64,000 nt of DNA from a virus, in the IMG/VR virus record IMGVR_UViG_3300027810_000002, positions 111,163-175,162 of that record; one strand, given 5' to 3'. The translations under genes were made by a program, and so were the position numbers. Below, one piece after another: positions 1 to 64,000 of this stretch; positions within the stretch are counted from its first letter, which is position 1, and each line of letters opens with the position of its first letter. Under the pieces are notes generated by a model. That model was given only the letters and a program-made list of their open reading frames with translations. It had not been told where the DNA came from and did no database searches.

Positions 1-988
1 CTAATAAGATTGCGTCGATTCTTGCGTTTTCTGCATCAATGTTAGCTTGTAACGTTGAGTCAGCAGCAGCATAAGCAGCTTCAACTCTTACGAAGTCAGA
101 ATTAGTAGATGCAATTTCTGCAGCTAATTCTCCTTCAACTCTTGTAAAGTCAGAGTTAGTAGAAGCGATTTCAGCAGCTAGTGCAGAATCAATTCTTGTA
201 ACGTCTCCATTAGTAGCTAAAACTTCAGCGTCTAATTCAACTCTTAAGTCAGATACTTCATCAACTAAATCTCCAGATACTTCTCCTAATCTTAAGTCAA
301 TAGAAGTAACATCAGAATTAGTAGATGCGATTTCATTGTCTAAAGCAGATTGTAATGCAGTGTCAGCTTGCTCTCTTGCTAATTCCTCAGCAGACATTTC
401 AGCGTCATGCTTAGCCTCTAAAGAAGTGAAGTCAGAGTTAGTAGCTGCAATCTCTGCAGATAATTCTCCTTCAACTCTTGTAAAGTCAGCGTTTGTTGCA
501 GCGATCTCTTGAGAGATTGCTAAGTTAATGCTTGTGAAATCTGCGTTAGTTGCAGAGATCTCATTGTTTAAGTCAACGATTACCGCTCCTAAAGCGTTAT
601 CATTTTCTAAATCAACAGCATTGATTAAAGAAACAACCTCAACGAATGTATCTTTATCAGCATCAGCTGCTAATAAGATTGCGTCGATTCTTGCATTTTC
701 TGCATCAATGTTAGATTGTAACGTTGATTCAGCACCTTCAGCTCTTGATTGTTCAGTAGATAAATCTCCTTCTAATCTAGAAACGTCTGTGTTTGTAGCT
801 GATACTTCACCAGCTAAAGCAACTTCTAAAGAGTCAATTGATGCGTCTAATTCCGTTTGAGCTGCAACTATCTCATCACCAACGTACTTTGCGATGTCAG
901 ATGTGTTTGCAATCTCAAAAGAAGATGTAGCTGCCCAGTTTACTGTGCTTAAGAAATCCTTAATTTGTTTTGAACGAATTTGTGCCAT
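1..988 (-). CDS. Coiled-coil fibre/structural protein, runs off the window start (partial; not in ORF track)
   Basis: ATG at 988 opens MAQIRSKQIKDFLSTVNW..., open to base 1; repeats EIAATNADFTRVEGEL and two copies of LQ(S/A)NIDAENARIDAILL. Confidence 0.8.
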   Translation of the reverse strand, partial: MAQIRSKQIKDFLSTVNWAATSSFEIANTSDIAKYVGDEIVAAQTELDASIDSLEVALAGEVSATNTDVSRLEGDLSTEQSRAEGAESTLQSNIDAENARIDAILLAADADKDTFVEVVSLINAVDLENDNALGAVIVDLNNEISATNADFTSINLAISQEIAATNADFTRVEGELSAEIAATNSDFTSLEAKHDAEMSAEELAREQADTALQSALDNEIASTNSDVTSIDLRLGEVSGDLVDEVSDLRVELDAEVLATNGDVTRIDSALAAEIASTNSDFTRVEGELAAEIASTNSDFVRVEAAYAAADSTLQANIDAENARIDAILL

Positions 989-1173
989 ATTATTTTATTT
1001 ATTATATTTTGGCCTAACAACCTTATTGTCGTTAGTGAATTATATATTCTTGTTAAGTTGTAATAATTGTCATATTTGGACGTAATATGTTAATAGAATT
1101 CAAAAAATTGGGTTTTTCCCATTTTCCCTATTAAAGATGAGGTATACGTGTGCACACGTGAATTAGGATATTA

Positions 1174-2427
1174 TTACCTTAGATCGTCGGATTTTGCTTC
1201 GTATATTAAATTGATCTCGTCTCCGATTTCTAATTCATACCCTGCAATATCTCCATTCCAATATAATTGATCTCCTGATCTAATCTCTTCAACGCTTGCA
1301 GCCGCTAATCCGCTATTACCTGAAAAATACGCGTCTTTGTCTTTAGTTCCATCTCCAACTTCAACACTAAGTCCGTTTACTTCAACCATAACATAAGAAT
1401 CTTGATATGGTGAATACGTTATTAGTATTCCTGTTGCAGAATGATTTCCTACAGATGCTGATGGGTTTATATTCTTATCAACGTACGTTAAGATACCACT
1501 TTCACTAGCAGCTCCGCCTCCTTCAAAATTAAAAGTGCTTCCGGCAGCATGTGCATCTAGCGTATATGTTACTTCTTGATCTATTTCCCATTCTGTTTTT
1601 GTAACACCAGGCCCTGCTGATGCCGCTTCCATTGTTACATGTACCTTTATACCATCGCTGTCATCGTCAATTCCATTTCCCGAGGTAATATCAACTCTTT
1701 CCCATGTCTCTATTTTATAAATAGCGTACAGGTTTGAATCCGATTGATCTATTATTGTAATTACTCCACTTATTTTATCATTAGTTATTCTTTTCTCTAA
1801 AAAGTTTTCTAGAGTTGTTAATCTAGTGTTGTTTGAATTTAAGTTTCTAAATATTATAGTTTTAACTGCCATTGGGTAATGGGAATCAACTGTTAAATAC
1901 CCAGGTGCCGTTGGATTAGAACCATCGATCTCTTGTATTGTAAACGTTCCCGTACTAGAAGGTGCTTGTATTATTGTAGTAGTTCCTCCACCTGTTTCTC
2001 CAGATGGATCTCCATTGTCTATTACTGGATTGTTAATAACGTCTCCAAGTAATAGTCTTGGGAATACGTAGTTTTTAGGTTGCGGATAATAGTTTTCGTA
2101 GTATACGCTTATCTGTGCATATAATCTACCAGATGACAAGTGAGTTGAGTTAGTTTCGTTAATATTAAAACTTATTTTACCTGTATCGTCTACTAAATCA
2201 ACGTCTAAATCAACAGAAACTCCTGAAATAGAAGGTCTTGAAAATTGCAAAACTTTTTTATCTTCAACGTAAAGAGCAACATTAAATGATGTTGGTTGAT
2301 TTAAATTCAATACAGATCCTATAAAATCTTTATATAATATGATATCATATGTCTGTGAATTTCCTTGAATGAAGTTTGATCCCCCGTCAATAAATGCTAT
2401 TATATCGTCCTTTGCTACGTAAGCCAT
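1174..2427 (-). CDS. Probable virion structural protein
   Basis: 417 aa, beta-strand/Gly-rich composition, next to fibre gene, late-type GAATATATA motif upstream. Confidence 0.55.
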   Translation of the reverse strand: MAYVAKDDIIAFIDGGSNFIQGNSQTYDIILYKDFIGSVLNLNQPTSFNVALYVEDKKVLQFSRPSISGVSVDLDVDLVDDTGKISFNINETNSTHLSSGRLYAQISVYYENYYPQPKNYVFPRLLLGDVINNPVIDNGDPSGETGGGTTTIIQAPSSTGTFTIQEIDGSNPTAPGYLTVDSHYPMAVKTIIFRNLNSNNTRLTTLENFLEKRITNDKISGVITIIDQSDSNLYAIYKIETWERVDITSGNGIDDDSDGIKVHVTMEAASAGPGVTKTEWEIDQEVTYTLDAHAAGSTFNFEGGGAASESGILTYVDKNINPSASVGNHSATGILITYSPYQDSYVMVEVNGLSVEVGDGTKDKDAYFSGNSGLAAASVEEIRSGDQLYWNGDIAGYELEIGDEINLIYEAKSDDLR

Positions 2428-2469
2428 TTCTATTAAGTATTTTTTATATATATTCTTTTAAATTTAACT

Positions 2470-3156
2470 TTATTTTGTTAATTTATTATAAAGTGAATAT
2501 CGCAGAACTGGTAATATACATCCTTCTAAATCTTCTTTTAACTTATGGTCTACTCTCCAAAACCTATTATCATCCGATTTTAATTTTAAATTAGTAACAT
2601 AGTCTATCATTTCTGGAATTCCAGATAATTCAATGTCTACATTTTTTAGTTGCATATCTTTCCACTCCCCTACTAATCTATAAGGATTATTATAAGAATA
2701 AGTTAATATATTATTATGATTTTTGTTTATTAGAAAAACTATTCCTTTTGTTTTAGTAGGCATTTTATGAGGAATCTCAGTGATTATCATTTTTGACATG
2801 ATTGCTCTCCACTTAACTCTTACCATTCTGAATAATGCTTCGAATTCTTCTATTGCAATTTCTACTAAATTATATATGTGAAATATTTCGTCTTGGGAAT
2901 CTGGGTATTCGTAATCTAACGACATCGTGTCTAGATTAATACCTGTAAGAACCTTTAATCTATCATCGATTTCACTCTTTTGGTTCTTGAGTTTATATAA
3001 GTCTTCTAACTGATATTCAACTTCAATAAGTGCGTCATAGATCAATCCGGCCTTGATCATAGATTTTATCTTTTGAGTTGCCCCTAAAAGTTTATATCTT
3101 TTTAATTCAAAGTCGAAAGGTAAATCTGTAAGCCAATTCTTTTCTAATACGTTCAT
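2470..3156 (-). CDS. Hypothetical protein
   Basis: 228-aa ORF in co-oriented gene run. Confidence 0.7.
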   Translation of the reverse strand: MNVLEKNWLTDLPFDFELKRYKLLGATQKIKSMIKAGLIYDALIEVEYQLEDLYKLKNQKSEIDDRLKVLTGINLDTMSLDYEYPDSQDEIFHIYNLVEIAIEEFEALFRMVRVKWRAIMSKMIITEIPHKMPTKTKGIVFLINKNHNNILTYSYNNPYRLVGEWKDMQLKNVDIELSGIPEMIDYVTNLKLKSDDNRFWRVDHKLKEDLEGCILPVLRYSLYNKLTK

Positions 3157-3207
3157 GAATATATTTATTCATATTTTTCTCGAGTATTAGTAAAAATTAA
3201 ACTTATA

Positions 3208-3522
3208 TTATAAAGTTTTTTTGTTTTTATTTTCTTCTTTAGTATTACTTTGTTTATTTAAACTAGTATTACTAAGGGTAAGTCCCCACTGTAGAATAAA
3301 CCATTGAGCTTCTTTGATCGCCATAAATTTATTTATTTTTAAAACTTCTCTAATCCTATTAACACAGTGTTCGATAAAGGCGTCTTCTTCCACCTTGGTT
3401 GTCTTGTATTCCATGTACCATTGTGGATTATTTTTAACATCCTCATACGTTACATTGTGTGGTTTTAACTGCTCGTTAATTAATTCAACGAAAAGCTCTT
3501 TTGTTTTTTCTCGCTTTGTCAT
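3208..3522 (-). CDS. Hypothetical protein
   Basis: 104-aa ORF in co-oriented run. Confidence 0.65.
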   Translation of the reverse strand: MTKREKTKELFVELINEQLKPHNVTYEDVKNNPQWYMEYKTTKVEEDAFIEHCVNRIREVLKINKFMAIKEAQWFILQWGLTLSNTSLNKQSNTKEENKNKKTL

Positions 3523-3547
3523 ATTACTTTATTATTTTATTAATATA

Positions 3548-3742
3548 TTATAATGATATAAGAGTAGCAAAAGCATCTCTATCACTGAGTCCTATAAAGT
3601 CATCAATTAATAGAGATACCATTACTGCATCGTTCATCGGATTGAAAGAAACTTCTACAGGTTCTATTAGATTATTATAATCCTTTAATATCGTATTAAG
3701 ATACTCTAATTTTTCTTGTTTAACGTAAAAATATACTTTCAT
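3548..3742 (-). CDS. Hypothetical protein
   Basis: 64-aa ORF in co-oriented run. Confidence 0.55.
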   Translation of the reverse strand: MKVYFYVKQEKLEYLNTILKDYNNLIEPVEVSFNPMNDAVMVSLLIDDFIGLSDRDAFATLISL

Positions 3743-3759
3743 AATCCTATACTATTATA

Positions 3760-4428
3760 TTATCTTTTTTTAATAATCTCATCAATGATCCCGTACTTCT
3801 TAGCTTCAGCAGCACTCAACCAGAAATCTCTAGTAGCGTCTTTCATTACTACCTCAGGCTTTTTACCACAGTATTCTCCTAATAAAACAAACAACTCTTT
3901 GTTTACATCTTGCCAGTTTTTCCAATCAATCTCAGCATCCTGTATATTTCCACTGAAACCCCCAGAAGACTGGTGTAACATTGTTGTGGAGTGCTTTAGT
4001 GACATTCTCTTACCTTTAGTTCCTGCTCCTAATAATACTGAACCCATTGATGCGGCCATCCCTGTGTTGATCGTACGTATATCACACTTAATGTAATCCA
4101 TAACATCTACCATAGAAAGTCCTGATTTAACAGAACCTCCTGGCGAATCAATATGCATTGTGATATCTCCCTCTGAAGTCGTATCTAAAAACATTAATTG
4201 AGCTTGTACTATTGTAGACATATTGTCATTAACTGGACCAGCGACCCATAGTAATCTATCCATCATCAATCTTGAAAAGATATCCATCTGAGTTGCTCTC
4301 AATTCTCTTTCCTCTAAAATATAAGGAGTCATCGAGTTTTCAATCTGCTTTTCATAATAGTTCATGTTAGAAGAACTAACGTTGTGATCGCTTATCGCGT
4401 ACTTTTTAAACTCGTTACTGTAATTCAT
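3760..4428 (-). CDS. clpP: ATP-dependent Clp protease proteolytic subunit
   Basis: DIFSRL, IDSPGGSV, GMAASMG (catalytic Ser), MLHQ (His), RDFWLSAAEAKKYGIIDE. Confidence 0.95.
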   Translation of the reverse strand: MNYSNEFKKYAISDHNVSSSNMNYYEKQIENSMTPYILEERELRATQMDIFSRLMMDRLLWVAGPVNDNMSTIVQAQLMFLDTTSEGDITMHIDSPGGSVKSGLSMVDVMDYIKCDIRTINTGMAASMGSVLLGAGTKGKRMSLKHSTTMLHQSSGGFSGNIQDAEIDWKNWQDVNKELFVLLGEYCGKKPEVVMKDATRDFWLSAAEAKKYGIIDEIIKKR

Positions 4429-4726
4429 ATTCTTTAATTAAGTTTGTTATTTTTTCACAGGCTTCATACTCTTCCTGTTCTTTATAGTATTGTAATGACA
4501 TTAACAATGATTTCGCGTACCCTTCTTTTTCTAACTTAGCTTCCATAGTGGTTCCGTCAGTATCTACAAAATAGCATAAAATATTTATTTCATAATTACT
4601 TTTTATATTAAAATCTATAAACTCTATCATTCTTTTATAGAACGCGTCAGTATCTATTACTGGCCCGTGCTTAGATTCTAAGAAACCATTATCGTGTATA
4701 TCAAAGTATGGTATTTCTCCTATCAT
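4415..4726 (-). CDS. Small protein with C-terminal UVR-like helix (possible Clp adaptor)
   Basis: EQEEYEACEKITNLI resembles the UVR motif; overlaps clpP start. Confidence 0.45.
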   Translation of the reverse strand: MIGEIPYFDIHDNGFLESKHGPVIDTDAFYKRMIEFIDFNIKSNYEINILCYFVDTDGTTMEAKLEKEGYAKSLLMSLQYYKEQEEYEACEKITNLIKEYELQ

Positions 4727-4730
4727 AATA

Positions 4731-5585
4731 TTATGTTAATCTAATATTAAGATATTCTCTTAATATATTATTATATGTTATTTGTTTACTTTTATTTCCA
4801 ACAGCTTCATTAATATCTTTCATGAAATTAATACCATATTCTGTTAATAACATATTATCTTTCGTAAGATTGAATAAAGGATTTTCAATATTCATTGTGT
4901 AATTACTACCTTGCTTTTCGCTTTCTGATACAATTTTAGAAGACATATCAAAATGTCTTTCGTAAAAATGAATATTATCTGCACAGTGGTAGTATGTTCC
5001 TAGTTCTAATTCTGGGTAAGTTTCTAATAACCACAATCTCATATGTTGGTGTATGAAACTAAAGTAAGGTGCATCGAATGTAAGGCCATAGAATATATCA
5101 TTAGATCTCATTTGAACTTTCATATTCAATTTATTGTCTCTAATAAAAAAGTTGAGATACATTGTACATACAAAATCTTTATTACCTTCAAATTGAAATT
5201 TAGGTTGGTTTAAGAATGATATTGCTTGTCTTGTATTCTTGTCTGACTTTAAAGAATCTAATGCCCATTGTAATTGGCCACCTAATAATAGGTAACCGTA
5301 ATTAGAATTGATCTCATTAGAATTTGGATTAGTTAAAGTAGACCACATTCCTGAAAATTGACCAATGTAATCTACATCACGATCTCTATTAAGATACCAG
5401 CACAACTCTCCACCGAAATATTTCCAATTAAAAGATCTGCTATCAAAATGCGCAATCGTTTGTGTAGGATCAAACTCTAGGGTTTGAACAGTAAGTTCCT
5501 TAACCTTCATATCTCGAGGTTGAGAAACACTACCGTCATGTTCTATATCTAAAATTAAATCTTTGAATTTATCGTTAAATGTCAT
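4731..5585 (-). CDS. dCMP hydroxymethylase (T4 gp42-like thymidylate synthase family)
   Basis: ELCWY, EINSNYG, DFVCT, IRDNKLN, MRSND..GLTFD (Asp where ThyA has Asn), HFYERHF; these match gp42 motifs as recalled. Confidence 0.85.
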   Translation of the reverse strand: MTFNDKFKDLILDIEHDGSVSQPRDMKVKELTVQTLEFDPTQTIAHFDSRSFNWKYFGGELCWYLNRDRDVDYIGQFSGMWSTLTNPNSNEINSNYGYLLLGGQLQWALDSLKSDKNTRQAISFLNQPKFQFEGNKDFVCTMYLNFFIRDNKLNMKVQMRSNDIFYGLTFDAPYFSFIHQHMRLWLLETYPELELGTYYHCADNIHFYERHFDMSSKIVSESEKQGSNYTMNIENPLFNLTKDNMLLTEYGINFMKDINEAVGNKSKQITYNNILREYLNIRLT

Positions 5586-5623
5586 ATATTATATTATTAA
5601 AGTAACTTACTAATATTATACTA

Positions 5624-7600
5624 CTATTTTAAAGAAAGTTTATCTTCTCCTTTTTTATGCGATATTGAATAAACCTTAGTTCCCATTACCATTTTCTTAT
5701 CTATGATAGCGTCTGCTAAAATATCTTCTACATAATTTTGAACTGCTCTTTTTAGAGGACGTGCTCCATATAGTGGATCATATCCTTGTTCTGCTAAGAA
5801 TGCTTTTGCAGGTTTATTGATTTTAATGGAATATCCTTGTTTTTCTAATCTAGTGATAACTTTATTTAATTCAATATCTACAATCTCCATCATATTATCT
5901 TTGCTTAAAGAATTAAATAAGATCATGTCATCTAATCTATTTAAGAATTCAGGTGCAAACTTATTTTTAAGTTCTTTTCTGATAATAGATTCTACATGAG
6001 ATTTCTGAGTAGCCATTGAACTATGACTTTCAAATCCTATTCCTGCTCCGAAGTCTGAAACTTTCTTAGCACCTACGTTTGATGTCATTATAATAATAGT
6101 ATTAGTGAAATCTACGGTTCTTCCTAGAGAATCTGTTAATCTACCCTCGTCTAATACTTGCAATAGTGTATTGAATGTATCTGGATGTGCTTTTTCAACC
6201 TCATCAAATAATACAACCGAATAAGGTTTACGTCTTACTTGTTCTGTTAATTGTCCACCACTCTCATGTCCAACATATCCAGGAGGAGATCCGATTAATT
6301 TAGAAACATTAAACTTTTCTTGATATTCTGACATATCAATTCTAATAATAGAATCTTCATCGCCAAAATAATAGTTTGCTAAAGCTTTAACTGTTTCTGT
6401 TTTACCAACTCCAGTAGGACCAATAAACATAAAAGAACCGATTGGTTTTTTAGATGAACTAACACCGGCTCTAGATCTTTTAATTACTTTACATAATCCA
6501 GTAACTGCAGTATCTTGTCCGATTATCATTGACTTAAGTTTAGCTTCCATGTCTGTAATTACTTTACTTTCGTCGTCTGTCATTCTAGAAATTGGAATTC
6601 CAGTTGCATCTGAAATTGTTTCAGCGATATCATCATATGTTACAGGGCGTCTGTTAATTCTTAAATCACTTTGCCAATCCGCAATAGTTTTATCAATAAG
6701 ATCTCTTTGTTTTATTTCAGCGTCTCTGTATTTTGCTGCTTTTTCATAATCTTGTTCTTCGACTGCAGATAGTTTTTGAGACTTTACTACTTCAATATTT
6801 TTCTCAGCCTCTTTAATATTTTCTGGCATTTTAACCTGAGATAGGTGTACTTTTGCGCCAGCTTCATCCATTAAATCGATTGCTTTGTCTGGTAATTCTC
6901 TAGAAGTAACATATCTATCAGAAAGTTCAACACATGCTTTCAGTGCTTCATCTGTATATTCTACTGCGTGATATTCTTCGTAGTTATCTTTAATTCTATT
7001 TAAGATCTCGATAGAATCTTCAATTGAAGGTGGATCAATAAAAACTTCTTGGAATCTTCTAGTAAGTGCTCCATCAGTTTCTATATTTTCTCTGTATTCA
7101 TCGAGGGTTGTTGCGCCAATACACTGTACCTGTCCTCTTGCAAGAGCTGGTTTTAAAATATTACTAGCATCTAAAGAACCGCTAACTCCACCAGCTCCTA
7201 CCATTGTGTGAATCTCATCAACAAAGATTATAATATCCGGATTAGCCTTTAGCTCATCAACAATCTTTTTCATTCTCTCTTCAAATTCTCCACGGTATTT
7301 AGTACCTGCCACAATCGTCGACATATTTAAAGAGATTACTCTTTTACCTGTAAGCGTCATTGCTACTTTTTTATCAACAATTCTTTGTGCTATAGCCTCG
7401 ACCAGCGCCGTTTTACCTACACCAGGATCTCCTAATATAATTGGGTTGTTCTTCTTTCTTCTAGAAAGGATTTGACAAATTCTATAAACCTCTTTGTCTC
7501 TTCCAATAATAGGATCTAATTTACCCTCAGCTGCTTGAGCTGTTAAGTCTTCTCCAAATTGATCTATTAACGGTGTTTTTGCTTGTTTCTTATTTGCCAT
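5624..7600 (-). CDS. ClpC/ClpA-family AAA+ unfoldase lacking the N-terminal domain
   Basis: Two Walker A motifs (GDPGVGKT, GPTGVGKT), GTKYRGEFEER, UVR M-domain (QDYEKAAKYRD), GIGF ClpP-docking loop, GARPLKR. Confidence 0.92.
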   Translation of the reverse strand: MANKKQAKTPLIDQFGEDLTAQAAEGKLDPIIGRDKEVYRICQILSRRKKNNPIILGDPGVGKTALVEAIAQRIVDKKVAMTLTGKRVISLNMSTIVAGTKYRGEFEERMKKIVDELKANPDIIIFVDEIHTMVGAGGVSGSLDASNILKPALARGQVQCIGATTLDEYRENIETDGALTRRFQEVFIDPPSIEDSIEILNRIKDNYEEYHAVEYTDEALKACVELSDRYVTSRELPDKAIDLMDEAGAKVHLSQVKMPENIKEAEKNIEVVKSQKLSAVEEQDYEKAAKYRDAEIKQRDLIDKTIADWQSDLRINRRPVTYDDIAETISDATGIPISRMTDDESKVITDMEAKLKSMIIGQDTAVTGLCKVIKRSRAGVSSSKKPIGSFMFIGPTGVGKTETVKALANYYFGDEDSIIRIDMSEYQEKFNVSKLIGSPPGYVGHESGGQLTEQVRRKPYSVVLFDEVEKAHPDTFNTLLQVLDEGRLTDSLGRTVDFTNTIIIMTSNVGAKKVSDFGAGIGFESHSSMATQKSHVESIIRKELKNKFAPEFLNRLDDMILFNSLSKDNMMEIVDIELNKVITRLEKQGYSIKINKPAKAFLAEQGYDPLYGARPLKRAVQNYVEDILADAIIDKKMVMGTKVYSISHKKGEDKLSLK

Positions 7601-7661
7601 GTTCTTAATTAGTATTTATAGTTATTATAACGAATAAACTGGATTTGTTTATTTATTAGTG

Positions 7662-7695
7662 AAAAAAAAAGAGCCAGTGGTTAACTAGCTCTTTT
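7662..7695 (-). terminator. Rho-independent terminator
   Basis: AAAAGAGCTAGT-loop-ACTGGCTC followed by T9 on the - strand. Confidence 0.7.
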
Positions 7696-7778
7696 ATAAA
7701 AATCTATGTGGTTAAATGAATCTAACGCAGCACTGTTAAATATCGTTCTGATTTATATATCTATTTTTTACGAGCAAT

Positions 7779-7994
7779 TTAAAAATTTACAGATCTCATA
7801 GTACATTGAGAACAAACTACAGCTGAGGTATTTTCAGTTACTTCTGTCCATTCTTTACATCGAGTCTCACCGTCGTTTGGCGCCCACTGAGGATATCTGC
7901 TTTCTTCCAAATCGGAATTCATACAAATCATCGTGATAGTTTTGTCGGTCTTTTTAGTTTTCCAAACTTTCGTCATCTTTTTCTTCTTGGTCAT
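7779..7994 (-). CDS. Small Cys-containing hypothetical protein
   Basis: 71 aa with CSQC; AAAC-N17-TATAAT promoter at ~8014-8041. Confidence 0.6.
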   Translation of the reverse strand: MTKKKKMTKVWKTKKTDKTITMICMNSDLEESRYPQWAPNDGETRCKEWTEVTENTSAVVCSQCTMRSVNF

Positions 7995-8049
7995 AATATA
8001 TTATTATTTGATTATTATACTTAAATATTACCTTTTGTTTCTATTTTAT

Positions 8050-9100
8050 TATTCCTTAATTCTCAGAGTTGTTAGAGTTATTCATAGGATTCTTTGGGGG
8101 AATTAAAAATTTTTATTTTTGCAGCTTCTCATTTATTCCACCTCCACCTTCTTTATTATTTACTTAAAGTAGTTTAAACGTTATTCAAAGTCTGGGAAAA
8201 TAATTTTCAGCAACATTCAAAAACTAAAAAAACCCAAAAACCCAAATCAATACCAACACTATATCGTAGGTTCCCACTCACAGGTTAGGATCCCTAGAAG
8301 AACCCTCAGCCTAGGAGGTACCCTCGGAGAAAATATCAGGGGGTGTTCCACCCAACCTCTCACGTCACACTTGGGGACCGCAGGGGATGGACCCCACTAG
8401 TACACACACCACTCTGAAGAACCCTCTTTAAAAGTTGGCGCAGAGTACATGTGAGATTTGGGTTTTTCCCTTTTTTCTTCCAAGCCCTCTTATACTTACT
8501 AGTCCTTATAGAATACTATAGAATATTTCTTTTATATCTTATAGGTTCTCTATCCTGATAGAACAAGTAGACGGCGCCAACCTGCCTTTTTCGGGGTGCT
8601 TTCTTTTTGGGTTATTTGAGGGGTACTTTAAAAGGGGACTGTGAGTGCTTGGAACCGATGTGAGTGCTTAGATCCTCTGATTGTAGTGAGTGCTTGGAGT
8701 TGGCCTCTCCCTCCCTATTCAACCTTCAAGCTTAAAGACATAAGTTATATTCACAGGTACCAGATTTGTTTCATAATTTGTAAACTTTTTTTATTAACAG
8801 TTCTCGGAGGGTACTAGGAAGAGGGCGCCCCGCCCGACGGGGTCTAGGGGGTCACTCCCACCCGGGGGATATTTCGGGGACTGGAGCACTTTCGCGGTTA
8901 TATTATTGAGTGTAGGGGGATGGGATCCTTAGAGGGTACCTCTGAGATCTCAAAGAGTACTCCCCATTGGTTTGGAAGGGTTCTTTTCCCGGGAGACCAG
9001 ATGGTGCCCATTGAGTAAAGTGTTTTTTGATATATGTTTATTATTAATAGTAGTCATAGCCCTTGACCCCCCTCCCCTGGAGCCATGGTAAATTCAGGAA
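8050..9100. other. GC-rich non-coding island (candidate origin, terminus or large ncRNA)
   Basis: No credible ORF; C-rich left arm, AT-rich core, G-rich right arm; many palindromes and hairpins. Confidence 0.55.
8641..8695 (+). repeat. Three iteron-like GTGAGTGCTT direct repeats
   Basis: Exact 10-mers at 8641, 8660 and 8686. Confidence 0.8.
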
Positions 9101-9550
9101 CTATCTCCTGAACTTGGGTATTTGCGGCTTTGGTACTTTGGGTGTTGGAGTCCCCCCAAGCTTGGGTACGTTCGGCGTGGGTTGGTTGGCTTTGGGTCTT
9201 TGAGCCGTTGGAGAGCCTGGAGCGCCTGGGCTTGCGGGTTGCCCCTTGCCTGGTTGGCCGTCAGGATTCATGGTACTCTGCATCTTGTCGCTTGCCTTAC
9301 CCATGGCATAGTTCCACGCTTTGTCTTTAGCCCACTCTTTTCCACGACTCCACTTGTCCCCTACCCAGTCGCTAAATCCGCGCTCAGGTGCTTCCCCAGC
9401 ATTGACCTGAGGGGGTGCTACAGGGGTTGCCTTGGGCCTGTTGATCGAGGGCTTCCCTAGGGAGCTCTTTTGATTAGCCTGAGTGTTAGCCCCCTGGGTG
9501 TTACTCTGTACCTGTGAGTTTAATTTAGCTTGTGGGCTCTGGTTGATCAT
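9101..9550 (-). CDS. Pro/Gln-rich low-complexity hypothetical protein
   Basis: 149 aa, GC-rich codons unlike the rest of the window. Confidence 0.5.
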   Translation of the reverse strand: MINQSPQAKLNSQVQSNTQGANTQANQKSSLGKPSINRPKATPVAPPQVNAGEAPERGFSDWVGDKWSRGKEWAKDKAWNYAMGKASDKMQSTMNPDGQPGKGQPASPGAPGSPTAQRPKANQPTPNVPKLGGTPTPKVPKPQIPKFRR

Positions 9551-9790
9551 AGGTTAACTGGTCTAGTTGTTGATTTAGTTTAGGTATAGACTTGTCATAG
9601 GGGTTGGATAGCTTAAGTGCTATAATACGATTTCTTAACTCTACTATCTGGTCTTGCTTGTTCATACTCTCTATTTGGTTTTAATTAGGTTCTTTATTCA
9701 TGCCCCCAGGTGGTTCACTCTGGGAACACTATATAGGGGTCACCTATTAGTTACTATAGGTTATATATAAGTGACCCACCGGGGTGACCC

Positions 9791-10249
9791 TTATAGGGCC
9801 TCTACCTCATCTGGCTGGTTCATAACGAATACTTTACTTGCCCATGTTTTACTATTAACTGCCTTATACTGATCCATATTATATAAGTTTGTATTGTACC
9901 ATAATTGGTTTATAGTTCCAACTTCTAAGGTTGCCATTATAGCTTCATCCATTACCAAGATCTTATTTCCTTTCTTTGCGAATACTGTAAAGTAATTATC
10001 AGATCCGAATGGCTTATACTCTACTGTGTGTAAGGCTCCTTTCTTATATGAACTTAATACTGTTCCTGGATTCTCATATAATCTTTGATCATCAAAATCT
10101 CTTGCGTCGTTACAGTTCATATAACCAGCTCTACATTTTGTGATAAATCTGAATTTACCTGGAACCTTCTTGTAATGATCATTGTTAATAATGTTTACTG
10201 TTTGGATCCCGGTGTGGTTGATGATGTTTTTGTTGTTTAATTCGTACAT
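9791..10249 (-). CDS. Early hypothetical protein (start moved to MYELNNK)
   Basis: The longer ORF-track start overlaps the promoter cassette at ~10263-10361. Confidence 0.7.
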   Translation of the reverse strand: MYELNNKNIINHTGIQTVNIINNDHYKKVPGKFRFITKCRAGYMNCNDARDFDDQRLYENPGTVLSSYKKGALHTVEYKPFGSDNYFTVFAKKGNKILVMDEAIMATLEVGTINQLWYNTNLYNMDQYKAVNSKTWASKVFVMNQPDEVEAL

Positions 10250-10262
10250 TTTTGTGGTGTTT

Positions 10263-10430
10263 AAGTTATTATTATATAGTAAATATAACACTTTTTATTG
10301 ACACCTGACAACTTTTATGCATTTATTTTCAAAAAAAGTCCTATTTATAATGATTATAAATTAGAAAGTTTTCACCTCAGATTTTTTTATATCAATTATT
10401 ATACTTATATTTACTATATAATAATTAAAA
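10263..10430. promoter_or_regulatory. Divergent early promoter pair sharing a central 9-1-9 palindrome
   Basis: ATTTATAATGATTATAAAT at 10343-10361; TATATTTA -7-like element on each side (10406-10413 on +). Confidence 0.75.
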
Positions 10431-10440
10431 CAACAACTAC

Positions 10441-10794
10441 ATGAATATCAAAATCACCGCAGCCGAAGAAAGAATCATCAAAGACGCACTCGCAGACTAT
10501 ACTAATAACTTAGTTGGTAAGGGAGTTAACTATAATACCGTTGTTGGTATCTTAAATAAGATCAACGATGCTGGTATTGTGAAGTCAGCGAGAACACCTA
10601 AGGTGCTGGTTAATAAGCAGTATATGTTTACATTCGAGAACGGCGGATGGAACACAGTGTGGGCTAAAACATTACCTGGTGCTAGACGAGCGGCCTTATT
10701 AGAGTATAAGGATAGTGATTTAAATGTTAGTATGGACAGCGTTCACCTAGCTACTAAGAAAGGATTAGATTCAGCAATGTCCTTATTCTACTAG
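10441..10794 (+). CDS. Early hypothetical protein
   Basis: 117 aa directly after promoter cassette. Confidence 0.75.
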   Translation: MNIKITAAEERIIKDALADYTNNLVGKGVNYNTVVGILNKINDAGIVKSARTPKVLVNKQYMFTFENGGWNTVWAKTLPGARRAALLEYKDSDLNVSMDSVHLATKKGLDSAMSLFY

Positions 10795-10803
10795 GGAACC
10801 CTT

Positions 10804-10890
10804 ATTTATAATCATTATAAATTAGAAAGTTTTCACCTCAGATTTTTTTATATCAATTAAAAGGTTTATATTTACTATATAATAATAACA
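10804..10890 (+). promoter_or_regulatory. Early promoter cassette with Fur-like palindrome
   Basis: ATTTATAATCATTATAAAT at 10804-10822, then TTTTTTTATATCAAT...TTATATTTACTATA. Confidence 0.75.
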
Positions 10891-10903
10891 ACAACTACTA
10901 ATT

Positions 10904-11116
10904 ATGACATCATTTAAAAACTTATCAATTTACATCCTATTAATCGCGGTCGGTATAGCTCTAGTAGCCTTTATCATACCTGCTCTTATTAAAGGTTTCT
11001 TTATTGGTCTATTATGGTTGATGAATAATCCTATTACGGGGATGATCATCTCATCTGCTTTTTTAGCTGGATGTTTTCTTGGTAGTGTTGAAACAAAATC
11101 TAATAAATCAGTATAA
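10904..11116 (+). CDS. Small two-TM membrane protein
   Basis: 70 aa, two hydrophobic segments. Confidence 0.7.
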   Translation: MTSFKNLSIYILLIAVGIALVAFIIPALIKGFFIGLLWLMNNPITGMIISSAFLAGCFLGSVETKSNKSV

Positions 11117-11136
11117 TAATAAATCAAACAAACATT

Positions 11137-12273
11137 ATGAGCATTCAAACTTTATCACAAACCGCAGTAGCAACAAGTAAACAAGAGAGCATCAACGCTC
11201 AATCTTTACGCCGCACCCTTCCTTTCAGAGACATTACGATGATCGACGAAACAACCATCGAGTATAAAGGAACTCGTATCCCACTTACCAAGCAAGCTTT
11301 TAAATCCTTACTATCCTTAGTAGGTATGAGTCAGTCATTCGCAGACAAATTCTCTAAGCTGTTTAACAAAGAGACTAAAGCGCAATTCATTAATACTATG
11401 AAAAACGCAATGGCATCTAATGCAGGTAAACTTAGCAACGTTACATTGGTATTAAATCCAATTTCGAAAGCTGTGATCTTATTTACTAAAGAAGACAAGC
11501 TGCAAATCTCAAACGATCAAATGATCCAAGTTGCAGAGAACATGATCTCAGATAGTTCAATGGGAGTTTCCCGATGGACTACGGATCCAACAACAGGTAT
11601 TATCACAATCGACGCTCATAACCCTAAGGCTGAGTTCGAGATCTTAGGATTAAGTGATGAGGTCTTTACAGGAGGAGTTACATTCCGTAACAGTCCACTA
11701 AAAGGATTCGAAGTTATGCCATACGTAAATCGTCAATGGTGTACTAACGGTCTAACAACAGCTATGGCACAAGAAGCATACCAACTACACTCTTTAGATA
11801 ATAAGAGTATGGAAAGCTTTTTCGAGAACATGCAAGATTTAAGACGTAACAACTACGCCCCTGAAGGATTTGCTGATCGAGTTCGTCAAGCTAACAACAC
11901 ACCTGCTTCACTACACGAAATGTCTTTTGCACATAACTTAATTGCAAAGCATGCTGGTGAAAGAGCAGAACAATGGGTACCTCTACAAGAGAACCTCAAC
12001 GAATATAATAAAGCCGGATTTGATAAATTAACTAACGATCAAATGAAGATGGCTAAAACTAACCAATCGCTTTGGTCAGTAATTAATGGAGTTACACACT
12101 TTAGTAGTCATGGTAAAGGTATCATCGACACTAACATGCAACCTCATAATGAAGCTGATATCCAAACACGTATTGGAAACCTATTAGGCAAAAAGAGTTT
12201 TGATCACGAAAACACAATGCCAAACCCTTTTAGTAAGGAACAGCTTCAACAGACTGGAGCTCTTCTTAACTAA
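11137..12273 (+). CDS. DUF932/TIGR03299-like phage protein
   Basis: FRNS...VNRQWCTNGL motif and C-terminal SLWSVINGVTH. Confidence 0.55.
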   Translation: MSIQTLSQTAVATSKQESINAQSLRRTLPFRDITMIDETTIEYKGTRIPLTKQAFKSLLSLVGMSQSFADKFSKLFNKETKAQFINTMKNAMASNAGKLSNVTLVLNPISKAVILFTKEDKLQISNDQMIQVAENMISDSSMGVSRWTTDPTTGIITIDAHNPKAEFEILGLSDEVFTGGVTFRNSPLKGFEVMPYVNRQWCTNGLTTAMAQEAYQLHSLDNKSMESFFENMQDLRRNNYAPEGFADRVRQANNTPASLHEMSFAHNLIAKHAGERAEQWVPLQENLNEYNKAGFDKLTNDQMKMAKTNQSLWSVINGVTHFSSHGKGIIDTNMQPHNEADIQTRIGNLLGKKSFDHENTMPNPFSKEQLQQTGALLN

Positions 12274-12302
12274 TGTTTAGTTTGATTTTTAATTATTATT
12301 AT

Positions 12303-12333
12303 AAAAGGCAGGCGTTGTTTCCTGCCTTTTTTT
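12303..12333 (+). terminator. Rho-independent terminator
   Basis: AAAAGGCAGG-cgttgttt-CCTGCCTTTTTTT. Confidence 0.8.
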
Positions 12334-12357
12334 ATGCACCTCAGCCAGGGGGCCCTT

Positions 12358-12445
12358 ATCTATAATCATTATAAATTACAAATCAGTTGTCCCAAAGTTT
12401 TTTTATATCAATAAAAAGTGTTATATTTAACTATAATTAAAAAAC
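12358..12445 (+). promoter_or_regulatory. Early promoter cassette with Fur-like palindrome
   Basis: ATCTATAATCATTATAAAT at 12358-12376; TTATATTTAACTATA. Confidence 0.7.
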
Positions 12446-12453
12446 AAACACAT

Positions 12454-12738
12454 ATGACTTATTCACAAATCGTTACAGCTATCAACAATGCTAATCTTTC
12501 AGTAGAAGAACTAAGTAAGCTTAACTCTTTCGTAGTTGACACTGTTAAATTAAAACGCAGAATGAATGGCGCAGTTATTAAGCAATCCCTATCTAAAGGT
12601 TCAGTAGTAATGGTAGATCATCCATCACATAAGAACTCTACATTCACGATCGATTCGGTTCGTAGAACTAAAGCAACCATCGTTGATAGTCAAGGTCGCA
12701 GAATGAATGCACCTCTATCAATGTTAATTCCAATGTAA
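12454..12738 (+). CDS. Early hypothetical protein (start moved to MTYSQ)
   Basis: ORF after promoter cassette. Confidence 0.7.
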   Translation: MTYSQIVTAINNANLSVEELSKLNSFVVDTVKLKRRMNGAVIKQSLSKGSVVMVDHPSHKNSTFTIDSVRRTKATIVDSQGRRMNAPLSMLIPM

Positions 12739-12739
12739 T

Positions 12740-12815
12740 TGTTAATAACTTTAGGGATATAATGTCCCTAAAGTTTTCCTATCCCATTAAAAAGGTTTAT
12801 ATTTACATATAACAT
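12740..12815 (+). promoter_or_regulatory. Early promoter cassette with DnaA-box-like 9-mer and hairpin
   Basis: TGTTAATAA at 12740-12748; AACTTTAGGGA/TCCCTAAAGTT inverted repeat; TTATATTTAC. Confidence 0.65.
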
Positions 12816-12828
12816 AATAACACCACAC

Positions 12829-13914
12829 ATGAAACATTACACTATTCAAAAAACCACAAACACATATACCCTAACTGAGGTAGAATCAGGTACAACACTA
12901 TCAATCGGATCAACACATCCTAAATTTGACTATGTCGCTAAAGAAGATTCTAAAGGATCAAGAATTGTTAATATCAATGGCGACAAGTTCACCTCATCTA
13001 AAGATTACAGAGGTCACTATAATAAGGCACCTAAGACTACTAAGCTAGCTCAGCCTCTTAATATTACCTTAACAAAATTAGATGATTTAAATATCAATCA
13101 AAACTTATTTATACCTATAGAGACTAAAACAGTCTTTGACAAATTCGCATCTACCGCCGGTGGTATTATGCCAGGTACAAACATCATGGCGGCCGGAGCC
13201 CCTGGTGTTGGTAAAACCACGGTCCTATTAGATCTATTAAGTACTGCACATGAGAGTGGTAAGAAGGTCCTATTCATCTCAGCTGAAATGTCTCAGATAG
13301 ATATGGCCCGCTACTTACAACGTTTTCCTCACTGGGGTCAGTTACCAATCTTATTCCTTGCAGACTATGTGGATGAATGTCCAAAGTCTGTAATCGAACA
13401 AGTATTAAGCACTGGCTGGGATATTGTCCTAACCGATTCATACACTGAAGTTAACGACACCGTAAAGGAAGCTTGTAACCTAACCCGTGGTAAAGTAGAA
13501 AAATGGTTCCTAGATCTTATGATCTCAAATAACAAAGGCGGTAACAAGCCTGGAATCTACACAACCTTTATAACAATCTTACAATTATCTAAAGGAGGTC
13601 AATTCGTCGGATCTAACAAACTAAAACACATGACCACTAGTATGATGAGCCTAGATTGGGAAGGTGGAGAAAACGCCGGTCGTAGATATATGGAATTCTC
13701 TAAAAACCGAGTAGGTGCAGTAAACAAGAAACTCTACTTCTCTATAGAGGGTGGAGTAAGTTTTGACGAAGCCAGATATGTACGAGATCTTTTTAACGAC
13801 GAGCTAGTATCTACGGAACGCAAGCAATTAGAAACAGAAGCGGATGCCTTCGACAAGTTATTCGGATTTAACGAGGCAGATGTAGAAGACTTAGAAGCTC
13901 ATATCGAAATATAA
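12829..13914 (+). CDS. RadA/Sms-like RecA-fold ATPase (no Zn finger or Lon-like domain)
   Basis: GGIMPG..GAPGVGKT, VLFISAE, IVLTDS, GSNKLKHM, SKNRVG. Confidence 0.75.
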   Translation: MKHYTIQKTTNTYTLTEVESGTTLSIGSTHPKFDYVAKEDSKGSRIVNINGDKFTSSKDYRGHYNKAPKTTKLAQPLNITLTKLDDLNINQNLFIPIETKTVFDKFASTAGGIMPGTNIMAAGAPGVGKTTVLLDLLSTAHESGKKVLFISAEMSQIDMARYLQRFPHWGQLPILFLADYVDECPKSVIEQVLSTGWDIVLTDSYTEVNDTVKEACNLTRGKVEKWFLDLMISNNKGGNKPGIYTTFITILQLSKGGQFVGSNKLKHMTTSMMSLDWEGGENAGRRYMEFSKNRVGAVNKKLYFSIEGGVSFDEARYVRDLFNDELVSTERKQLETEADAFDKLFGFNEADVEDLEAHIEI

Positions 13915-14460
13915 GGGTCCTAGGATCCTAAGCCTGCCCCCTGGTTATGTGGTGTTTCCTGGGGGTTTGGTGTATTCGGAGTACTGGGATGCAGTCATGG
14001 TAAAAAACGCTCCTCAGGTGTGAGTCAATTGGCGTTGGGGTTTAAGGTTCCTACAGGGACTTTACTTGGAGCTTTACTAGGGAGTACCCTTGGATTACTA
14101 GGAGGATCCTTACAGGCTTACCTATGTTTCTTATATCTCTATTAGGTTATTATAGGAGAGTATGAGTTCTTATACTTCTATTACTAGGATCCGTATTACC
14201 TGGATAGTTGTTTGCTTGGTCTTGCTTATCTCTTATATCTTTCTCTTGTTTCTTATTGTTCTTACTTAGATTCTTATTCTTATCTCTTCTTTGTTATCTA
14301 TTATGTATGATATCTTTGGTCACGTGCGTGGGTCCATTTTACAAGAATCTTTGCATGCTTGGGTGGTTTGTAGTGTGGTCGGTCAAACGGATTGATATTC
14401 TACAGGTATTTAGGATCGGGTTCTTAAGGAGTGAGCCTATATATACCTCTTCTTTTTGTA
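13915..14460. other. Second GC-rich/pyrimidine-skewed non-coding island
   Basis: GGATCC x3, CCTAGG, AGTACT; long C/T tract at ~14215-14300. Confidence 0.5.
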
Positions 14461-14465
14461 CCCTT

Positions 14466-14555
14466 ATTTGGAATCATTATAAATTAAGAAAGTTTATCAC
14501 CTAGGTTTTTTTATATCAATAATTAGTGTTATATTTACTATATAATAATTAAAAC
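14466..14555 (+). promoter_or_regulatory. Early promoter cassette with Fur-like palindrome
   Basis: ATTTGGAATCATTATAAAT at 14466-14484; TTATATTTACTATA. Confidence 0.7.
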
Positions 14556-14565
14556 AACTAACATT

Positions 14566-14943
14566 ATGCCGTACATTACCAAAGATCAAGTTACCCAAAA
14601 AAGAAAAGAATTGAAAGCTGCCTTACCTAACTACAAGTTATCTATTACTACTGAACATTATTCTGGTATTAAGGTTGCTATCATGTCTGGTCCTACTGAT
14701 CTTGGAACTGAATACTCTCAACTTAATCCAAACATGGATTATAGAGAGGAAACTTGGAACCGCTATACTGAAGAATACGATTCTAATCCTCCTATACAAG
14801 ATTTATTAGATATTATTATGCCTATATTAAATGAAGGCAAAGGAGCTTCACATGAAGATAGCGATTATGGATCTATTCCTGATTATTATACTTGGGTTCA
14901 TGTTGGTAAATGGGATAAAGCTTATGAAATTAAAACTAAATAA
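14566..14943 (+). CDS. LPD29-like protein
   Basis: RKELKAALPNYKLSI..HYSGIKVAIMSGP resembles the LPD29 signature. Confidence 0.5.
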   Translation: MPYITKDQVTQKRKELKAALPNYKLSITTEHYSGIKVAIMSGPTDLGTEYSQLNPNMDYREETWNRYTEEYDSNPPIQDLLDIIMPILNEGKGASHEDSDYGSIPDYYTWVHVGKWDKAYEIKTK

Positions 14944-14945
14944 TT

Positions 14946-15245
14946 ATGGAAAGAATAGAACAAATTAAAATAGTAAAAGGAATAGTAGAAGATTCATTTG
15001 ATGAGAATGCAATGTATACTGGAATAGACGATATGAATGAAGAAAATAAAGCACATATCATAAACATAGGAACTTCAATCTTATGTACTAAATGGCAAAT
15101 AGGATTTGAAGGAGGAGGCTTTGTACAATCAGTTGTTGATAATAATCTTATGAAAGCAGTTGGAAGCGCAGATGGAACATCACTTAGAGGTTTAAAATTC
15201 TTTGCATCTTTACTATACAATACAGTTAAACCAAACTTTGAATAA
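14946..15245 (+). CDS. Hypothetical protein
   Basis: 99 aa, GGGFVQSVVDNNLMKAVGSAD. Confidence 0.7.
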   Translation: MERIEQIKIVKGIVEDSFDENAMYTGIDDMNEENKAHIINIGTSILCTKWQIGFEGGGFVQSVVDNNLMKAVGSADGTSLRGLKFFASLLYNTVKPNFE

Positions 15246-15246
15246 T

Positions 15247-16311
15247 ATGAAAATTAAATTTATTGTAATCGCATTTTTTGTAGTAGCTACATGTAATGCA
15301 CAAAAAACTCTTGTATCTGATATCACGGATGCGGATCTAAGTAATACAGAACAATCTGGATTTGTAAATTGGGATTTCACCAATAATACAACCGGATATG
15401 CCTGGACATGGGGAGCTCCTGGCATGTTAGTTTATGGAGATACTCCTGAAATGTGTTATGATATAGAAGCTGAAATTAAAAATGTATCTCACGTATGGGG
15501 AGCTGGCATCTCTATTGGAGTAAATGAATCCTCATCAGATAGTGAACTAAAGTATAATGGTATTAATAACTATTATTTGTCAGTTGAAGATAATGCGGTT
15601 GGATTATTTAAAGGAACTAATAATACACAAGAAGATTTCATAGCCGATACGCTTGTATATGTAGGTGTCGAAATTGATCAAACAGAATGGCATAAACTAA
15701 GATTAAAAATAGAAGCAGATACTATATATGGATACGTTAACGATGTCTTATACATTAGCCATAAAGTAGATAATATACAAAAGAATGGTAAGTTTGCTAT
15801 AGTATCTTCTAATAGTGAAAATACATATAAGAATATAAAAGCAAGATATCATAAAGATCCTTACTATATTAGTAGTGATACTATTGTAGAATTTGTAAGT
15901 GATGTTAATCATCCAGAATGGAATAACTTACCTGTCACTCGATTAGATGATGTTGAAACTGTAGTAGAAGCCGATGGATTAGATCATTTTATAAGCCACT
16001 ATATACAATATAAAGAATCCGAATCAATTGATATACCCGATGATGTTGTTGATTGTAATTGTATTTGCCCAGAAGTAACTACTTTATCGATATATCCAAA
16101 TCCAGTATCTGAATATGTTAACGTAAGTATACAACAACCCGAAGGAACATTAAAGATTTATAGCATGCATGGCGCAATCGCTAGATCATACGACTTAACG
16201 TATGGAATTAATAGAATAGATATGACAAGATATCCAATAGGACATTATTTATTCAAAGTAGAATACGAAGGAAGAAAAGCATTAATAGAAAAGATAATAG
16301 TAACTCATTAA
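15247..16311 (+). CDS. Secreted protein with lectin-like (DUF1080-type) beta domain and T9SS type A C-terminal sorting domain
   Basis: Signal peptide MKIKFIVIAFFVVATCNA-Q; WHKLRLKIEADTIYGYVND; CTD LSIYPNP..IYSMHG..IDM..YPIGHYLFKV..EKIIV. Confidence 0.85.
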   Translation: MKIKFIVIAFFVVATCNAQKTLVSDITDADLSNTEQSGFVNWDFTNNTTGYAWTWGAPGMLVYGDTPEMCYDIEAEIKNVSHVWGAGISIGVNESSSDSELKYNGINNYYLSVEDNAVGLFKGTNNTQEDFIADTLVYVGVEIDQTEWHKLRLKIEADTIYGYVNDVLYISHKVDNIQKNGKFAIVSSNSENTYKNIKARYHKDPYYISSDTIVEFVSDVNHPEWNNLPVTRLDDVETVVEADGLDHFISHYIQYKESESIDIPDDVVDCNCICPEVTTLSIYPNPVSEYVNVSIQQPEGTLKIYSMHGAIARSYDLTYGINRIDMTRYPIGHYLFKVEYEGRKALIEKIIVTH

Positions 16312-16317
16312 CATTTT

Positions 16318-16911
16318 ATGATAATATATGTTGCACCCCCTCGAGGGATTCAAGAAAAACAAGATTGCTTTAATTGGCTAACGCACTACGGCCATGAAGT
16401 CGTTTGGTTAGATTTAAGACGTAAAGTCAAAGGCCCTCTACTCCTATGTGGAGGCGCTGATATCGGTAAAGACCAAGAACGTGATGATCGAGAAGATATT
16501 TGGATTAAACAAACCCTTGCTGATGGATATCCTATTATTGGTCTTTGTCGAGGCATGCAAGTTTTAAACTCTTATTTTGGAGGTGTTGTTGAAGATCTTA
16601 GTGATCTCATAGTAGAAGATCATAAAGCTGCTGATTTTTCAGAAAATACTGATCACAGTGGAAAACCTTCACAATTTCACACAGTAGAAGATTTAGATGG
16701 TAAATTAATAAATGTTAATTCTCGACACCATCAACATTGTTCAGTAATAGCAGACAATTTCAAAGCCACACATCTTTCATATCCTTTATATTCCGTAGTA
16801 GAGGGGTTTGAAGATGTTGATCAAAGGATTTGGGCTGTACAGTGGCATCCTGAAAAAATGGAATCAGAAGATAATGAATATCCTTTAAATAAACTAATTA
16901 ATTTAAGATAA
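16318..16911 (+). CDS. Peptidase C26 / class I glutamine amidotransferase (PuuD-like)
   Basis: CGGADI, GLCRGMQ, VNSRHHQ, VQWHPE. Confidence 0.9.
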   Translation: MIIYVAPPRGIQEKQDCFNWLTHYGHEVVWLDLRRKVKGPLLLCGGADIGKDQERDDREDIWIKQTLADGYPIIGLCRGMQVLNSYFGGVVEDLSDLIVEDHKAADFSENTDHSGKPSQFHTVEDLDGKLINVNSRHHQHCSVIADNFKATHLSYPLYSVVEGFEDVDQRIWAVQWHPEKMESEDNEYPLNKLINLR

Positions 16912-17165
16912 TGGACCAAAACATGATACTAAGATCTGGCAAATATCAAGGATATACTGTCAGAGAAGCTTATAGAAAAGATCCTTCGTATATTAGATGG
17001 GTTATTGAAAATATACCAGCAATGTTAAAGAACCACGGTCCTAGGAGAAAAACCAAAGCCGTAGAATCTCGGAAACCATTTGAGTATAAGCAACCACCTG
17101 ATGTTGAAAAGACTATAGAAAATGGTTGGATTCCACCTGGTAACGTGGAAGATGCATTTTTTTAA
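16911..17165 (+). CDS. ExoX C-terminal-like (DUF3820-type) small protein
   Basis: SGKYQGYTV....DPSYIRW. Confidence 0.55.
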   Translation: MDQNMILRSGKYQGYTVREAYRKDPSYIRWVIENIPAMLKNHGPRRKTKAVESRKPFEYKQPPDVEKTIENGWIPPGNVEDAFF

Positions 17166-17230
17166 AAATAAATGCACAAAAGTTTTTTTATCCCAATAAA
17201 AAGTGTTATATTTAACTATAATTAAAAAAC
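17165..17230 (+). promoter_or_regulatory. Early promoter cassette without upstream box
   Basis: AAAGTTTTTTTATCCCAATAAAAAGTGTTATATTTAACTATA. Confidence 0.65.
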
Positions 17231-17238
17231 AATAAATT

Positions 17239-17526
17239 ATGAAAACAAAAAAACTAGTTTGGGAATTAGAATCTTCTATCTACTTATTAGATGAAATCGT
17301 TCAAAAATATAAGTCAGTTGACTTTGGAATACTAAAAGGTAGTATTGCTGCCTATATAGGAGTTACTAAAGGATCTGTTAATATGGCTATAGGAAATATG
17401 AAGTATATTTTATCTGATGGTGGTGAAGGTCTTTCTGCCTATACAACTCGACAGGAGGAAGCTGTTAAGCTTACTTTAGAGAAATATGATTTGAGTGCGA
17501 AAAAACTATTAATGATCCTATCTTAG
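17239..17526 (+). CDS. Early hypothetical protein
   Basis: 95 aa after cassette. Confidence 0.7.
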   Translation: MKTKKLVWELESSIYLLDEIVQKYKSVDFGILKGSIAAYIGVTKGSVNMAIGNMKYILSDGGEGLSAYTTRQEEAVKLTLEKYDLSAKKLLMILS

Positions 17527-17528
17527 AT

Positions 17529-17608
17529 TGTTAATAACTTTGTGAAAATAACTTAACAAAAGTTTTCGTATATCAATAAAAAGAGTTATATTTAACTATA
17601 ATTAAAAA
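17529..17608 (+). promoter_or_regulatory. Early promoter cassette with DnaA-box-like 9-mer
   Basis: TGTTAATAA at 17529-17537; TTATATTTAACTATA. Confidence 0.65.
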
Positions 17609-17617
17609 CAAACAGAT

Positions 17618-17941
17618 ATGAACAAATTAGAAACATTAGGACTGACCAACGTAACTTCAAAAACTCAAAAAAAGAATGGTACTGAATGTTATTATGATCC
17701 AATCGCTGATTGTGATTACTTAAGCTATCGAAGTGGATATGTTCGTAGAGCATATACTAAAGCTACTCACTATTCTTCTAGACTACACCGAACTATTTAT
17801 CAATTGAATCCTCAGAGAAAAGCAAGAAGATTCTGGAATGAAACGGAATATGAAGTTACTGAAAGAATATTAATCCATAATCCTGGATATAGAATTCACT
17901 TATTAACAAGAGCTGTTGTAAATTATAGAAATAAAAAATAA
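17618..17941 (+). CDS. Early hypothetical protein
   Basis: 107 aa, basic. Confidence 0.7.
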   Translation: MNKLETLGLTNVTSKTQKKNGTECYYDPIADCDYLSYRSGYVRRAYTKATHYSSRLHRTIYQLNPQRKARRFWNETEYEVTERILIHNPGYRIHLLTRAVVNYRNKK

Positions 17942-17952
17942 TAAACTTTAAT

Positions 17953-18039
17953 ATGATAATTGAATGGATTATAGTAGGTTCTATTCTAGTAGCATGGAAT
18001 GCCTTTCTAATTATTAAAATGCGTAAACAAGATAAATAG
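17953..18039 (+). CDS. Single-TM microprotein MIIEWIIVGSILVAWNAFLIIKMRKQDK
   Basis: Fills the gap before glnS; hydrophobic core with basic tail. Confidence 0.5.
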   Translation: MIIEWIIVGSILVAWNAFLIIKMRKQDK

Positions 18040-18043
18040 ATTA

Positions 18044-19573
18044 ATGAATTTTATAGAAGAAATAATCGAGAGTGGAGATACTTCTAAGCTGATGTTTAGA
18101 TTTCCACCTGAACCAAACGGACACTTACATTTAGGACATGCCAAAGCGATTTGTCTTAATTTTGATCTAGCACATAAATATAAAACCGGATGTAATCTTA
18201 GATTTGATGATACAAATCCTATTGCAGAAAATTCTATATTTGTAGATTCTATAATAGAAGATATTGCTTGGTTAGGTTATCGACCTACTGAAGTCGAAGA
18301 AACTAGTAACTATTTCAAACTTATACAAAGATGTGCTACTCAATTAATTATAGAGGGTAATGCGTATATGGATGATTCAACCTCTGAAGAGATAGCTGAA
18401 TTAAAAGGAGATCTTGAAAATCCAGGAACTGATTCACCATATCGGAGCAGAACTATCGCAGATAATCTTGAAGAGTTTAGGAAACTATGTGAAGGCAGTG
18501 TTAAAACGGTTCTTAGAGCTAAAATAGATATGGCAGATCCTAATTTATTAATGAGAGATCCTGTTATCTATAGATCTATTGATGCTCCTCATCATAACAC
18601 AGGTACTGAATTTAAAGCGTATCCTATGTATGATTTTGCACATCCAATTTCAGATTGGAAAGAAGATATCACACATTCACTATGTACTTTAGAATTTGAA
18701 GCACATCGACCTTTTTATAATTGGACTCTTGATAAATTATTTGATACTAGTGTTTTTGGTCCTAATCCTCGTCAAATTGAGTTTTCAAGATTAAACGTCG
18801 AAGGAATGATATTGAGTAAGCGGTATCTGAAGAAAATGGTAGAAGATGGAATAGTTGATGGATGGGACGATCCTAGAATGCCAACATTGAAAGGATTGAA
18901 GCGTCGTGGATTTACTCCAGATTCTATTAGAAACTTTTGTGAAAAGGTTGGGATCTCTAAGAGAGAGTCTCAAATTGAGCGATCTTTATTAGATGGATGT
19001 TTACGTGATGATTTAAATAAGATCGCAGAACGTCGCATGGTAGTTAAAGATCCAATTAAACTAACAATTGTTGGTGATTTTAAACCAGGGTTTGCTGCTC
19101 TTGAAAATAATCCAGAATCATCTGTAATATCAGCTCGTCGAGTAAATTACACTGATCAGTTTTGGATTGAGAGAGAAGACTTTAGACCTACTGCAAATAG
19201 GAAGTATAAGAGACTTAAGCTAGGTACTAATGTTCGCTTAAAAGGTGTCTGTATAGTCAAGGCGATCGATTATACTGAAATTGATGGAGTTATCACTGAA
19301 GTATTTTGTGAACATTATCCAGATAGTTTTTCAGGTATGGAAACAGAAATTAAAGCTAAAGGGGTTATTCACTGGGTAGATAGACAGTCATGTATTTCAT
19401 TAAATTTAAATCATTTTGATGATATGAATAAATCTACAAATGTATCATTCGGTGAACCTTTATTGAGACTAGAATACGAAAAACCAGTACAATTTATTCG
19501 ACATGGTTACTATATGAAAGATGGAGACAGCTGGAACCATTCAGTTTCTTTAAAAAGTAGTTATAAGGGGTGA
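18044..19573 (+). CDS. glnS: Glutaminyl-tRNA synthetase
   Basis: RFPPEPNGHLHLGHAK, LRFDDTNP, YPMYDFAH, HSLCTLEF, ILSKR, GWDDPRMPTL, KGVIHWV. Confidence 0.93.
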   Translation: MNFIEEIIESGDTSKLMFRFPPEPNGHLHLGHAKAICLNFDLAHKYKTGCNLRFDDTNPIAENSIFVDSIIEDIAWLGYRPTEVEETSNYFKLIQRCATQLIIEGNAYMDDSTSEEIAELKGDLENPGTDSPYRSRTIADNLEEFRKLCEGSVKTVLRAKIDMADPNLLMRDPVIYRSIDAPHHNTGTEFKAYPMYDFAHPISDWKEDITHSLCTLEFEAHRPFYNWTLDKLFDTSVFGPNPRQIEFSRLNVEGMILSKRYLKKMVEDGIVDGWDDPRMPTLKGLKRRGFTPDSIRNFCEKVGISKRESQIERSLLDGCLRDDLNKIAERRMVVKDPIKLTIVGDFKPGFAALENNPESSVISARRVNYTDQFWIEREDFRPTANRKYKRLKLGTNVRLKGVCIVKAIDYTEIDGVITEVFCEHYPDSFSGMETEIKAKGVIHWVDRQSCISLNLNHFDDMNKSTNVSFGEPLLRLEYEKPVQFIRHGYYMKDGDSWNHSVSLKSSYKG

Positions 19574-19607
19574 TTCTGTAGATATATAAAGAAAACAGAT
19601 CAAAACC

Positions 19608-19691
19608 ATGATGATATTTTGCATTGTATTCCTAGCAGTTAGTTTTGTAATTGGCGTTCATATGCTAACAGAACATAGAAACCGCAAGTAA
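19608..19691 (+). CDS. Single-TM microprotein MMIFCIVFLAVSFVIGVHMLTEHRNRK
   Basis: Short hydrophobic ORF preceded by GATATATA motif. Confidence 0.45.
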   Translation: MMIFCIVFLAVSFVIGVHMLTEHRNRK

Positions 19692-19692
19692 T

Positions 19693-19772
19693 TGTTAATA
19701 ACTTTTTTAAAATAAGTGAGCTAGTATTTTTCTAGTTCACTTTTTTTGCTTATATTTATACTATAATTAAAA
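19693..19772 (+). promoter_or_regulatory. Early promoter cassette with DnaA-box-like 9-mer
   Basis: TGTTAATAA at 19693-19701; TTATATTTATACTATA. Confidence 0.6.
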
Positions 19773-19782
19773 GATAATCAAT

Positions 19783-20214
19783 ATGGCAATACCTAAAATT
19801 TACAAGTACGGAATCGAAATCACAAAGCCTTGGTCTTCCGAGATGTATGATTTTAATCAAAACATCAAAGAATATTACCAAGATCAAATCAATGATCTGA
19901 TAAACTCTCTCAAAGAAACGGAAGCTTGTAATTTTATCGCTGGGATAGTAAATCCATATAAATATGGAATGGGAACTTCTGATGATATTGAGTATATGAA
20001 ATCAGATATGCTTAAGAACATCGAGAACGCCGAAAGCCATTGGATGAAAGAGGTTATTGAAGAACTTTTGATCTTACAAAGAATTTACCCTATGATTTGC
20101 GAAGCTACTCCAGAAATGCCAGCAATTTCTCTATATGATTTAGGAATTCCAATGAATATTATTGGATTTGAAACACGCGATGAGATCTTACTTTTGCGCG
20201 AAAGATATTCTTAA
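19783..20214 (+). CDS. Early hypothetical protein
   Basis: 143 aa. Confidence 0.7.
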   Translation: MAIPKIYKYGIEITKPWSSEMYDFNQNIKEYYQDQINDLINSLKETEACNFIAGIVNPYKYGMGTSDDIEYMKSDMLKNIENAESHWMKEVIEELLILQRIYPMICEATPEMPAISLYDLGIPMNIIGFETRDEILLLRERYS

Positions 20215-20228
20215 AAGCATTAATCCTT

Positions 20229-20325
20229 ATTTATAATCATTATAAATAGGACTTTTTGTGAAAATAAATGTACAAAAGTTTTCATATATCAATAAAAAGT
20301 GTTATATTTAATTATAATTAAAAAA
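20229..20325 (+). promoter_or_regulatory. Early promoter cassette with Fur-like palindrome
   Basis: ATTTATAATCATTATAAAT at 20229-20247; TTATATTTAATTATA. Confidence 0.75.
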
Positions 20326-20333
20326 CAAACAAT

Positions 20334-20714
20334 ATGTCAATAAACAAAGTCTTAATTCACACACAGTACGAAGAAAATTACGGATTCCATGAAGGTAACT
20401 TTCATTGGAAGAAGAAAGGCGGTCATACATTTCAGATCGAGATGGATGCAGATCTTATGTTTTACTCTAATCCTGCTGAAGTTTTTAGTAAGATGCTAGA
20501 GAAGCACAACTCAGATCTTGAAAGATTTACATACGTTGATCATGATATTCAGTTTCATTCACCTACTGTTCTTGGTAATCAAGACGAGTATATTGAGGCT
20601 AATCAATCAATAATAGATCACGAAGATATTCAAGATTTTGAAGAAGTTAATCACGTTATCGCTGGCGTTGATTTCTCAGAAAGTATTAACCAATTAAATA
20701 ACCTTAAAATATAA
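20334..20714 (+). CDS. Early hypothetical protein
   Basis: 126 aa, TQYEENYG...HWKKKGG motif. Confidence 0.7.
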   Translation: MSINKVLIHTQYEENYGFHEGNFHWKKKGGHTFQIEMDADLMFYSNPAEVFSKMLEKHNSDLERFTYVDHDIQFHSPTVLGNQDEYIEANQSIIDHEDIQDFEEVNHVIAGVDFSESINQLNNLKI

Positions 20715-20718
20715 ACCC

Positions 20719-20829
20719 ATGAAAACTCCTAAACAATTAAGAGACAGTTATCGAATGGTCGGATTCAGTATAGTCGGACTTGCAATCATTTTAATATCAT
20801 TAATAATCGCTGAAAATATATGTCTGTAG
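20719..20829 (+). CDS. Single-TM microprotein MKTPKQLRDSYRMVGFSIVGLAIILISLIIAENICL
   Basis: Fills gap and overlaps the next start. Confidence 0.5.
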   Translation: MKTPKQLRDSYRMVGFSIVGLAIILISLIIAENICL

Positions 20830-21044
20830 AAACTTTATATGCAATACCAAGTGTTAATTGTTTTATTAACGATGATTTGATTGTCTATCCAATGAACGAT
20901 CGTAATGAACCAGACTTAAGTCAATGGAATGAATTAGAAAACTTAACATCTGAATTCGTTAATAAATTAAACACAGAAGACGATTCCCTTATCTCGGAAC
21001 TAATATACTGGAAAGTTAGATTTTCAGAAAACATAAACAATTAA
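20820..21044 (+). CDS. Hypothetical protein
   Basis: 74 aa, acidic. Confidence 0.6.
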   Translation: MSVETLYAIPSVNCFINDDLIVYPMNDRNEPDLSQWNELENLTSEFVNKLNTEDDSLISELIYWKVRFSENINN

Positions 21045-21055
21045 AAAATAAAAAA

Positions 21056-21277
21056 ATGAAAATACCTAATTTTGAAACAGCATTATCAGAAACAGCAACA
21101 CTTACAGAAATCGCTGGTTATATTTTTGACAACTATAATAATGACCCACAATTTATTGCAGCACTTCGTGATGATAGCCAACCCTGGCCCGATGGAGTAC
21201 AAGAAGTTCTAGATGCTCATGATGTTCTAGTAGAAGAATTAATTGATTCTTTAGAAGTATACATTCAAACCTGTTAA
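21056..21277 (+). CDS. Hypothetical acidic protein
   Basis: 73 aa. Confidence 0.6.
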   Translation: MKIPNFETALSETATLTEIAGYIFDNYNNDPQFIAALRDDSQPWPDGVQEVLDAHDVLVEELIDSLEVYIQTC

Positions 21278-21278
21278 T

Positions 21279-21713
21279 CTACTCACAAATTAATTTCACT
21301 CTATTCTCCGCGTCAATTTCCCACAATCTGGATTTATATGGCGTGGAGAAGGGGTATTTGGTACCTTTCCAAATAAAATATCCACCCTCTGTCTCCAAAT
21401 CTCCACTATATATTTGATAAACATGTACCAATTCATGCATTAGTGTTTTTTCTAATTGGTTGTCATCCCACATTGGATTTAGATCAACTATAAACCAACC
21501 ACTCGAAAGCTCTCGGGTGATTCCTACAATCCTAGGATAAAGAGGTGCGTATTTTATTATAACTATAGGTTGTGCAAAGAGAGGGCCCTTAAACATCTCA
21601 CTGCAAATCTGCGAAGTGGCGGTTGTAATGTGTTTTTCTAGTCCTGTATCTGGTTTTAAAATTTGTCCGCTAACTTGTAATGAAAAAAGAATTGCGATAA
21701 TAAATCTCCACAT
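21279..21713 (-). CDS. Secreted HExxH metallopeptidase-like protein
   Basis: Signal peptide; TLMHELVHVYQ ... WEIDA. Confidence 0.7.
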   Translation of the reverse strand: MWRFIIAILFSLQVSGQILKPDTGLEKHITTATSQICSEMFKGPLFAQPIVIIKYAPLYPRIVGITRELSSGWFIVDLNPMWDDNQLEKTLMHELVHVYQIYSGDLETEGGYFIWKGTKYPFSTPYKSRLWEIDAENRVKLICE

Positions 21714-21715
21714 GT

Positions 21716-22171
21716 TTACTTGTATATTTTTAATTTCTTTATTGAATATAAGATACTGTGTGTTACGAAAAAGAAAACGGCAACCGTCTCAAACCAAAAC
21801 AACGTAATTGCTGGTATTAGAAAGGCAGCACTGACGATTGGAATCGCTAAATAATTAAAACGCTTGTCCTTAAATATGGTATATGTAGTGTATATGAAAA
21901 ATCCAGCAGCAAATATATTGTGAGTCCATTCGTAATCAAATGTATTAAATAAAGCAACACCAATTAAGAGTAACCCAGAGATGATATTATCACTTATAAG
22001 GTAACTTATACCTAATAATAATAAACTAATCAATAAAATATAAGTGGCCTCTGTTCCATGGTATACGCTGTATGAATACTTTACAGCTCCAGTTTTAAGA
22101 TATAAAGCAAGAGGTAAGAATAACGCAGCAGCGGAACAAGTTAAGTTGATAAATATACCCAGTCTTTTCAA
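21716..22171 (-). CDS. Multi-pass membrane protein
   Basis: ~5 TM segments; YSYSVY and THNIFA. Confidence 0.65.
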   Translation of the reverse strand: MKRLGIFINLTCSAAALFLPLALYLKTGAVKYSYSVYHGTEATYILLISLLLLGISYLISDNIISGLLLIGVALFNTFDYEWTHNIFAAGFFIYTTYTIFKDKRFNYLAIPIVSAAFLIPAITLFWFETVAVFFFVTHSILYSIKKLKIYK

Positions 22172-22202
22172 TTTTGATAATGTCTTTAGATATCTATCAA
22201 AA

Positions 22203-23036
22203 TTATATGTCTAGTTTTTCAGAATTACTTAATAATTTTTTAATCTCTTGATAATTTTTATCAAAAGTGTCTGTGTTTGTGTAGTGACCTCCTTTATTAT
22301 TGTCTATATTATATTGACTATTTCTTTTGCCATACATAGAGTGTCTCTCTGTCACGTATTCACTCCCAATAAACTTGTAGTGTAATAGTTTTAATGGTTC
22401 TTTTTTAAAGATATGTAGTAAATCATGCATGATATTCCATTTTCCCCATCGATGTCCTTTGTATTCTCCTTCGGGTCTTACACTCTCAGGAACGACATGA
22501 TAGATATCACCATTATATTTATTGCTCAAATATACTTCATGCTGACCTCCTGCCCATTCAAATTCTTCTAATAGGTTTGGATTAATTAATATCGGTTTAG
22601 AATACCAAGGGTTAGGTACTCCTGTTTTGATTGAATCATATATTTGTAGATCTTTATTTGGAAACTCATGACTAACCATATCAAACCCTGCTGGATAGAA
22701 TACTGCCGTTTTTCCTAAATGATCTTCTAAAAACTGTGTAAGATTTGGATGGTAAATAAATTCATCACAATCGCCGATGATTGCATAATCGCATTTACCA
22801 ACACAGTGTGCGATTGCACCGTGTTTAAGGCTCATGTGTTCCCCGTCATCAAAGGTTCCACCTGTGTTGAACGATATAATTTCAGTATTAGGATATGAGT
22901 TTATTATCTCCCTAGATCGGTCATCTGACTCGTTATCGAAGAATATCATCTTGTCGCAGAATTGAGAATAATGCCTTAAATAAAATTCTAGCATTTTCTC
23001 TTCATTCCATACTGTCGCGTAGCTCCAGATTTTCAT
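22203..23036 (-). CDS. GT2-family glycosyltransferase
   Basis: VWNEE, FDNESDD, GDCDEF (DxD), LLHYK. Confidence 0.85.
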   Translation of the reverse strand: MKIWSYATVWNEEKMLEFYLRHYSQFCDKMIFFDNESDDRSREIINSYPNTEIISFNTGGTFDDGEHMSLKHGAIAHCVGKCDYAIIGDCDEFIYHPNLTQFLEDHLGKTAVFYPAGFDMVSHEFPNKDLQIYDSIKTGVPNPWYSKPILINPNLLEEFEWAGGQHEVYLSNKYNGDIYHVVPESVRPEGEYKGHRWGKWNIMHDLLHIFKKEPLKLLHYKFIGSEYVTERHSMYGKRNSQYNIDNNKGGHYTNTDTFDKNYQEIKKLLSNSEKLDI

Positions 23037-23212
23037 AAGTTACGTTTTTCTTAATAAGACTTCTATCATCTCATTGTTAGATCCATATATCGCAAGGTCT
23101 CTCATTCCTAAGGTTTCACCTTTTTTAATCCTATTCACGATATCTTTAATAACTGCATATGAAACTTCACCAGTGTCGACATACTTCTGCCAAGCTTTAT
23201 CAGACATCATGA

Positions 23213-24652
23213 TTATTTCATTTTAAATCCTAACTTACCATTACCTGGATTAGGCGTAGATACGTTAGGTGCTTCGAAAGTTAATTTAGCATTGTCATCT
23301 CCAAATCCTTTTAGATAAAATAATACTTCTTCCGTTTTTAAAGAAACATCCATATATAATTGCTTTACTTCTAGTTTTGAAACTATCTTTCTTAAGGTAT
23401 CTATGTATAAGTCTACGTCTCCTAATTTACCATTAAGTTTATCTATTAATTGAAGCGATAGTGGATATGATAAAAGACCTACGTATCTGTTTGCTTTTTC
23501 TAGTTTATCCCAGTCTACCTTCGCAAAAGATTTAACTCCTCTTCCTGCAACATCAACCAGTGGCTTTACATATTGATTAAAGAATTCTTCTTTTCCTATT
23601 GTATTTAATTTGTCTTGTATGAATGCTTCTAAAGCTTTGTGTTCTAATTCTACGTTGCCAACTAATTCTTTTAATTTAATTGCTGATGGAATTTGCATGA
23701 ATTCTGCTCCTTTGATATATCCGTTGATTACACTATTAGATTCTACTATTTTAAATAGATCATATAGTTTAACTTCTGAATCTTCTGTAAAGTTTTCTGC
23801 TTTAAGATCTTTAATAATATTAGATAGTGTAGGTGCAGCTCCAGCTTTATATTTTGAAGAGATACCATATCCGTCGATATGGAAATCAACTAAAGGATTA
23901 TTACCGGAAGGAAAAGATATCCCATCCGTTGTGTTTACTATGTTTAGCATTAATGCGGCTCCTAGTATTTCTCCAAAGTCTTTTCCAATTGTATTTAAAT
24001 CAGTTGCTCCTAAGGCATCAATAGCTTCTTTAATCTCTGCGTTGTATTTGATATTCTCAGTAAAAGGCCCTAATTCAGTTAATTCTATATTAGTATAAGA
24101 AGGAGTGTGATTAGCCACTAACATATATAATTCTGTCAAGAAAGAATTCATAAATGGATTCGATTTACTATATTTCTTTTTAATAACTCCAGATACAGCA
24201 GCATTTAATTTATTTAATTGCATTTGAGTATCTTCCGGTAACTTTAAAGAAGATGGTGTAAGTTCTTTAGATTTTATAGATCCTTTAGGAGGATTGTTAT
24301 CAACCAATTTTACAGTATCTCCAGTGCTTATTTTTAATGAAGATAATTTAGAATCTTTATTAAATGTAACTACGAATGTGGTGAATTTACCAGAATTAGC
24401 TCCATTAGCATAATCTCCAGCAGCAGCTGCTTCGATTGATACATCTTGTTTTAATTTTTTAAAAGCGTTAGATATCTTTTTAATAGATTGCTTGTCTTCT
24501 CCACCAAGGTCAAATCTAAGATCCTTACCTCCGTTTTTGCTATTAATTCTACCGTCTCCTAATATTTTTTGTATAGAAGGGAATATTATTCCTTCGATAG
24601 TGGTAGCACGTTCATTCAGTGCCATTTCAAATAATGCTCTAATATCTCCCAT
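23213..24652 (-). CDS. Hypothetical protein, possible PD-(D/E)xK nuclease fold
   Basis: KDFGEILGA...NPLVDF...ISSK. Confidence 0.5.
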   Translation of the reverse strand: MGDIRALFEMALNERATTIEGIIFPSIQKILGDGRINSKNGGKDLRFDLGGEDKQSIKKISNAFKKLKQDVSIEAAAAGDYANGANSGKFTTFVVTFNKDSKLSSLKISTGDTVKLVDNNPPKGSIKSKELTPSSLKLPEDTQMQLNKLNAAVSGVIKKKYSKSNPFMNSFLTELYMLVANHTPSYTNIELTELGPFTENIKYNAEIKEAIDALGATDLNTIGKDFGEILGAALMLNIVNTTDGISFPSGNNPLVDFHIDGYGISSKYKAGAAPTLSNIIKDLKAENFTEDSEVKLYDLFKIVESNSVINGYIKGAEFMQIPSAIKLKELVGNVELEHKALEAFIQDKLNTIGKEEFFNQYVKPLVDVAGRGVKSFAKVDWDKLEKANRYVGLLSYPLSLQLIDKLNGKLGDVDLYIDTLRKIVSKLEVKQLYMDVSLKTEEVLFYLKGFGDDNAKLTFEAPNVSTPNPGNGKLGFKMK

Positions 24653-24656
24653 AATT

Positions 24657-25214
24657 TTATTTCTTTGCTAGGTGTGTTTTAATCTTAACGTCTTTAAGTT
24701 CTCTATCTAATTCTTTAATTAGTTTTATGTTATGTTTATCATCATCGAAAAAAGTAATGTCAATATAACCCTGTTCTACAAAGTATCTCATTGCGTCTTT
24801 CTTTCTCTCTTGTATAGTTCCTGTTAATCCATGAATTGGATCGTTAACTGCCCAGATGAATTCTCTTTTAATATGAAATCCAACATGATAACGTAACCAT
24901 TCATATATCATATTCTGGTCGTCTCGTGCTGTAATAACTCCGATTGCTATTCCTTTTTTATAATTCTTTTTCAGAACATTAAAGTATTTATCAATCATCT
25001 TACCTGCCTTCATAATCTCTAAAGATTTGAATTGTTCAAAATCTAGTACATGGTTAGGGCTCTTTTCGTAATCGTTAAATTCCTCAGGAGTCAATTCATA
25101 TCGCTCTCCTTTCTTTTTATCATATACTATAATCTTAGCGGCTGAAACCACAATAGTATCATCTAGATCGAAGATCAAGATTTTATCAGTTGTCATTTTT
25201 TCGTTAATCATCAT
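24657..25214 (-). CDS. HAD-superfamily phosphatase
   Basis: FDLDDT, ITAR, KK, FFDDD motifs. Confidence 0.8.
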   Translation of the reverse strand: MMINEKMTTDKILIFDLDDTIVVSAAKIIVYDKKKGERYELTPEEFNDYEKSPNHVLDFEQFKSLEIMKAGKMIDKYFNVLKKNYKKGIAIGVITARDDQNMIYEWLRYHVGFHIKREFIWAVNDPIHGLTGTIQERKKDAMRYFVEQGYIDITFFDDDKHNIKLIKELDRELKDVKIKTHLAKK

Positions 25215-25241
25215 GTATTATATAACTTTGTTTTAAAAAGT

Positions 25242-25730
25242 TTATGTTGGGCTTATTACATCTCCTTTATTTCCTTTATTACCGCCAGATGGACCACAAA
25301 GACCAGTTACTGTCGGGAATATTGATGGATCACTTACAACAGCTGTTCCCATGATCTCATAACATGTAAGGTCGTTACTTACAGCTACAATCTGGTTAAC
25401 AGCAAAGCTAGAATTTAATTGAGCATACGTGCTAAATCCATCACTAGTTCTTTCAATTGTAAACGCGTTATCAGTGACTGGTCCTCCACCTGAACTAGAA
25501 CACGGTCCTTGTATTGCTGCAGTCATATTATTATTGCTAAAGGTCCATGCATAATTATCAACACATAACTGAAAAGAGTTTTGATTAGCTCCTAGTGTTA
25601 ATGTCGATGGTTTTGAGCCACCACATATAGTGTAAGTTACTGTTCCTCCGAAGAAACCTCCGTTAAATACAACACTTATACACGGGCTGATTGTTAGTTG
25701 CTCCTGTAAATGACCAAATACTGTTATCAT
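25242..25730 (-). CDS. Cys/Gly-rich probable fibre-associated protein
   Basis: 162 aa, immediately downstream of collagen fibre gene. Confidence 0.55.
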   Translation of the reverse strand: MITVFGHLQEQLTISPCISVVFNGGFFGGTVTYTICGGSKPSTLTLGANQNSFQLCVDNYAWTFSNNNMTAAIQGPCSSSGGGPVTDNAFTIERTSDGFSTYAQLNSSFAVNQIVAVSNDLTCYEIMGTAVVSDPSIFPTVTGLCGPSGGNKGNKGDVISPT

Positions 25731-25772
25731 AATATGCTTATTAATTTTATATTTATAATACGTTTTATCTAT

Positions 25773-28700
25773 TTACATTAAAAAACATGAACTGTGTGTT
25801 AGTGTAAGAGTTACTGTATATCCAATTCCTCCACCTGCTGATCCAGATTTAACTCTAATGCTATAGTGATTATCTTTAACTATTGCAGGAGAGGCCGATA
25901 CAATAGATGAAACCATCTTCTGGTTACTAGGGTGTGTATACTCGGTTACTACCACTACTGAATTTGCACTATCGTGTCTAATTAATTCAAAGATACATCC
26001 TTCACCATTAGCAGTTTGACCATAAGATGCACTAATACCCGTTATATAGTAACCATTAGTGAAAGTTATTGGAATCTGAACAAATGAATTAGATATGTTT
26101 GTTGTTGTGTTTTGCGTACTATATGCTGTTGAATTTATTCCAATGTATTCAGTACATGTAAATCCTGTATTTTCAGGTCCTTGTGTTCCTTGGAAACCTT
26201 TATCTCCTTTTAGACCTGTATCTCCTTGATCACCTATTCCTCCACCTGTTCCCGAGTCTCCTTTAGTTCCTTTTAATCCTTGGAATCCTTGGTCTCCAGC
26301 TCCTCCAGCAGAACCTTTCTCTCCTTGGAATCCTTGGTCTCCTTTAGTTCCTTTTAATCCTTGGAATCCTTGGTCTCCTTTAGTTCCTTTTAATCCTTGG
26401 AATCCTTGGTCTCCTTTAGTTCCTTTTAATCCTTGGAATCCTTTAGCTCCTTGGAATCCTTTAGCTCCCTGGAATCCTTGATCTCCAGCTCCTCCAGCAG
26501 AACCTTTCTCTCCTTGGAATCCTTGATCTCCAGCTCCTCCAGCAGAACCTTTCTCTCCTTGGAATCCTTTATCTCCTTGGAATCCAGATCCTCCAGAAGA
26601 TCCTTGGAAACCTTTATCTCCTTTTAGACCTTTATCTCCTTGGAATCCTTTATCTCCTTGGAATCCAGATCCTCCAGAAGATCCTTGGAAACCTTTATCT
26701 CCTTTTAATCCTTTCTCTCCTTGGAATCCTTGATCTCCAGCTCCTCCAGTAGATCCTTGGAAACCTTTATCTCCTTTTAGACCTTTATCTCCTTGGAATC
26801 CTTTATCTCCTTGGAATCCAGCTCCTCCGGTAGATCCTTGGAAACCTTTATCTCCTTTTAGACCTTTATCTCCTTGGAATCCTTGATCTCCAGCTCCTCC
26901 AGCAGAACCTTTCTCTCCTTGGAATCCTTGATCTCCAGCTCCTCCAGCAGAACCTTGGAAACCTTTATCTCCTTTTAGACCTTTATCTCCTTGGAATCCT
27001 TTATCTCCTTGGAATCCAGATCCTCCAGAAGATCCTTGGAAACCTTTATCTCCTTTTAGACCTTTATCTCCTTGGAATCCAGCTCCTCCAGTAGAACCTT
27101 GGAAACCTTTATCTCCTTTTAATCCTGTATCTCCTTGGAATCCTTGGTCTCCAGCTCCTCCAGTAGAACCTTTCTCTCCTTGGAATCCTTTATCTCCTTT
27201 TAATCCTGTATCTCCTTGGAATCCAGCTCCTCCAGTAGAACCTTGGAAACCTTTATCTCCTTTTAATCCTGTATCTCCTTGGAATCCTTGGTCTCCAGCT
27301 CCTCCAGTAGAACCTTTCTCTCCTTGGAATCCTTTATCTCCTTTTAATCCTGTATCTCCTTGGAATCCAGCTCCTCCAGTAGAACCTTGGAAACCTTTAT
27401 CTCCTTTTAATCCTGTATCTCCTTGGAATCCTTGGTCTCCAGCTCCTCCAGTAGAACCTTTCTCTCCTTGGAATCCTTTATCTCCTTTTAATCCTGTATC
27501 TCCTTGGAATCCAGCTCCTCCAGTAGAACCTTGGAAACCTTTATCTCCTTTTAGACCTTTATCTCCTTGGAATCCTTGGTCTCCAGCTCCTCCAGCAGAA
27601 CCTTTCTCTCCTTGGAATCCTTGATCTCCAGCTCCTCCAGTAGAACCTTGGAAACCTTTATCTCCTTTTAGACCTTTATCTCCTTGGAATCCTTTATCTC
27701 CTTGGAATCCTTTATCTCCTTGGAATCCAGATCCTCCAGAAGATCCTTGGAAACCTTTATCTCCTTTTAATCCTGTATCTCCTTGGAATCCTTGATCTCC
27801 AGCTCCTCCCGTAGAACCTATAGTTCCTTGGAATCCTGTATCTCCTTGGAATCCTTGATCTCCAGCTCCTCCAGTAGAACCTTTCTCTCCTTGGAATCCA
27901 GCTCCTCCAGTAGAACCTTGGAAACCTTTATCTCCTTTTAGACCTTTATCTCCTTGGAAACCCTGGTCTCCAGCTCCTCCAGCAGAACCTTTCTCTCCTT
28001 GGAATCCTTTATCTCCTTTTAATCCTGTATCTCCTTGGAATCCTTGGTCTCCAGCTCCTCCAGTAGAACCTTTCTCTCCTTGGAATCCAGCTCCTCCAGT
28101 AGAACCTTGGAAACCTTTATCTCCTTTTAGACCTTTATCTCCTTGGAATCCAGATCCTCCAGAAGATCCTTGGAAACCTGTATCTCCTTTTAGACCTTTA
28201 TCTCCTTGGAATCCCTGATCTCCAGCTCCTCCCGTAGAACCTGTAGCTCCTTGGAATCCTGTATCTCCTTGGAATCCCTGGGCTCCTCCTCCTCCAGTAG
28301 AACCATCTGATCCTTGGAATCCTTGAGTTCCATCTGATCCTGTAATACTTGCACCATATACTTCGATTTCAATACCTAATTTAGAACTATTAGTTATAAT
28401 TCCATATGTCGTAGAATTTCCATTAGGTACACATGTGAATCCTGAAGTACCGTGTAATTGGAATGTCTTGTCAATTGGAATTCTTACAAAGTTTGTAAAG
28501 TCATCACAATCAATAAGAGTTATCATACCAATTAATTGATTAACACTTGATGCGGATTTAACTGCGTTCAATGCTTGTGATACTGCTAATAATTGTTGCG
28601 ATATTGCGCTATCTTGTTTACAGTTATCATAACCGTCTAAAGATACTGCCATGTCATGTATTGCATAACTTGAAGTTAACGCTCCAGTTGGGTTTAATGT

Positions 28701-31700
28701 ACCATGATAGTTCCATGTTACTTTACTAGCAACTATATTTGAACTGGTCCATGGATTTACATAATCACCAACCTGTATTATCGCGTTATTTGTTGAATGT
28801 CCTTCAAATAATTCTATTCCTTGGAATCCTTGATCTCCTTTAGTTCCTTTTAATCCTTGATCTCCAGCTCCTCCAGTAGATCCTTTCTCTCCTTGGAATC
28901 CAGATCCTCCAGTAGAACCTTGGAATCCTTTATCTCCTTTTAATCCTTTATCTCCTTGGAATCCTTGATCTCCAGCTCCTCCAGTAGATCCTTTCTCTCC
29001 TTGGAATCCAGCTCCTCCAGTAGAACCTTGGAAACCTTTATCTCCCTTTAACCCGGTGTCTCCTTGGAATCCTTGATCTCCAGCTCCTCCAGTAGATCCT
29101 TTCTCTCCTTGGAATCCAGCTCCTCCAGTAGATCCTTGGAAACCTTTATCTCCTTTTAGACCTTTATCTCCTTGATCTCCTTGATCTCCAGCTCCTCCAG
29201 TAGAACCTGTAGCTCCTTGGAATCCGGTATCTCCTTGGAATCCCTGGGCTCCTCCTCCTCCAGTAGAACCATCTGATCCTTGGAATCCTTGATCTCCAGC
29301 TCCTCCAGTAGATCCTTTCTCTCCTTGGAATCCTTGATCTCCAGCTCCTCCAGCAGATCCTTTCTCTCCTTGGAATCCTTGATCTCCTTTTAATCCTGTA
29401 TCTCCTTGGAATCCTTGATCTCCAGCTCCTCCAGTAGAACCAATAGTTCCTTGGAATCCTTGATCTCCAGCTCCTCCAGTAGATCCTGTATCTCCTTGGA
29501 ATCCTTGATCTCCAGCTCCTCCAGTAGAACCAATAGTTCCTTGGAATCCTTGATCTCCAGCTCCTCCAGTAGATCCTGTATCTCCTTGGAATCCTTGATC
29601 TCCAGCTCCTCCAGTAGATCCTTGATCTCCTTGGAATCCATCAGCACCATCTATACCATTAGTACCATCTATACCATTTGTACCGTTTGTACCGGCATCT
29701 CCTTGTGCTCCATCTATTCCGTTTGTACCGTCTGTTCCATCTGCTCCGTTTGTACCGTTTGTACCGGCATCTCCTTGTGCTCCATCTATTCCGTTTGTAC
29801 CGTCTGTTCCATCTGCTCCGTTTGTACCGTCAGTTCCAGCAGCTCCTTGTGCTCCATCTGCTCCGTCTATACCGTTTGTACCAGCATCTCCTTGTGCTCC
29901 ATCTATTCCGTCTGTACCGTCAGTTCCAGCAGCTCCTTGTGCTCCATCTGCTCCGTCTATACCGTTTGTACCAGCATCTCCTTGTGCTCCATCTATTCCG
30001 TCTGTACCGTTTGTACCAGCAGCTCCATCTGCTCCGTCTGTTCCGTCTATACCGTTTGTGCCAGCATCTCCTTGTGCTCCATCTATTCCGTTTGTACCGT
30101 CTGTTCCATCTGCTCCATCTATTCCGTTTGTACCAGCATCTCCTTGTGCTCCATCTATTCCGTTTGTACCGTCTGTTCCGTTTGTACCATCAGTTCCAGC
30201 GGCTCCTTGTGCTCCATCTGTTCCATCAGTTCCAACAGCTCCTTGTGCTCCATCTATTCCGTTTGTACCGTTTGTACCATCAGCTCCGTCTATACCGTTT
30301 GTACCAGCATCTCCTTGTGCTCCATCTATTCCGTTTGTACCGTTTGTACCATCAGTTCCGTTTGTACCATCAGCTCCGTCTATACCGTCTGTTCCAGCAG
30401 CTCCTTGTGCTCCATCTATTCCGTTTGTTCCGTCTGTTCCGTCTATTCCGTTTGTACCGTCTGCTCCGTCTATACCGTCTGTTCCAGCAGCTCCTTGTGC
30501 TCCATCTATTCCGTTTGTACCGTTTGTACCATGAGCTCCATCTATACCATCAACTCCAGCATCTCCTTGGAATCCTTGAATTCCATCAATTCCTTTGTCT
30601 CCTACTTCTCCTTGATATCCTTGGAAACCAACAGCTCCGTCTGTTCCGTCTATTCCGTTTGTACCGTCTGTTCCGTCTATACCGTTTGTACCATCTGTTC
30701 CGTTTGTACCATCAGCTCCGTCTATACCATCAGCTCCGTCTATGCCGTTCGTACCGGCAGCTCCTTGTGCTCCATCTATTCCGTTTGTACCGTCTGTTCC
30801 GTTTGTACCATCTGTTCCGTCTATACCGTCTGTTCCAGCAGCTCCTTGTGCTCCGTCTATACCGTTTGTACCATCTGTTCCGTTTGTACCATCTGTTCCG
30901 TCTATACCGTCTGTTCCAGCAGCTCCTTGTGCTCCGTCTATACCGTTTGTACCATCTGTTCCGTTTGTACCATCTGTTCCAGCAGCTCCTTGTGCTCCAT
31001 CTGTTCCGTCTGTTCCGTCTATACCGTTTGTACCATCAGCTCCGTCTATACCGTCTGTTCCAGCAGCTCCTTGTGCTCCATCTATTCCGTTTGTTCCGTC
31101 TGTTCCGTCTATTCCGTTTGTACCGTCTGCTCCGTCTATACCGTCTGTTCCAGCAGCTCCTTGTGCTCCATCTATTCCGTTTGTACCGTCTGCTCCGTTT
31201 GTACCGTCTATACCGTTTGTACCATCAGCTCCATCTATTCCGTTTGTACCGTCTGTTCCATCTGCTCCGTCTGTTCCGTTTGTACCATCAGTTCCAGCAG
31301 CTCCGTCTGTTCCGTCTATACCGTTTGTACCGTCTATGCCGTTTGTACCATCAGCTCCGTCTATACCGTCTGTTCCAGCAGCTCCTTGTGCTCCATCTAT
31401 TCCGTTTGTACCGTCTGTTCCGTCTATACCGTCTGTTCCAGCAGCTCCTTGTGCTCCATCTATTCCGTTTGTACCGTCTATACCGTTTGTACCATCAGCT
31501 CCAAAATCTCCATCTCTTCCAGGATCTCCTTGATCTCCTTGGAAACCTTTATCTCCTTCAAACCCCTGAGGACCAATAGGTCCTTGTGCTCCACCGCCTC
31601 CGGTTCCTCCTGCACTTGGAATCCAAACATAATCACCAGCTTCAGCACCAGCCCCTAAAAGACCAGTATCATTTGAATTAACTAAGTGTAATTTTAAAAC

Positions 31701-31913
31701 TTTATCTAAATCGTCTATTAGATCTAGGTCGCCGTCAGTACCGGTTCCCATTACCCTATAACCTTTTATAACTTGGCCAACTAAATCAAGATTATAATCC
31801 ATCTCATCGTGGGTTAATGGTCTTAATCTATCTCCTTCATTCGGGTATTGTGGCTGGTATTGTCCGTTCTCTGATTTATACTGTTCACCAGATGTGTTTA
31901 GTGGATCTTGCAT
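25773..31913 (-). CDS. Giant collagen-like fibre protein (2046 aa)
   Basis: Hundreds of Gly-X-Y triplets in two blocks, with internal and C-terminal globular domains. Confidence 0.9.
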   Translation of the reverse strand: MQDPLNTSGEQYKSENGQYQPQYPNEGDRLRPLTHDEMDYNLDLVGQVIKGYRVMGTGTDGDLDLIDDLDKVLKLHLVNSNDTGLLGAGAEAGDYVWIPSAGGTGGGGAQGPIGPQGFEGDKGFQGDQGDPGRDGDFGADGTNGIDGTNGIDGAQGAAGTDGIDGTDGTNGIDGAQGAAGTDGIDGADGTNGIDGTNGIDGTDGAAGTDGTNGTDGADGTDGTNGIDGADGTNGIDGTNGADGTNGIDGAQGAAGTDGIDGADGTNGIDGTDGTNGIDGAQGAAGTDGIDGADGTNGIDGTDGTDGAQGAAGTDGTNGTDGTNGIDGAQGAAGTDGIDGTDGTNGTDGTNGIDGAQGAAGTDGIDGTDGTNGTDGTNGIDGAQGAAGTNGIDGADGIDGADGTNGTDGTNGIDGTDGTNGIDGTDGAVGFQGYQGEVGDKGIDGIQGFQGDAGVDGIDGAHGTNGTNGIDGAQGAAGTDGIDGADGTNGIDGTDGTNGIDGAQGAAGTDGIDGADGTNGTDGTNGTNGIDGAQGDAGTNGIDGADGTNGTNGIDGAQGAVGTDGTDGAQGAAGTDGTNGTDGTNGIDGAQGDAGTNGIDGADGTDGTNGIDGAQGDAGTNGIDGTDGADGAAGTNGTDGIDGAQGDAGTNGIDGADGAQGAAGTDGTDGIDGAQGDAGTNGIDGADGAQGAAGTDGTNGADGTDGTNGIDGAQGDAGTNGTNGADGTDGTNGIDGAQGDAGTNGTNGIDGTNGIDGADGFQGDQGSTGGAGDQGFQGDTGSTGGAGDQGFQGTIGSTGGAGDQGFQGDTGSTGGAGDQGFQGTIGSTGGAGDQGFQGDTGLKGDQGFQGEKGSAGGAGDQGFQGEKGSTGGAGDQGFQGSDGSTGGGGAQGFQGDTGFQGATGSTGGAGDQGDQGDKGLKGDKGFQGSTGGAGFQGEKGSTGGAGDQGFQGDTGLKGDKGFQGSTGGAGFQGEKGSTGGAGDQGFQGDKGLKGDKGFQGSTGGSGFQGEKGSTGGAGDQGLKGTKGDQGFQGIELFEGHSTNNAIIQVGDYVNPWTSSNIVASKVTWNYHGTLNPTGALTSSYAIHDMAVSLDGYDNCKQDSAISQQLLAVSQALNAVKSASSVNQLIGMITLIDCDDFTNFVRIPIDKTFQLHGTSGFTCVPNGNSTTYGIITNSSKLGIEIEVYGASITGSDGTQGFQGSDGSTGGGGAQGFQGDTGFQGATGSTGGAGDQGFQGDKGLKGDTGFQGSSGGSGFQGDKGLKGDKGFQGSTGGAGFQGEKGSTGGAGDQGFQGDTGLKGDKGFQGEKGSAGGAGDQGFQGDKGLKGDKGFQGSTGGAGFQGEKGSTGGAGDQGFQGDTGFQGTIGSTGGAGDQGFQGDTGLKGDKGFQGSSGGSGFQGDKGFQGDKGFQGDKGLKGDKGFQGSTGGAGDQGFQGEKGSAGGAGDQGFQGDKGLKGDKGFQGSTGGAGFQGDTGLKGDKGFQGEKGSTGGAGDQGFQGDTGLKGDKGFQGSTGGAGFQGDTGLKGDKGFQGEKGSTGGAGDQGFQGDTGLKGDKGFQGSTGGAGFQGDTGLKGDKGFQGEKGSTGGAGDQGFQGDTGLKGDKGFQGSTGGAGFQGDKGLKGDKGFQGSSGGSGFQGDKGFQGDKGLKGDKGFQGSAGGAGDQGFQGEKGSAGGAGDQGFQGDKGLKGDKGFQGSTGGAGFQGDKGFQGDKGLKGDKGFQGSTGGAGDQGFQGEKGLKGDKGFQGSSGGSGFQGDKGFQGDKGLKGDKGFQGSSGGSGFQGDKGFQGEKGSAGGAGDQGFQGEKGSAGGAGDQGFQGAKGFQGAKGFQGLKGTKGDQGFQGLKGTKGDQGFQGLKGTKGDQGFQGEKGSAGGAGDQGFQGLKGTKGDSGTGGGIGDQGDTGLKGDKGFQGTQGPENTGFTCTEYIGINSTAYSTQNTTTNISNSFVQIPITFTNGYYITGISASYGQTANGEGCIFELIRHDSANSVVVVTEYTHPSNQKMVSSIVSASPAIVKDNHYSIRVKSGSAGGGIGYTVTLTLTHSSCFLM
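26180..31560. repeat. Coding 9-bp-unit tandem repeat mosaic (collagen triplets)
   Basis: Units such as ccttggaat, cctttatct, ccgtttgta, ccatctatt; interrupted by unique sequence at ~28340-28815. Confidence 0.9.
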
Positions 31914-31931
31914 TATTATTTTTTAGTATTT

Positions 31932-32471
31932 TTAATTTTGACTTCTTTCTTTCTTATATAAATCTATTAAATAATTAATAGTATTAATAAAGTATACCTC
32001 GATATAACCACAATCGATGTATTGTCTTTGTACTTTAATGTATTCGTCTAATTTTAATTCATTCCAAACAGCTAAGATCTCATTATACTTATATAAGTAA
32101 GAGTCTTTTCCTGTGTTCAGCGCATCCATCGAGGCAGTTTGCACGTTTTCTGATGTTGTTGTAAATCTACGAGTGGTTGGTTCGTATTGCACAGGGGTTG
32201 TTGAGGTGTTAGGTGATGTCATTGTAAATCTTTTTAATAAATAAAGATTTAATTGAAAACATTGAATATTATCCCAATTAGGTTCCGCTGGAAATGTAGC
32301 AATAAATGCATCTAAATCCGCAAGAGTATTAAATGTTCTTGAGGTTTTAACGTCTGATTCATTACTTAACGATTCTAAAAGAATGTTGGAAATACTACTC
32401 TCCGCATTTAAATTCCTAAATTGTCGAAGTTTTACTGAAATAAGTTTTAAAGTAAGTATATCTGTTATCAT
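31932..32471 (-). CDS. Hypothetical protein
   Basis: 179 aa upstream of fibre gene. Confidence 0.65.
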   Translation of the reverse strand: MITDILTLKLISVKLRQFRNLNAESSISNILLESLSNESDVKTSRTFNTLADLDAFIATFPAEPNWDNIQCFQLNLYLLKRFTMTSPNTSTTPVQYEPTTRRFTTTSENVQTASMDALNTGKDSYLYKYNEILAVWNELKLDEYIKVQRQYIDCGYIEVYFINTINYLIDLYKKERSQN

Positions 32472-32876
32472 CTATCCTCCTGTTTTTTTGAATAAGTCTA
32501 GTGCTTGTGTAATTAAAATTGCAATAAGACCACCAATACCTGTTAAAAGAGCCCATGCAAATTTAACGAAACCCGATTTGAATCTCATAAGATCTTTGTG
32601 TTCTTCAAGTATTTTTTGAGTTTGTTCTAATTCAGCCTCAGCTGCTAATCTAGCCTCAGTATTCTTTTTAGTCTCAACAATAACTCCATCAAAAGGACTT
32701 AAGAGTTGTCTTTTCATCTCTTTCATTTCCCTTTTCATATCATTTTGGTTTTCAACCAATTGATTTAAGGCATTCTCGATTTGAATAAAATTAGGATCTT
32801 CCATTCTACCTTTAAATGTAGAAAATAGATCATATAATTCTTGTATAAGTTCCTTAGGTGATTTTTCGTGTTGCAT
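32472..32876 (-). CDS. Coiled-coil protein with C-terminal TM (holin/XhlA-like architecture)
   Basis: Coiled coil followed by FAWALLTGIGGLIAILI; next to lysozyme gene. Confidence 0.45.
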   Translation of the reverse strand: MQHEKSPKELIQELYDLFSTFKGRMEDPNFIQIENALNQLVENQNDMKREMKEMKRQLLSPFDGVIVETKKNTEARLAAEAELEQTQKILEEHKDLMRFKSGFVKFAWALLTGIGGLIAILITQALDLFKKTGG

Positions 32877-32942
32877 CTAGTTAAATTGATCTTTTTTGTC
32901 TAATCTATATATCTAAATGAAATCAGACTCAATTTAATTTAA

Positions 32943-33455
32943 TCACTTCGCGTTCAATTCGTTTTGTATTTTTGCCCAGTAGTATTCAGTCCTTTTATTC
33001 TTATAACCCCGGGGACCTCCGTTCCAATTACGAGCAATAGTTTCAAAGCCTCCTTTAGGGTGGTGATAGTTTTTCCAAACCATAAACATTTCAATAGACC
33101 TTTCTCTATTGTATCGATCTTTTTTAGAATATCTTTTATTGGATTTCTGAATCTTTAAAATTCTATTAACCTCTCTCAGCATTATTGGTCTGATTTGTAA
33201 AGCACCTACTGCTTCATTACCTACCAGGTGTTTGTCACCTATTGCTGAGTCATTACCTAGTGACTCGACCTGAATCATCGCCGGAATTAGGTTATCTTTT
33301 ACACTAATCAGTTCGACTCTCTTAGGTTCAATCTTTGTAACTGCTATGATCTTCTTTCTTTCTTGAGGAGGATCATTAGGCACCTGTTTAATACTACCCC
33401 CACTAATAATAAGTGGTAAAATAAAAACAGAAATAAGTAATGGATTACGTTTCAT
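32943..33455 (-). CDS. Lysozyme-fold muralytic enzyme (SLT/destabilase-like) with N-terminal hydrophobic signal
   Basis: AMIQVES, GALQI, ARNWNGGPRG, TEYYW. Confidence 0.8.
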   Translation of the reverse strand: MKRNPLLISVFILPLIISGGSIKQVPNDPPQERKKIIAVTKIEPKRVELISVKDNLIPAMIQVESLGNDSAIGDKHLVGNEAVGALQIRPIMLREVNRILKIQKSNKRYSKKDRYNRERSIEMFMVWKNYHHPKGGFETIARNWNGGPRGYKNKRTEYYWAKIQNELNAK

Positions 33456-33543
33456 ATTATTATTGTTTATTTACTATACTAATATAAACAAAAAAACCCA
33501 AACAAAAAAATGTTTGGGCTTTTATTTTCAATAAATTTTAAAT

Positions 33544-34020
33544 TTATTTAAGTTGACCTTTAATGTAATCAGAAGGTGCATCTTTTATAATGATATTGCT
33601 TCCGCTTTCATCTAATAAATCTTTAGGACCTTTATATCCTTGATATCCTAATCCTCCAGATCCTATACCAGATCCTGAACCAGATCCTGAACCATCTACA
33701 GGTCCTCCTGGATTAATCTTAATAATACCATCACTAGAACCTCCAGATCCTATACCAGATCCTGAACCAGATCCTGAACCAAATTCAGGTATATCAGTTA
33801 TAATAGGTTTTATAGGTTTTATTCCACCTGTACCATAACCTGATCCTGATCCTGATCCTGAGTTAGTTGTTCCACCGTGTCCAGATCCTGAACCAGATCC
33901 TGAACTAGTTGTTTGACCACCAGAACCAACTGGCTTAACTGGTGCGTTCTTTTTAGTAACCGCCTTTCTAACGAAGAATGCAACCACTGCTAATACCAAT
34001 AATCCTAATAATAATTTCAT
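33544..34020 (-). CDS. Membrane-anchored Gly/Ser-rich protein
   Basis: N-terminal TM, GSGSGSG repeats. Confidence 0.65.
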   Translation of the reverse strand: MKLLLGLLVLAVVAFFVRKAVTKKNAPVKPVGSGGQTTSSGSGSGSGHGGTTNSGSGSGSGYGTGGIKPIKPIITDIPEFGSGSGSGSGIGSGGSSDGIIKINPGGPVDGSGSGSGSGIGSGGLGYQGYKGPKDLLDESGSNIIIKDAPSDYIKGQLK

Positions 34021-34114
34021 GCTTTATATAATTGTTTTTAATTTATAGATAGTTCTACATGGTATATATTCACAAAAAAAGTGTAACATTTCACAATTAC
34101 ACTTTTTTAATAGC

Positions 34115-34303
34115 TTAGGCCGGTCCACCGACGCCGAAGTTGAACAAGTAATAGTCATCAGACTCTTCATCACTTTCATCAAATTGGTCAAACATAATTG
34201 GCTCGAAGTCAATCATGTCTTCCACTGAAAGGGATTTATTAACAGATAATTTTTCGTTTTGTTCATCTAGCGAAGTTGGATCTACTTCGTTGATGAAATC
34301 CAT
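34115..34303 (-). CDS. Small acidic protein
   Basis: 62 aa; AAAC-N17-TAGAAT upstream. Confidence 0.5.
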   Translation of the reverse strand: MDFINEVDPTSLDEQNEKLSVNKSLSVEDMIDFEPIMFDQFDESDEESDDYYLFNFGVGGPA

Positions 34304-34373
34304 TAGATAAATAAATATTTTTTAGTATAGGTTATTCTATATTAATATATATTCTAGTTTCTAAAAAAGTTTA

Positions 34374-34700
34374 TTATTTTTTGTGATTATTTTCACTTGA
34401 TTCTAAATCTTTTTCAAGATTTAAACTCCAGATTCTATCGTTAGGTACGACGAACTTTCTTTCATGATCGTATAGGTAAAAAGTAGTGCGATAAACTGAT
34501 TGTCTGACTATTCTCGCCTTCTTAGTTCCATTGATCCATACTACATCATCCACGTTAAAATCGTTACCGTATAAGAACATAGCACCTGTGTAAAATTTAG
34601 ATATAGAATCCTTGAAAGCAATAGAAATAACAGCAGTTGCAACAAGCCATCCCCATTCTCCTAGTATTTTTTCAACTATTTCCCTTACTGATTCTATCAT
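34374..34700 (-). CDS. Minimal MscS-like membrane protein
   Basis: IAFKDSISKF..G...FNVDDVVWI...RTT...VVPN. Confidence 0.6.
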   Translation of the reverse strand: MIESVREIVEKILGEWGWLVATAVISIAFKDSISKFYTGAMFLYGNDFNVDDVVWINGTKKARIVRQSVYRTTFYLYDHERKFVVPNDRIWSLNLEKDLESSENNHKK

Positions 34701-34854
34701 CCCAATATGCTTTATAATCTTTTATAGTTCCTTTGAACCTTCTGATTTTATTTAACCTAGGATCTTCAGCAACACCAGGCTGGGTTGCATTAATTTCTTG
34801 ATTAGGTTTTATGTTTTTTCCTCCAATAGTCTTCATTAGTTATATATCTATAAC

Positions 34855-35055
34855 TTAATCTAAGCTTATTCGATAACCAACCCACCATAGATCTATTCTA
34901 ATAAAGAAAGCGCCATTATTAAATCCAAATCCAAAACGTAACATTCTGTTCCAATGATCAAGTTTGATTTTGTGAATCATTTTTCTTTTTTTAGCTCCTA
35001 TTCTAATCATCCAATCATTTATAGATTCTTCTTCTCTGCGTTTGCGATTATTCAT
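34855..35055 (-). CDS. Hypothetical protein
   Basis: 66 aa. Confidence 0.5.
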   Translation of the reverse strand: MNNRKRREEESINDWMIRIGAKKRKMIHKIKLDHWNRMLRFGFGFNNGAFFIRIDLWWVGYRISLD

Positions 35056-35157
35056 TTATAATAAAGGTCCCGCACTTCCTGATTTGATTGCAGCCTTCAT
35101 TCGCTGTTCTTCTAACCAAATTAGATAGTTCCATATTTTTTTAATAGTATTCATAGT

Positions 35158-36204
35158 TTAATTACTTAAGGGTGCTTTAATACTCGGGTGATATTTATAA
35201 TCTTTAACTTCAAAATCAAATTCACCATCTAATAAGTTTACATTACTAAATTCTACTGTTGGTAAATCATACATTTCCCTAGATAATTGTTCTCTTGCTT
35301 GATCTTCATGATTCTTATATAAGTGAACATCACCTAAGTTTCCAATCAATTGATCTGGAATCATATTAACTTCCTCTGCAATTAAACAAAGTAATGCCGC
35401 ATAACTCGCAATATTAAATGGAAGTCCTAAGAAAGTATCTACAGATCTTTGGTTCCACATTAGAGAGATTGCCCTTGTAGGTACATTATCATCGTCCATC
35501 ATGTCCAGGCCATTTATTTTACCATAAGTATTTCCTCCTCCTTCTTCCCATGTTTTATCTGAACCTGAATATATTTTATATCTTTCGTCAAAACTTAACT
35601 CCCTAGTGTAAACTTGGAATCCATAATGACAAGGTGGAAGAGTCATTTGGTCTAACTCACCAACATTCCATGCTGATACCATTAACCTTCTACTATCTGG
35701 GTTTGTTTTTAATTCTTTAATAAGGTTTGCGATTTGGTCTATTAAAACTTCTCCTTCTTTGTAACCCCATTCAAATACATCTTCTTGTTTCCATTTCCTC
35801 CACTGTTTACCGTATATTGGACCAAGTTCTCCCCACTTCTCTGCAAAAGCATCATTGGTTTTAATGTTATCAATAAATTCCTTTTGGGATAATGAATGAT
35901 CGTGTGGTGGGTTACATTCTATATCTGCGTATTTCTTATAAGCATCACCGTTCCATACGTTACAATTATTATCAACTAAGTATTTGATGTTTGTATCTCC
36001 TTTAAGAAACCATTTCAATTCAGTCATCATCGTCTTAACTGCCATTCTCTTGGTAGTCAATAAAGGAAATCCATCAGACATATTGTGTCTAATTTGGCGA
36101 CCGAATACTGAAAGTGTTCCAGTTCCTGTGCGATCTGATTTTTCTGTTGAGTTTTCTAATAGAGTTCCAAGCAAGGCTCGGTATTGTTCTTCAATTCTAT
36201 TCAT
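35158..36204 (-). CDS. thyA: Thymidylate synthase
   Basis: DRTGTGT, FPLLTTK, ELKWF, GPIYGKQWR, LPPCH, QRSVD..LGLPFN, GDVHLY. Confidence 0.96.
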   Translation of the reverse strand: MNRIEEQYRALLGTLLENSTEKSDRTGTGTLSVFGRQIRHNMSDGFPLLTTKRMAVKTMMTELKWFLKGDTNIKYLVDNNCNVWNGDAYKKYADIECNPPHDHSLSQKEFIDNIKTNDAFAEKWGELGPIYGKQWRKWKQEDVFEWGYKEGEVLIDQIANLIKELKTNPDSRRLMVSAWNVGELDQMTLPPCHYGFQVYTRELSFDERYKIYSGSDKTWEEGGGNTYGKINGLDMMDDDNVPTRAISLMWNQRSVDTFLGLPFNIASYAALLCLIAEEVNMIPDQLIGNLGDVHLYKNHEDQAREQLSREMYDLPTVEFSNVNLLDGEFDFEVKDYKYHPSIKAPLSN

Positions 36205-36427
36205 TTTCTATTTCTTTACTGCATCCTCCGCAAGTTTCTCTCCATACTGCGTTTAATGCTCCACATTCACATATCCATGATTGATCTACTAAACTTTTCT
36301 CAGTGTTCATTTAGTTAATTGGTTTATGTCCACCTATTAGTAATTCCCAGTATGCTTTTAAAGCCTTTTTAATTTTTCTTATTGCCATCTTTTCTTAACA
36401 TTACATGTTTTAGTTTGTTCTTCAATT

Positions 36428-36673
36428 CTATTCATTAATAAAGTTGTTAATGTCTTCCATCTCTCTTTTGATGATAGCGCAATATGTATATAATTCTTCT
36501 TTCTCAAAGGCCTTAAGAGCCCATCCCATTTCTTGTACTGTACCTATTCTTAACCAGTCAATAAAATCATCTTCATCCTCAAAGTGTTCTATTAAAACCC
36601 TAGGGTTAATTAGATCAATATACATTCTTTCTAGTTCTTCTGGATCCATTATAGATATTTTAACCAAGCCCAA
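36428..36673 (-). CDS. Small protein with UVR-like C-terminus
   Basis: EKEELYTYCAIIKREM. Confidence 0.5.
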   Translation of the reverse strand: MGLVKISIMDPEELERMYIDLINPRVLIEHFEDEDDFIDWLRIGTVQEMGWALKAFEKEELYTYCAIIKREMEDINNFINE

Positions 36674-37014
36674 AATCTTCGGTTCTTAAGGTATTCATAG
36701 TCATTTTCATTTGCATACGCTTCTCTTTCAAAAGAGATATTATAGTAAGCTTTCTTTCCATAGAAAAACAGTTTTATAAACCATTCAGTAATATACAAAA
36801 CATAAAAAGGAATGATTAGAAGTTCTTCCTGTTGCTTGATATGAATACTCTCATGATTAACTGTTCTTTTTCTTTTAGTCACGTAATAGTTTGTAGTTCT
36901 TTGGTAGTATTCTCTTAAAATTACAAATGGCCATAAGGTTATTCCACCAATATTCATAAACCAACTAATACTATTTAAGAATTTATCACTATACTTAACA
37001 ATAGGAGTTTTCAT
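36649..37014 (-). CDS. Bacteroidota-type conserved HExxH protein
   Basis: GITLWPF, NHESIHIKQQ, AYYNISFEREAY. Confidence 0.7.
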   Translation of the reverse strand: MKTPIVKYSDKFLNSISWFMNIGGITLWPFVILREYYQRTTNYYVTKRKRTVNHESIHIKQQEELLIIPFYVLYITEWFIKLFFYGKKAYYNISFEREAYANENDYEYLKNRRFWAWLKYL

Positions 37015-37015
37015 T

Positions 37016-37276
37016 CTATTTAATTTTGTTTTGTCGAGATACTTGATTGCTCTCCATTTCTTTTAATAACTTATATTTTAATTCTTCGAACTGAATATCA
37101 GTATGTGTACTGTTGATACACTCAAATTGTATCTCAGTTTCTCCTGGTGTATAGTTCTTAAGAACAAGTAAATTATATTCATCCATGATTGGTGACTCCT
37201 GGAAGTCTAAAAACACGTTCGATACTTCATCTTCGGTTTTACCATAGGGCATTCTAACTATTAAAATTGGTGTCAT
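37016..37276 (-). CDS. Hypothetical protein
   Basis: 86 aa; AAAC-N17-TATAAT upstream. Confidence 0.6.
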   Translation of the reverse strand: MTPILIVRMPYGKTEDEVSNVFLDFQESPIMDEYNLLVLKNYTPGETEIQFECINSTHTDIQFEELKYKLLKEMESNQVSRQNKIK

Positions 37277-37323
37277 TTTTATGATGTTTAATTTAAAATT
37301 ATATCAAAAAATTACAGATTGTT

Positions 37324-37632
37324 TCAAATGTTAAATATATCCTCATCTCCTTCAAGATCCACGTTATCGTCTTGAAATCTATTTAAAGCTTCTTTTAGTT
37401 CGTGAACTCTCCATTCATGATCGAAAACTTCTTCAATACTTACCTTACCGTTCTTGTGTAATTTTTTAAATTTAGAAAGATCTTTTTTTGCCGTATTTAG
37501 CATACGTGTAAGTTCTTTTTCACCTGTTGTTAAAGATTCTATTGAAATTTTATTAGATTTAATTTCTTTTTCTATTACCTCAAAATGAATACGAGGAAAT
37601 AGGTCACAAAATTTACTTAAAAGTTGTTTCAT
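37324..37632 (-). CDS. Hypothetical protein
   Basis: 102 aa. Confidence 0.6.
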   Translation of the reverse strand: MKQLLSKFCDLFPRIHFEVIEKEIKSNKISIESLTTGEKELTRMLNTAKKDLSKFKKLHKNGKVSIEEVFDHEWRVHELKEALNRFQDDNVDLEGDEDIFNI

Positions 37633-37704
37633 AATGATATGAATTATGTTATGTTTATAATTGCACTATAAAAATTATATATCTGAGTCTTATGCTTATA
37701 AATG

Positions 37705-37738
37705 AAAAAAGGCCCTAATAAAAATTAGAGCCTTTTTT
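37705..37738. terminator. Bidirectional terminator-like hairpin
   Basis: AAAAAAGGCCCTAAT-AAAA-ATTAGAGCCTTTTTT. Confidence 0.6.
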
Positions 37739-37754
37739 AGATTGAGTCCTATTC

Positions 37755-37970
37755 TTAAATAGTACCTGGTCTTAGAGTGTCGATTGACTTTGCCAATAAG
37801 ACAGAGTCTCTTACACTTAATCTTCCAGAATTCTGAGCTAATTGAGCCGCTTGGATCAATACGTTAACTGCAGCAGTCTCGTCGATGTTTGTAATTTCTT
37901 CAAATACTGGTGATAATTGTTGTTCAGCAGTTTCTTGAGTTTCAGCAGTTGCTGTGTTTTCTAGTGACAT
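37755..37970 (-). CDS. Hypothetical protein
   Basis: 71 aa with own promoter and terminator. Confidence 0.65.
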   Translation of the reverse strand: MSLENTATAETQETAEQQLSPVFEEITNIDETAAVNVLIQAAQLAQNSGRLSVRDSVLLAKSIDTLRPGTI

Positions 37971-38039
37971 AATTTTTGTTTTTAAATTTATATTTGTTAA
38001 CTAATACGAATATTATACTCGTGTTTCTTAAAAAGTTTA

Positions 38040-38447
38040 CTAATTATTTAATATTTTATCTAAATCTTTTATACATGACAATACTTCACTGTATATCGTG
38101 TCAGCTTTGATAGATATAATCTCACTTCGATAAATTACTTTATTAGTTTGTTTATTTGTAACTCGACATCTTAGTATGTATCGAGGTTTAATTCTTAATA
38201 TAGGCTGTAGGTGTTTAACATTCCAGATCTGTGCTCTTGCTTCACCTGCAGCAGCAGCTGAGGTTTTTATACTTGCAATTACATGATAGTCTTTATTTTC
38301 GTTTTCATAGAAAGATTGAACTTCCTTAACGTTATTAGTAATTAAATAAAGGCGATATGCTGTTTGATAGGTAGACGCAAGCACAGTTTTCAACGCACTT
38401 GCATCTATCTTTTTTGTTATGTAAGGTTCTTGTAGGTTAAACTTCAC
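38040..38447 (-). CDS. Hypothetical protein
   Basis: 135 aa, GTG start. Confidence 0.55.
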   Translation of the reverse strand: MKFNLQEPYITKKIDASALKTVLASTYQTAYRLYLITNNVKEVQSFYENENKDYHVIASIKTSAAAAGEARAQIWNVKHLQPILRIKPRYILRCRVTNKQTNKVIYRSEIISIKADTIYSEVLSCIKDLDKILNN

Positions 38448-39260
38448 CCGGTTGTGTTTTATCCGTTCTTTGAACTAAGCCTAATCCGCCTAATCCATTG
38501 TCTGGTTGTGTTATTCTTCTTCTAACAGGCTTAACTATTCTAGCTTCTTTAACTTGAGCTGTTAAACCAACAGGCTTAACTTCCTCTTCCAATTCTTCAT
38601 CCTCTAGTATATCAAGTGGAGAATTAATCTCATTTGCTAGTTTGGTCCATTCTTGTATTTCATCCTCGTCTGTTCCTAAAACAGATTTACCAGATGCGAC
38701 ATTAGGATATTTAACCGGTCTATCTAAAGAATCCTCTATTATTTCACTTTTTTTTTCTCAGAAGTAACATTAATATCAGACGCTATATCTTCTAAATTAG
38801 TTGGAGATAATTCACCAACCTCAGATTCTGGTTTAATATAATCTACTAGCGATTTAATAAATCCTAAAGCAACTAATGGTAAGATTGCTCCAGATACTGC
38901 AGCTAATAATCTTTTTTGTTCTAAAGGTTCCCATTCTACTAGGTTAAATAATTCAACCCAACCATAATAGTTATCTAAGTTGATAAATGCATAGTACATG
39001 TTACCTTGCATCTGCATCGCGGTTATCGTGATAAATAGGGCCCATACTAGGGACTTGTTCATTTTATCTAAAGTTATTAATGCCGCTAGCGATGCTGCTG
39101 CTCCTAATTCAAATCCAATTGCTAGGGTTATTGCTAACCACTTTGGGTTAGATAGTTCGAAGAAATCGACAACGTGAATTGTTGATACAACACTCACTAA
39201 AATGTATAGTGAAACGAAAGTTCCAATGATGAAATTGTTAACTAATTTACTCTGGTTCAT
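38437..39260 (-). CDS. Four-TM membrane protein with probable -1 frameshift extension at an A9 run (38748-38756)
   Basis: Frame 0 stops at 38739; the -1 frame continues for 103 aa with no ATG to TAA at 38437. Confidence 0.65.
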
Positions 39261-39261
39261 A

Positions 39262-39570
39262 TTATTTAGATTCTAATTCATCGATTAAACGCTCGATCTC
39301 GTTTTGGCGTTGAACATCTAACATCTTTCTGTCAGTTCCTTGAATCATTCTCTTCTCAGCTTTTAAACCTTCGATTCTTATATCTAATTTAGTTGGAAGT
39401 GTTTCTATAGTTGCTTTTAATTCAGCAGCTGCAGTATGTTCAATTTTAAGTTCTTTCTTAACTCTTGTTAATTCGGAGTCTACTCCGCATGATTTAAAGT
39501 ATACTAGTACTAATAAGATAGTAATTACCTTAGATCCGTGTTTTGCAAAAAATGCATTGATTTTATTCAT
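39262..39570 (-). CDS. N-anchored coiled-coil membrane protein
   Basis: TM ending YFKSC, then coiled coil. Confidence 0.6.
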   Translation of the reverse strand: MNKINAFFAKHGSKVITILLVLVYFKSCGVDSELTRVKKELKIEHTAAAELKATIETLPTKLDIRIEGLKAEKRMIQGTDRKMLDVQRQNEIERLIDELESK

Positions 39571-39669
39571 AATTCTAATATTTGTTTAAGTTTTATGTTG
39601 TTTATATATCTCGATTTAAATAATAAACTTATCTAGTTAGTTATACGTTAAAATTCAAGATTGTTTATT

Positions 39670-42600
39670 TTATCCACAATATAGATATCCATATACTCCT
39701 TCAGACTTTCCTTCGGTATCAAATGCACAATCTTCCATACATTTACCTACGGTATATGATGTGATAGTTTGTCTTTCTTCATACTGTGGAGTTCCATCTT
39801 CAAATCCAATTATTACCCATTCAGTTGGTTGTTTCATAACATATCCTGGTGTATCTGAAGAACATACTAAATCCCCTATAAGAACAAGTCCATTTTGATC
39901 ACATACTTTCATACCAGTTAATCCACCTTCACGTGAATCTCCAATAGATGCTACTCTCCAAATCGTTTTAATATCTCTATCATCTACTGGTATTTTATTT
40001 CCTAGTGAGTCTCTGTAATGGTGTGGTTTTTCTGAAGTATCTTTTCCGTTTGGTAAAAATTTATCTAATGGGCTCTCCTTTATAGTAAAATCAAGACCTT
40101 GCCACAATATACCTACGATAGCAGTATCTTGTACTGAAGATGCTTTAACTAATTCGTTGTTTTCATCTAACTTAACCAAATCTCCAACTTCTATCTGCAT
40201 ATCATTTCTTTTAATATACATGTGTGATGCTGTAAAGCCAATTGGATCTAGCATTTTAGGGCTATCACTAATGGTCGCACCACTACCGCTATCATATGTA
40301 ACGTCCTCATATCGGTTTGCATAATTTCCTGCTATAGTTTGAAAATCATTTCTAAAATCAGAAAATTTATTATCTCCGAATTTTACTTCGGGTTTAAATC
40401 TAAGTAATTTATATCCGTCATCGCCAAATAAAGGGTCATCATTAGAATCTAACTCAATATCAAATATAGAACTTGCAAGTCCACCTGCAATTGTTGCGCC
40501 TCCTTCAATGTCCATATCACCTCTAAACTTCGCATTACCCGATGGGTCTATATAAAAATTCTTAGCATTAATAGCACCATTATCTAAATTAATACCCATA
40601 CCAAGAGAGGTATAATCATCCCATCCTGCTACTCCAGAAAAATTAGCATTCTTTATGACACCTGTTGTTATCTTTCCTCCACTTATTACTGTTGACGTTG
40701 TTAAGAACGTACTAGTGTCTGGATCTGGTCCTTGAGGTCCAGTAGCACCAGTCTTACCTTCAGCTGACACTGAAAGCGTTTGTTGTTTTGTAAAAGGAAA
40801 GGTTGCACCATTAGATCTTTTCACAATAATATTATAATCAACGTATGCTGATTTGTATAGTATATTAGTATGATCTGCAACACCTACAGTCTTACCTGAG
40901 ATATATGTATTCCCTGGGGTAATTCCTGAACCACTGCGAGTTATCATGTATTGTCCGTTGGTCAGTCCAGATTGGTTAGTGGTTGCACTATATTGTAATT
41001 CATTTACACCCTCATATACCTGTAGCCTGGTTCCTGATCCGATGTAATTAACTGTTCCGAATCCAACGCCAGCGCCACTTCCACTTCCGCTACCGGCTAG
41101 TGCAGGTAAGGTATGAGACTCATTGCTCATTATTATTGATATTGCATCTTCACCATCTTTAGATGACTGAAGTCCTGCCATTGTTATCTGATCCCTTGCT
41201 AAAATAGGTGCCGTTCCATTACCTTCTCTAATCTCTACTTCTATAGTTTGTGGCATACGATCATAATCTGCAGGTGGAGCGTATGTGTACGTAATTTCCG
41301 TTGATGGACCTTGTACAACTATATCATTTAAAAGAAAAGTATAATAAACTGTTCCTGTTGTATTAAGCGCTTTTGCCCTAACCCCTATATCATTTATAAA
41401 CCATCGTTCTCCAGTATGTTGGTATGGAACTACATATGAGGTTGCTACTAAATTTACAGCTCTATAATTTGATCCAGCCGATCCAGTGTTACCCACAGCT
41501 CCTTGTACTCCAGATAATCCTTGTGACCCCTTTGCTCCAGTAGGTCCAGTTGGTCCTGTTGGTCCTGCTGGGCCATCAGTAAAACTAACTTCTCCGTTAA
41601 ACGCAACCTGTCCGTTTTTTATTGAGAATGGCGTTAATAATGTACCATTTTTGACATCTGCACTAGTTATTTTAAAACTATCTGCAAGAAACGCTATTGA
41701 ACTTCCAGTTTCATTTGCACCTAATTTCATACCTGCAACATTACCATTTGTATTTACTTCTAATGTATATTGCGCTTCTATTGTACTTGTAATTGCGTTT
41801 ATATCTGCTGTTTGTTGGGTGGTTACTCCAGCAGTTTCACTTCCTAGAGCTGCTATTAAACTTGTTGTTGAGGTAACAGTTGCTTGGTTTGCAGTTGCGA
41901 CCGTACTGTCTATTGTTGATTTAATGGCCGAAGATCCTCTAACTCCGGTGATAGATCCATCGTTGGGATTTATCTTGTATTCTGCTTCCAGTGTATCTAC
42001 TCTACTGGCTGCTGCTGCATTTAATGTTGTTAGTGCTGTTTCAGTTGATGTTATAGCTGCATTAGTTTCTACGATATCTGTTGAAACACTTGAAGTTAAT
42101 TCAGTAATTCTGTTTGAAAGAGCAGTGTCTGCTGTTGCAAATGTTGTTTCAGCTGTATTAATATCTGCGTTAGTTGCCACAAGATTAGTTGAAACACTTG
42201 CAGTTAAAGTATCTATTCTACCTGAAAGGGCAGTGTCTGCTGTCGCAAATGCAGTTTCAATTGTACCAATATCTGCGTTAGTTGCTACGATATCTGTTGA
42301 AACACTGGCGGTTAAAGTATCTATTCTACCTGAAAGAGCGGTATCTGCTGTTGCGAATGCTATTTCAGCAGTATCTATTGCCGCATTAGTTGCTACGATA
42401 TCTGTTGAAACACTTGCAGTTAAAGTATCTACTCTGTTTGAGATTGCAGTGTCTGCGTTTACAAATGCAGTTTCAACTGTACCAATGTCTGCGTTAGTTG
42501 CAGCGATATCTGTTGAAACACTAGCTGTTAAAGTATCTATTCTACCTGCAAGGGCGGTGTCTGCATTTGCAAATACCGTTTCAGCCGTGCTAATATCTGC

Positions 42601-45351
42601 ATTAGTTGTAGCGATATCGGTCGAAACACTAGCTGTTAAAGTATCTATTCTACTTGAAAGAGCAGCGTCCGCTGTTGCAAGTGTAGTTTCGGCTGTACCA
42701 ATATCTGCATTAGTTGCAACAAGATTGGTTGAAACACTTGTAGTTAAATTAGTAATTCTTTCAGATAAAGCGGAATCCGCAGTCGTGTATGTCGTTTCAA
42801 CTGTACTAATATCTGCATTAGTTGCAACAAGATTGGTTGAAACGCTAGCATTTAAAGTATCTATTCTACTTGCAAGAGCCGAATCCGCTGTTGCAGCAGT
42901 TTGTTCGGCCGTACTGATATCTGCATTAGTTGCAGCAATGTCGGTTGAAACACTTGCTGTTAATTCAGTAATTCTTTCTGCTAATGCAGCATCTTTCGCC
43001 GCTAATGTGGTTTCGGTGGTATTTATATCTGCATTAGTTGCAGCGATGTCTGTTGAAACGCTGGCTGTTAAAGTATCTATTCTACCCGCAAGAGCAGTGT
43101 CTGCTGTTGCGAATGCGGTTTCGGTGGTATTTATATCTGCGTTGGTTGTAGCTAGATCGGTTGATACGCTGGCAGTTAAATTAGTAATTCTTTCCGATAA
43201 TGCGGAATCCTCCAATGCTAGTGCTGTTTCAGTTGATGTTATATCTGCGTTAGTTGTCGCGATATCTGTTGAAACGCTTGCCGTTAATTCAGTAATTCTA
43301 TTTGAAAGGGCTGAGTCGCTGGTTGTATATGCAGTTTCTACAGAACTTAAATTAGCTTCTGTTGTAGCACTTTCTGTTGAAACGCTTGCCGTTAATTCAG
43401 TAATTCTATTTGAAAGGGCTGAGTCGCTGGTTGTATATGCAGTTTCTACAGAACTTAAATTAGCTTCTGTTGTAGCACTTTCTGTTGAAACTTTAGCTGT
43501 CAAAGTTTCAATTCTCTGTAACATGGCAGTGTCCTCGTCAACAAGTGCTGTCATATCGTTTTCTATACTAGCAGTTACTATTAATTCATCAGAACTAAGC
43601 TGTGCAATTAAAGAACTTGCTTGGGTTACTACCGCTCCATCTGCATTTGCAAATGCGGTTTCAATTGAACCTAGATCTGCTTGAGTTACTGCGCCATCAG
43701 CTGTAAAGCTTGTAGCTAATTCATCTATTCTGGTTGCTAAAGCACCATCTGCCGTTGTAAGTACAGTTTCAGTAGAAGTTATTGTTGCGTTAGTTTCAAC
43801 AAGATTGGTTGAAACACTGGCTTCTAAAATATCTATTTTACTTGAAAGAGCAGTATCTTCATTAGCTAGTATTGTTATATCTGATGAAACTCCTGCATTT
43901 GTTTGTACTAGTTCATTACTAATTTCCGCAGTTAATGCTCTTGTTTCTGAAATAACAACTTCATCGGCAGCTACGGTTACCTGTAATAAAGATGTTATGT
44001 CGGCTGATGCTAATGCACTTTCAGATGAAATCTCAGCCTGTAGCGATTCTTTTAATTCGATTAGTGCTGCATCTGCTGTTGCTATTGCAGTTATGCTTTC
44101 GCCTAAGCTTATATTTGTATTTGTTAATTCAGTCGATACAACTGCGTTTAATCTCTTTGCTTCTGTTAGTATTGCTTCGTCTTCATCTGCTAAAAAAGAA
44201 GATATTGATTCTAATCCAGCAACGGTTTCAGAACTTGCAGTACTAAATGATGTTTCAACTGAAGTTGATAACTGTGCAAAAGCCTCACTTGAAGTAACTA
44301 ATGCATTAACATCCTGTCGAATACTTGCTTCCGCACTTGTGATGTCATCACTTAGTGTTGCATTAACACTGTCTATTTTTTGATCTAAAACAAAGTTACC
44401 ATCTGATATTTCACCATTTAGGTAATCTTGTAAACCACTTACCCTAGTCTCAATTGAACCATTAACTTGAATAAATTCAGCAGAAGTTGCATCTGCAATT
44501 GAATTAATATACGTATCATTGTCTGAAATAAGACTGTTTATTGATTGGGTAGTATTGTCAAGAGTAGAAGAAACTAAATCTGTGACCGCGTTAGCTTCTG
44601 AAACCTCCGAAGTTAATCTTTCTCTTAAAACCTCTAGATTCTCTTCTATAGATACTTGAGTATCGTTAATTTTTGTATTTGTTGATGCTATATTATCTTC
44701 AACAGATGCTCTAGTTTCGCTGATTTCATTTTCAATTGAACTAGTGTTATTATCTAATATTGTTTCTGCTTGAGATCGTATTGTGTTCGCTAAATCAAGA
44801 GACACTAGCATAGCATCAATAATACTTGTAACTTCATCGTCTGATATCGCAGCGGAATCAATTATAGATCCATTTACATTTAATTGACCATCAACGATAC
44901 TAATACTATTTTCTCCTAAATAAAGCGTACTATTACTTAAATAAATATCTCTAAATTTATTTGTAGCGGATCCTAAATCGTATGATACGTTTGCATCAGG
45001 TATTAAACTACTAACAACAGTACCTCCTATAATATTAGATGAACCTCCTCCTCCTCCAGTAGCTGTAATCCATACATAATCTCCAACTTCAGCGCCTTTA
45101 TCAATATATGTAACGTCGCTTGTTATTACTTTATGTAGTTTTAAAACTTTATCTATATCATTTATTAGATCTAATTCTCCATCGGAGCCCGATCCCATTA
45201 CCAGATAACCATTAAGAGTTTTCCCAATTAAACTTAAATTGGAATCCATTTCATCGTGTTTCAGCGCTCTTTTTAAAACCTTTCGATAGTTTGGTGTATA
45301 TTTACCGTTTTCGTCCTTGTTGAAATAGTCTCTAGAATTTCCTTGTTGCAT
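39670..45351 (-). CDS. Giant tail fibre/tip protein (1893 aa) with 36-aa coiled-coil repeats and DUF1983-like domain
   Basis: ASVSTDIAATNADI repeats; YTLEVNTNGNVAGMKLG..FLADSF..PFSIKNGQV; short collagen segment; chaperone/peptidase-G2-like C-terminus. Confidence 0.85.
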   Translation of the reverse strand: MQQGNSRDYFNKDENGKYTPNYRKVLKRALKHDEMDSNLSLIGKTLNGYLVMGSGSDGELDLINDIDKVLKLHKVITSDVTYIDKGAEVGDYVWITATGGGGGSSNIIGGTVVSSLIPDANVSYDLGSATNKFRDIYLSNSTLYLGENSISIVDGQLNVNGSIIDSAAISDDEVTSIIDAMLVSLDLANTIRSQAETILDNNTSSIENEISETRASVEDNIASTNTKINDTQVSIEENLEVLRERLTSEVSEANAVTDLVSSTLDNTTQSINSLISDNDTYINSIADATSAEFIQVNGSIETRVSGLQDYLNGEISDGNFVLDQKIDSVNATLSDDITSAEASIRQDVNALVTSSEAFAQLSTSVETSFSTASSETVAGLESISSFLADEDEAILTEAKRLNAVVSTELTNTNISLGESITAIATADAALIELKESLQAEISSESALASADITSLLQVTVAADEVVISETRALTAEISNELVQTNAGVSSDITILANEDTALSSKIDILEASVSTNLVETNATITSTETVLTTADGALATRIDELATSFTADGAVTQADLGSIETAFANADGAVVTQASSLIAQLSSDELIVTASIENDMTALVDEDTAMLQRIETLTAKVSTESATTEANLSSVETAYTTSDSALSNRITELTASVSTESATTEANLSSVETAYTTSDSALSNRITELTASVSTDIATTNADITSTETALALEDSALSERITNLTASVSTDLATTNADINTTETAFATADTALAGRIDTLTASVSTDIAATNADINTTETTLAAKDAALAERITELTASVSTDIAATNADISTAEQTAATADSALASRIDTLNASVSTNLVATNADISTVETTYTTADSALSERITNLTTSVSTNLVATNADIGTAETTLATADAALSSRIDTLTASVSTDIATTNADISTAETVFANADTALAGRIDTLTASVSTDIAATNADIGTVETAFVNADTAISNRVDTLTASVSTDIVATNAAIDTAEIAFATADTALSGRIDTLTASVSTDIVATNADIGTIETAFATADTALSGRIDTLTASVSTNLVATNADINTAETTFATADTALSNRITELTSSVSTDIVETNAAITSTETALTTLNAAAASRVDTLEAEYKINPNDGSITGVRGSSAIKSTIDSTVATANQATVTSTTSLIAALGSETAGVTTQQTADINAITSTIEAQYTLEVNTNGNVAGMKLGANETGSSIAFLADSFKITSADVKNGTLLTPFSIKNGQVAFNGEVSFTDGPAGPTGPTGPTGAKGSQGLSGVQGAVGNTGSAGSNYRAVNLVATSYVVPYQHTGERWFINDIGVRAKALNTTGTVYYTFLLNDIVVQGPSTEITYTYAPPADYDRMPQTIEVEIREGNGTAPILARDQITMAGLQSSKDGEDAISIIMSNESHTLPALAGSGSGSGAGVGFGTVNYIGSGTRLQVYEGVNELQYSATTNQSGLTNGQYMITRSGSGITPGNTYISGKTVGVADHTNILYKSAYVDYNIIVKRSNGATFPFTKQQTLSVSAEGKTGATGPQGPDPDTSTFLTTSTVISGGKITTGVIKNANFSGVAGWDDYTSLGMGINLDNGAINAKNFYIDPSGNAKFRGDMDIEGGATIAGGLASSIFDIELDSNDDPLFGDDGYKLLRFKPEVKFGDNKFSDFRNDFQTIAGNYANRYEDVTYDSGSGATISDSPKMLDPIGFTASHMYIKRNDMQIEVGDLVKLDENNELVKASSVQDTAIVGILWQGLDFTIKESPLDKFLPNGKDTSEKPHHYRDSLGNKIPVDDRDIKTIWRVASIGDSREGGLTGMKVCDQNGLVLIGDLVCSSDTPGYVMKQPTEWVIIGFEDGTPQYEERQTITSYTVGKCMEDCAFDTEGKSEGVYGYLYCG

Positions 45352-45414
45352 TTTAATACTTTATTTTTAAATATATCGTATTATATTTATCTCAATTATA
45401 ATGTATAAAATACA

Positions 45415-45442
45415 AAAAGCCTATATTTTCATATAGGCTTTT
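45415..45442. terminator. Terminator hairpin
   Basis: AAAAGCCTATAT-tttc-ATATAGGCTTTT. Confidence 0.75.
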
Positions 45443-45680
45443 ATTTATTTGCTTTTTGATTCTGTGATTTGAATTTAGAAGAGGGGTTTGATTTAGAATG
45501 TTTTGTCTTACGACCTTTAACTCGTTTTCTCCACATTTTAAAACTAGATTCTTTCATGTTAGATCTCATTATCTTTCTAACATCATTTTCTTTTATACCG
45601 AATTGAAATTCAATAGCTTCAAAAGGGGTTCGATCCTCCCATGCCATTTCTATAATTCTATCGATTTGTTCTTCTGTCAT
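45441..45680 (-). CDS. TIGR03643/DUF2805 family protein
   Basis: IDRIIEMAWEDRTPFEAI..QFG...SSFKMWRKRV. Confidence 0.88.
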   Translation of the reverse strand: MTEEQIDRIIEMAWEDRTPFEAIEFQFGIKENDVRKIMRSNMKESSFKMWRKRVKGRKTKHSKSNPSSKFKSQNQKANK

Positions 45681-46253
45681 TTATTTCAAATCTCTTTTAA
45701 TATCTTTCTTTACTACTTCTAAATATTTTGCTCTCTTTTCATCAGATACAAAAGGTACTGACCAAAATTGCTTTGTTTTAAACCATCTATTTAGATTCCA
45801 TCCAAATACAAATGTATATACTCCCATTACTAAACGAAGTTTCACTGAGTTTAAATAGAGAGTTAGTACGGGTAGGGATGGCGCTCCGTGTGTAATATAA
45901 GTTCTAACTTTTTTATCACTTAAAAAGGGTTGAGGATATGCGTATGCACCAATTAACGGTACAAATTTATATGCAAAACCTGGTGTAAATACTTCATCGA
46001 AAAAGATTTCCATCCTCGGAGTTAATCTAAACCACCATACTGGAGATACAAAATAAATACGATCTGACCATGTAACCATATCTTGGTACCCTTTAATTAG
46101 ATCGGTCCTTGGTCTTATAAAATCATCTGAATAGAGATCCGCTATCTTTGTTTCTTCTCCTTCGACATCCAATTCTTTTACAATAGTCTTATAAATACCA
46201 TTATAACAGAATGATTTCTGATCAGGGTGCGCTATCACTATTAAATTTTTCAT
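45681..46253 (-). CDS. Flavodoxin-2 family NAD(P)H oxidoreductase
   Basis: VIAHPDQKSF, DLY, SPVWWF, FFDEVFTPGFAY. Confidence 0.85.
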   Translation of the reverse strand: MKNLIVIAHPDQKSFCYNGIYKTIVKELDVEGEETKIADLYSDDFIRPRTDLIKGYQDMVTWSDRIYFVSPVWWFRLTPRMEIFFDEVFTPGFAYKFVPLIGAYAYPQPFLSDKKVRTYITHGAPSLPVLTLYLNSVKLRLVMGVYTFVFGWNLNRWFKTKQFWSVPFVSDEKRAKYLEVVKKDIKRDLK

Positions 46254-46255
46254 AG

Positions 46256-46975
46256 TTACTTATTATTATTTCTTTTAAGATCAATATCCCAAGGTTTAAT
46301 TGTTTGGAATTTACATGCTAACATGTTTGTTGAATTATTAGTACCTAACCAAATAGTACAGTTCTTATTAATTGCTTTTATTTCAAAAGATTTAGAGTAT
46401 CTAAATGAATGCCAATTTCCTATTCTATATAAGATATAACCAGTTCCTATGATTGAAGTACGATTAGATTGGATTTCACCAGTGTTTACTTGCCATATAT
46501 CATCTTTAGGATTATCTGTCGCATATTTAATTTCTGCACGAGCTTCCCATCTGCCGTCTTGCTTGTATTTAGTACCGTCGTATTTTCTTAAATCATCAAT
46601 AACTGTTTTTGTTACTGTGATGTTGTTGTTTCCTGAACCTTTCTTAAATTTTGAACTAGGTACTGGAAATAAACTTCTAAAATTAATAACTCTATTCCTA
46701 GAAACCATCCAGTAATAAGCTATCTTAAAGTTTTCTTCTTCTAATCCCTCTCTACGTAGGAAAACTTGATAATCTACCCCATATCCAGTTGGTGTAATTC
46801 TACCATCATCCATCCAAATCCAAAAAGGACTCCATTTACCTAAACCTCTAAATACCCATGCTATTGGAAACATATACGGAGATGTTAATACTCCAAATAA
46901 GTTTACTGGGACCGCTGATATGAACCATCTAACGTGGATCCATATGTTTCTAAAAACTGTTTTAATTCCTTCCAT
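46256..46975 (-). CDS. Hypothetical protein with N-terminal TM
   Basis: 239 aa. Confidence 0.6.
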   Translation of the reverse strand: MEGIKTVFRNIWIHVRWFISAVPVNLFGVLTSPYMFPIAWVFRGLGKWSPFWIWMDDGRITPTGYGVDYQVFLRREGLEEENFKIAYYWMVSRNRVINFRSLFPVPSSKFKKGSGNNNITVTKTVIDDLRKYDGTKYKQDGRWEARAEIKYATDNPKDDIWQVNTGEIQSNRTSIIGTGYILYRIGNWHSFRYSKSFEIKAINKNCTIWLGTNNSTNMLACKFQTIKPWDIDLKRNNNK

Positions 46976-48039
46976 TATTTATTATTAAATTTATTAATTT
47001 TTTCTGGTGTTAGTTCCTTTAAAAATTCAACGAATAATTTAATACAGGATTTAACATCTTTCTTATGGGCCATTTCCACGGTAGTGTGCATATATTTTAA
47101 TGGAGTTGCTAAGATCGCTGTTGGTGTATTCTCCATAAAGAATGCTACCGTATCATTACCCATTGATCCAACTGTTAATTGAACTGGTATCTTTTTGTCC
47201 TTTGCAATTTCCCTTAACATCTTATTAATACCTCTGTGATTTTGCGAAGTATACTCTAGACATGGACCAGCTCCGCCTTTATTATCTCCATCTTTTGCTT
47301 TGTCTATTTTTGGAGTATTAGTATTATGACAAACATCGTGAACCAGTGCAAGATCTGCTTGTAAGTGTTTAGCAATCTTTTTGGCACCATGTAAGCCAAC
47401 TTCTTCTTGAACTGAATTTACTACATATAAATCATAAGGTAATTCTATTCCTTTCTCTGTGATCTCTCTAAGAGCTTCGGCAATGATATATCCACCAATC
47501 TTGTTATCTAATGATCTACCAACATAATAGTCTCCCATCTCGTGGAATTGATCGTCAAATGTAATTAAGTTTCCAACTTCAACGCCAGCTTTATTGACTG
47601 CTTTCTTATCTTTTAATCCGGTATCAACCCACAGCTCATGTTGATCATATCCTGTCTCGACATATGATTTTCTAGTATGAATTGCTGGCCATCCGAAAAC
47701 TCCCTTAACTTTAGTTCCAGTATGGGTATGTATCATTACAGTTTTACTTGGTGCAATCATATTATCAGATCCACCATGTCTCTTTACTCTAATATATCCA
47801 TCTGCTTCGATATTTGTAATAATCCATGCAATCTCGTCACAGTGTGCTTCTATAACTACTTTAGTTGAGTTTTCTGTTTTAGATCTTTTAATACCATAGC
47901 TTGTGCCGTATGCATCAGTGTGTATTACGTCAGTAAATTTCTCAATGTAATCTCTCCATATGGATTGACCTTCTTCCTCCTGTCCAACAGGGGCGTATGC
48001 ATTTAAATAATTGTATAAAAATTTCTTGTTTTCTTTCAT
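46975..48039 (-). CDS. M42 family aminopeptidase
   Basis: AHCDEI, RSLDNKIG, QEEVGL, HDV, KYMHT. Confidence 0.92.
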   Translation of the reverse strand: MKENKKFLYNYLNAYAPVGQEEEGQSIWRDYIEKFTDVIHTDAYGTSYGIKRSKTENSTKVVIEAHCDEIAWIITNIEADGYIRVKRHGGSDNMIAPSKTVMIHTHTGTKVKGVFGWPAIHTRKSYVETGYDQHELWVDTGLKDKKAVNKAGVEVGNLITFDDQFHEMGDYYVGRSLDNKIGGYIIAEALREITEKGIELPYDLYVVNSVQEEVGLHGAKKIAKHLQADLALVHDVCHNTNTPKIDKAKDGDNKGGAGPCLEYTSQNHRGINKMLREIAKDKKIPVQLTVGSMGNDTVAFFMENTPTAILATPLKYMHTTVEMAHKKDVKSCIKLFVEFLKELTPEKINKFNNK

Positions 48040-48040
48040 A

Positions 48041-48265
48041 TTAATCTTCTTTATTTCCTGTTAATTGATATGCTTCCCATAATTTATCCTGGGCTTCACT
48101 AATTAAATCTTTTATTTTTGTTTCTATTTTGGCAACTGGATGCTGCTGTAAATGATCATCTATCATTGACATAACTACATGTAACCTATCTAACATTTCA
48201 TGATAATGAAATTTATCTAGCTCTACCTTTTTAGAAGTTTGTTTCTGTTGATTTGTTTTTTTCAT
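48041..48265 (-). CDS. Hypothetical protein (start moved to MKKTNQQ)
   Basis: DKFHYHEMLDRLH...QHPV. Confidence 0.6.
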   Translation of the reverse strand: MKKTNQQKQTSKKVELDKFHYHEMLDRLHVVMSMIDDHLQQHPVAKIETKIKDLISEAQDKLWEAYQLTGNKED

Positions 48266-48884
48266 GGTACTCTGTAATTTTTGCAACTGCTTCTTCTGCA
48301 GTATCTACAACTCTAAATAAATCAAAATCTCTTTTGCTTATTGCACCGTGTTCCCATAGCGTATTTTGCATCCAATCAATTAATCCTTTCCAGTATTTTT
48401 GACCTACCAGAACTATTGGATATTTTACATTGTGTCCACATTGTGCAAGAGTGATGGCCTCAAATAACTCATCTAAAGTGCCAACGCCGCCTGGAAATAT
48501 CACAAATGCCTGTGAGTATTTAAGGAACATCACCTTGCGAGTAAAGAAATATCTATTCTCAACCCCTAAATCTACGTATTCATTCATGCTTGCTTCGAAT
48601 GGTAATTCAATACCTACTCCGATAGATTTTCCACCAGCATTATGTGCTCCTTTGTTAGCAGCTTCCATAATTCCTGGACCTCCACCTGTAATAACTCCGT
48701 ATCCAGCTTCAACCAATAATCTACCGATCTTTTCTGCTTCTTTATATATTGGATTTGTTGAAAGAGTTCTGGCGCTTCCAAAAACAGAAACGCAAGATCC
48801 TAATTCATTAAATGTATCGAATCCCTTTGTGAATTCTCCTTGTATTCTTAAAATCTGCCACGCATCTTCTGCTTTATTTATCAT
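48231..48884 (-). CDS. LOG-family (TIGR00730) nucleotide phosphoribohydrolase
   Basis: VFGSAR, TGGGPGIMEA, YFFTRK, PGGVGTLDE. Confidence 0.92.
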   Translation of the reverse strand: MINKAEDAWQILRIQGEFTKGFDTFNELGSCVSVFGSARTLSTNPIYKEAEKIGRLLVEAGYGVITGGGPGIMEAANKGAHNAGGKSIGVGIELPFEASMNEYVDLGVENRYFFTRKVMFLKYSQAFVIFPGGVGTLDELFEAITLAQCGHNVKYPIVLVGQKYWKGLIDWMQNTLWEHGAISKRDFDLFRVVDTAEEAVAKITEYHEKNKSTETNF

Positions 48885-49635
48885 CTGGGTATTTTTCTTT
48901 AAATAGTTTTAATCTTCTTTGAAATTCTTTAAAGTAATATTTAATATCATCTACTGTTAATTTGAATATCTGTGGAATTGAATCTTCTTCATTTGCAATC
49001 CAAATCTCAACACCATCCGGTTTTTGACCACTTCTTTCCCAGTATGCAATAAAGTATGAAGAACCTTGTACAAAATAATCTTGCACCCATTCTTCGCGTT
49101 TTGGTCTTCTTGAATTTTTATAATCAATTACTAATACACTACCGTCTGTCATTTCTGAAATATTATCGACAGTACCTGCATATCCTTGTTTGGACCATAA
49201 GAAATTCTCTGCAGCGATAACCTTTTTAACTCTATCGAAAAACTGGCTGGAATTAAAATAGAACTTCATAAACATCTCCCAACCGCTTGCTAACCATATT
49301 GCTCCATTTTCTTCAGTAGCGTATTGATTAACTTCCTCATCGGTTGAGGCTTGTATTCTAAGCTCTTCTAATCTTTCTTTCTTAGTACCTTCAGTTGCTT
49401 TATACAACTCTACCAGGCGGTGCATGATAGTACCTCGATTCATTGAAAGTTCACTTATTCTTTTTGCTTCAGATTCTCCAACCCTTTTTCTCCACTTTTC
49501 TAGTCCAGCAGTTTTATCGCTAGTTTCTCCAAGAACTGTTGTGATTGATGGATATGTTCCTATAATAGTTCCATCTTCCGACGTCACCTGATAGTGCCTA
49601 AGGCCGTGCTTCTCAACACGTACAATAGATTCCAT
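48874..49635 (-). CDS. PD-(D/E)xK exonuclease
   Basis: YPSITTVL, RGTIMH, YAGTVD, IDYKNS, Q..SY. Confidence 0.85.
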   Translation of the reverse strand: MESIVRVEKHGLRHYQVTSEDGTIIGTYPSITTVLGETSDKTAGLEKWRKRVGESEAKRISELSMNRGTIMHRLVELYKATEGTKKERLEELRIQASTDEEVNQYATEENGAIWLASGWEMFMKFYFNSSQFFDRVKKVIAAENFLWSKQGYAGTVDNISEMTDGSVLVIDYKNSRRPKREEWVQDYFVQGSSYFIAYWERSGQKPDGVEIWIANEEDSIPQIFKLTVDDIKYYFKEFQRRLKLFKEKYPDDK

Positions 49636-50057
49636 TAAATAAATAAGTTAACAAGCTGGACAATACCATAAATAGTACCACCAACTAGACCTGCGAATAA
49701 AATATTTCTGATAAAAGAGTACATATTGAAATCGTCATTTTCCGGATATAAAACCACAAGGTACGATTCTGCACTTAATTTACTTATTTCAGGAAAAGCA
49801 TCATTTGATAAACCATACTTAATTAAGATCTTATTAATAGGTCCTAATTGTTGAAACACGAAAGATTGTTGAACAACCTCAGGTTGATTAAGAAATTCTT
49901 CTTTTAAATTTATAACTGTATAAATTCTACCAATCCAATCTACTCGAAGGTTTTCTTTTTCTAATTCTGCTTTAATTGACTTTACAGCTCTGTAATATTT
50001 TATTGTGAACAATGCTTCAATAAAGAAGTTTGGCCAGTACATTAGTATTTTCTTCAT
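49635..50057 (-). CDS. Hypothetical membrane protein
   Basis: 140 aa, C-terminal TM. Confidence 0.65.
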   Translation of the reverse strand: MKKILMYWPNFFIEALFTIKYYRAVKSIKAELEKENLRVDWIGRIYTVINLKEEFLNQPEVVQQSFVFQQLGPINKILIKYGLSNDAFPEISKLSAESYLVVLYPENDDFNMYSFIRNILFAGLVGGTIYGIVQLVNLFI

Positions 50058-50089
50058 ATTAATTATATACTGATTTTACGTTTTGTTTA

Positions 50090-50995
50090 TTATGCAAATA
50101 ATTTGCTTAGAAAAGATTTAACTTTGCTTGATTTAATCTCACTTGAGTTTATAATCGCTCGGCCTTCTTGTGATTCCCAATCTCGATCTTCTCTAACATT
50201 ATCGTTCGTTTTTAATGTACCTCTCAATACATGAACTGGTACTCCAGATTGTGCTGCAATATAGCACATTGCATTTAGATCTTTTGGAAAACAATGTCCT
50301 CCGAATCCTCTATCACCATCAGGTCCTGGAACCATCCAATGTGAATTACCTAATCTTGGATCTAATATTGCAAGATCTTTAGCGGCATCATAATTAATAT
50401 CGTTCTCCTCGCAAATATCATATATTTCATTTGCAAAACTAACTTTAACAGAAAGAAACGTGTTAGTAATATATTTACACATTTCAGCCTCTTTAGAATT
50501 AACAACTGGTATTAATGCGTTTGGAAATACTTTTCTAAATACAGCAACAACATCAGTAGCTTGATAACTATCACAAGTTCCTATAATAATTCTATTTTGA
50601 TTTTTAAAATCATTAACAGCGTTCGCTTCAGTTAAGAATTCAGGATTGAATATAACTTCACTATAAGAAACAATACCATTAAGATATTCAGTAGTACCGG
50701 GTGGCACTGTTGATTTAATAATTAAAGTTGGATTAGAACCTACATCGGCAGCTAATTCATCAATTTCAAGTATTACTTCTTCTACAATTGAAATTGAAGC
50801 TTCACCTGTCCTAGCGTCCATTGGGGTTGGAACACATATGAAAATAATCTCTGCGTTTTTGACAACACCTTCTAGATCAGTGTTCGACTTACTATCATTA
50901 TACTTGTCATATAAAAATAATTCGTAATGTTCTTTAAAACCTTGTTTGATTGCTCCTCCAACAAAACCTTGTCCAATAATACCTATTTTCTTCAT
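50090..50995 (-). CDS. UDP-glucose/GDP-mannose dehydrogenase family (short form)
   Basis: GQGFVG, CVPTP, IKSTVPPGTT, FNPEFL, GFGGHCFPKD. Confidence 0.9.
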   Translation of the reverse strand: MKKIGIIGQGFVGGAIKQGFKEHYELFLYDKYNDSKSNTDLEGVVKNAEIIFICVPTPMDARTGEASISIVEEVILEIDELAADVGSNPTLIIKSTVPPGTTEYLNGIVSYSEVIFNPEFLTEANAVNDFKNQNRIIIGTCDSYQATDVVAVFRKVFPNALIPVVNSKEAEMCKYITNTFLSVKVSFANEIYDICEENDINYDAAKDLAILDPRLGNSHWMVPGPDGDRGFGGHCFPKDLNAMCYIAAQSGVPVHVLRGTLKTNDNVREDRDWESQEGRAIINSSEIKSSKVKSFLSKLFA

Positions 50996-51062
50996 AATAT
51001 TGTTTTAAATTATATATGTTATATTAAAAAATATAAAATAGTTTCATGAAAAATACTTGTAA

Positions 51063-51704
51063 TTACCAGTCCTTGGTATGCTCTTGTCCGTCTACCCATG
51101 AAAACATTCTAGTGTCTTCAACATCGTGTAATACTACAGTCTTACTGTTAATTTCCCAGTTATAAAAATACTCATAACCAAAACATGCAATATCTGGTTC
51201 TATTATTGAAATGATTTTATCTGAGAATGTTTTACATCCATGTGCCCATGTTAGGCTCTTGTAAACTGATAGTATTTCCATAACGGTTCTAGATCCAGGC
51301 GCAGATCCATACACGGTACAATCAAATAAAGTATTATTAGATTGAGTCGGTTTTAATCCAGTTAAAAAAGTATGTGATGGTAGTAATTTATCTCTAACTA
51401 CATCAAATGGTCTAATAGGTTTTGCATCAACATCACAATAAATTCCACCATAATCTCTTAACAGCAGCATTCTAATTCTGTCAGCGATAAACGCCCACTT
51501 GTATATTTCTGGATTCTTTACATAGTTTTGTAAAAACGGATCGTCTTTATATACTTCTGTAAATACTTCGTTTCCCCACAGATGGTGTTCCCAATCTGGG
51601 TGCATGTCTTTCATTTCACGAACAAACTGCTTACAGTGTTCTGGCATTTCTCCTCCACCTAACCAAATTTGGTGGATTATCTTTGGTATTTTAATTTCGT
51701 CCAT
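51063..51704 (-). CDS. GT32/OCH1-type DxD glycosyltransferase
   Basis: IPKIIHQIW, ADRIR, YGGIYCDVD. Confidence 0.88.
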   Translation of the reverse strand: MDEIKIPKIIHQIWLGGGEMPEHCKQFVREMKDMHPDWEHHLWGNEVFTEVYKDDPFLQNYVKNPEIYKWAFIADRIRMLLLRDYGGIYCDVDAKPIRPFDVVRDKLLPSHTFLTGLKPTQSNNTLFDCTVYGSAPGSRTVMEILSVYKSLTWAHGCKTFSDKIISIIEPDIACFGYEYFYNWEINSKTVVLHDVEDTRMFSWVDGQEHTKDW

Positions 51705-52566
51705 TCTTGTTTACTTTTCCGGTTGATTTTCGTGTTGTTGTATTTGTTCTTGTTGGTCTTGTATTTGTTCTAACTGGTCTAACATTGTTTGGAATATTAT
51801 TAACCGGTCTTGTATTCGTTCTTATTGGCGGTTTTACGTCAGATCTTCTTATAGGTGTTCTAATAATTCTTACATTACTTGGAATTGATGTCCTAGTTGG
51901 TCTAACATTCTTTGGTAATGTTCGCGTTCTTGTAGGTCTAGTTCTAATAACTCGAGTTGGTGTGTTAGTTCTTGTTGATCTTGTTCTAGGTGAAAAGCTA
52001 TTTCTTCTACTATTTATATTAGATCTTCTCCATTGGTATGGTACGTAATTATTATTCCATCCATAATATCCGTAGTTACCATAATATCCGTAATGTGCAT
52101 TACCCATCCAAGGTGACCAATTGTTGCCCCAGTATTGATATTGGTTTCTAGGATTCCACATCCAATTATTGTTCCAGTGATTCATTCCTCCCCAATTTGA
52201 ATTCCATTGAGAACCAGATAAAAAACCATGTGATGGTCTACAGAATGCCGGTGAATAACTAAAATCAGTCCAATCGTTTAAATCATGAAAACCATGATGT
52301 CTACAGTGAATCCAATTTCCACCAAATGATAGTCCTAAATCCCATGGATCTAGAGTGGCAAACGCTTGATGCGTTGTTTTAATAACAGTCGTTTGAATTT
52401 CAACGGGCTGCTGGTATTTTGATTGAACCTGCATAGTTCCTAATCTAAAGTCTAGAGACTTACAACCAAGCATTAACATTGCAAGGATTCCTATAGCAAT
52501 TGTCTTTAATACTATACTTACTTTTTCTTCTATGCTAAATCTATTAAAAAATGTTTTCATATACAT
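51691..52566 (-). CDS. Lipoprotein with Trp/Asn-rich middle and Arg/Thr-rich disordered tail
   Basis: LMLGC lipobox; low-complexity tail of a type common in Bacteroidota lipoproteins. Confidence 0.6.
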   Translation of the reverse strand: MYMKTFFNRFSIEEKVSIVLKTIAIGILAMLMLGCKSLDFRLGTMQVQSKYQQPVEIQTTVIKTTHQAFATLDPWDLGLSFGGNWIHCRHHGFHDLNDWTDFSYSPAFCRPSHGFLSGSQWNSNWGGMNHWNNNWMWNPRNQYQYWGNNWSPWMGNAHYGYYGNYGYYGWNNNYVPYQWRRSNINSRRNSFSPRTRSTRTNTPTRVIRTRPTRTRTLPKNVRPTRTSIPSNVRIIRTPIRRSDVKPPIRTNTRPVNNIPNNVRPVRTNTRPTRTNTTTRKSTGKVNKNGRN

Positions 52567-52606
52567 TATATATCATTATCAATATTTGTTTACGTTTTTA
52601 AACAAC

Positions 52607-52633
52607 AAAAGACCGGGGATTTCCCGGTCTTTT
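52607..52633. terminator. Terminator hairpin
   Basis: AAAAGACCGGG-gattt-CCCGGTCTTTT. Confidence 0.8.
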
Positions 52634-52657
52634 ATATAGATTAAGCTAAGTTTAAAC

Positions 52658-52837
52658 TTAAGCTTTATTCGCGTCAGATACCGCAACTCTTACGTCTTGT
52701 GCTAATCCTTTAACTGTTTGCATCGCTTTACGAACTCTTGTTCCTGCAGCTTTGTTTCCTTTTTCATCGAATTTTGCAACGTCAGTTCCAATTTCAGCGA
52801 TTACTTCTTCTAATGTGTTGATTAATTCTTGTATCAT
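52658..52837 (-). CDS. Histone H1-like Hc1 family protein (59 aa; not in ORF track)
   Basis: MIQELINTLEEVIAEIGTDVAKFDEKGNKAAGTRVRKAMQTVKGLAQDVRVAVSDANKA; own promoter and terminator. Confidence 0.85.
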   Translation of the reverse strand: MIQELINTLEEVIAEIGTDVAKFDEKGNKAAGTRVRKAMQTVKGLAQDVRVAVSDANKA

Positions 52838-52920
52838 AATTTAAATTTTATTAATAATTCTAGATTTATATAAGATAAAGTTAAATAGTTTCAATATATT
52901 TTAATTAATTATAATTTTTA

Positions 52921-53145
52921 TTAAAGTATAACTGTTTTTCCTTCTGAGATATATCCTATAATTTGTTTTGTGCTTCTCTTTCTTACTGAGGTAACGTACT
53001 GTATTGGGCTTTTAATATTTGTGTATTCTACAACATATCCATCGTATATAATAGTAACTGTTTCTCCACCCGGCTCGAGTGATAGAACGTTAGTCCTCAT
53101 ATCAGAAGTTGGCGTGTACTTATGTTTTTTTGAAGATGTTGTCAT
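52921..53145 (-). CDS. Hypothetical protein
   Basis: 74 aa. Confidence 0.6.
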   Translation of the reverse strand: MTTSSKKHKYTPTSDMRTNVLSLEPGGETVTIIYDGYVVEYTNIKSPIQYVTSVRKRSTKQIIGYISEGKTVIL

Positions 53146-53147
53146 TT

Positions 53148-53897
53148 CTAAACTAATTTGTTTCCGTGTTTCCAGTGTGCTCTATCGTATAACCTATTAT
53201 TATTTGGAGTTTTACTGTAATAATAAAATGCTAAGCTTCTTCTGCTTTCTCCAGGAGGGCACTTCAGAGGTTCTGGGTGTCCATGTGGAGCATCTTCAAT
53301 ATTAAACATAATAGCTCTACCATATTTAGGTTGCAGTGTCTTAAAATCTTCTGTCAAATCTGATTTCCAAAGTTCTAATGCTCCCTGCCAAGCATCTTCC
53401 CATTCTTCGTTTAAGTATATTAATAGGTTAACTTTACGATACATTCTCACAGGATCAATATCATCCTTATAATTAAAATCATGATGAATATTTAAGAGTC
53501 CACCGGGATATGTGACATGAAATCCTCCACCCTCAAGTCCAGGGTCTGGTGATAGATCTTCAATCCCAGTTAACTGGCGCATAAATTCCATAAATTCATC
53601 ACTATTAAAATACCTACACAACAAGTTCATATAGAATGGCATTTTTTCAAGATCTCTAATACCTCTCTTGAATACCTGATCACTGTGGTCGATTGCGTCG
53701 TTCCATTGCTTTGATCCCATTCGCCATTCGCTTGTTTCTGCGTCTTCTTCATTCACTAGAAACTTTGCTTCTCGTGCAACATCATCTAATATAGTTTTAT
53801 TTACAAAATCATTAAATACAATGTGTGGGAATTCTGCTGCAGTATTGTATGTTGTCGTGAGGGATGCCGCTGCTACGTTTATTTCTGGATTAATCAT
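53148..53897 (-). CDS. 2OG-Fe(II) oxygenase
   Basis: GGGFH, LNIHHDFN (HxD), NLLIYLN, HGHP, RRSLAFYYY. Confidence 0.9.
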   Translation of the reverse strand: MINPEINVAAASLTTTYNTAAEFPHIVFNDFVNKTILDDVAREAKFLVNEEDAETSEWRMGSKQWNDAIDHSDQVFKRGIRDLEKMPFYMNLLCRYFNSDEFMEFMRQLTGIEDLSPDPGLEGGGFHVTYPGGLLNIHHDFNYKDDIDPVRMYRKVNLLIYLNEEWEDAWQGALELWKSDLTEDFKTLQPKYGRAIMFNIEDAPHGHPEPLKCPPGESRRSLAFYYYSKTPNNNRLYDRAHWKHGNKLV

Positions 53898-54107
53898 TTA
53901 TTTCTTTTTCTTTTTAGTTTTGTTTTTAGGTTGTTGTGAAATTTCGTGGTAAGAATCTTTATCCTTAATACATTTTTCACAATAAGGAGTTCTATAATAT
54001 CCTTTGTCTGGCTGTCCTCTGTGCATTTGCCGAGTTACTGTATATAAATCATTATCTGGAAATTCAGTAATACATCCGCTACATATTGTTATTCTTGCTC
54101 TTGCCAT
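53898..54107 (-). CDS. Small Zn-finger-like protein
   Basis: CSGC...CEKC. Confidence 0.6.
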   Translation of the reverse strand: MARARITICSGCITEFPDNDLYTVTRQMHRGQPDKGYYRTPYCEKCIKDKDSYHEISQQPKNKTKKKKK

Positions 54108-54787
54108 TGTTCTAAGTGTTTTTCCATTTTAGATAAATTCATTGTGATATCTTTCGGGAAGTGATCAGGTGCAGAGGATTCTTTTACACTTGGTTTTGTT
54201 ATTTTAGCTAAATCAAACATTGATTTAACTGGAGTTCCAATATTGTATAATCCACTAGCTCCACTTCTTACCATTTCTACCAAGATATCCGCAATCACGT
54301 CTGGATAATCAAAATTTCCATATACGTTTGTGAATGCACTTTCATAAGGAAATGGATCCTCCTTCTGAGCCCCTCTAAGAATTAAATAATCATTAGAGTG
54401 TTTCATTATATACTCATCTGCAAGTACCTTAGACATTGCGTATGGCGTTGTGGGTTTGGTCTTATCGGTTTCTTTTGCATTAGTTTTAGAATTCTCATAA
54501 ACATAATCCGTAGAAAAATGAACCAACTTGATATTTTTTTTATTACAATAGTCTACTAAACTAATTACCGCTCGATAATTAGTTTCAAACATTCCATTAA
54601 TATCATTACTATATGTATCTGTATTTGCTATCAGATTGACGGCACATGTTATTCCGTTCGGTATATTTCCTTTCCAAGTAGATTTCTTATTGATATTAAA
54701 ACCATGTTCTCTCCTTGAAAGATATTGCCACCCGCTTGCACCAATTACAGCACTTCCTAATAAACCATCACCTAAAACTAAATTCAT
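54089..54787 (-). CDS. RmlD-like NDP-sugar reductase (SDR)
   Basis: GDGLLG, HFSTDYVY, YAMSK (YxxxK). Confidence 0.85.
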   Translation of the reverse strand: MNLVLGDGLLGSAVIGASGWQYLSRREHGFNINKKSTWKGNIPNGITCAVNLIANTDTYSNDINGMFETNYRAVISLVDYCNKKNIKLVHFSTDYVYENSKTNAKETDKTKPTTPYAMSKVLADEYIMKHSNDYLILRGAQKEDPFPYESAFTNVYGNFDYPDVIADILVEMVRSGASGLYNIGTPVKSMFDLAKITKPSVKESSAPDHFPKDITMNLSKMEKHLEQWQEQE

Positions 54788-54798
54788 ACTAATTATAT

Positions 54799-56109
54799 TT
54801 AGAAATTTCTATTTGTTTCGTAAATTGCCTTAATCACTGGAAATCTTAAGGAATATCCTCCCTGTAAGTTTTCAGTTTCTTCAAAATACTGAACTGTAAT
54901 TGTTTTACCAATAATTTCTTCAGGGTTTTTAAAGTATTTTCTACGTTGTTCTTGAGAAAATCCACTACCAACCTGAACCTGACATCCTCTGTGTTCAATG
55001 ATAACATTCTTTAACATTTCCTCTTCAACTTCTTTACCTTCAACGATTACTCTGTTGATTGAGTTTTCAACGCCAACTACTAAATATTCGGCATCAACAA
55101 AAGTTTTAATCTTTAAAATATCTGAAGATCTTTTACCTTTATAAATTTCATTCTTACGAATCATTAGACCTTCCCATCCATATTTGTTAGCTTTAGCGAT
55201 TTGATCTTCTAATTGCTGATCATCTTCTACTACTTCTTGGCGAGTCATGGTTACATAGTTATTAAATGATTTTATGTAAATATCCATAAATGCATCTAGT
55301 GCTTCGTATCTTTTGCTTAATATATTTCTTGATGTTCCAGAATCAAAATTATCTGGGGTCAATATATCAAATGTAATTAATCTTGGAAATTCAATGGTAT
55401 GGTTTTTACGACCTATTTCCTTAATGATACTTTGAAAGTCCTCATCTCCTTTTTTATCTAAGATACAAATTTCTCCATCTAACACCACGTTCTTTGCGCC
55501 TGAATCTTTAATCACTTGGGCAATTTTGCCTAAAGTTTTAAATTCGTTACCGGCTCTTGAATAGAACTTAGCATCGCTATTTCCATCAATAATACAAATA
55601 CATCTTACACCATCTAATTTACGGCTAACATACCAGCCATCGTCCCAGTTTACTTTCTTTTTAGTCTTATCATTATAAGTATCTGCTAAAGCAACATCAA
55701 AGGTTGGTATCAATCCTGGTACTACCTTGTTAATCGTGGTTGCTGTCGTTCTGGTTTTGAGGTTTCCATCAATAATATTCCAAATGATGTCCTCGTATTC
55801 CTTATTTTCTAATACGAACCTGTTTACGTTTGCAATCGAATTGTGACCTGTTGTTACTCGATTATTTAAATCGTCAAGTAAACCAAAGAAATCTCCATAG
55901 GTATTTGGATGACCAAGAAGGTCACTCTTCTTTTTACAATTCTTTGAAGTTACATAGTATTGTTTATAAGGATCATATGTATATAGTAAGGCCTTACGAA
56001 CTACTTCGTATTGTGTGTATGTTTTTAATACTTCTAGTTTTTCTGTGTTTGAATTTGAAGAATTTGAAGCTTCGATGAAATCGTAAATTAATTGAAAGTC
56101 TGTTCGCAT
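54799..56109 (-). CDS. ATP-dependent DNA ligase
   Basis: RKLDGVR, LDGEI, FD, WEGLMIRK, LKIK, VGSGFS, SLRFP. Confidence 0.93.
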   Translation of the reverse strand: MRTDFQLIYDFIEASNSSNSNTEKLEVLKTYTQYEVVRKALLYTYDPYKQYYVTSKNCKKKSDLLGHPNTYGDFFGLLDDLNNRVTTGHNSIANVNRFVLENKEYEDIIWNIIDGNLKTRTTATTINKVVPGLIPTFDVALADTYNDKTKKKVNWDDGWYVSRKLDGVRCICIIDGNSDAKFYSRAGNEFKTLGKIAQVIKDSGAKNVVLDGEICILDKKGDEDFQSIIKEIGRKNHTIEFPRLITFDILTPDNFDSGTSRNILSKRYEALDAFMDIYIKSFNNYVTMTRQEVVEDDQQLEDQIAKANKYGWEGLMIRKNEIYKGKRSSDILKIKTFVDAEYLVVGVENSINRVIVEGKEVEEEMLKNVIIEHRGCQVQVGSGFSQEQRRKYFKNPEEIIGKTITVQYFEETENLQGGYSLRFPVIKAIYETNRNF

Positions 56110-56121
56110 ATGATGTTGTTT

Positions 56122-56171
56122 TTATTATATAGTAAATATAACACTTTTATTTGATATAAAAAAATCTAGGG
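56122..56171 (-). promoter_or_regulatory. Early promoter cassette upstream of ligase
   Basis: Reverse strand reads TTTTTTTATATCAAATAAAAGTGTTATATTTACTATA. Confidence 0.7.
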
Positions 56172-56729
56172 CTATTTATTTTCAAATAATTTACTTATTA
56201 ATTTATTTCTAATCTCTTTGATTTTCTTAGATTTAACTTCCTTAACTCCCCACGTCAAATCACTTTGAAAAATAGTACTTGTTTTAAATATAGTAGGAAT
56301 AACACTAAACTTTAATCGCATCCAAGTCGCATTAAAGCGAGTTCTCATCTTTTTTGAATGTTGTAGATAGAAATAAACTTCTTTCTTGTGTAATCTGCTT
56401 TTTGTTTTATTATTAATAATATCATAAGCAAATCCTTTATTTAATACTTGATCAAAGAATCCTTCCAGACCCGGCGAAATTCCACCTAGATTAACGTTAG
56501 ATATAAAATGAATATGATCTGCTGTTTTAATAAGATGCTTGTAGTGTCTTGCAATCAGGTTAGAGGCTGTTGCGTCAGTTGCCATTGGATTAAATTCATC
56601 TCGATACAAATCAACTACATCGCATTTAAAACCTCTCTTTGAATAAATTAATTTTATTGTAGGTGCTATTAATTTATGTGAAATTCCATGTGGATTAGGA
56701 TCCGAAACTATTATTATACCTTTAGCCAT
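56172..56729 (-). CDS. Divergent flavodoxin-2-like protein
   Basis: VDLYRDEFNP, LEGFFDQVLNKGFAY. Confidence 0.65.
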   Translation of the reverse strand: MAKGIIIVSDPNPHGISHKLIAPTIKLIYSKRGFKCDVVDLYRDEFNPMATDATASNLIARHYKHLIKTADHIHFISNVNLGGISPGLEGFFDQVLNKGFAYDIINNKTKSRLHKKEVYFYLQHSKKMRTRFNATWMRLKFSVIPTIFKTSTIFQSDLTWGVKEVKSKKIKEIRNKLISKLFENK

Positions 56730-56738
56730 AAACTTGAA

Positions 56739-57302
56739 TTAATCCCACCATGATTGTATATTTCTTTCGATCATTTTATGTAATGTCTTTCTTGCTCTTT
56801 CTTGATTTAAATATGCAACATTCATCGCAACCTTTCTCTTAAGTTCAAACTCGGATGCATCTGCATTATATTGTTTACCGAAAATACCCTCACCATTTAA
56901 TACTCTTTTGTGGATTAGTGGATATTTTTTAAAGAACTCATCATATCTTTCTGATATGTGATCAACGTCAAGAGTAGAACAACCATCACAATCACCAGGT
57001 TCTCTAATTACTACGGGTACAAAGTTATATATAACATCTTCATAATCAAAATATTCCATTGCATATTCTTCCTCACCTACAAGTTTCATTAACTTTAATG
57101 TAGTTCTGATTCTTTTAGCAGTATTCTTCGCACTAGTAGCACATGCCTTGTCTGATTCAAAATGATCAGCCATTCTTCCTAATTGATGTGCAAATAAATC
57201 AGTTGCATATTTATAGTCCCAATCATATCCCTTCCATATAATAGGTAAGAAATCTAATACTCTTTTAATTTGTCGGTATTTACGTCTGAACCAATATATC
57301 AT
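56739..57302 (-). CDS. Hypothetical phage protein
   Basis: 187 aa ending in WWD. Confidence 0.7.
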   Translation of the reverse strand: MIYWFRRKYRQIKRVLDFLPIIWKGYDWDYKYATDLFAHQLGRMADHFESDKACATSAKNTAKRIRTTLKLMKLVGEEEYAMEYFDYEDVIYNFVPVVIREPGDCDGCSTLDVDHISERYDEFFKKYPLIHKRVLNGEGIFGKQYNADASEFELKRKVAMNVAYLNQERARKTLHKMIERNIQSWWD

Positions 57303-57422
57303 TGTGTTTATTTTAATTCCATGTCTTTACAAGTACATTCTCCTTCGTCATTCCATTTTCCACAACATTCTTTCTTAACAGAGGATTCCTCTTCATTCCA
57401 CATATCATCCCAGTACACGAAA

Positions 57423-57650
57423 TCATTCTGCATCTTCTAACTTCTCAAATTTATATTTACCTTTAATTATACTATTTAAAGAGACTCCCTGTGAAGTTGC
57501 ATCTCTAAATGTATGGTAATCTATTTCCTCTACTCCTTTATATAAATAAGAACCGTGTTTGAAATTTACAAATAAATCCTTTGTTTCATATAAATAGGTT
57601 GAAGATTCTACTGTTGATGAATCGTATACGTTAGTTTGTGTTTTAATCAT
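57423..57650 (-). CDS. KTSC domain protein
   Basis: DSSTV..Y....LFVNF.HGSYLYKGV....F..ATSQG...N..IKGKY. Confidence 0.85.
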   Translation of the reverse strand: MIKTQTNVYDSSTVESSTYLYETKDLFVNFKHGSYLYKGVEEIDYHTFRDATSQGVSLNSIIKGKYKFEKLEDAE

Positions 57651-57652
57651 AA

Positions 57653-57964
57653 TTACGCGTTTATAACATTATCAACTAATTCTGATAGGGCTTCTCTTTT
57701 ACTTCCAACTGCTTTAGCAATTAACTCTCCTCCTACAAATCCTACGAATGTAGGTAAGTTTCGAACTACTGTGATTCCTCTTGATTCAACGAATTTCTCA
57801 GCGTCTGCGTATATAAAAACAATATCTTCATTTGCCGCTGCTAATTTCTTTACTTGAGGTTTCATTACCTTACATGCACCACACCATGATGCTCCGAACT
57901 GAACTACAACCTTTTTATTATCACTCACATGTTGTTGTAAATTATCTTCTGTTAATTCTATCAT
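57653..57964 (-). CDS. Thioredoxin-like protein
   Basis: FGASWCGACK, LPTF. Confidence 0.9.
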   Translation of the reverse strand: MIELTEDNLQQHVSDNKKVVVQFGASWCGACKVMKPQVKKLAAANEDIVFIYADAEKFVESRGITVVRNLPTFVGFVGGELIAKAVGSKREALSELVDNVINA

Positions 57965-58005
57965 AACTGTTTATTTGGATATTATATAATTGTTTGTGGA
58001 TTTGT

Positions 58006-58791
58006 TTACTTGAAAATTGATAAAAATCTTCTAAAAATAGATTTTCTAGTTTCTTTCCTATTTAAGCGATCTTTTTCTTTAATTACAGGAGCATTTGACT
58101 TTTCATCGATACTAGTCCAGGCTTCATAGTGAGATCCCCATTCTGAGTATGGATATATTGTATGTCCAAAGTTACCCCATTGAGTTCCCCATGAATTTCT
58201 TAAAATAAAACCAGTTTCATTATATCCAACAACACAAAGTGCATGTCCTCCTAAGATATTCTCCGACCATTTTGCTTTCCAAAAAGTATCAGTGTCATTA
58301 AATACTGGCATTGCAATATATGCAGGTCCGTTTTTATAGATTGATTTTTTTAATCCTTCGATCGTCATGATTCTAGCATACCCTAAAATTCTATGGTTTA
58401 GCGCTTCATCTAATACTTCTTGTGGAATATCTTCAACGTCTTTCCATCTTTTCTTATATGATTTTGCAGTTGGAATTCCATACTTTCTTAGAAGTTGCAT
58501 GGTATGGCGAGGTGTCATTCCTTTCTGTGGTTTATTAACTCTTAAATTATATAAGAAATATTTAGAAAGACGTTCAGTAGATCCATAGTCTTTTAATTCT
58601 TGCCAAGTTTTTATCGCAGCAGCAGCATATGAAGAACAGGGTCCGTCTGATCCTTGATCCCATGCTGTTGGTAGATCCTTTCTGTAATCTATCTCAGTTG
58701 GATATTCAAAAACAGGATGATTAATGCTTTCAATCGTAAGATCTCTAACATCAAATTCAGATGTTTCAATATTTAATAGTTCTCTGTTCAT
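58006..58791 (-). CDS. C1 (papain-family) cysteine peptidase
   Basis: DQGSDGPCSSYA, GGHALCVVGY, RNSWG. Confidence 0.9.
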   Translation of the reverse strand: MNRELLNIETSEFDVRDLTIESINHPVFEYPTEIDYRKDLPTAWDQGSDGPCSSYAAAAIKTWQELKDYGSTERLSKYFLYNLRVNKPQKGMTPRHTMQLLRKYGIPTAKSYKKRWKDVEDIPQEVLDEALNHRILGYARIMTIEGLKKSIYKNGPAYIAMPVFNDTDTFWKAKWSENILGGHALCVVGYNETGFILRNSWGTQWGNFGHTIYPYSEWGSHYEAWTSIDEKSNAPVIKEKDRLNRKETRKSIFRRFLSIFK

Positions 58792-58802
58792 ATTGATTTA
58801 TT

Positions 58803-59309
58803 TTAAAATGAAAGATATGTCTTCCATTCTTTATATATATAGTTAACTTGACTGAGTAACATTAGGTAGTGGGGTCGGGTTGGTTTATCTATTTCTGCTC
58901 CAAATTCTTCTAAGTCTAAACTACCTTTACTATTATTACATTTAAAACAAGCAGTTACTAGATTATTCCACGTATTTTTACCACCCTTACTTTGTGGAAT
59001 TACATGATCAATTGTAAGATCTTGTCGTTTATTTGCACCGCAATAAACACATGCATTCCCGTCTCGCCTGAACACATTTAGTTTACTTAGAGGGACTTTG
59101 TGATGTCCTGTTTTAATATACTTAGGAATTCTAATAATTGAAGGTTTGTTGATCTTAAGGTCCTCATCCACAAATTTAAAATATTGAGGATGCTCAGCTA
59201 ATACCTCAGCGTTTCCTTTGTATACTATGACAAAGGCCCGGATTGAAGATATAATACTTCTCGGCATGTAACTAGAATCTAAGACTAGTGTCTTTTTAAA
59301 ATCGGGCAT
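58803..59309 (-). CDS. HNH endonuclease (McrA-like)
   Basis: RDGNACVYCG, TIDHVIPQSKGG, WNNLVTACFKCNNSK. Confidence 0.9.
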   Translation of the reverse strand: MPDFKKTLVLDSSYMPRSIISSIRAFVIVYKGNAEVLAEHPQYFKFVDEDLKINKPSIIRIPKYIKTGHHKVPLSKLNVFRRDGNACVYCGANKRQDLTIDHVIPQSKGGKNTWNNLVTACFKCNNSKGSLDLEEFGAEIDKPTRPHYLMLLSQVNYIYKEWKTYLSF

Positions 59310-59340
59310 TATCTTTTATGTATGTAATTAATAATGGTTG

Positions 59341-59414
59341 TGAACCAGACAGGATTCGAACCTGTGACCGCCTCCTTAGAAGGGAGGTGCTCTATCCAGC
59401 TGAGCTACTAGTCC
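59341..59414 (-). tRNA. tRNA-Arg(UCU)
   Basis: GGACTAGTAGCTCAGCTGGATAGAGCA-CCTCC-CTTCTAA-GGAGG...GGTTCGAATCC; CCA not encoded. Confidence 0.93.
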
Positions 59415-59431
59415 AATAAAAAAATAAAATC

Positions 59432-59527
59432 GAGGGGCTTCACTCCTTTAGCGCGCTTACAGCGTCAGAGTCCCAACCAAAGCTATCCGTCGATAGTTTC
59501 CTTTGGATTTTACGTTTAACTCCCCTC
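59432..59527 (-). ncRNA. Candidate structured ncRNA between two tRNAs
   Basis: Closing GAGGGG/CCCCTC stem; CCAAAG/CTTTGG stem; CTATC-GACG-GATAG and CGCT-GTA-AGCG hairpins. Confidence 0.5.
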
Positions 59528-59529
59528 TT

Positions 59530-59604
59530 TGGTAGCCCGTAGGAGAATCGAACTCCTATTTTACGGATGAAAACCGCATGTCCTAACCGTTAGACGAACG
59601 GGCC
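59530..59604 (-). tRNA. tRNA-Glu(UUC)
   Basis: GGCCCGTTCGTCTAACGGTTAGGACA-TGCGG-TTTTCAT-CCGTA...GTTCGATTC...ACCA (CCA encoded). Confidence 0.93.
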
Positions 59605-59696
59605 AAATTTGAATTCCAGTATGTAAAGAACATTTAATTCGTTATTCTTTATTTATACTTGAATTTTAAATAAAGTTTCCAAAAACTACGCAATAT

Positions 59697-60068
59697 CTAA
59701 CATAGTTCAAATCTCTTAGCTACCCAACCATATTTTTCAATATGATCTTCATAGAAATCATCATCACCATACATATAGAATGCATCGGCTTGATCTAACC
59801 AACGTAATGCGGTTTTTTTACAACTAGCCCCAACAGACATTACATTCTTAATGGCCTTCTGCGCCCATTCTCTCTCATCAGCCTCCTGCTTTTCAGCAAC
59901 CTCAGAAAGGTCATTGATAAAATCAGTTAACTCCTGGAAGTTCCAGGTATGGAAGTTATAACCTCTCGGTCTGAAACCATTAACATCTTTAAAAAGATCT
60001 GAGACCCACATAAGAGCTTCATCGAATTGAACTTGAGTGGTAATTGAAAATGTATTTGAATTTGACAT
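59697..60068 (-). CDS. Early hypothetical phage protein
   Basis: SDLFKDVNGFRPR motif; early cassette upstream. Confidence 0.7.
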   Translation of the reverse strand: MSNSNTFSITTQVQFDEALMWVSDLFKDVNGFRPRGYNFHTWNFQELTDFINDLSEVAEKQEADEREWAQKAIKNVMSVGASCKKTALRWLDQADAFYMYGDDDFYEDHIEKYGWVAKRFELC

Positions 60069-60087
60069 AGTGTGGTGTTTGTTATTT

Positions 60088-60187
60088 AATTATAGTTAAA
60101 TATAACACTTTTTATTGATATAAAAAAACTTTTATGCATTTATTTTCACAGAAAGTCCTATTTATAATGATTCCAAATAAGGGATCT
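60088..60187 (-). promoter_or_regulatory. Early promoter cassette with Fur-like palindrome (direct repeat copy 1)
   Basis: ATTTATAATGATTCCAAAT at 60160-60178; ~94/100 identical to 63546-63645. Confidence 0.8.
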
Positions 60188-60792
60188 TACTTATTTTGTT
60201 TTGGCTTAATAATATGAAACCATGATTGATCCTCAAATAGCTTAATATCTTCTTTATCGAAAGATTCAAAAACAGCATCAATTACTCCAGGATGCCATGA
60301 CGCAAAGTCATGTCCGGCGATAATTCCACCTTCTTTAATTTTAGGTAAGAATAATTCAATATCTTTTTTTACCGAATCATATGAATGATCTCCATCTATA
60401 TAAACCAGATGTTGAGAATTATCTTCAATTGTATCTACCACATTATAAGAATAATCCTTAAGTAGTGTTATATTGTCAAAATACCTTGTATTGATTTTGA
60501 ATTCTTTTTCAACAGTTTTCCAATCATATTTAAACATTTCACTAAACTCTTCATATCCATCTAATGGGTCGATTGCTATAATGTGATTAAATCCTTGACT
60601 ACTTGCGAATATTTGAGTAGATTCTCCCATATAAGATCCTATTTCTATCATTCTAATTTCTTCTTCTGGGAATTTCTGGTGTAATATCTCTCCTGCTTCA
60701 TACACTAGTGCGAATAGTCCTGCAAGTGATTTATTTGTTGCCATATTAGGATCTTTCCAGTCTGGGTTCGGATTAAATCTTTGTGTAATCAT
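60187..60792 (-). CDS. Class I SAM-dependent methyltransferase (Methyltransf_24-like)
   Basis: IEIGSYMGES, AIDP, VYIDGDHSY, GGIIAGHD. Confidence 0.9.
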   Translation of the reverse strand: MITQRFNPNPDWKDPNMATNKSLAGLFALVYEAGEILHQKFPEEEIRMIEIGSYMGESTQIFASSQGFNHIIAIDPLDGYEEFSEMFKYDWKTVEKEFKINTRYFDNITLLKDYSYNVVDTIEDNSQHLVYIDGDHSYDSVKKDIELFLPKIKEGGIIAGHDFASWHPGVIDAVFESFDKEDIKLFEDQSWFHIIKPKQNK

Positions 60793-60804
60793 TGTTTGTT
60801 ATAT

Positions 60805-61521
60805 TTAGACTCTATTTCTATCGCACCAATTGTCTGGTGATGATGCTACGTTATTGTTACTTGATTCTATATATTCCCAAGCCAAACTAAACCTAGTACG
60901 GTCTGAGGTATTTGGATAACAACCATGTATCATATTAATATTAAAAAACACAGCATATGGCGCGTCTAATTCTAAGTCTAGTATCAAATTAGAATTTAAT
61001 TTTGTTTCATCAATCCATCGTATCCCTTCGATGTGTGATGCGATATCATGTGGTAATATTCCTATTTTATGAGATTCTGGGATTATCCGTAAACACCCAT
61101 TTTCTTTATTTGTATTTTGAAAGTATAAAGCACAGCTGACAATAGTATTAGGGTCACCATTAAAATAGAAATTATCTTGATGTATCATTGTCGATATTCC
61201 TACTTTGGGTTTCATTGGAAAGAATTTAGATATGTAAACATCTAATGGTTCTACTGTATCTATTATTTGTTTAGCCGTATTTACTAAAGTTTTATTTTTT
61301 GCTATTTTTAAAAACTCAGGTTCAAAATCACAAGCACCTTCTATTTTGTTTAGATTAGTTGGGCTATTTAATCTATAATTTCCTTCGTGTTCCGTTAAAT
61401 TAAGAGAGTATTCGTAATGTTTTTGAGATGTTTTTAATAAAGTGTCTAATTCATCCTTAGATAAAAAATCTTTTATTATTACATATCCCAAATCATTGAA
61501 TTTATTTATGTCAAAGTTCAT
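60805..61521 (-). CDS. PhyH-family Fe(II)/2OG dioxygenase
   Basis: GYVIIKDFL, HQD, ENGCLRIIPESH, HGCYPNTSDRTR. Confidence 0.9.
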   Translation of the reverse strand: MNFDINKFNDLGYVIIKDFLSKDELDTLLKTSQKHYEYSLNLTEHEGNYRLNSPTNLNKIEGACDFEPEFLKIAKNKTLVNTAKQIIDTVEPLDVYISKFFPMKPKVGISTMIHQDNFYFNGDPNTIVSCALYFQNTNKENGCLRIIPESHKIGILPHDIASHIEGIRWIDETKLNSNLILDLELDAPYAVFFNINMIHGCYPNTSDRTRFSLAWEYIESSNNNVASSPDNWCDRNRV

Positions 61522-61557
61522 ATCATGTTTCTATTTATAAATAAGTCTTCAATATAC

Positions 61558-62697
61558 TTATCTCCAGCTTTTGGAGTATGTTCTAATAACATCTTGCTGT
61601 AATTCCAAATAATATTGTAATTTAACAGGATCTTTTAATTCTTCAACTAGAGATTTAACATCTTCTGTATTCTTTACATAAAATTTAGAAAGTTCTTTAT
61701 GATTAAATATAAAATGATCTGGATCAAAGTCATTCCAAATTACAGATAACGTATTCATTATCGCATTTTCAAATATTCTATAAGTAAACATATTGTTATT
61801 ATGTGCTGGATCTCCAACAACAAATGATAATTTGCTTAACTCTACAAAATCTACTAATTTATTTCTAGGTTGAGATTCTACAGCTAGTGTATTTTTAAAG
61901 TTAGGATCGTATCCTATCCATAGCTTATTTAAATCACATTCTTTAAATAGATCTTTTAAAACCTTAGCCCTAGCTGCTCGTTTAGATCCAAAATAAACTA
62001 AATCATACTTCTTAACTAAGTTAGATTTATCAGCATCTATAAAGAGAGGTTGAACCACATTGTTAGATTGATTCGACCATTCATGTTCTATAATGTATGG
62101 TACTAAATCAAATTGATGATTGATTTTAGGCCATATGTTTTTTTCGCTGGGCTTACACATTTCCATAAATAGATCATAATTCCTACCTATAAATAAGGAT
62201 TCTATATGCTTTGAATCAAATTTCTCGATCAATGAAGAATCTAGATCAAAATCAGGACCATCTGAGCACTTGTTTCTGCCACCTTCTATTATTAATCTAA
62301 TAGGACTAGTCCAAAGAATAGCAGGATCAGTGTACATGATATACGTTAATCCATTATAGTTTTTTGTCCAATTAACAATAGATTCTACTTCTCTAGTTTG
62401 CCAAGCACCTCCAAATAGATTAAATAAGTTAGTTTGATTAATACATAAATCTACATCATTCCAATCGATCTGCGCATAACTTTTCCAGTTATAATCTCCT
62501 TTAGGTTTTCCCTTAGTATGGTATTGTAAGATTGGTTCGATTCCACACTCTTCTCTTAGATATTTAATAAGATAGAATATGTCTGTTGCTCCAGGGTTAG
62601 ATGACTTGTCTTTATCTACCTGGATAGTCCTGAAAAACCGCTGGATTACAACGGTTTTCAGATTCTTTTCCTTTATAAGTTCTTTAATTACTTTCAT
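61558..62697 (-). CDS. bgt: DNA beta-glucosyltransferase (T4 BGT-like, GT-B fold)
   Basis: Colinear with T4 BGT motifs as recalled: NLFGG (NFFGG), YTD (FTD), KKYDLVYFGSKR (KKTLDVIYGGSFR), VGD..HNNN..TYRIFE (IGD..YNDN..TLRVWE), FD..H, FYV.N, LELQQDVI. Confidence 0.8.
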   Translation of the reverse strand: MKVIKELIKEKNLKTVVIQRFFRTIQVDKDKSSNPGATDIFYLIKYLREECGIEPILQYHTKGKPKGDYNWKSYAQIDWNDVDLCINQTNLFNLFGGAWQTREVESIVNWTKNYNGLTYIMYTDPAILWTSPIRLIIEGGRNKCSDGPDFDLDSSLIEKFDSKHIESLFIGRNYDLFMEMCKPSEKNIWPKINHQFDLVPYIIEHEWSNQSNNVVQPLFIDADKSNLVKKYDLVYFGSKRAARAKVLKDLFKECDLNKLWIGYDPNFKNTLAVESQPRNKLVDFVELSKLSFVVGDPAHNNNMFTYRIFENAIMNTLSVIWNDFDPDHFIFNHKELSKFYVKNTEDVKSLVEELKDPVKLQYYLELQQDVIRTYSKSWR

Positions 62698-62733
62698 ATA
62701 TGTTATATATGCTTTTTCCGCAATGTTTATTAT

Positions 62734-63312
62734 TTATGAATAAACCGTAGTATATTGAGTTGTAGGTTTATATTCTAACTTTGTAAGTCTTCCTAGTTTT
62801 AATTCATCAGCTGCGCTAATAACTTTATCAAAAACTAGAGCGAGTATATCTGCACATTCTTTATCTGTTCTATCTTCTCTAGGAATTATCACACGAGCGT
62901 GATTATTTCTACCGTATGCTCCTGTTAAATCGTGCTTTAAAACGTCTTCTATTTGTAAGTCTAATCCTAAATGATCTAATACATTTAAAACTATAAGATT
63001 AGCGTGTTCCAATAACTGGATAGTCATATGTGGACATGTCGATTGAATTGCACATTTTATACTTTGTGAATTCCATATTCCTTCTACTCCCCAACTTTTA
63101 TAAGTAGTTGAATCTAACCCAGATGGAATGGCGTAGTTTGACGTGAATTTAATTGTAGTAGAGTATTCTGTGTTACCGCTACCGATTGTGTGGACTTTTA
63201 CCTTTGAGGTAAGATCTTTGTTTTGAATAGACATTGATTCTTTGATCATTTCTGTCTGTTCTGCAATTGTAATTTTTGTTTTTTTCATCTTGTGAATTTT
63301 AAATGCCATCAT
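62734..63312 (-). CDS. Hypothetical protein with tandem early and middle promoters
   Basis: 192 aa; promoters at ~63335-63362 and ~63390-63445. Confidence 0.65.
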   Translation of the reverse strand: MMAFKIHKMKKTKITIAEQTEMIKESMSIQNKDLTSKVKVHTIGSGNTEYSTTIKFTSNYAIPSGLDSTTYKSWGVEGIWNSQSIKCAIQSTCPHMTIQLLEHANLIVLNVLDHLGLDLQIEDVLKHDLTGAYGRNNHARVIIPREDRTDKECADILALVFDKVISAADELKLGRLTKLEYKPTTQYTTVYS

Positions 63313-63450
63313 TGTGGACTTGTTATTATTAAATATTATACCTCGATTTTTAATTAAGTTTCATAGACATGAGGTTTATTATCTATGAGTACTATACTAA
63401 TATAAGTCTTTTATTTGATATAAAAAAACTTTTATGCATTTATTTTTAAT

Positions 63451-63531
63451 TTAATTGTCGAAAGCATGAGCGATCAGTAGGATGAATAAAATGAATAGCA
63501 TTAAGATTGCGAGGTCTGTAAATAGAGCCAT
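63451..63531 (-). CDS. Single-TM microprotein MALFTDLAILMLFILFILLIAHAFDN
   Basis: Lies directly downstream of the 63546-63645 promoter cassette. Confidence 0.55.
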   Translation of the reverse strand: MALFTDLAILMLFILFILLIAHAFDN

Positions 63532-63545
63532 TGTATTTGTTTTTT

Positions 63546-63645
63546 AATTATAGTTAAATATAACACTTTATATTGATATAAAAAAACTTCTGTACATTTA
63601 TTTTCACTGGAAGTCCTATTTATAATGATTCCAAATAAGGGATCT
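63546..63645 (-). promoter_or_regulatory. Early promoter cassette with Fur-like palindrome (direct repeat copy 2)
   Basis: ATTTATAATGATTCCAAAT at 63618-63636. Confidence 0.8.
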
Positions 63646-64000
63646 AGTTATTATATTCTAAAGTTTCAGATTTACTTCTTCCATTACTATAAGATGTTGC
63701 AATATATGTTGGAAAATCATTAACATCATAAGAGATATCCATATCGATCGTTGTCCCTGTTGGGTAAAAGATAGATGTAGAGAGTACGTAAGAAACATTG
63801 GTAGTGTTGTTAGGGCTGATGTATCTATATCCGCTGAGAGGGTACCATGTCAATACATTCTTAAATGGCATATTTTTATCATCATGCTCCATTTCTACTA
63901 TACGAGTCCAATTAGAATCTGATGCTTGCTTGCTTTTCCACCCTATCATATTGTAATCTGAATCATGTGTTTTTTCACCGATAAGTATATTATTAGAATC
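63644..64000 (-). CDS. C-terminus of a protein entering from beyond the window (DUF4595-like beta strands)
   Basis: ISYDVNDFPT...ETLEY-type ending; frame appears open to the window edge. Confidence 0.5.
   Translation of the reverse strand, partial: DSNNILIGEKTHDSDYNMIGWKSKQASDSNWTRIVEMEHDDKNMPFKNVLTWYPLSGYRYISPNNTTNVSYVLSTSIFYPTGTTIDMDISYDVNDFPTYIATSYSNGRSKSETLEYNN

What the first reader, a model, noticed from the sequence alone, without database searches (positions are those of the whole stretch)
10343..20247. Early promoter cassettes carry a Fur-family-like 9-1-9 operator (7 copies): possible iron/peroxide sensing by a lytic phage
Seen: ATTT(A/G)(T/G)AAT-N-ATT(A/C)(T/C)AAAT-type 19-mers at 10343, 10804, 12358, 14466, 20229, 60160 and 63618. 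Three are perfect palindromes. Each lies roughly 45-65 bp upstream of a TATATTTA element resembling the Bacteroidota TAnnTTTG -7 box. Known: Fur-family regulators bind AT-rich 7-1-7/9-1-9 inverted repeats, and the core TTATAATnATTATAA equals the Bacillus PerR box. From memory, flavobacterial Fur boxes are very similar. Inference: host Fur/PerR tunes early phage genes to iron status, or the sites titrate Fur to derepress host iron uptake; the window encodes two Fe/2OG enzymes. A phage-encoded regulator outside the window is the alternative.
Basis: partly seen in the sequence, partly recalled or inferred. Interest (0 to 1): 0.8.

Follow-up and report, generated by a model that had tools for sequence, protein, structure and literature searches.

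The report
Host Fur-type boxes drive phage promoters
A large marine phage of Bacteroidota places the binding site of its host's iron-sensing Fur-family regulator, at helix-phased distances, upstream of ten near-identical promoters. The host uses the same site layout at its iron-rich respiratory genes, so the phage probably ties its first genes to the host's iron state.

Summary
All seven 19-mers sit at the stated coordinates, with none expected by chance. The 175-kb phage record holds nine boxes serving ten promoter cassettes.

The box is not private to this phage. The same 22-mer occurs in at least 117 other viral contigs, against 0 for the reversed control. It also occurs in at least 120 bacterial contigs, mostly Bacteroidota.

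In host genomes, sites close to the start codon precede iron-acquisition genes: feoB, sufA/B/S and TonB-dependent siderophore receptors. Sites 45 or 55 nt upstream of the -7 box precede iron-using genes: ACIII cytochrome c, nqrA, nuoA, sdhC, Fe-S fumarase and hemA. This is a dual-mode Fur regulon, as shown experimentally in Caulobacter.

The phage cassettes use only the distal, phased layout (44/45 or 55 nt). Other phage contigs show 34/35, 45 and 55 nt, always in one orientation.

Best reading: the host Fur-family protein binds the box and activates these early-type promoters when iron is sufficient. Binding, the sign of regulation and early timing are inferred, not shown. Riemerella fur-mutant data weaken the simple activation model.

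The scan noted the same phased box in a related genome, and Fur boxes in lytic coliphages. I found no paper describing this.

The parts
10343..10361 (.). Fur-type box 1, a perfect palindrome shared by two divergent promoter cassettes
   Evidence: The same 19-mer lies upstream of a Chryseobacterium class I fumarase gene.
10382..10413 (+). Core promoter of cassette 1 (T-run to the TATATTTA -7-like box, gap 44 nt) driving gene 10441-10794 (117 aa, no family)
10280..10311 (-). Core promoter of the divergent cassette 1' (gap 55 nt from box 1) driving gene 9791-10249 (152 aa, no family)
10804..10822 (+). Fur-type box 2, a perfect palindrome
10843..10874 (+). Core promoter of cassette 2 (gap 44 nt) driving gene 10904-11116 (70 aa)
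12358..12376 (+). Fur-type box 3 (one base off), preceded by a G+C-rich hairpin plus T-run at about 12305-12333
12398..12429 (+). Core promoter of cassette 3 (gap 45 nt) driving gene 12454-12738 (94 aa)
14466..14484 (+). Fur-type box 4 (GG variant of the distal half-site)
14506..14537 (+). Core promoter of cassette 4 (gap 45 nt) driving gene 14566-14943 (LPD29 domain)
20229..20247 (+). Fur-type box 5, a perfect palindrome
20279..20310 (+). Core promoter of cassette 5 (gap 55 nt, long spacer variant) driving gene 20334-20714 (126 aa)
60160..60178 (-). Fur-type box 6 (GG variant when read on the minus strand)
60097..60128 (-). Core promoter of cassette 6 (gap 55 nt) driving gene 59697-60068 (123 aa)
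63618..63636 (-). Fur-type box 7 (GG variant when read on the minus strand)
63555..63586 (-). Core promoter of cassette 7 (gap 55 nt), followed by a 26-codon hydrophobic ORF at 63451-63531

Best explanation
The 19-mer is a binding site for the host's main Fur-family metalloregulator, the protein called Fur in Riemerella. It forms the upstream module of a repeated promoter cassette of about 130 bp, read by the host RNA polymerase: box, then a spacer of 20-21 or 31 nt, then a T-run with the -33 region, then the TATATTTA -7 box, then a conserved leader and the ATG.

If the -7 box is centred at -7, the box centre lies at about -65/-66 or -76, one helical turn apart. The host uses this same layout at genes for iron-rich proteins, which rise when iron is plentiful.

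The most likely mechanism is that the metal-loaded Fur dimer, bound on one face of the helix upstream of the polymerase, stimulates transcription, as at class-I-type activator sites. The phage's early-type genes would then fire fully only in an iron-sufficient host.

Shown here:
- the sites, their phasing and their fixed orientation;
- identity with host sites;
- the content of the host regulon.

Inferred:
- that Fur binds the phage sites;
- that it activates rather than represses;
- that the genes are early.
For: (1) The motif is real and matches a published box. Seven sites were found with none expected. The published Riemerella Fur-box consensus picks out exactly these seven (PMC5609570).

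(2) The motif is shared well beyond this phage. At least 117 IMG/VR contigs, falling into about 70 clusters by downstream sequence, carry the 22-mer. The reversed control found 0. At least 120 bacterial contigs, mostly from Bacteroidota of four orders, carry it too. This argues for a conserved host factor rather than a private phage protein.

(3) The host regulon looks like a Fur regulon.
- Downstream of the exact 22-mer, 39 of 71 genes encode the multihaem cytochrome c that heads ACIII. Seven are nqrA, and others are hemA, nuoA, katG and imelysin.
- In seven genomes, sites 3-45 nt from the ATG precede sufA, sufB, sufS, feoB, siderophore receptors and an Fe ABC binding protein.
- Sites 45/46/55/56 nt from the -7 box precede hemA, actA, sdhC, Fe-S fumarase, nuoA and nqrA.

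(4) The spacing is phased. The gap from box to -7 box peaks at 34-35, 44-46 and 55-56 nt in viral contigs. It peaks at 45-47 and 53-58 nt in bacteria, and is 44/45 or 55 nt in this phage. The peaks hold after clustering: 26 clusters are phased downstream and 0 in the opposite direction. They also hold in a second set of 36 contexts.

(5) Two complete genomes have only one detectable Fur-family gene yet carry both classes of site.

(6) Published expression data fit. The ACIII cluster is 4-8.6-fold higher in iron-rich Elizabethkingia (PMC7221216). In Caulobacter, Fur directly activates sdhC, nuoA and acnA from boxes upstream of the -35, and represses feoAB and TonB receptors from overlapping boxes (PMC2724300).

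(7) No Fur-family gene was found in the 175-kb phage record.
Against: No binding or expression data exist for any phage site.

In Riemerella, fumarase, sdh, nuoG and an ACIII subunit stay iron-responsive in the fur deletion mutant. They show no significant change between mutant and wild type in iron-rich medium, and are lower only under iron restriction (PMC5609570 Table 2). Iron control of such genes there does not simply depend on that Fur.

Distal sites have their own flavour. All 13 have C or G at the centre and at least one TAT-type half-site, against 4 of 15 proximal sites with C or G at the centre. A different binder or binding mode is therefore possible.

Most Bacteroidota have 2-4 Fur-family genes. 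The conserved one cannot be assigned to Fur or PerR by NCBIfam models.

The phage's -7 box ends in A rather than the consensus G, and no transcription start site is known.

Five cultured Flavobacteriia phages have no such box, so the feature is lineage-specific.
Confidence: 0.6

Rival explanations
1. The same host Fur-family protein binds, but the sites act negatively or as decoys. Fur bound upstream, and perhaps spreading along the A+T-rich spacer, would damp the promoters when iron is high. Alternatively, the ten sites on each replicating genome would soak up Fur and derepress host iron uptake for the phage's iron enzymes.
For: Fur is best known as a repressor that can oligomerise from its box (review PMC3788343). 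Several phage records carry 4-8 boxes each. The window encodes a PhyH-type Fe/2OG enzyme.
Against: Every site is tied to a promoter at a phased distance and in one orientation, which a pure decoy would not need. In host genomes, repressed-type genes carry the box at or just before the start codon rather than 45-55 nt upstream of the -7 box. Host genes with the distal layout are the ones that go up with iron (PMC7221216).
Confidence: 0.12
2. A different host factor recognises the distal type of box (C or G at the centre, at least one TAT-type half-site) at respiratory-gene promoters and in the phage. Candidates are a second, PerR-like Fur paralogue that senses iron and peroxide, or an unrelated regulator of respiration.
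For: The iron response of sdh, fumarase and ACIII genes persists in the Riemerella fur mutant. Distal and proximal sites differ systematically. The core of the phage box equals the Bacillus PerR box (from memory). One katG gene has the box 9 nt from its ATG. The Firmicute hits lie next to a VIT1 iron-export gene and upstream of spx. Respiratory genes fall after H2O2 treatment in Elizabethkingia, as cited in PMC7221216.
Against: Both site classes share the same half-site, including its flanking bases. Hybrid boxes also occur at sufB and at siderophore receptors. Two complete genomes with a single detectable Fur-family gene have both classes.
Confidence: 0.17
3. A phage-encoded DNA-binding protein, possibly encoded in the missing third of the genome, binds the palindrome to switch the early genes on or off.
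For: The record is estimated to be 66% complete, and many of its ORFs have no family. Palindromic operators for phage repressors are common.
Against: The identical 22-mer lies in front of conserved chromosomal genes across the phylum, and in about 70 unrelated clusters of phage contigs. No Fur-family gene was found in the record.
Confidence: 0.05
4. No specific protein binds. The A+T-rich palindrome acts as an UP-like or bent-DNA element that simply strengthens the promoter.
For: It is A+T-rich and lies upstream of the -33 region.
Against: UP elements sit at one fixed place, whereas this box occurs at four positions one helical turn apart. Its sequence is conserved base for base as an inverted repeat, and it also occurs in repressor position at iron-uptake genes.
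Confidence: 0.04

Closest known systems
Direct activation by Fur from boxes upstream of the promoter: Caulobacter crescentus sdhCDAB, nuoA-N and acnA (PMC2724300); Neisseria meningitidis norB, pan1 and nuoA (reviewed in PMC3788343)
   Same: The Fur box lies upstream of the -35/-33 element at iron-using respiratory genes, and overlaps the promoter at feoAB and TonB receptors. The same split is seen here in Bacteroidota genomes, and the phage uses the upstream layout.
   Different: Here the sites sit closer (centres at about -55 to -87) and are strictly phased by one helical turn, which was not reported for those systems. The promoters are of the Bacteroidota -33/-7 type. The promoters in question belong to a lytic-type phage. 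Nothing has been tested at the bench.
Riemerella anatipestifer Fur box (19 bp, 9-1-9; PMC5609570, PMC11967795)
   Same: Same length and architecture. The phage boxes differ from its consensus at 2-3 positions. The commonest variant in other phage contigs has one half-site identical to it.
   Different: The described Riemerella boxes are repressor sites within 100 bp of start codons of iron and haem uptake genes. The phage boxes are distal, have C or G at the centre, and carry TAT- or GG-type half-sites.
Iron-regulated stx1 promoter of Shiga-toxin prophages (Fur-repressed; cited in PMC3788343)
   Same: A host Fur site inside a phage genome couples a phage-borne gene to iron.
   Different: That is a single repressor site at one cargo gene of a temperate coliphage. 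Here there are ten promoter cassettes for early-type genes, in activator geometry, in Bacteroidota phages.
Bacillus subtilis PerR box (7-1-7; recalled from memory, not checked in a paper here)
   Same: The 15-bp core of the phage's perfect palindromes is identical to it.
   Different: The host clade is Bacteroidota. The regulon found here is dominated by iron acquisition and iron-using respiration, with only one katG. Whether the Bacteroidota protein senses peroxide is unknown.
Class I CRP-dependent promoters of E. coli (textbook knowledge)
   Same: A dimer site upstream of the polymerase that works from several positions spaced by one helical turn.
   Different: The protein family and the promoter type differ. 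Contact with the alpha subunit is only an analogy here.

Membership tests
Fur-family operator (Fur box) | 19-bp 9-1-9 (7-1-7 core) A+T-rich inverted repeat with AAT-N-ATT at the centre | tested here: met
   Three of the seven are perfect palindromes.
Fur-family operator (Fur box) | Matches the box established for the host clade | tested here: met
   The published Riemerella consensus, at up to 3 mismatches, finds exactly the seven sites, with 0.43 expected (PMC5609570). One phage 19-mer is identical to a Chryseobacterium chromosomal site.
Fur-family operator (Fur box) | The same motif is enriched in host genomes and sits at iron-homeostasis genes | tested here: met
   About 8-fold over the reversed control in 151 Flavobacteriaceae genomes. 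Sites lie at feoB, sufA/B/S, siderophore receptors, actA, nqrA, nuoA, sdhC, fumA and hemA.
Fur-family operator (Fur box) | Bound by the Fur protein in a metal-dependent way | not testable with these tools
   This needs EMSA, footprinting or ChIP. There is only indirect support from Riemerella EMSA on host promoters.
Fur-family operator (Fur box) | Overlaps the promoter so that binding blocks the polymerase (classical repressor operator) | tested here: not met
   The phage boxes end 44-55 nt upstream of the -7 box, beyond the -33 region.
Upstream (class-I-like) activator site | Lies upstream of the -33/-35 element, on one face of the helix, at positions about 10-11 bp apart | tested here: met
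   Gaps are 34/35, 44-46, 55-56 and 66 nt in phages, and 45-47 and 53-58 nt in hosts. Orientation is fixed in phages.
Upstream (class-I-like) activator site | Stimulates transcription through contact with RNA polymerase | not testable with these tools
   This needs in-vitro transcription and reporter assays.
PerR box | Precedes peroxide-defence genes and responds to H2O2 | tested here: inconclusive
   One katG and one thiol-disulfide isomerase gene among 71 neighbours. The conserved Fur-family protein scores alike for Fur and PerR models, all below the cut-offs.
Promoter of a phage-encoded (crAss-type or N4-type) virion RNA polymerase | The phage encodes such a polymerase | tested here: not met
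   The two giant ORFs are collagen-like tail fibre proteins. The cassette has host-type -33/-7 elements.

The most novel reading that the evidence does not exclude
A broad guild of Bacteroidota phages uses the iron-loaded host Fur protein as a transcriptional activator of their first genes. The guild includes at least about 70 sequence clusters in public viromes, among them marine jumbo phages with up to ten cassettes. The phages copy the phased upstream layout of the host's respiratory-gene promoters. Infection would then carry an iron checkpoint: in iron-starved cells, common in the sea, early expression stays low and infection stalls. The host-side rule would itself be a general feature of the phylum: proximal box for repression of iron uptake, phased distal box with a C/G centre for activation of iron use.
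Probability: 0.4. Interest if true: 0.8.

Novelty: new variant of a known kind. Interest (0 to 1): 0.7.

Why it matters
Iron limits bacterial growth in much of the ocean, and Flavobacteriia are leading consumers of algal bloom carbon. If many of their phages read the host's iron sensor at the first step of infection, then iron supply would set how phages kill as well as how fast hosts grow. That would affect models of viral lysis and carbon flow.

It would also be a clear case of a lytic phage borrowing a host activator site, rather than a repressor site or its own factor.

The host-side pattern gives a testable rule for Fur action in a phylum where regulation is poorly known. The cassette is short, modular and easy to test with reporters.

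Tried and rejected
- **Virion RNA polymerase promoter.** I first suspected a promoter for a crAss-like virion RNA polymerase because of two ORFs of about 2000 aa. PHROGs shows they are collagen-like tail fibres, so I rejected this.
- **Phage-encoded Fur.** No Pfam FUR match was found in the 175-kb record.
- **Near relatives among cultured phages.**
  - A megablast of the 11.5-kb early block found nothing.
  - A ClpB-like protein search was uninformative about the host.
  - A cassette blastn found only weak matches in the jumbo phages Chryseobacterium MA9V-1/2 and Tenacibaculum pT24, whose boxes are degenerate.
  - Two cassettes from other viral contigs found nothing.
- **Five cultured Flavobacteriia phages.** phi38:1, phi14:2, 11b, RAP44 and P2559S have no box at up to 2 mismatches. 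No phage with published transcriptomes could therefore be used to check 'early'.
- **Function of the first gene behind the box.** In 67 non-redundant viral contexts these are mostly 50-100 aa proteins with no shared PHROG.
- **Literature.** Four searches found no paper on Fur boxes in Bacteroidota phages or on direct Fur activation in Bacteroidota. The F. psychrophilum haem-uptake paper does not mention a Fur box.
- **Fur versus PerR by sequence models.** This was inconclusive.
Full report
**1. What is in the window**

The window is the last 64 kb of a 175-kb IMG/VR phage record, estimated to be 66% complete. Its genes include collagen-like tail fibres of about 2000 aa. They also include a protein with a type IX secretion sorting domain, a glutaminyl-tRNA-synthetase-like gene and a DNA ligase. 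The host is therefore a member of Bacteroidota.

A seventh copy at 12358 differs by one base. The whole record has nine copies.

**2. The box is the upstream module of a repeated promoter cassette**

Aligned in the direction of the downstream gene, the seven sites share about 130 bp. In order, the cassette holds:
- a short C/T-rich prefix;
- the 19-mer;
- a spacer that comes in two lengths differing by 10 bp;
- a T-run followed by a conserved stretch that ends in TATATTTA, which is one base off the Bacteroidota -7 consensus TAnnTTTG;
- a conserved leader;
- the ATG.

The box ends 44/45 nt (four cassettes) or 55 nt (four cassettes) before the -7 element. The perfect palindrome at 10343 is read in both directions, by a plus-strand cassette (gap 44) and a minus-strand cassette (gap 55). 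The window therefore holds eight box-linked promoters, and the record holds ten.

The first genes behind them are small and match no family, or only the LPD29 domain. One cassette is preceded by a G+C-rich hairpin with a T-run, so it starts a new transcription unit.

About seven further promoters in the record have the same core without the box. Three of them carry another shared upstream element in its place.

**3. The box is not private to this phage**

The same pattern read backwards found none.

In nearly all hits the arrangement is terminator or gene end, then box, then a -7 box, then an ATG. The commonest form has an AG-type distal half-site and a TAT-type proximal half-site.

Clustering the 120 nt downstream gives 70 clusters. 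Of these, 26 have a strict TAnnTTTG at 34-35, 44-46, 55-56 or 66 nt downstream of the box. None has one at such a distance in the opposite direction. A second scan restricted to T at position 6 of the distal half-site found 62 stretches. The 36 new contexts again peak at 45-46 and 55-57 nt.

Other long phage records carry 2-8 boxes each, with no control matches. Five cultured Flavobacteriia phages, 303 kb in all, carry none. The box is therefore a lineage-specific feature and not just A+T-rich background.

**4. The same 22-mer is a chromosomal regulatory site across Bacteroidota**

Most are from Flavobacteriales, Sphingobacteriales, Cytophagales and Bacteroidales. There are also a Streptococcus parasanguinis group and a Mammaliicoccus.

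I examined 71 genes that start within 250 nt downstream:
- 39 encode a multihaem cytochrome c of about 430 aa, of the kind that heads the alternative complex III operon;
- 7 encode NqrA;
- 3 encode MetK;
- single cases encode KatG, HemA, NuoA, imelysin and a disulfide isomerase.

The gap from the box to the -7 box is 45-47 nt (31 contexts) or 53-58 nt (31 contexts). These are the same two values as in the phage.

In Streptococcus the box abuts a divergent VIT1-family iron-export gene. In Mammaliicoccus it lies upstream of spx.

**5. The regulon is a Fur regulon with two modes**

Enrichment:
- In five named genomes (Lutibacter, Chryseobacterium, Ekhidna, Sphingobacterium, Bacteroides), the 19-mer at up to 2 mismatches is 3-7 times commoner than its reversed control.
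- In 151 Flavobacteriaceae genomes, at up to 1 mismatch, there are about 402 sites against 50 control matches, and 144 genomes have at least one site.

I fetched the best sites from seven genomes and annotated the flanking genes.
- **Proximal sites.** Boxes 3-45 nt from a start codon precede sufA, sufB, sufS (twice), feoB, TonB-dependent siderophore receptors, an Fe ABC binding protein and an enterochelin-esterase-like gene.
- **Distal sites.** Boxes 45/46/55/56 nt upstream of a -7 box precede hemA, the ACIII cytochrome c (three genomes), nqrA (three genomes), nuoA, sdhC and class I Fe-S fumarase.

The Chryseobacterium fumarase site has the very 19-mer of the phage's box at 10343.

This split is what was shown by mutation and reporter assays for Caulobacter Fur: iron acquisition genes with an overlapping box, iron-using genes with an upstream box (PMC2724300). 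It was described earlier for Neisseria (PMC3788343).

For the Bacteroidota clade itself:
- Purified Riemerella Fur shifts promoter fragments that carry a 19-mer of this form (PMC5609570).
- Mutating such a box derepresses rhuH (PMC11967795).
- The ACIII cluster is 4-8.6-fold higher in iron-rich Elizabethkingia (PMC7221216).

Two complete chromosomes, one from a Flavobacteriaceae bacterium and one from a Vicingaceae bacterium, have a single detectable Fur-family gene and still carry both classes of site.

**6. Reading for the phage**

The phage cassettes use only the distal, phased layout. If TAnnTTTG is centred at -7, the box centres fall near -65/-66 and -76. In other phages they also fall near -55 and -87.

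Several positions one helical turn apart, together with a fixed orientation, are the signature of a protein that must face the polymerase. They are not what a decoy or a fixed UP element would show.

I therefore read the box as an upstream activating site for the metal-loaded host Fur-family dimer. On this reading the phage has copied the promoter logic of the host's respiratory genes. The consequence would be full early expression only in iron-sufficient cells.

**7. What weakens this reading**

- There is no direct evidence of binding, of the sign of regulation, or of early timing.
- In the Riemerella fur deletion mutant, fumarase, sdh, nuoG and an ACIII subunit remain iron-responsive. They are unchanged in iron-rich medium, though 1.1-2.2 log2 units lower than wild type under iron restriction (PMC5609570 Table 2). 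That fits a positive role of Fur only in part.
- Distal sites differ from proximal ones. All 13 examined have C or G at the centre and at least one TAT-type half-site. Only 4 of 15 proximal sites have C or G at the centre. These sites include orthologues, so the counts are not independent. Even so, they leave room for a second binder or a distinct binding mode.
- Most Bacteroidota have 2-4 Fur-family genes. The conserved one scores alike against Fur and PerR models. 'Fur-family' is as far as the evidence goes, and peroxide sensing is not excluded.

**8. Comparison with what is known, and novelty**

Fur sites in phage DNA are known for the stx1 gene of Shiga-toxin prophages, where the site acts as a repressor at one cargo gene. 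Direct activation by Fur from upstream boxes is known in a few bacteria.

I found no paper on Fur boxes in Bacteroidota phages, nor on phased Fur activation sites in Bacteroidota.

Follow-up agents reported Fur-box arrays in lytic coliphages. Those notes are unchecked leads, and I did not use them as evidence.

I class the finding as a new variant of a known kind: a known regulator and a known type of site, in a new setting and geometry.

**9. Verdict**

It needs one change: activation from a phased upstream site is more likely than operator-type repression or titration.

Noticed in passing
window 12730-12805, 17520-17595, 19685-19760 (+ strand): Three promoters share the same core as the Fur-box cassettes but carry a different upstream element (about 15 nt, with a TTAATAAC core) where the box would be. 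This looks like a modular swap of the upstream module, and so perhaps a second, unidentified factor site.
   Followed up: no
loci L264, L270, L273, L285, L293, L296, L318, L319, L328, L331 versus L266, L267, L274, L282, L300, L311, L317, L320: On the host side, Bacteroidota genomes show a two-mode rule for the Fur-type box. Proximal boxes sit at iron-acquisition genes. Helically phased distal boxes (45 or 55 nt from the -7 box) sit at iron-using respiratory and haem genes. All 13 distal boxes have C or G at the centre, against 4 of 15 proximal ones. I found no description of this in the papers searched.
   Followed up: partly
L128:5358-6091 and about 20 other Streptococcus parasanguinis-group loci: The exact 22-mer of Bacteroidota phages also abuts the start of a divergent VIT1-family (iron/manganese export) gene in oral streptococci. 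In Mammaliicoccus lentus it lies upstream of spx. Both look like Fur/PerR-family targets in Firmicutes.
   Followed up: partly
window 63451-63531 (-): The cassette at 63555-63636 is followed by only a 26-codon, very hydrophobic ORF. A second, box-less copy of the core promoter follows at about 63397-63428.
   Followed up: no
window 15202-16311, 16318-16911, 18044-19573 (+): The block of plus-strand genes behind the cassettes includes a protein with a type IX secretion C-terminal sorting domain, a class I glutamine amidotransferase (peptidase C26 type) and a full-length GlnRS/GluRS-type tRNA synthetase.
   Followed up: no
window 60187-61521 (-): A PhyH-family Fe/2OG dioxygenase and a Methyltransf_24 methyltransferase lie just upstream of box 6, on the same strand. 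Another note of this scan proposes a DNA hypermodification operon here. The box at 60160 lies at the end of that operon and drives the next gene, not the operon.
   Followed up: partly
OR513085.1 35100-35240 (locus L339:1490-1615): The cultured jumbo phage Chryseobacterium MA9V-2 has a cassette of the same build, with a degenerate box (2 mismatches) 56 nt before a TATATTTA element. It is the nearest cultured system found for bench tests.
   Followed up: partly
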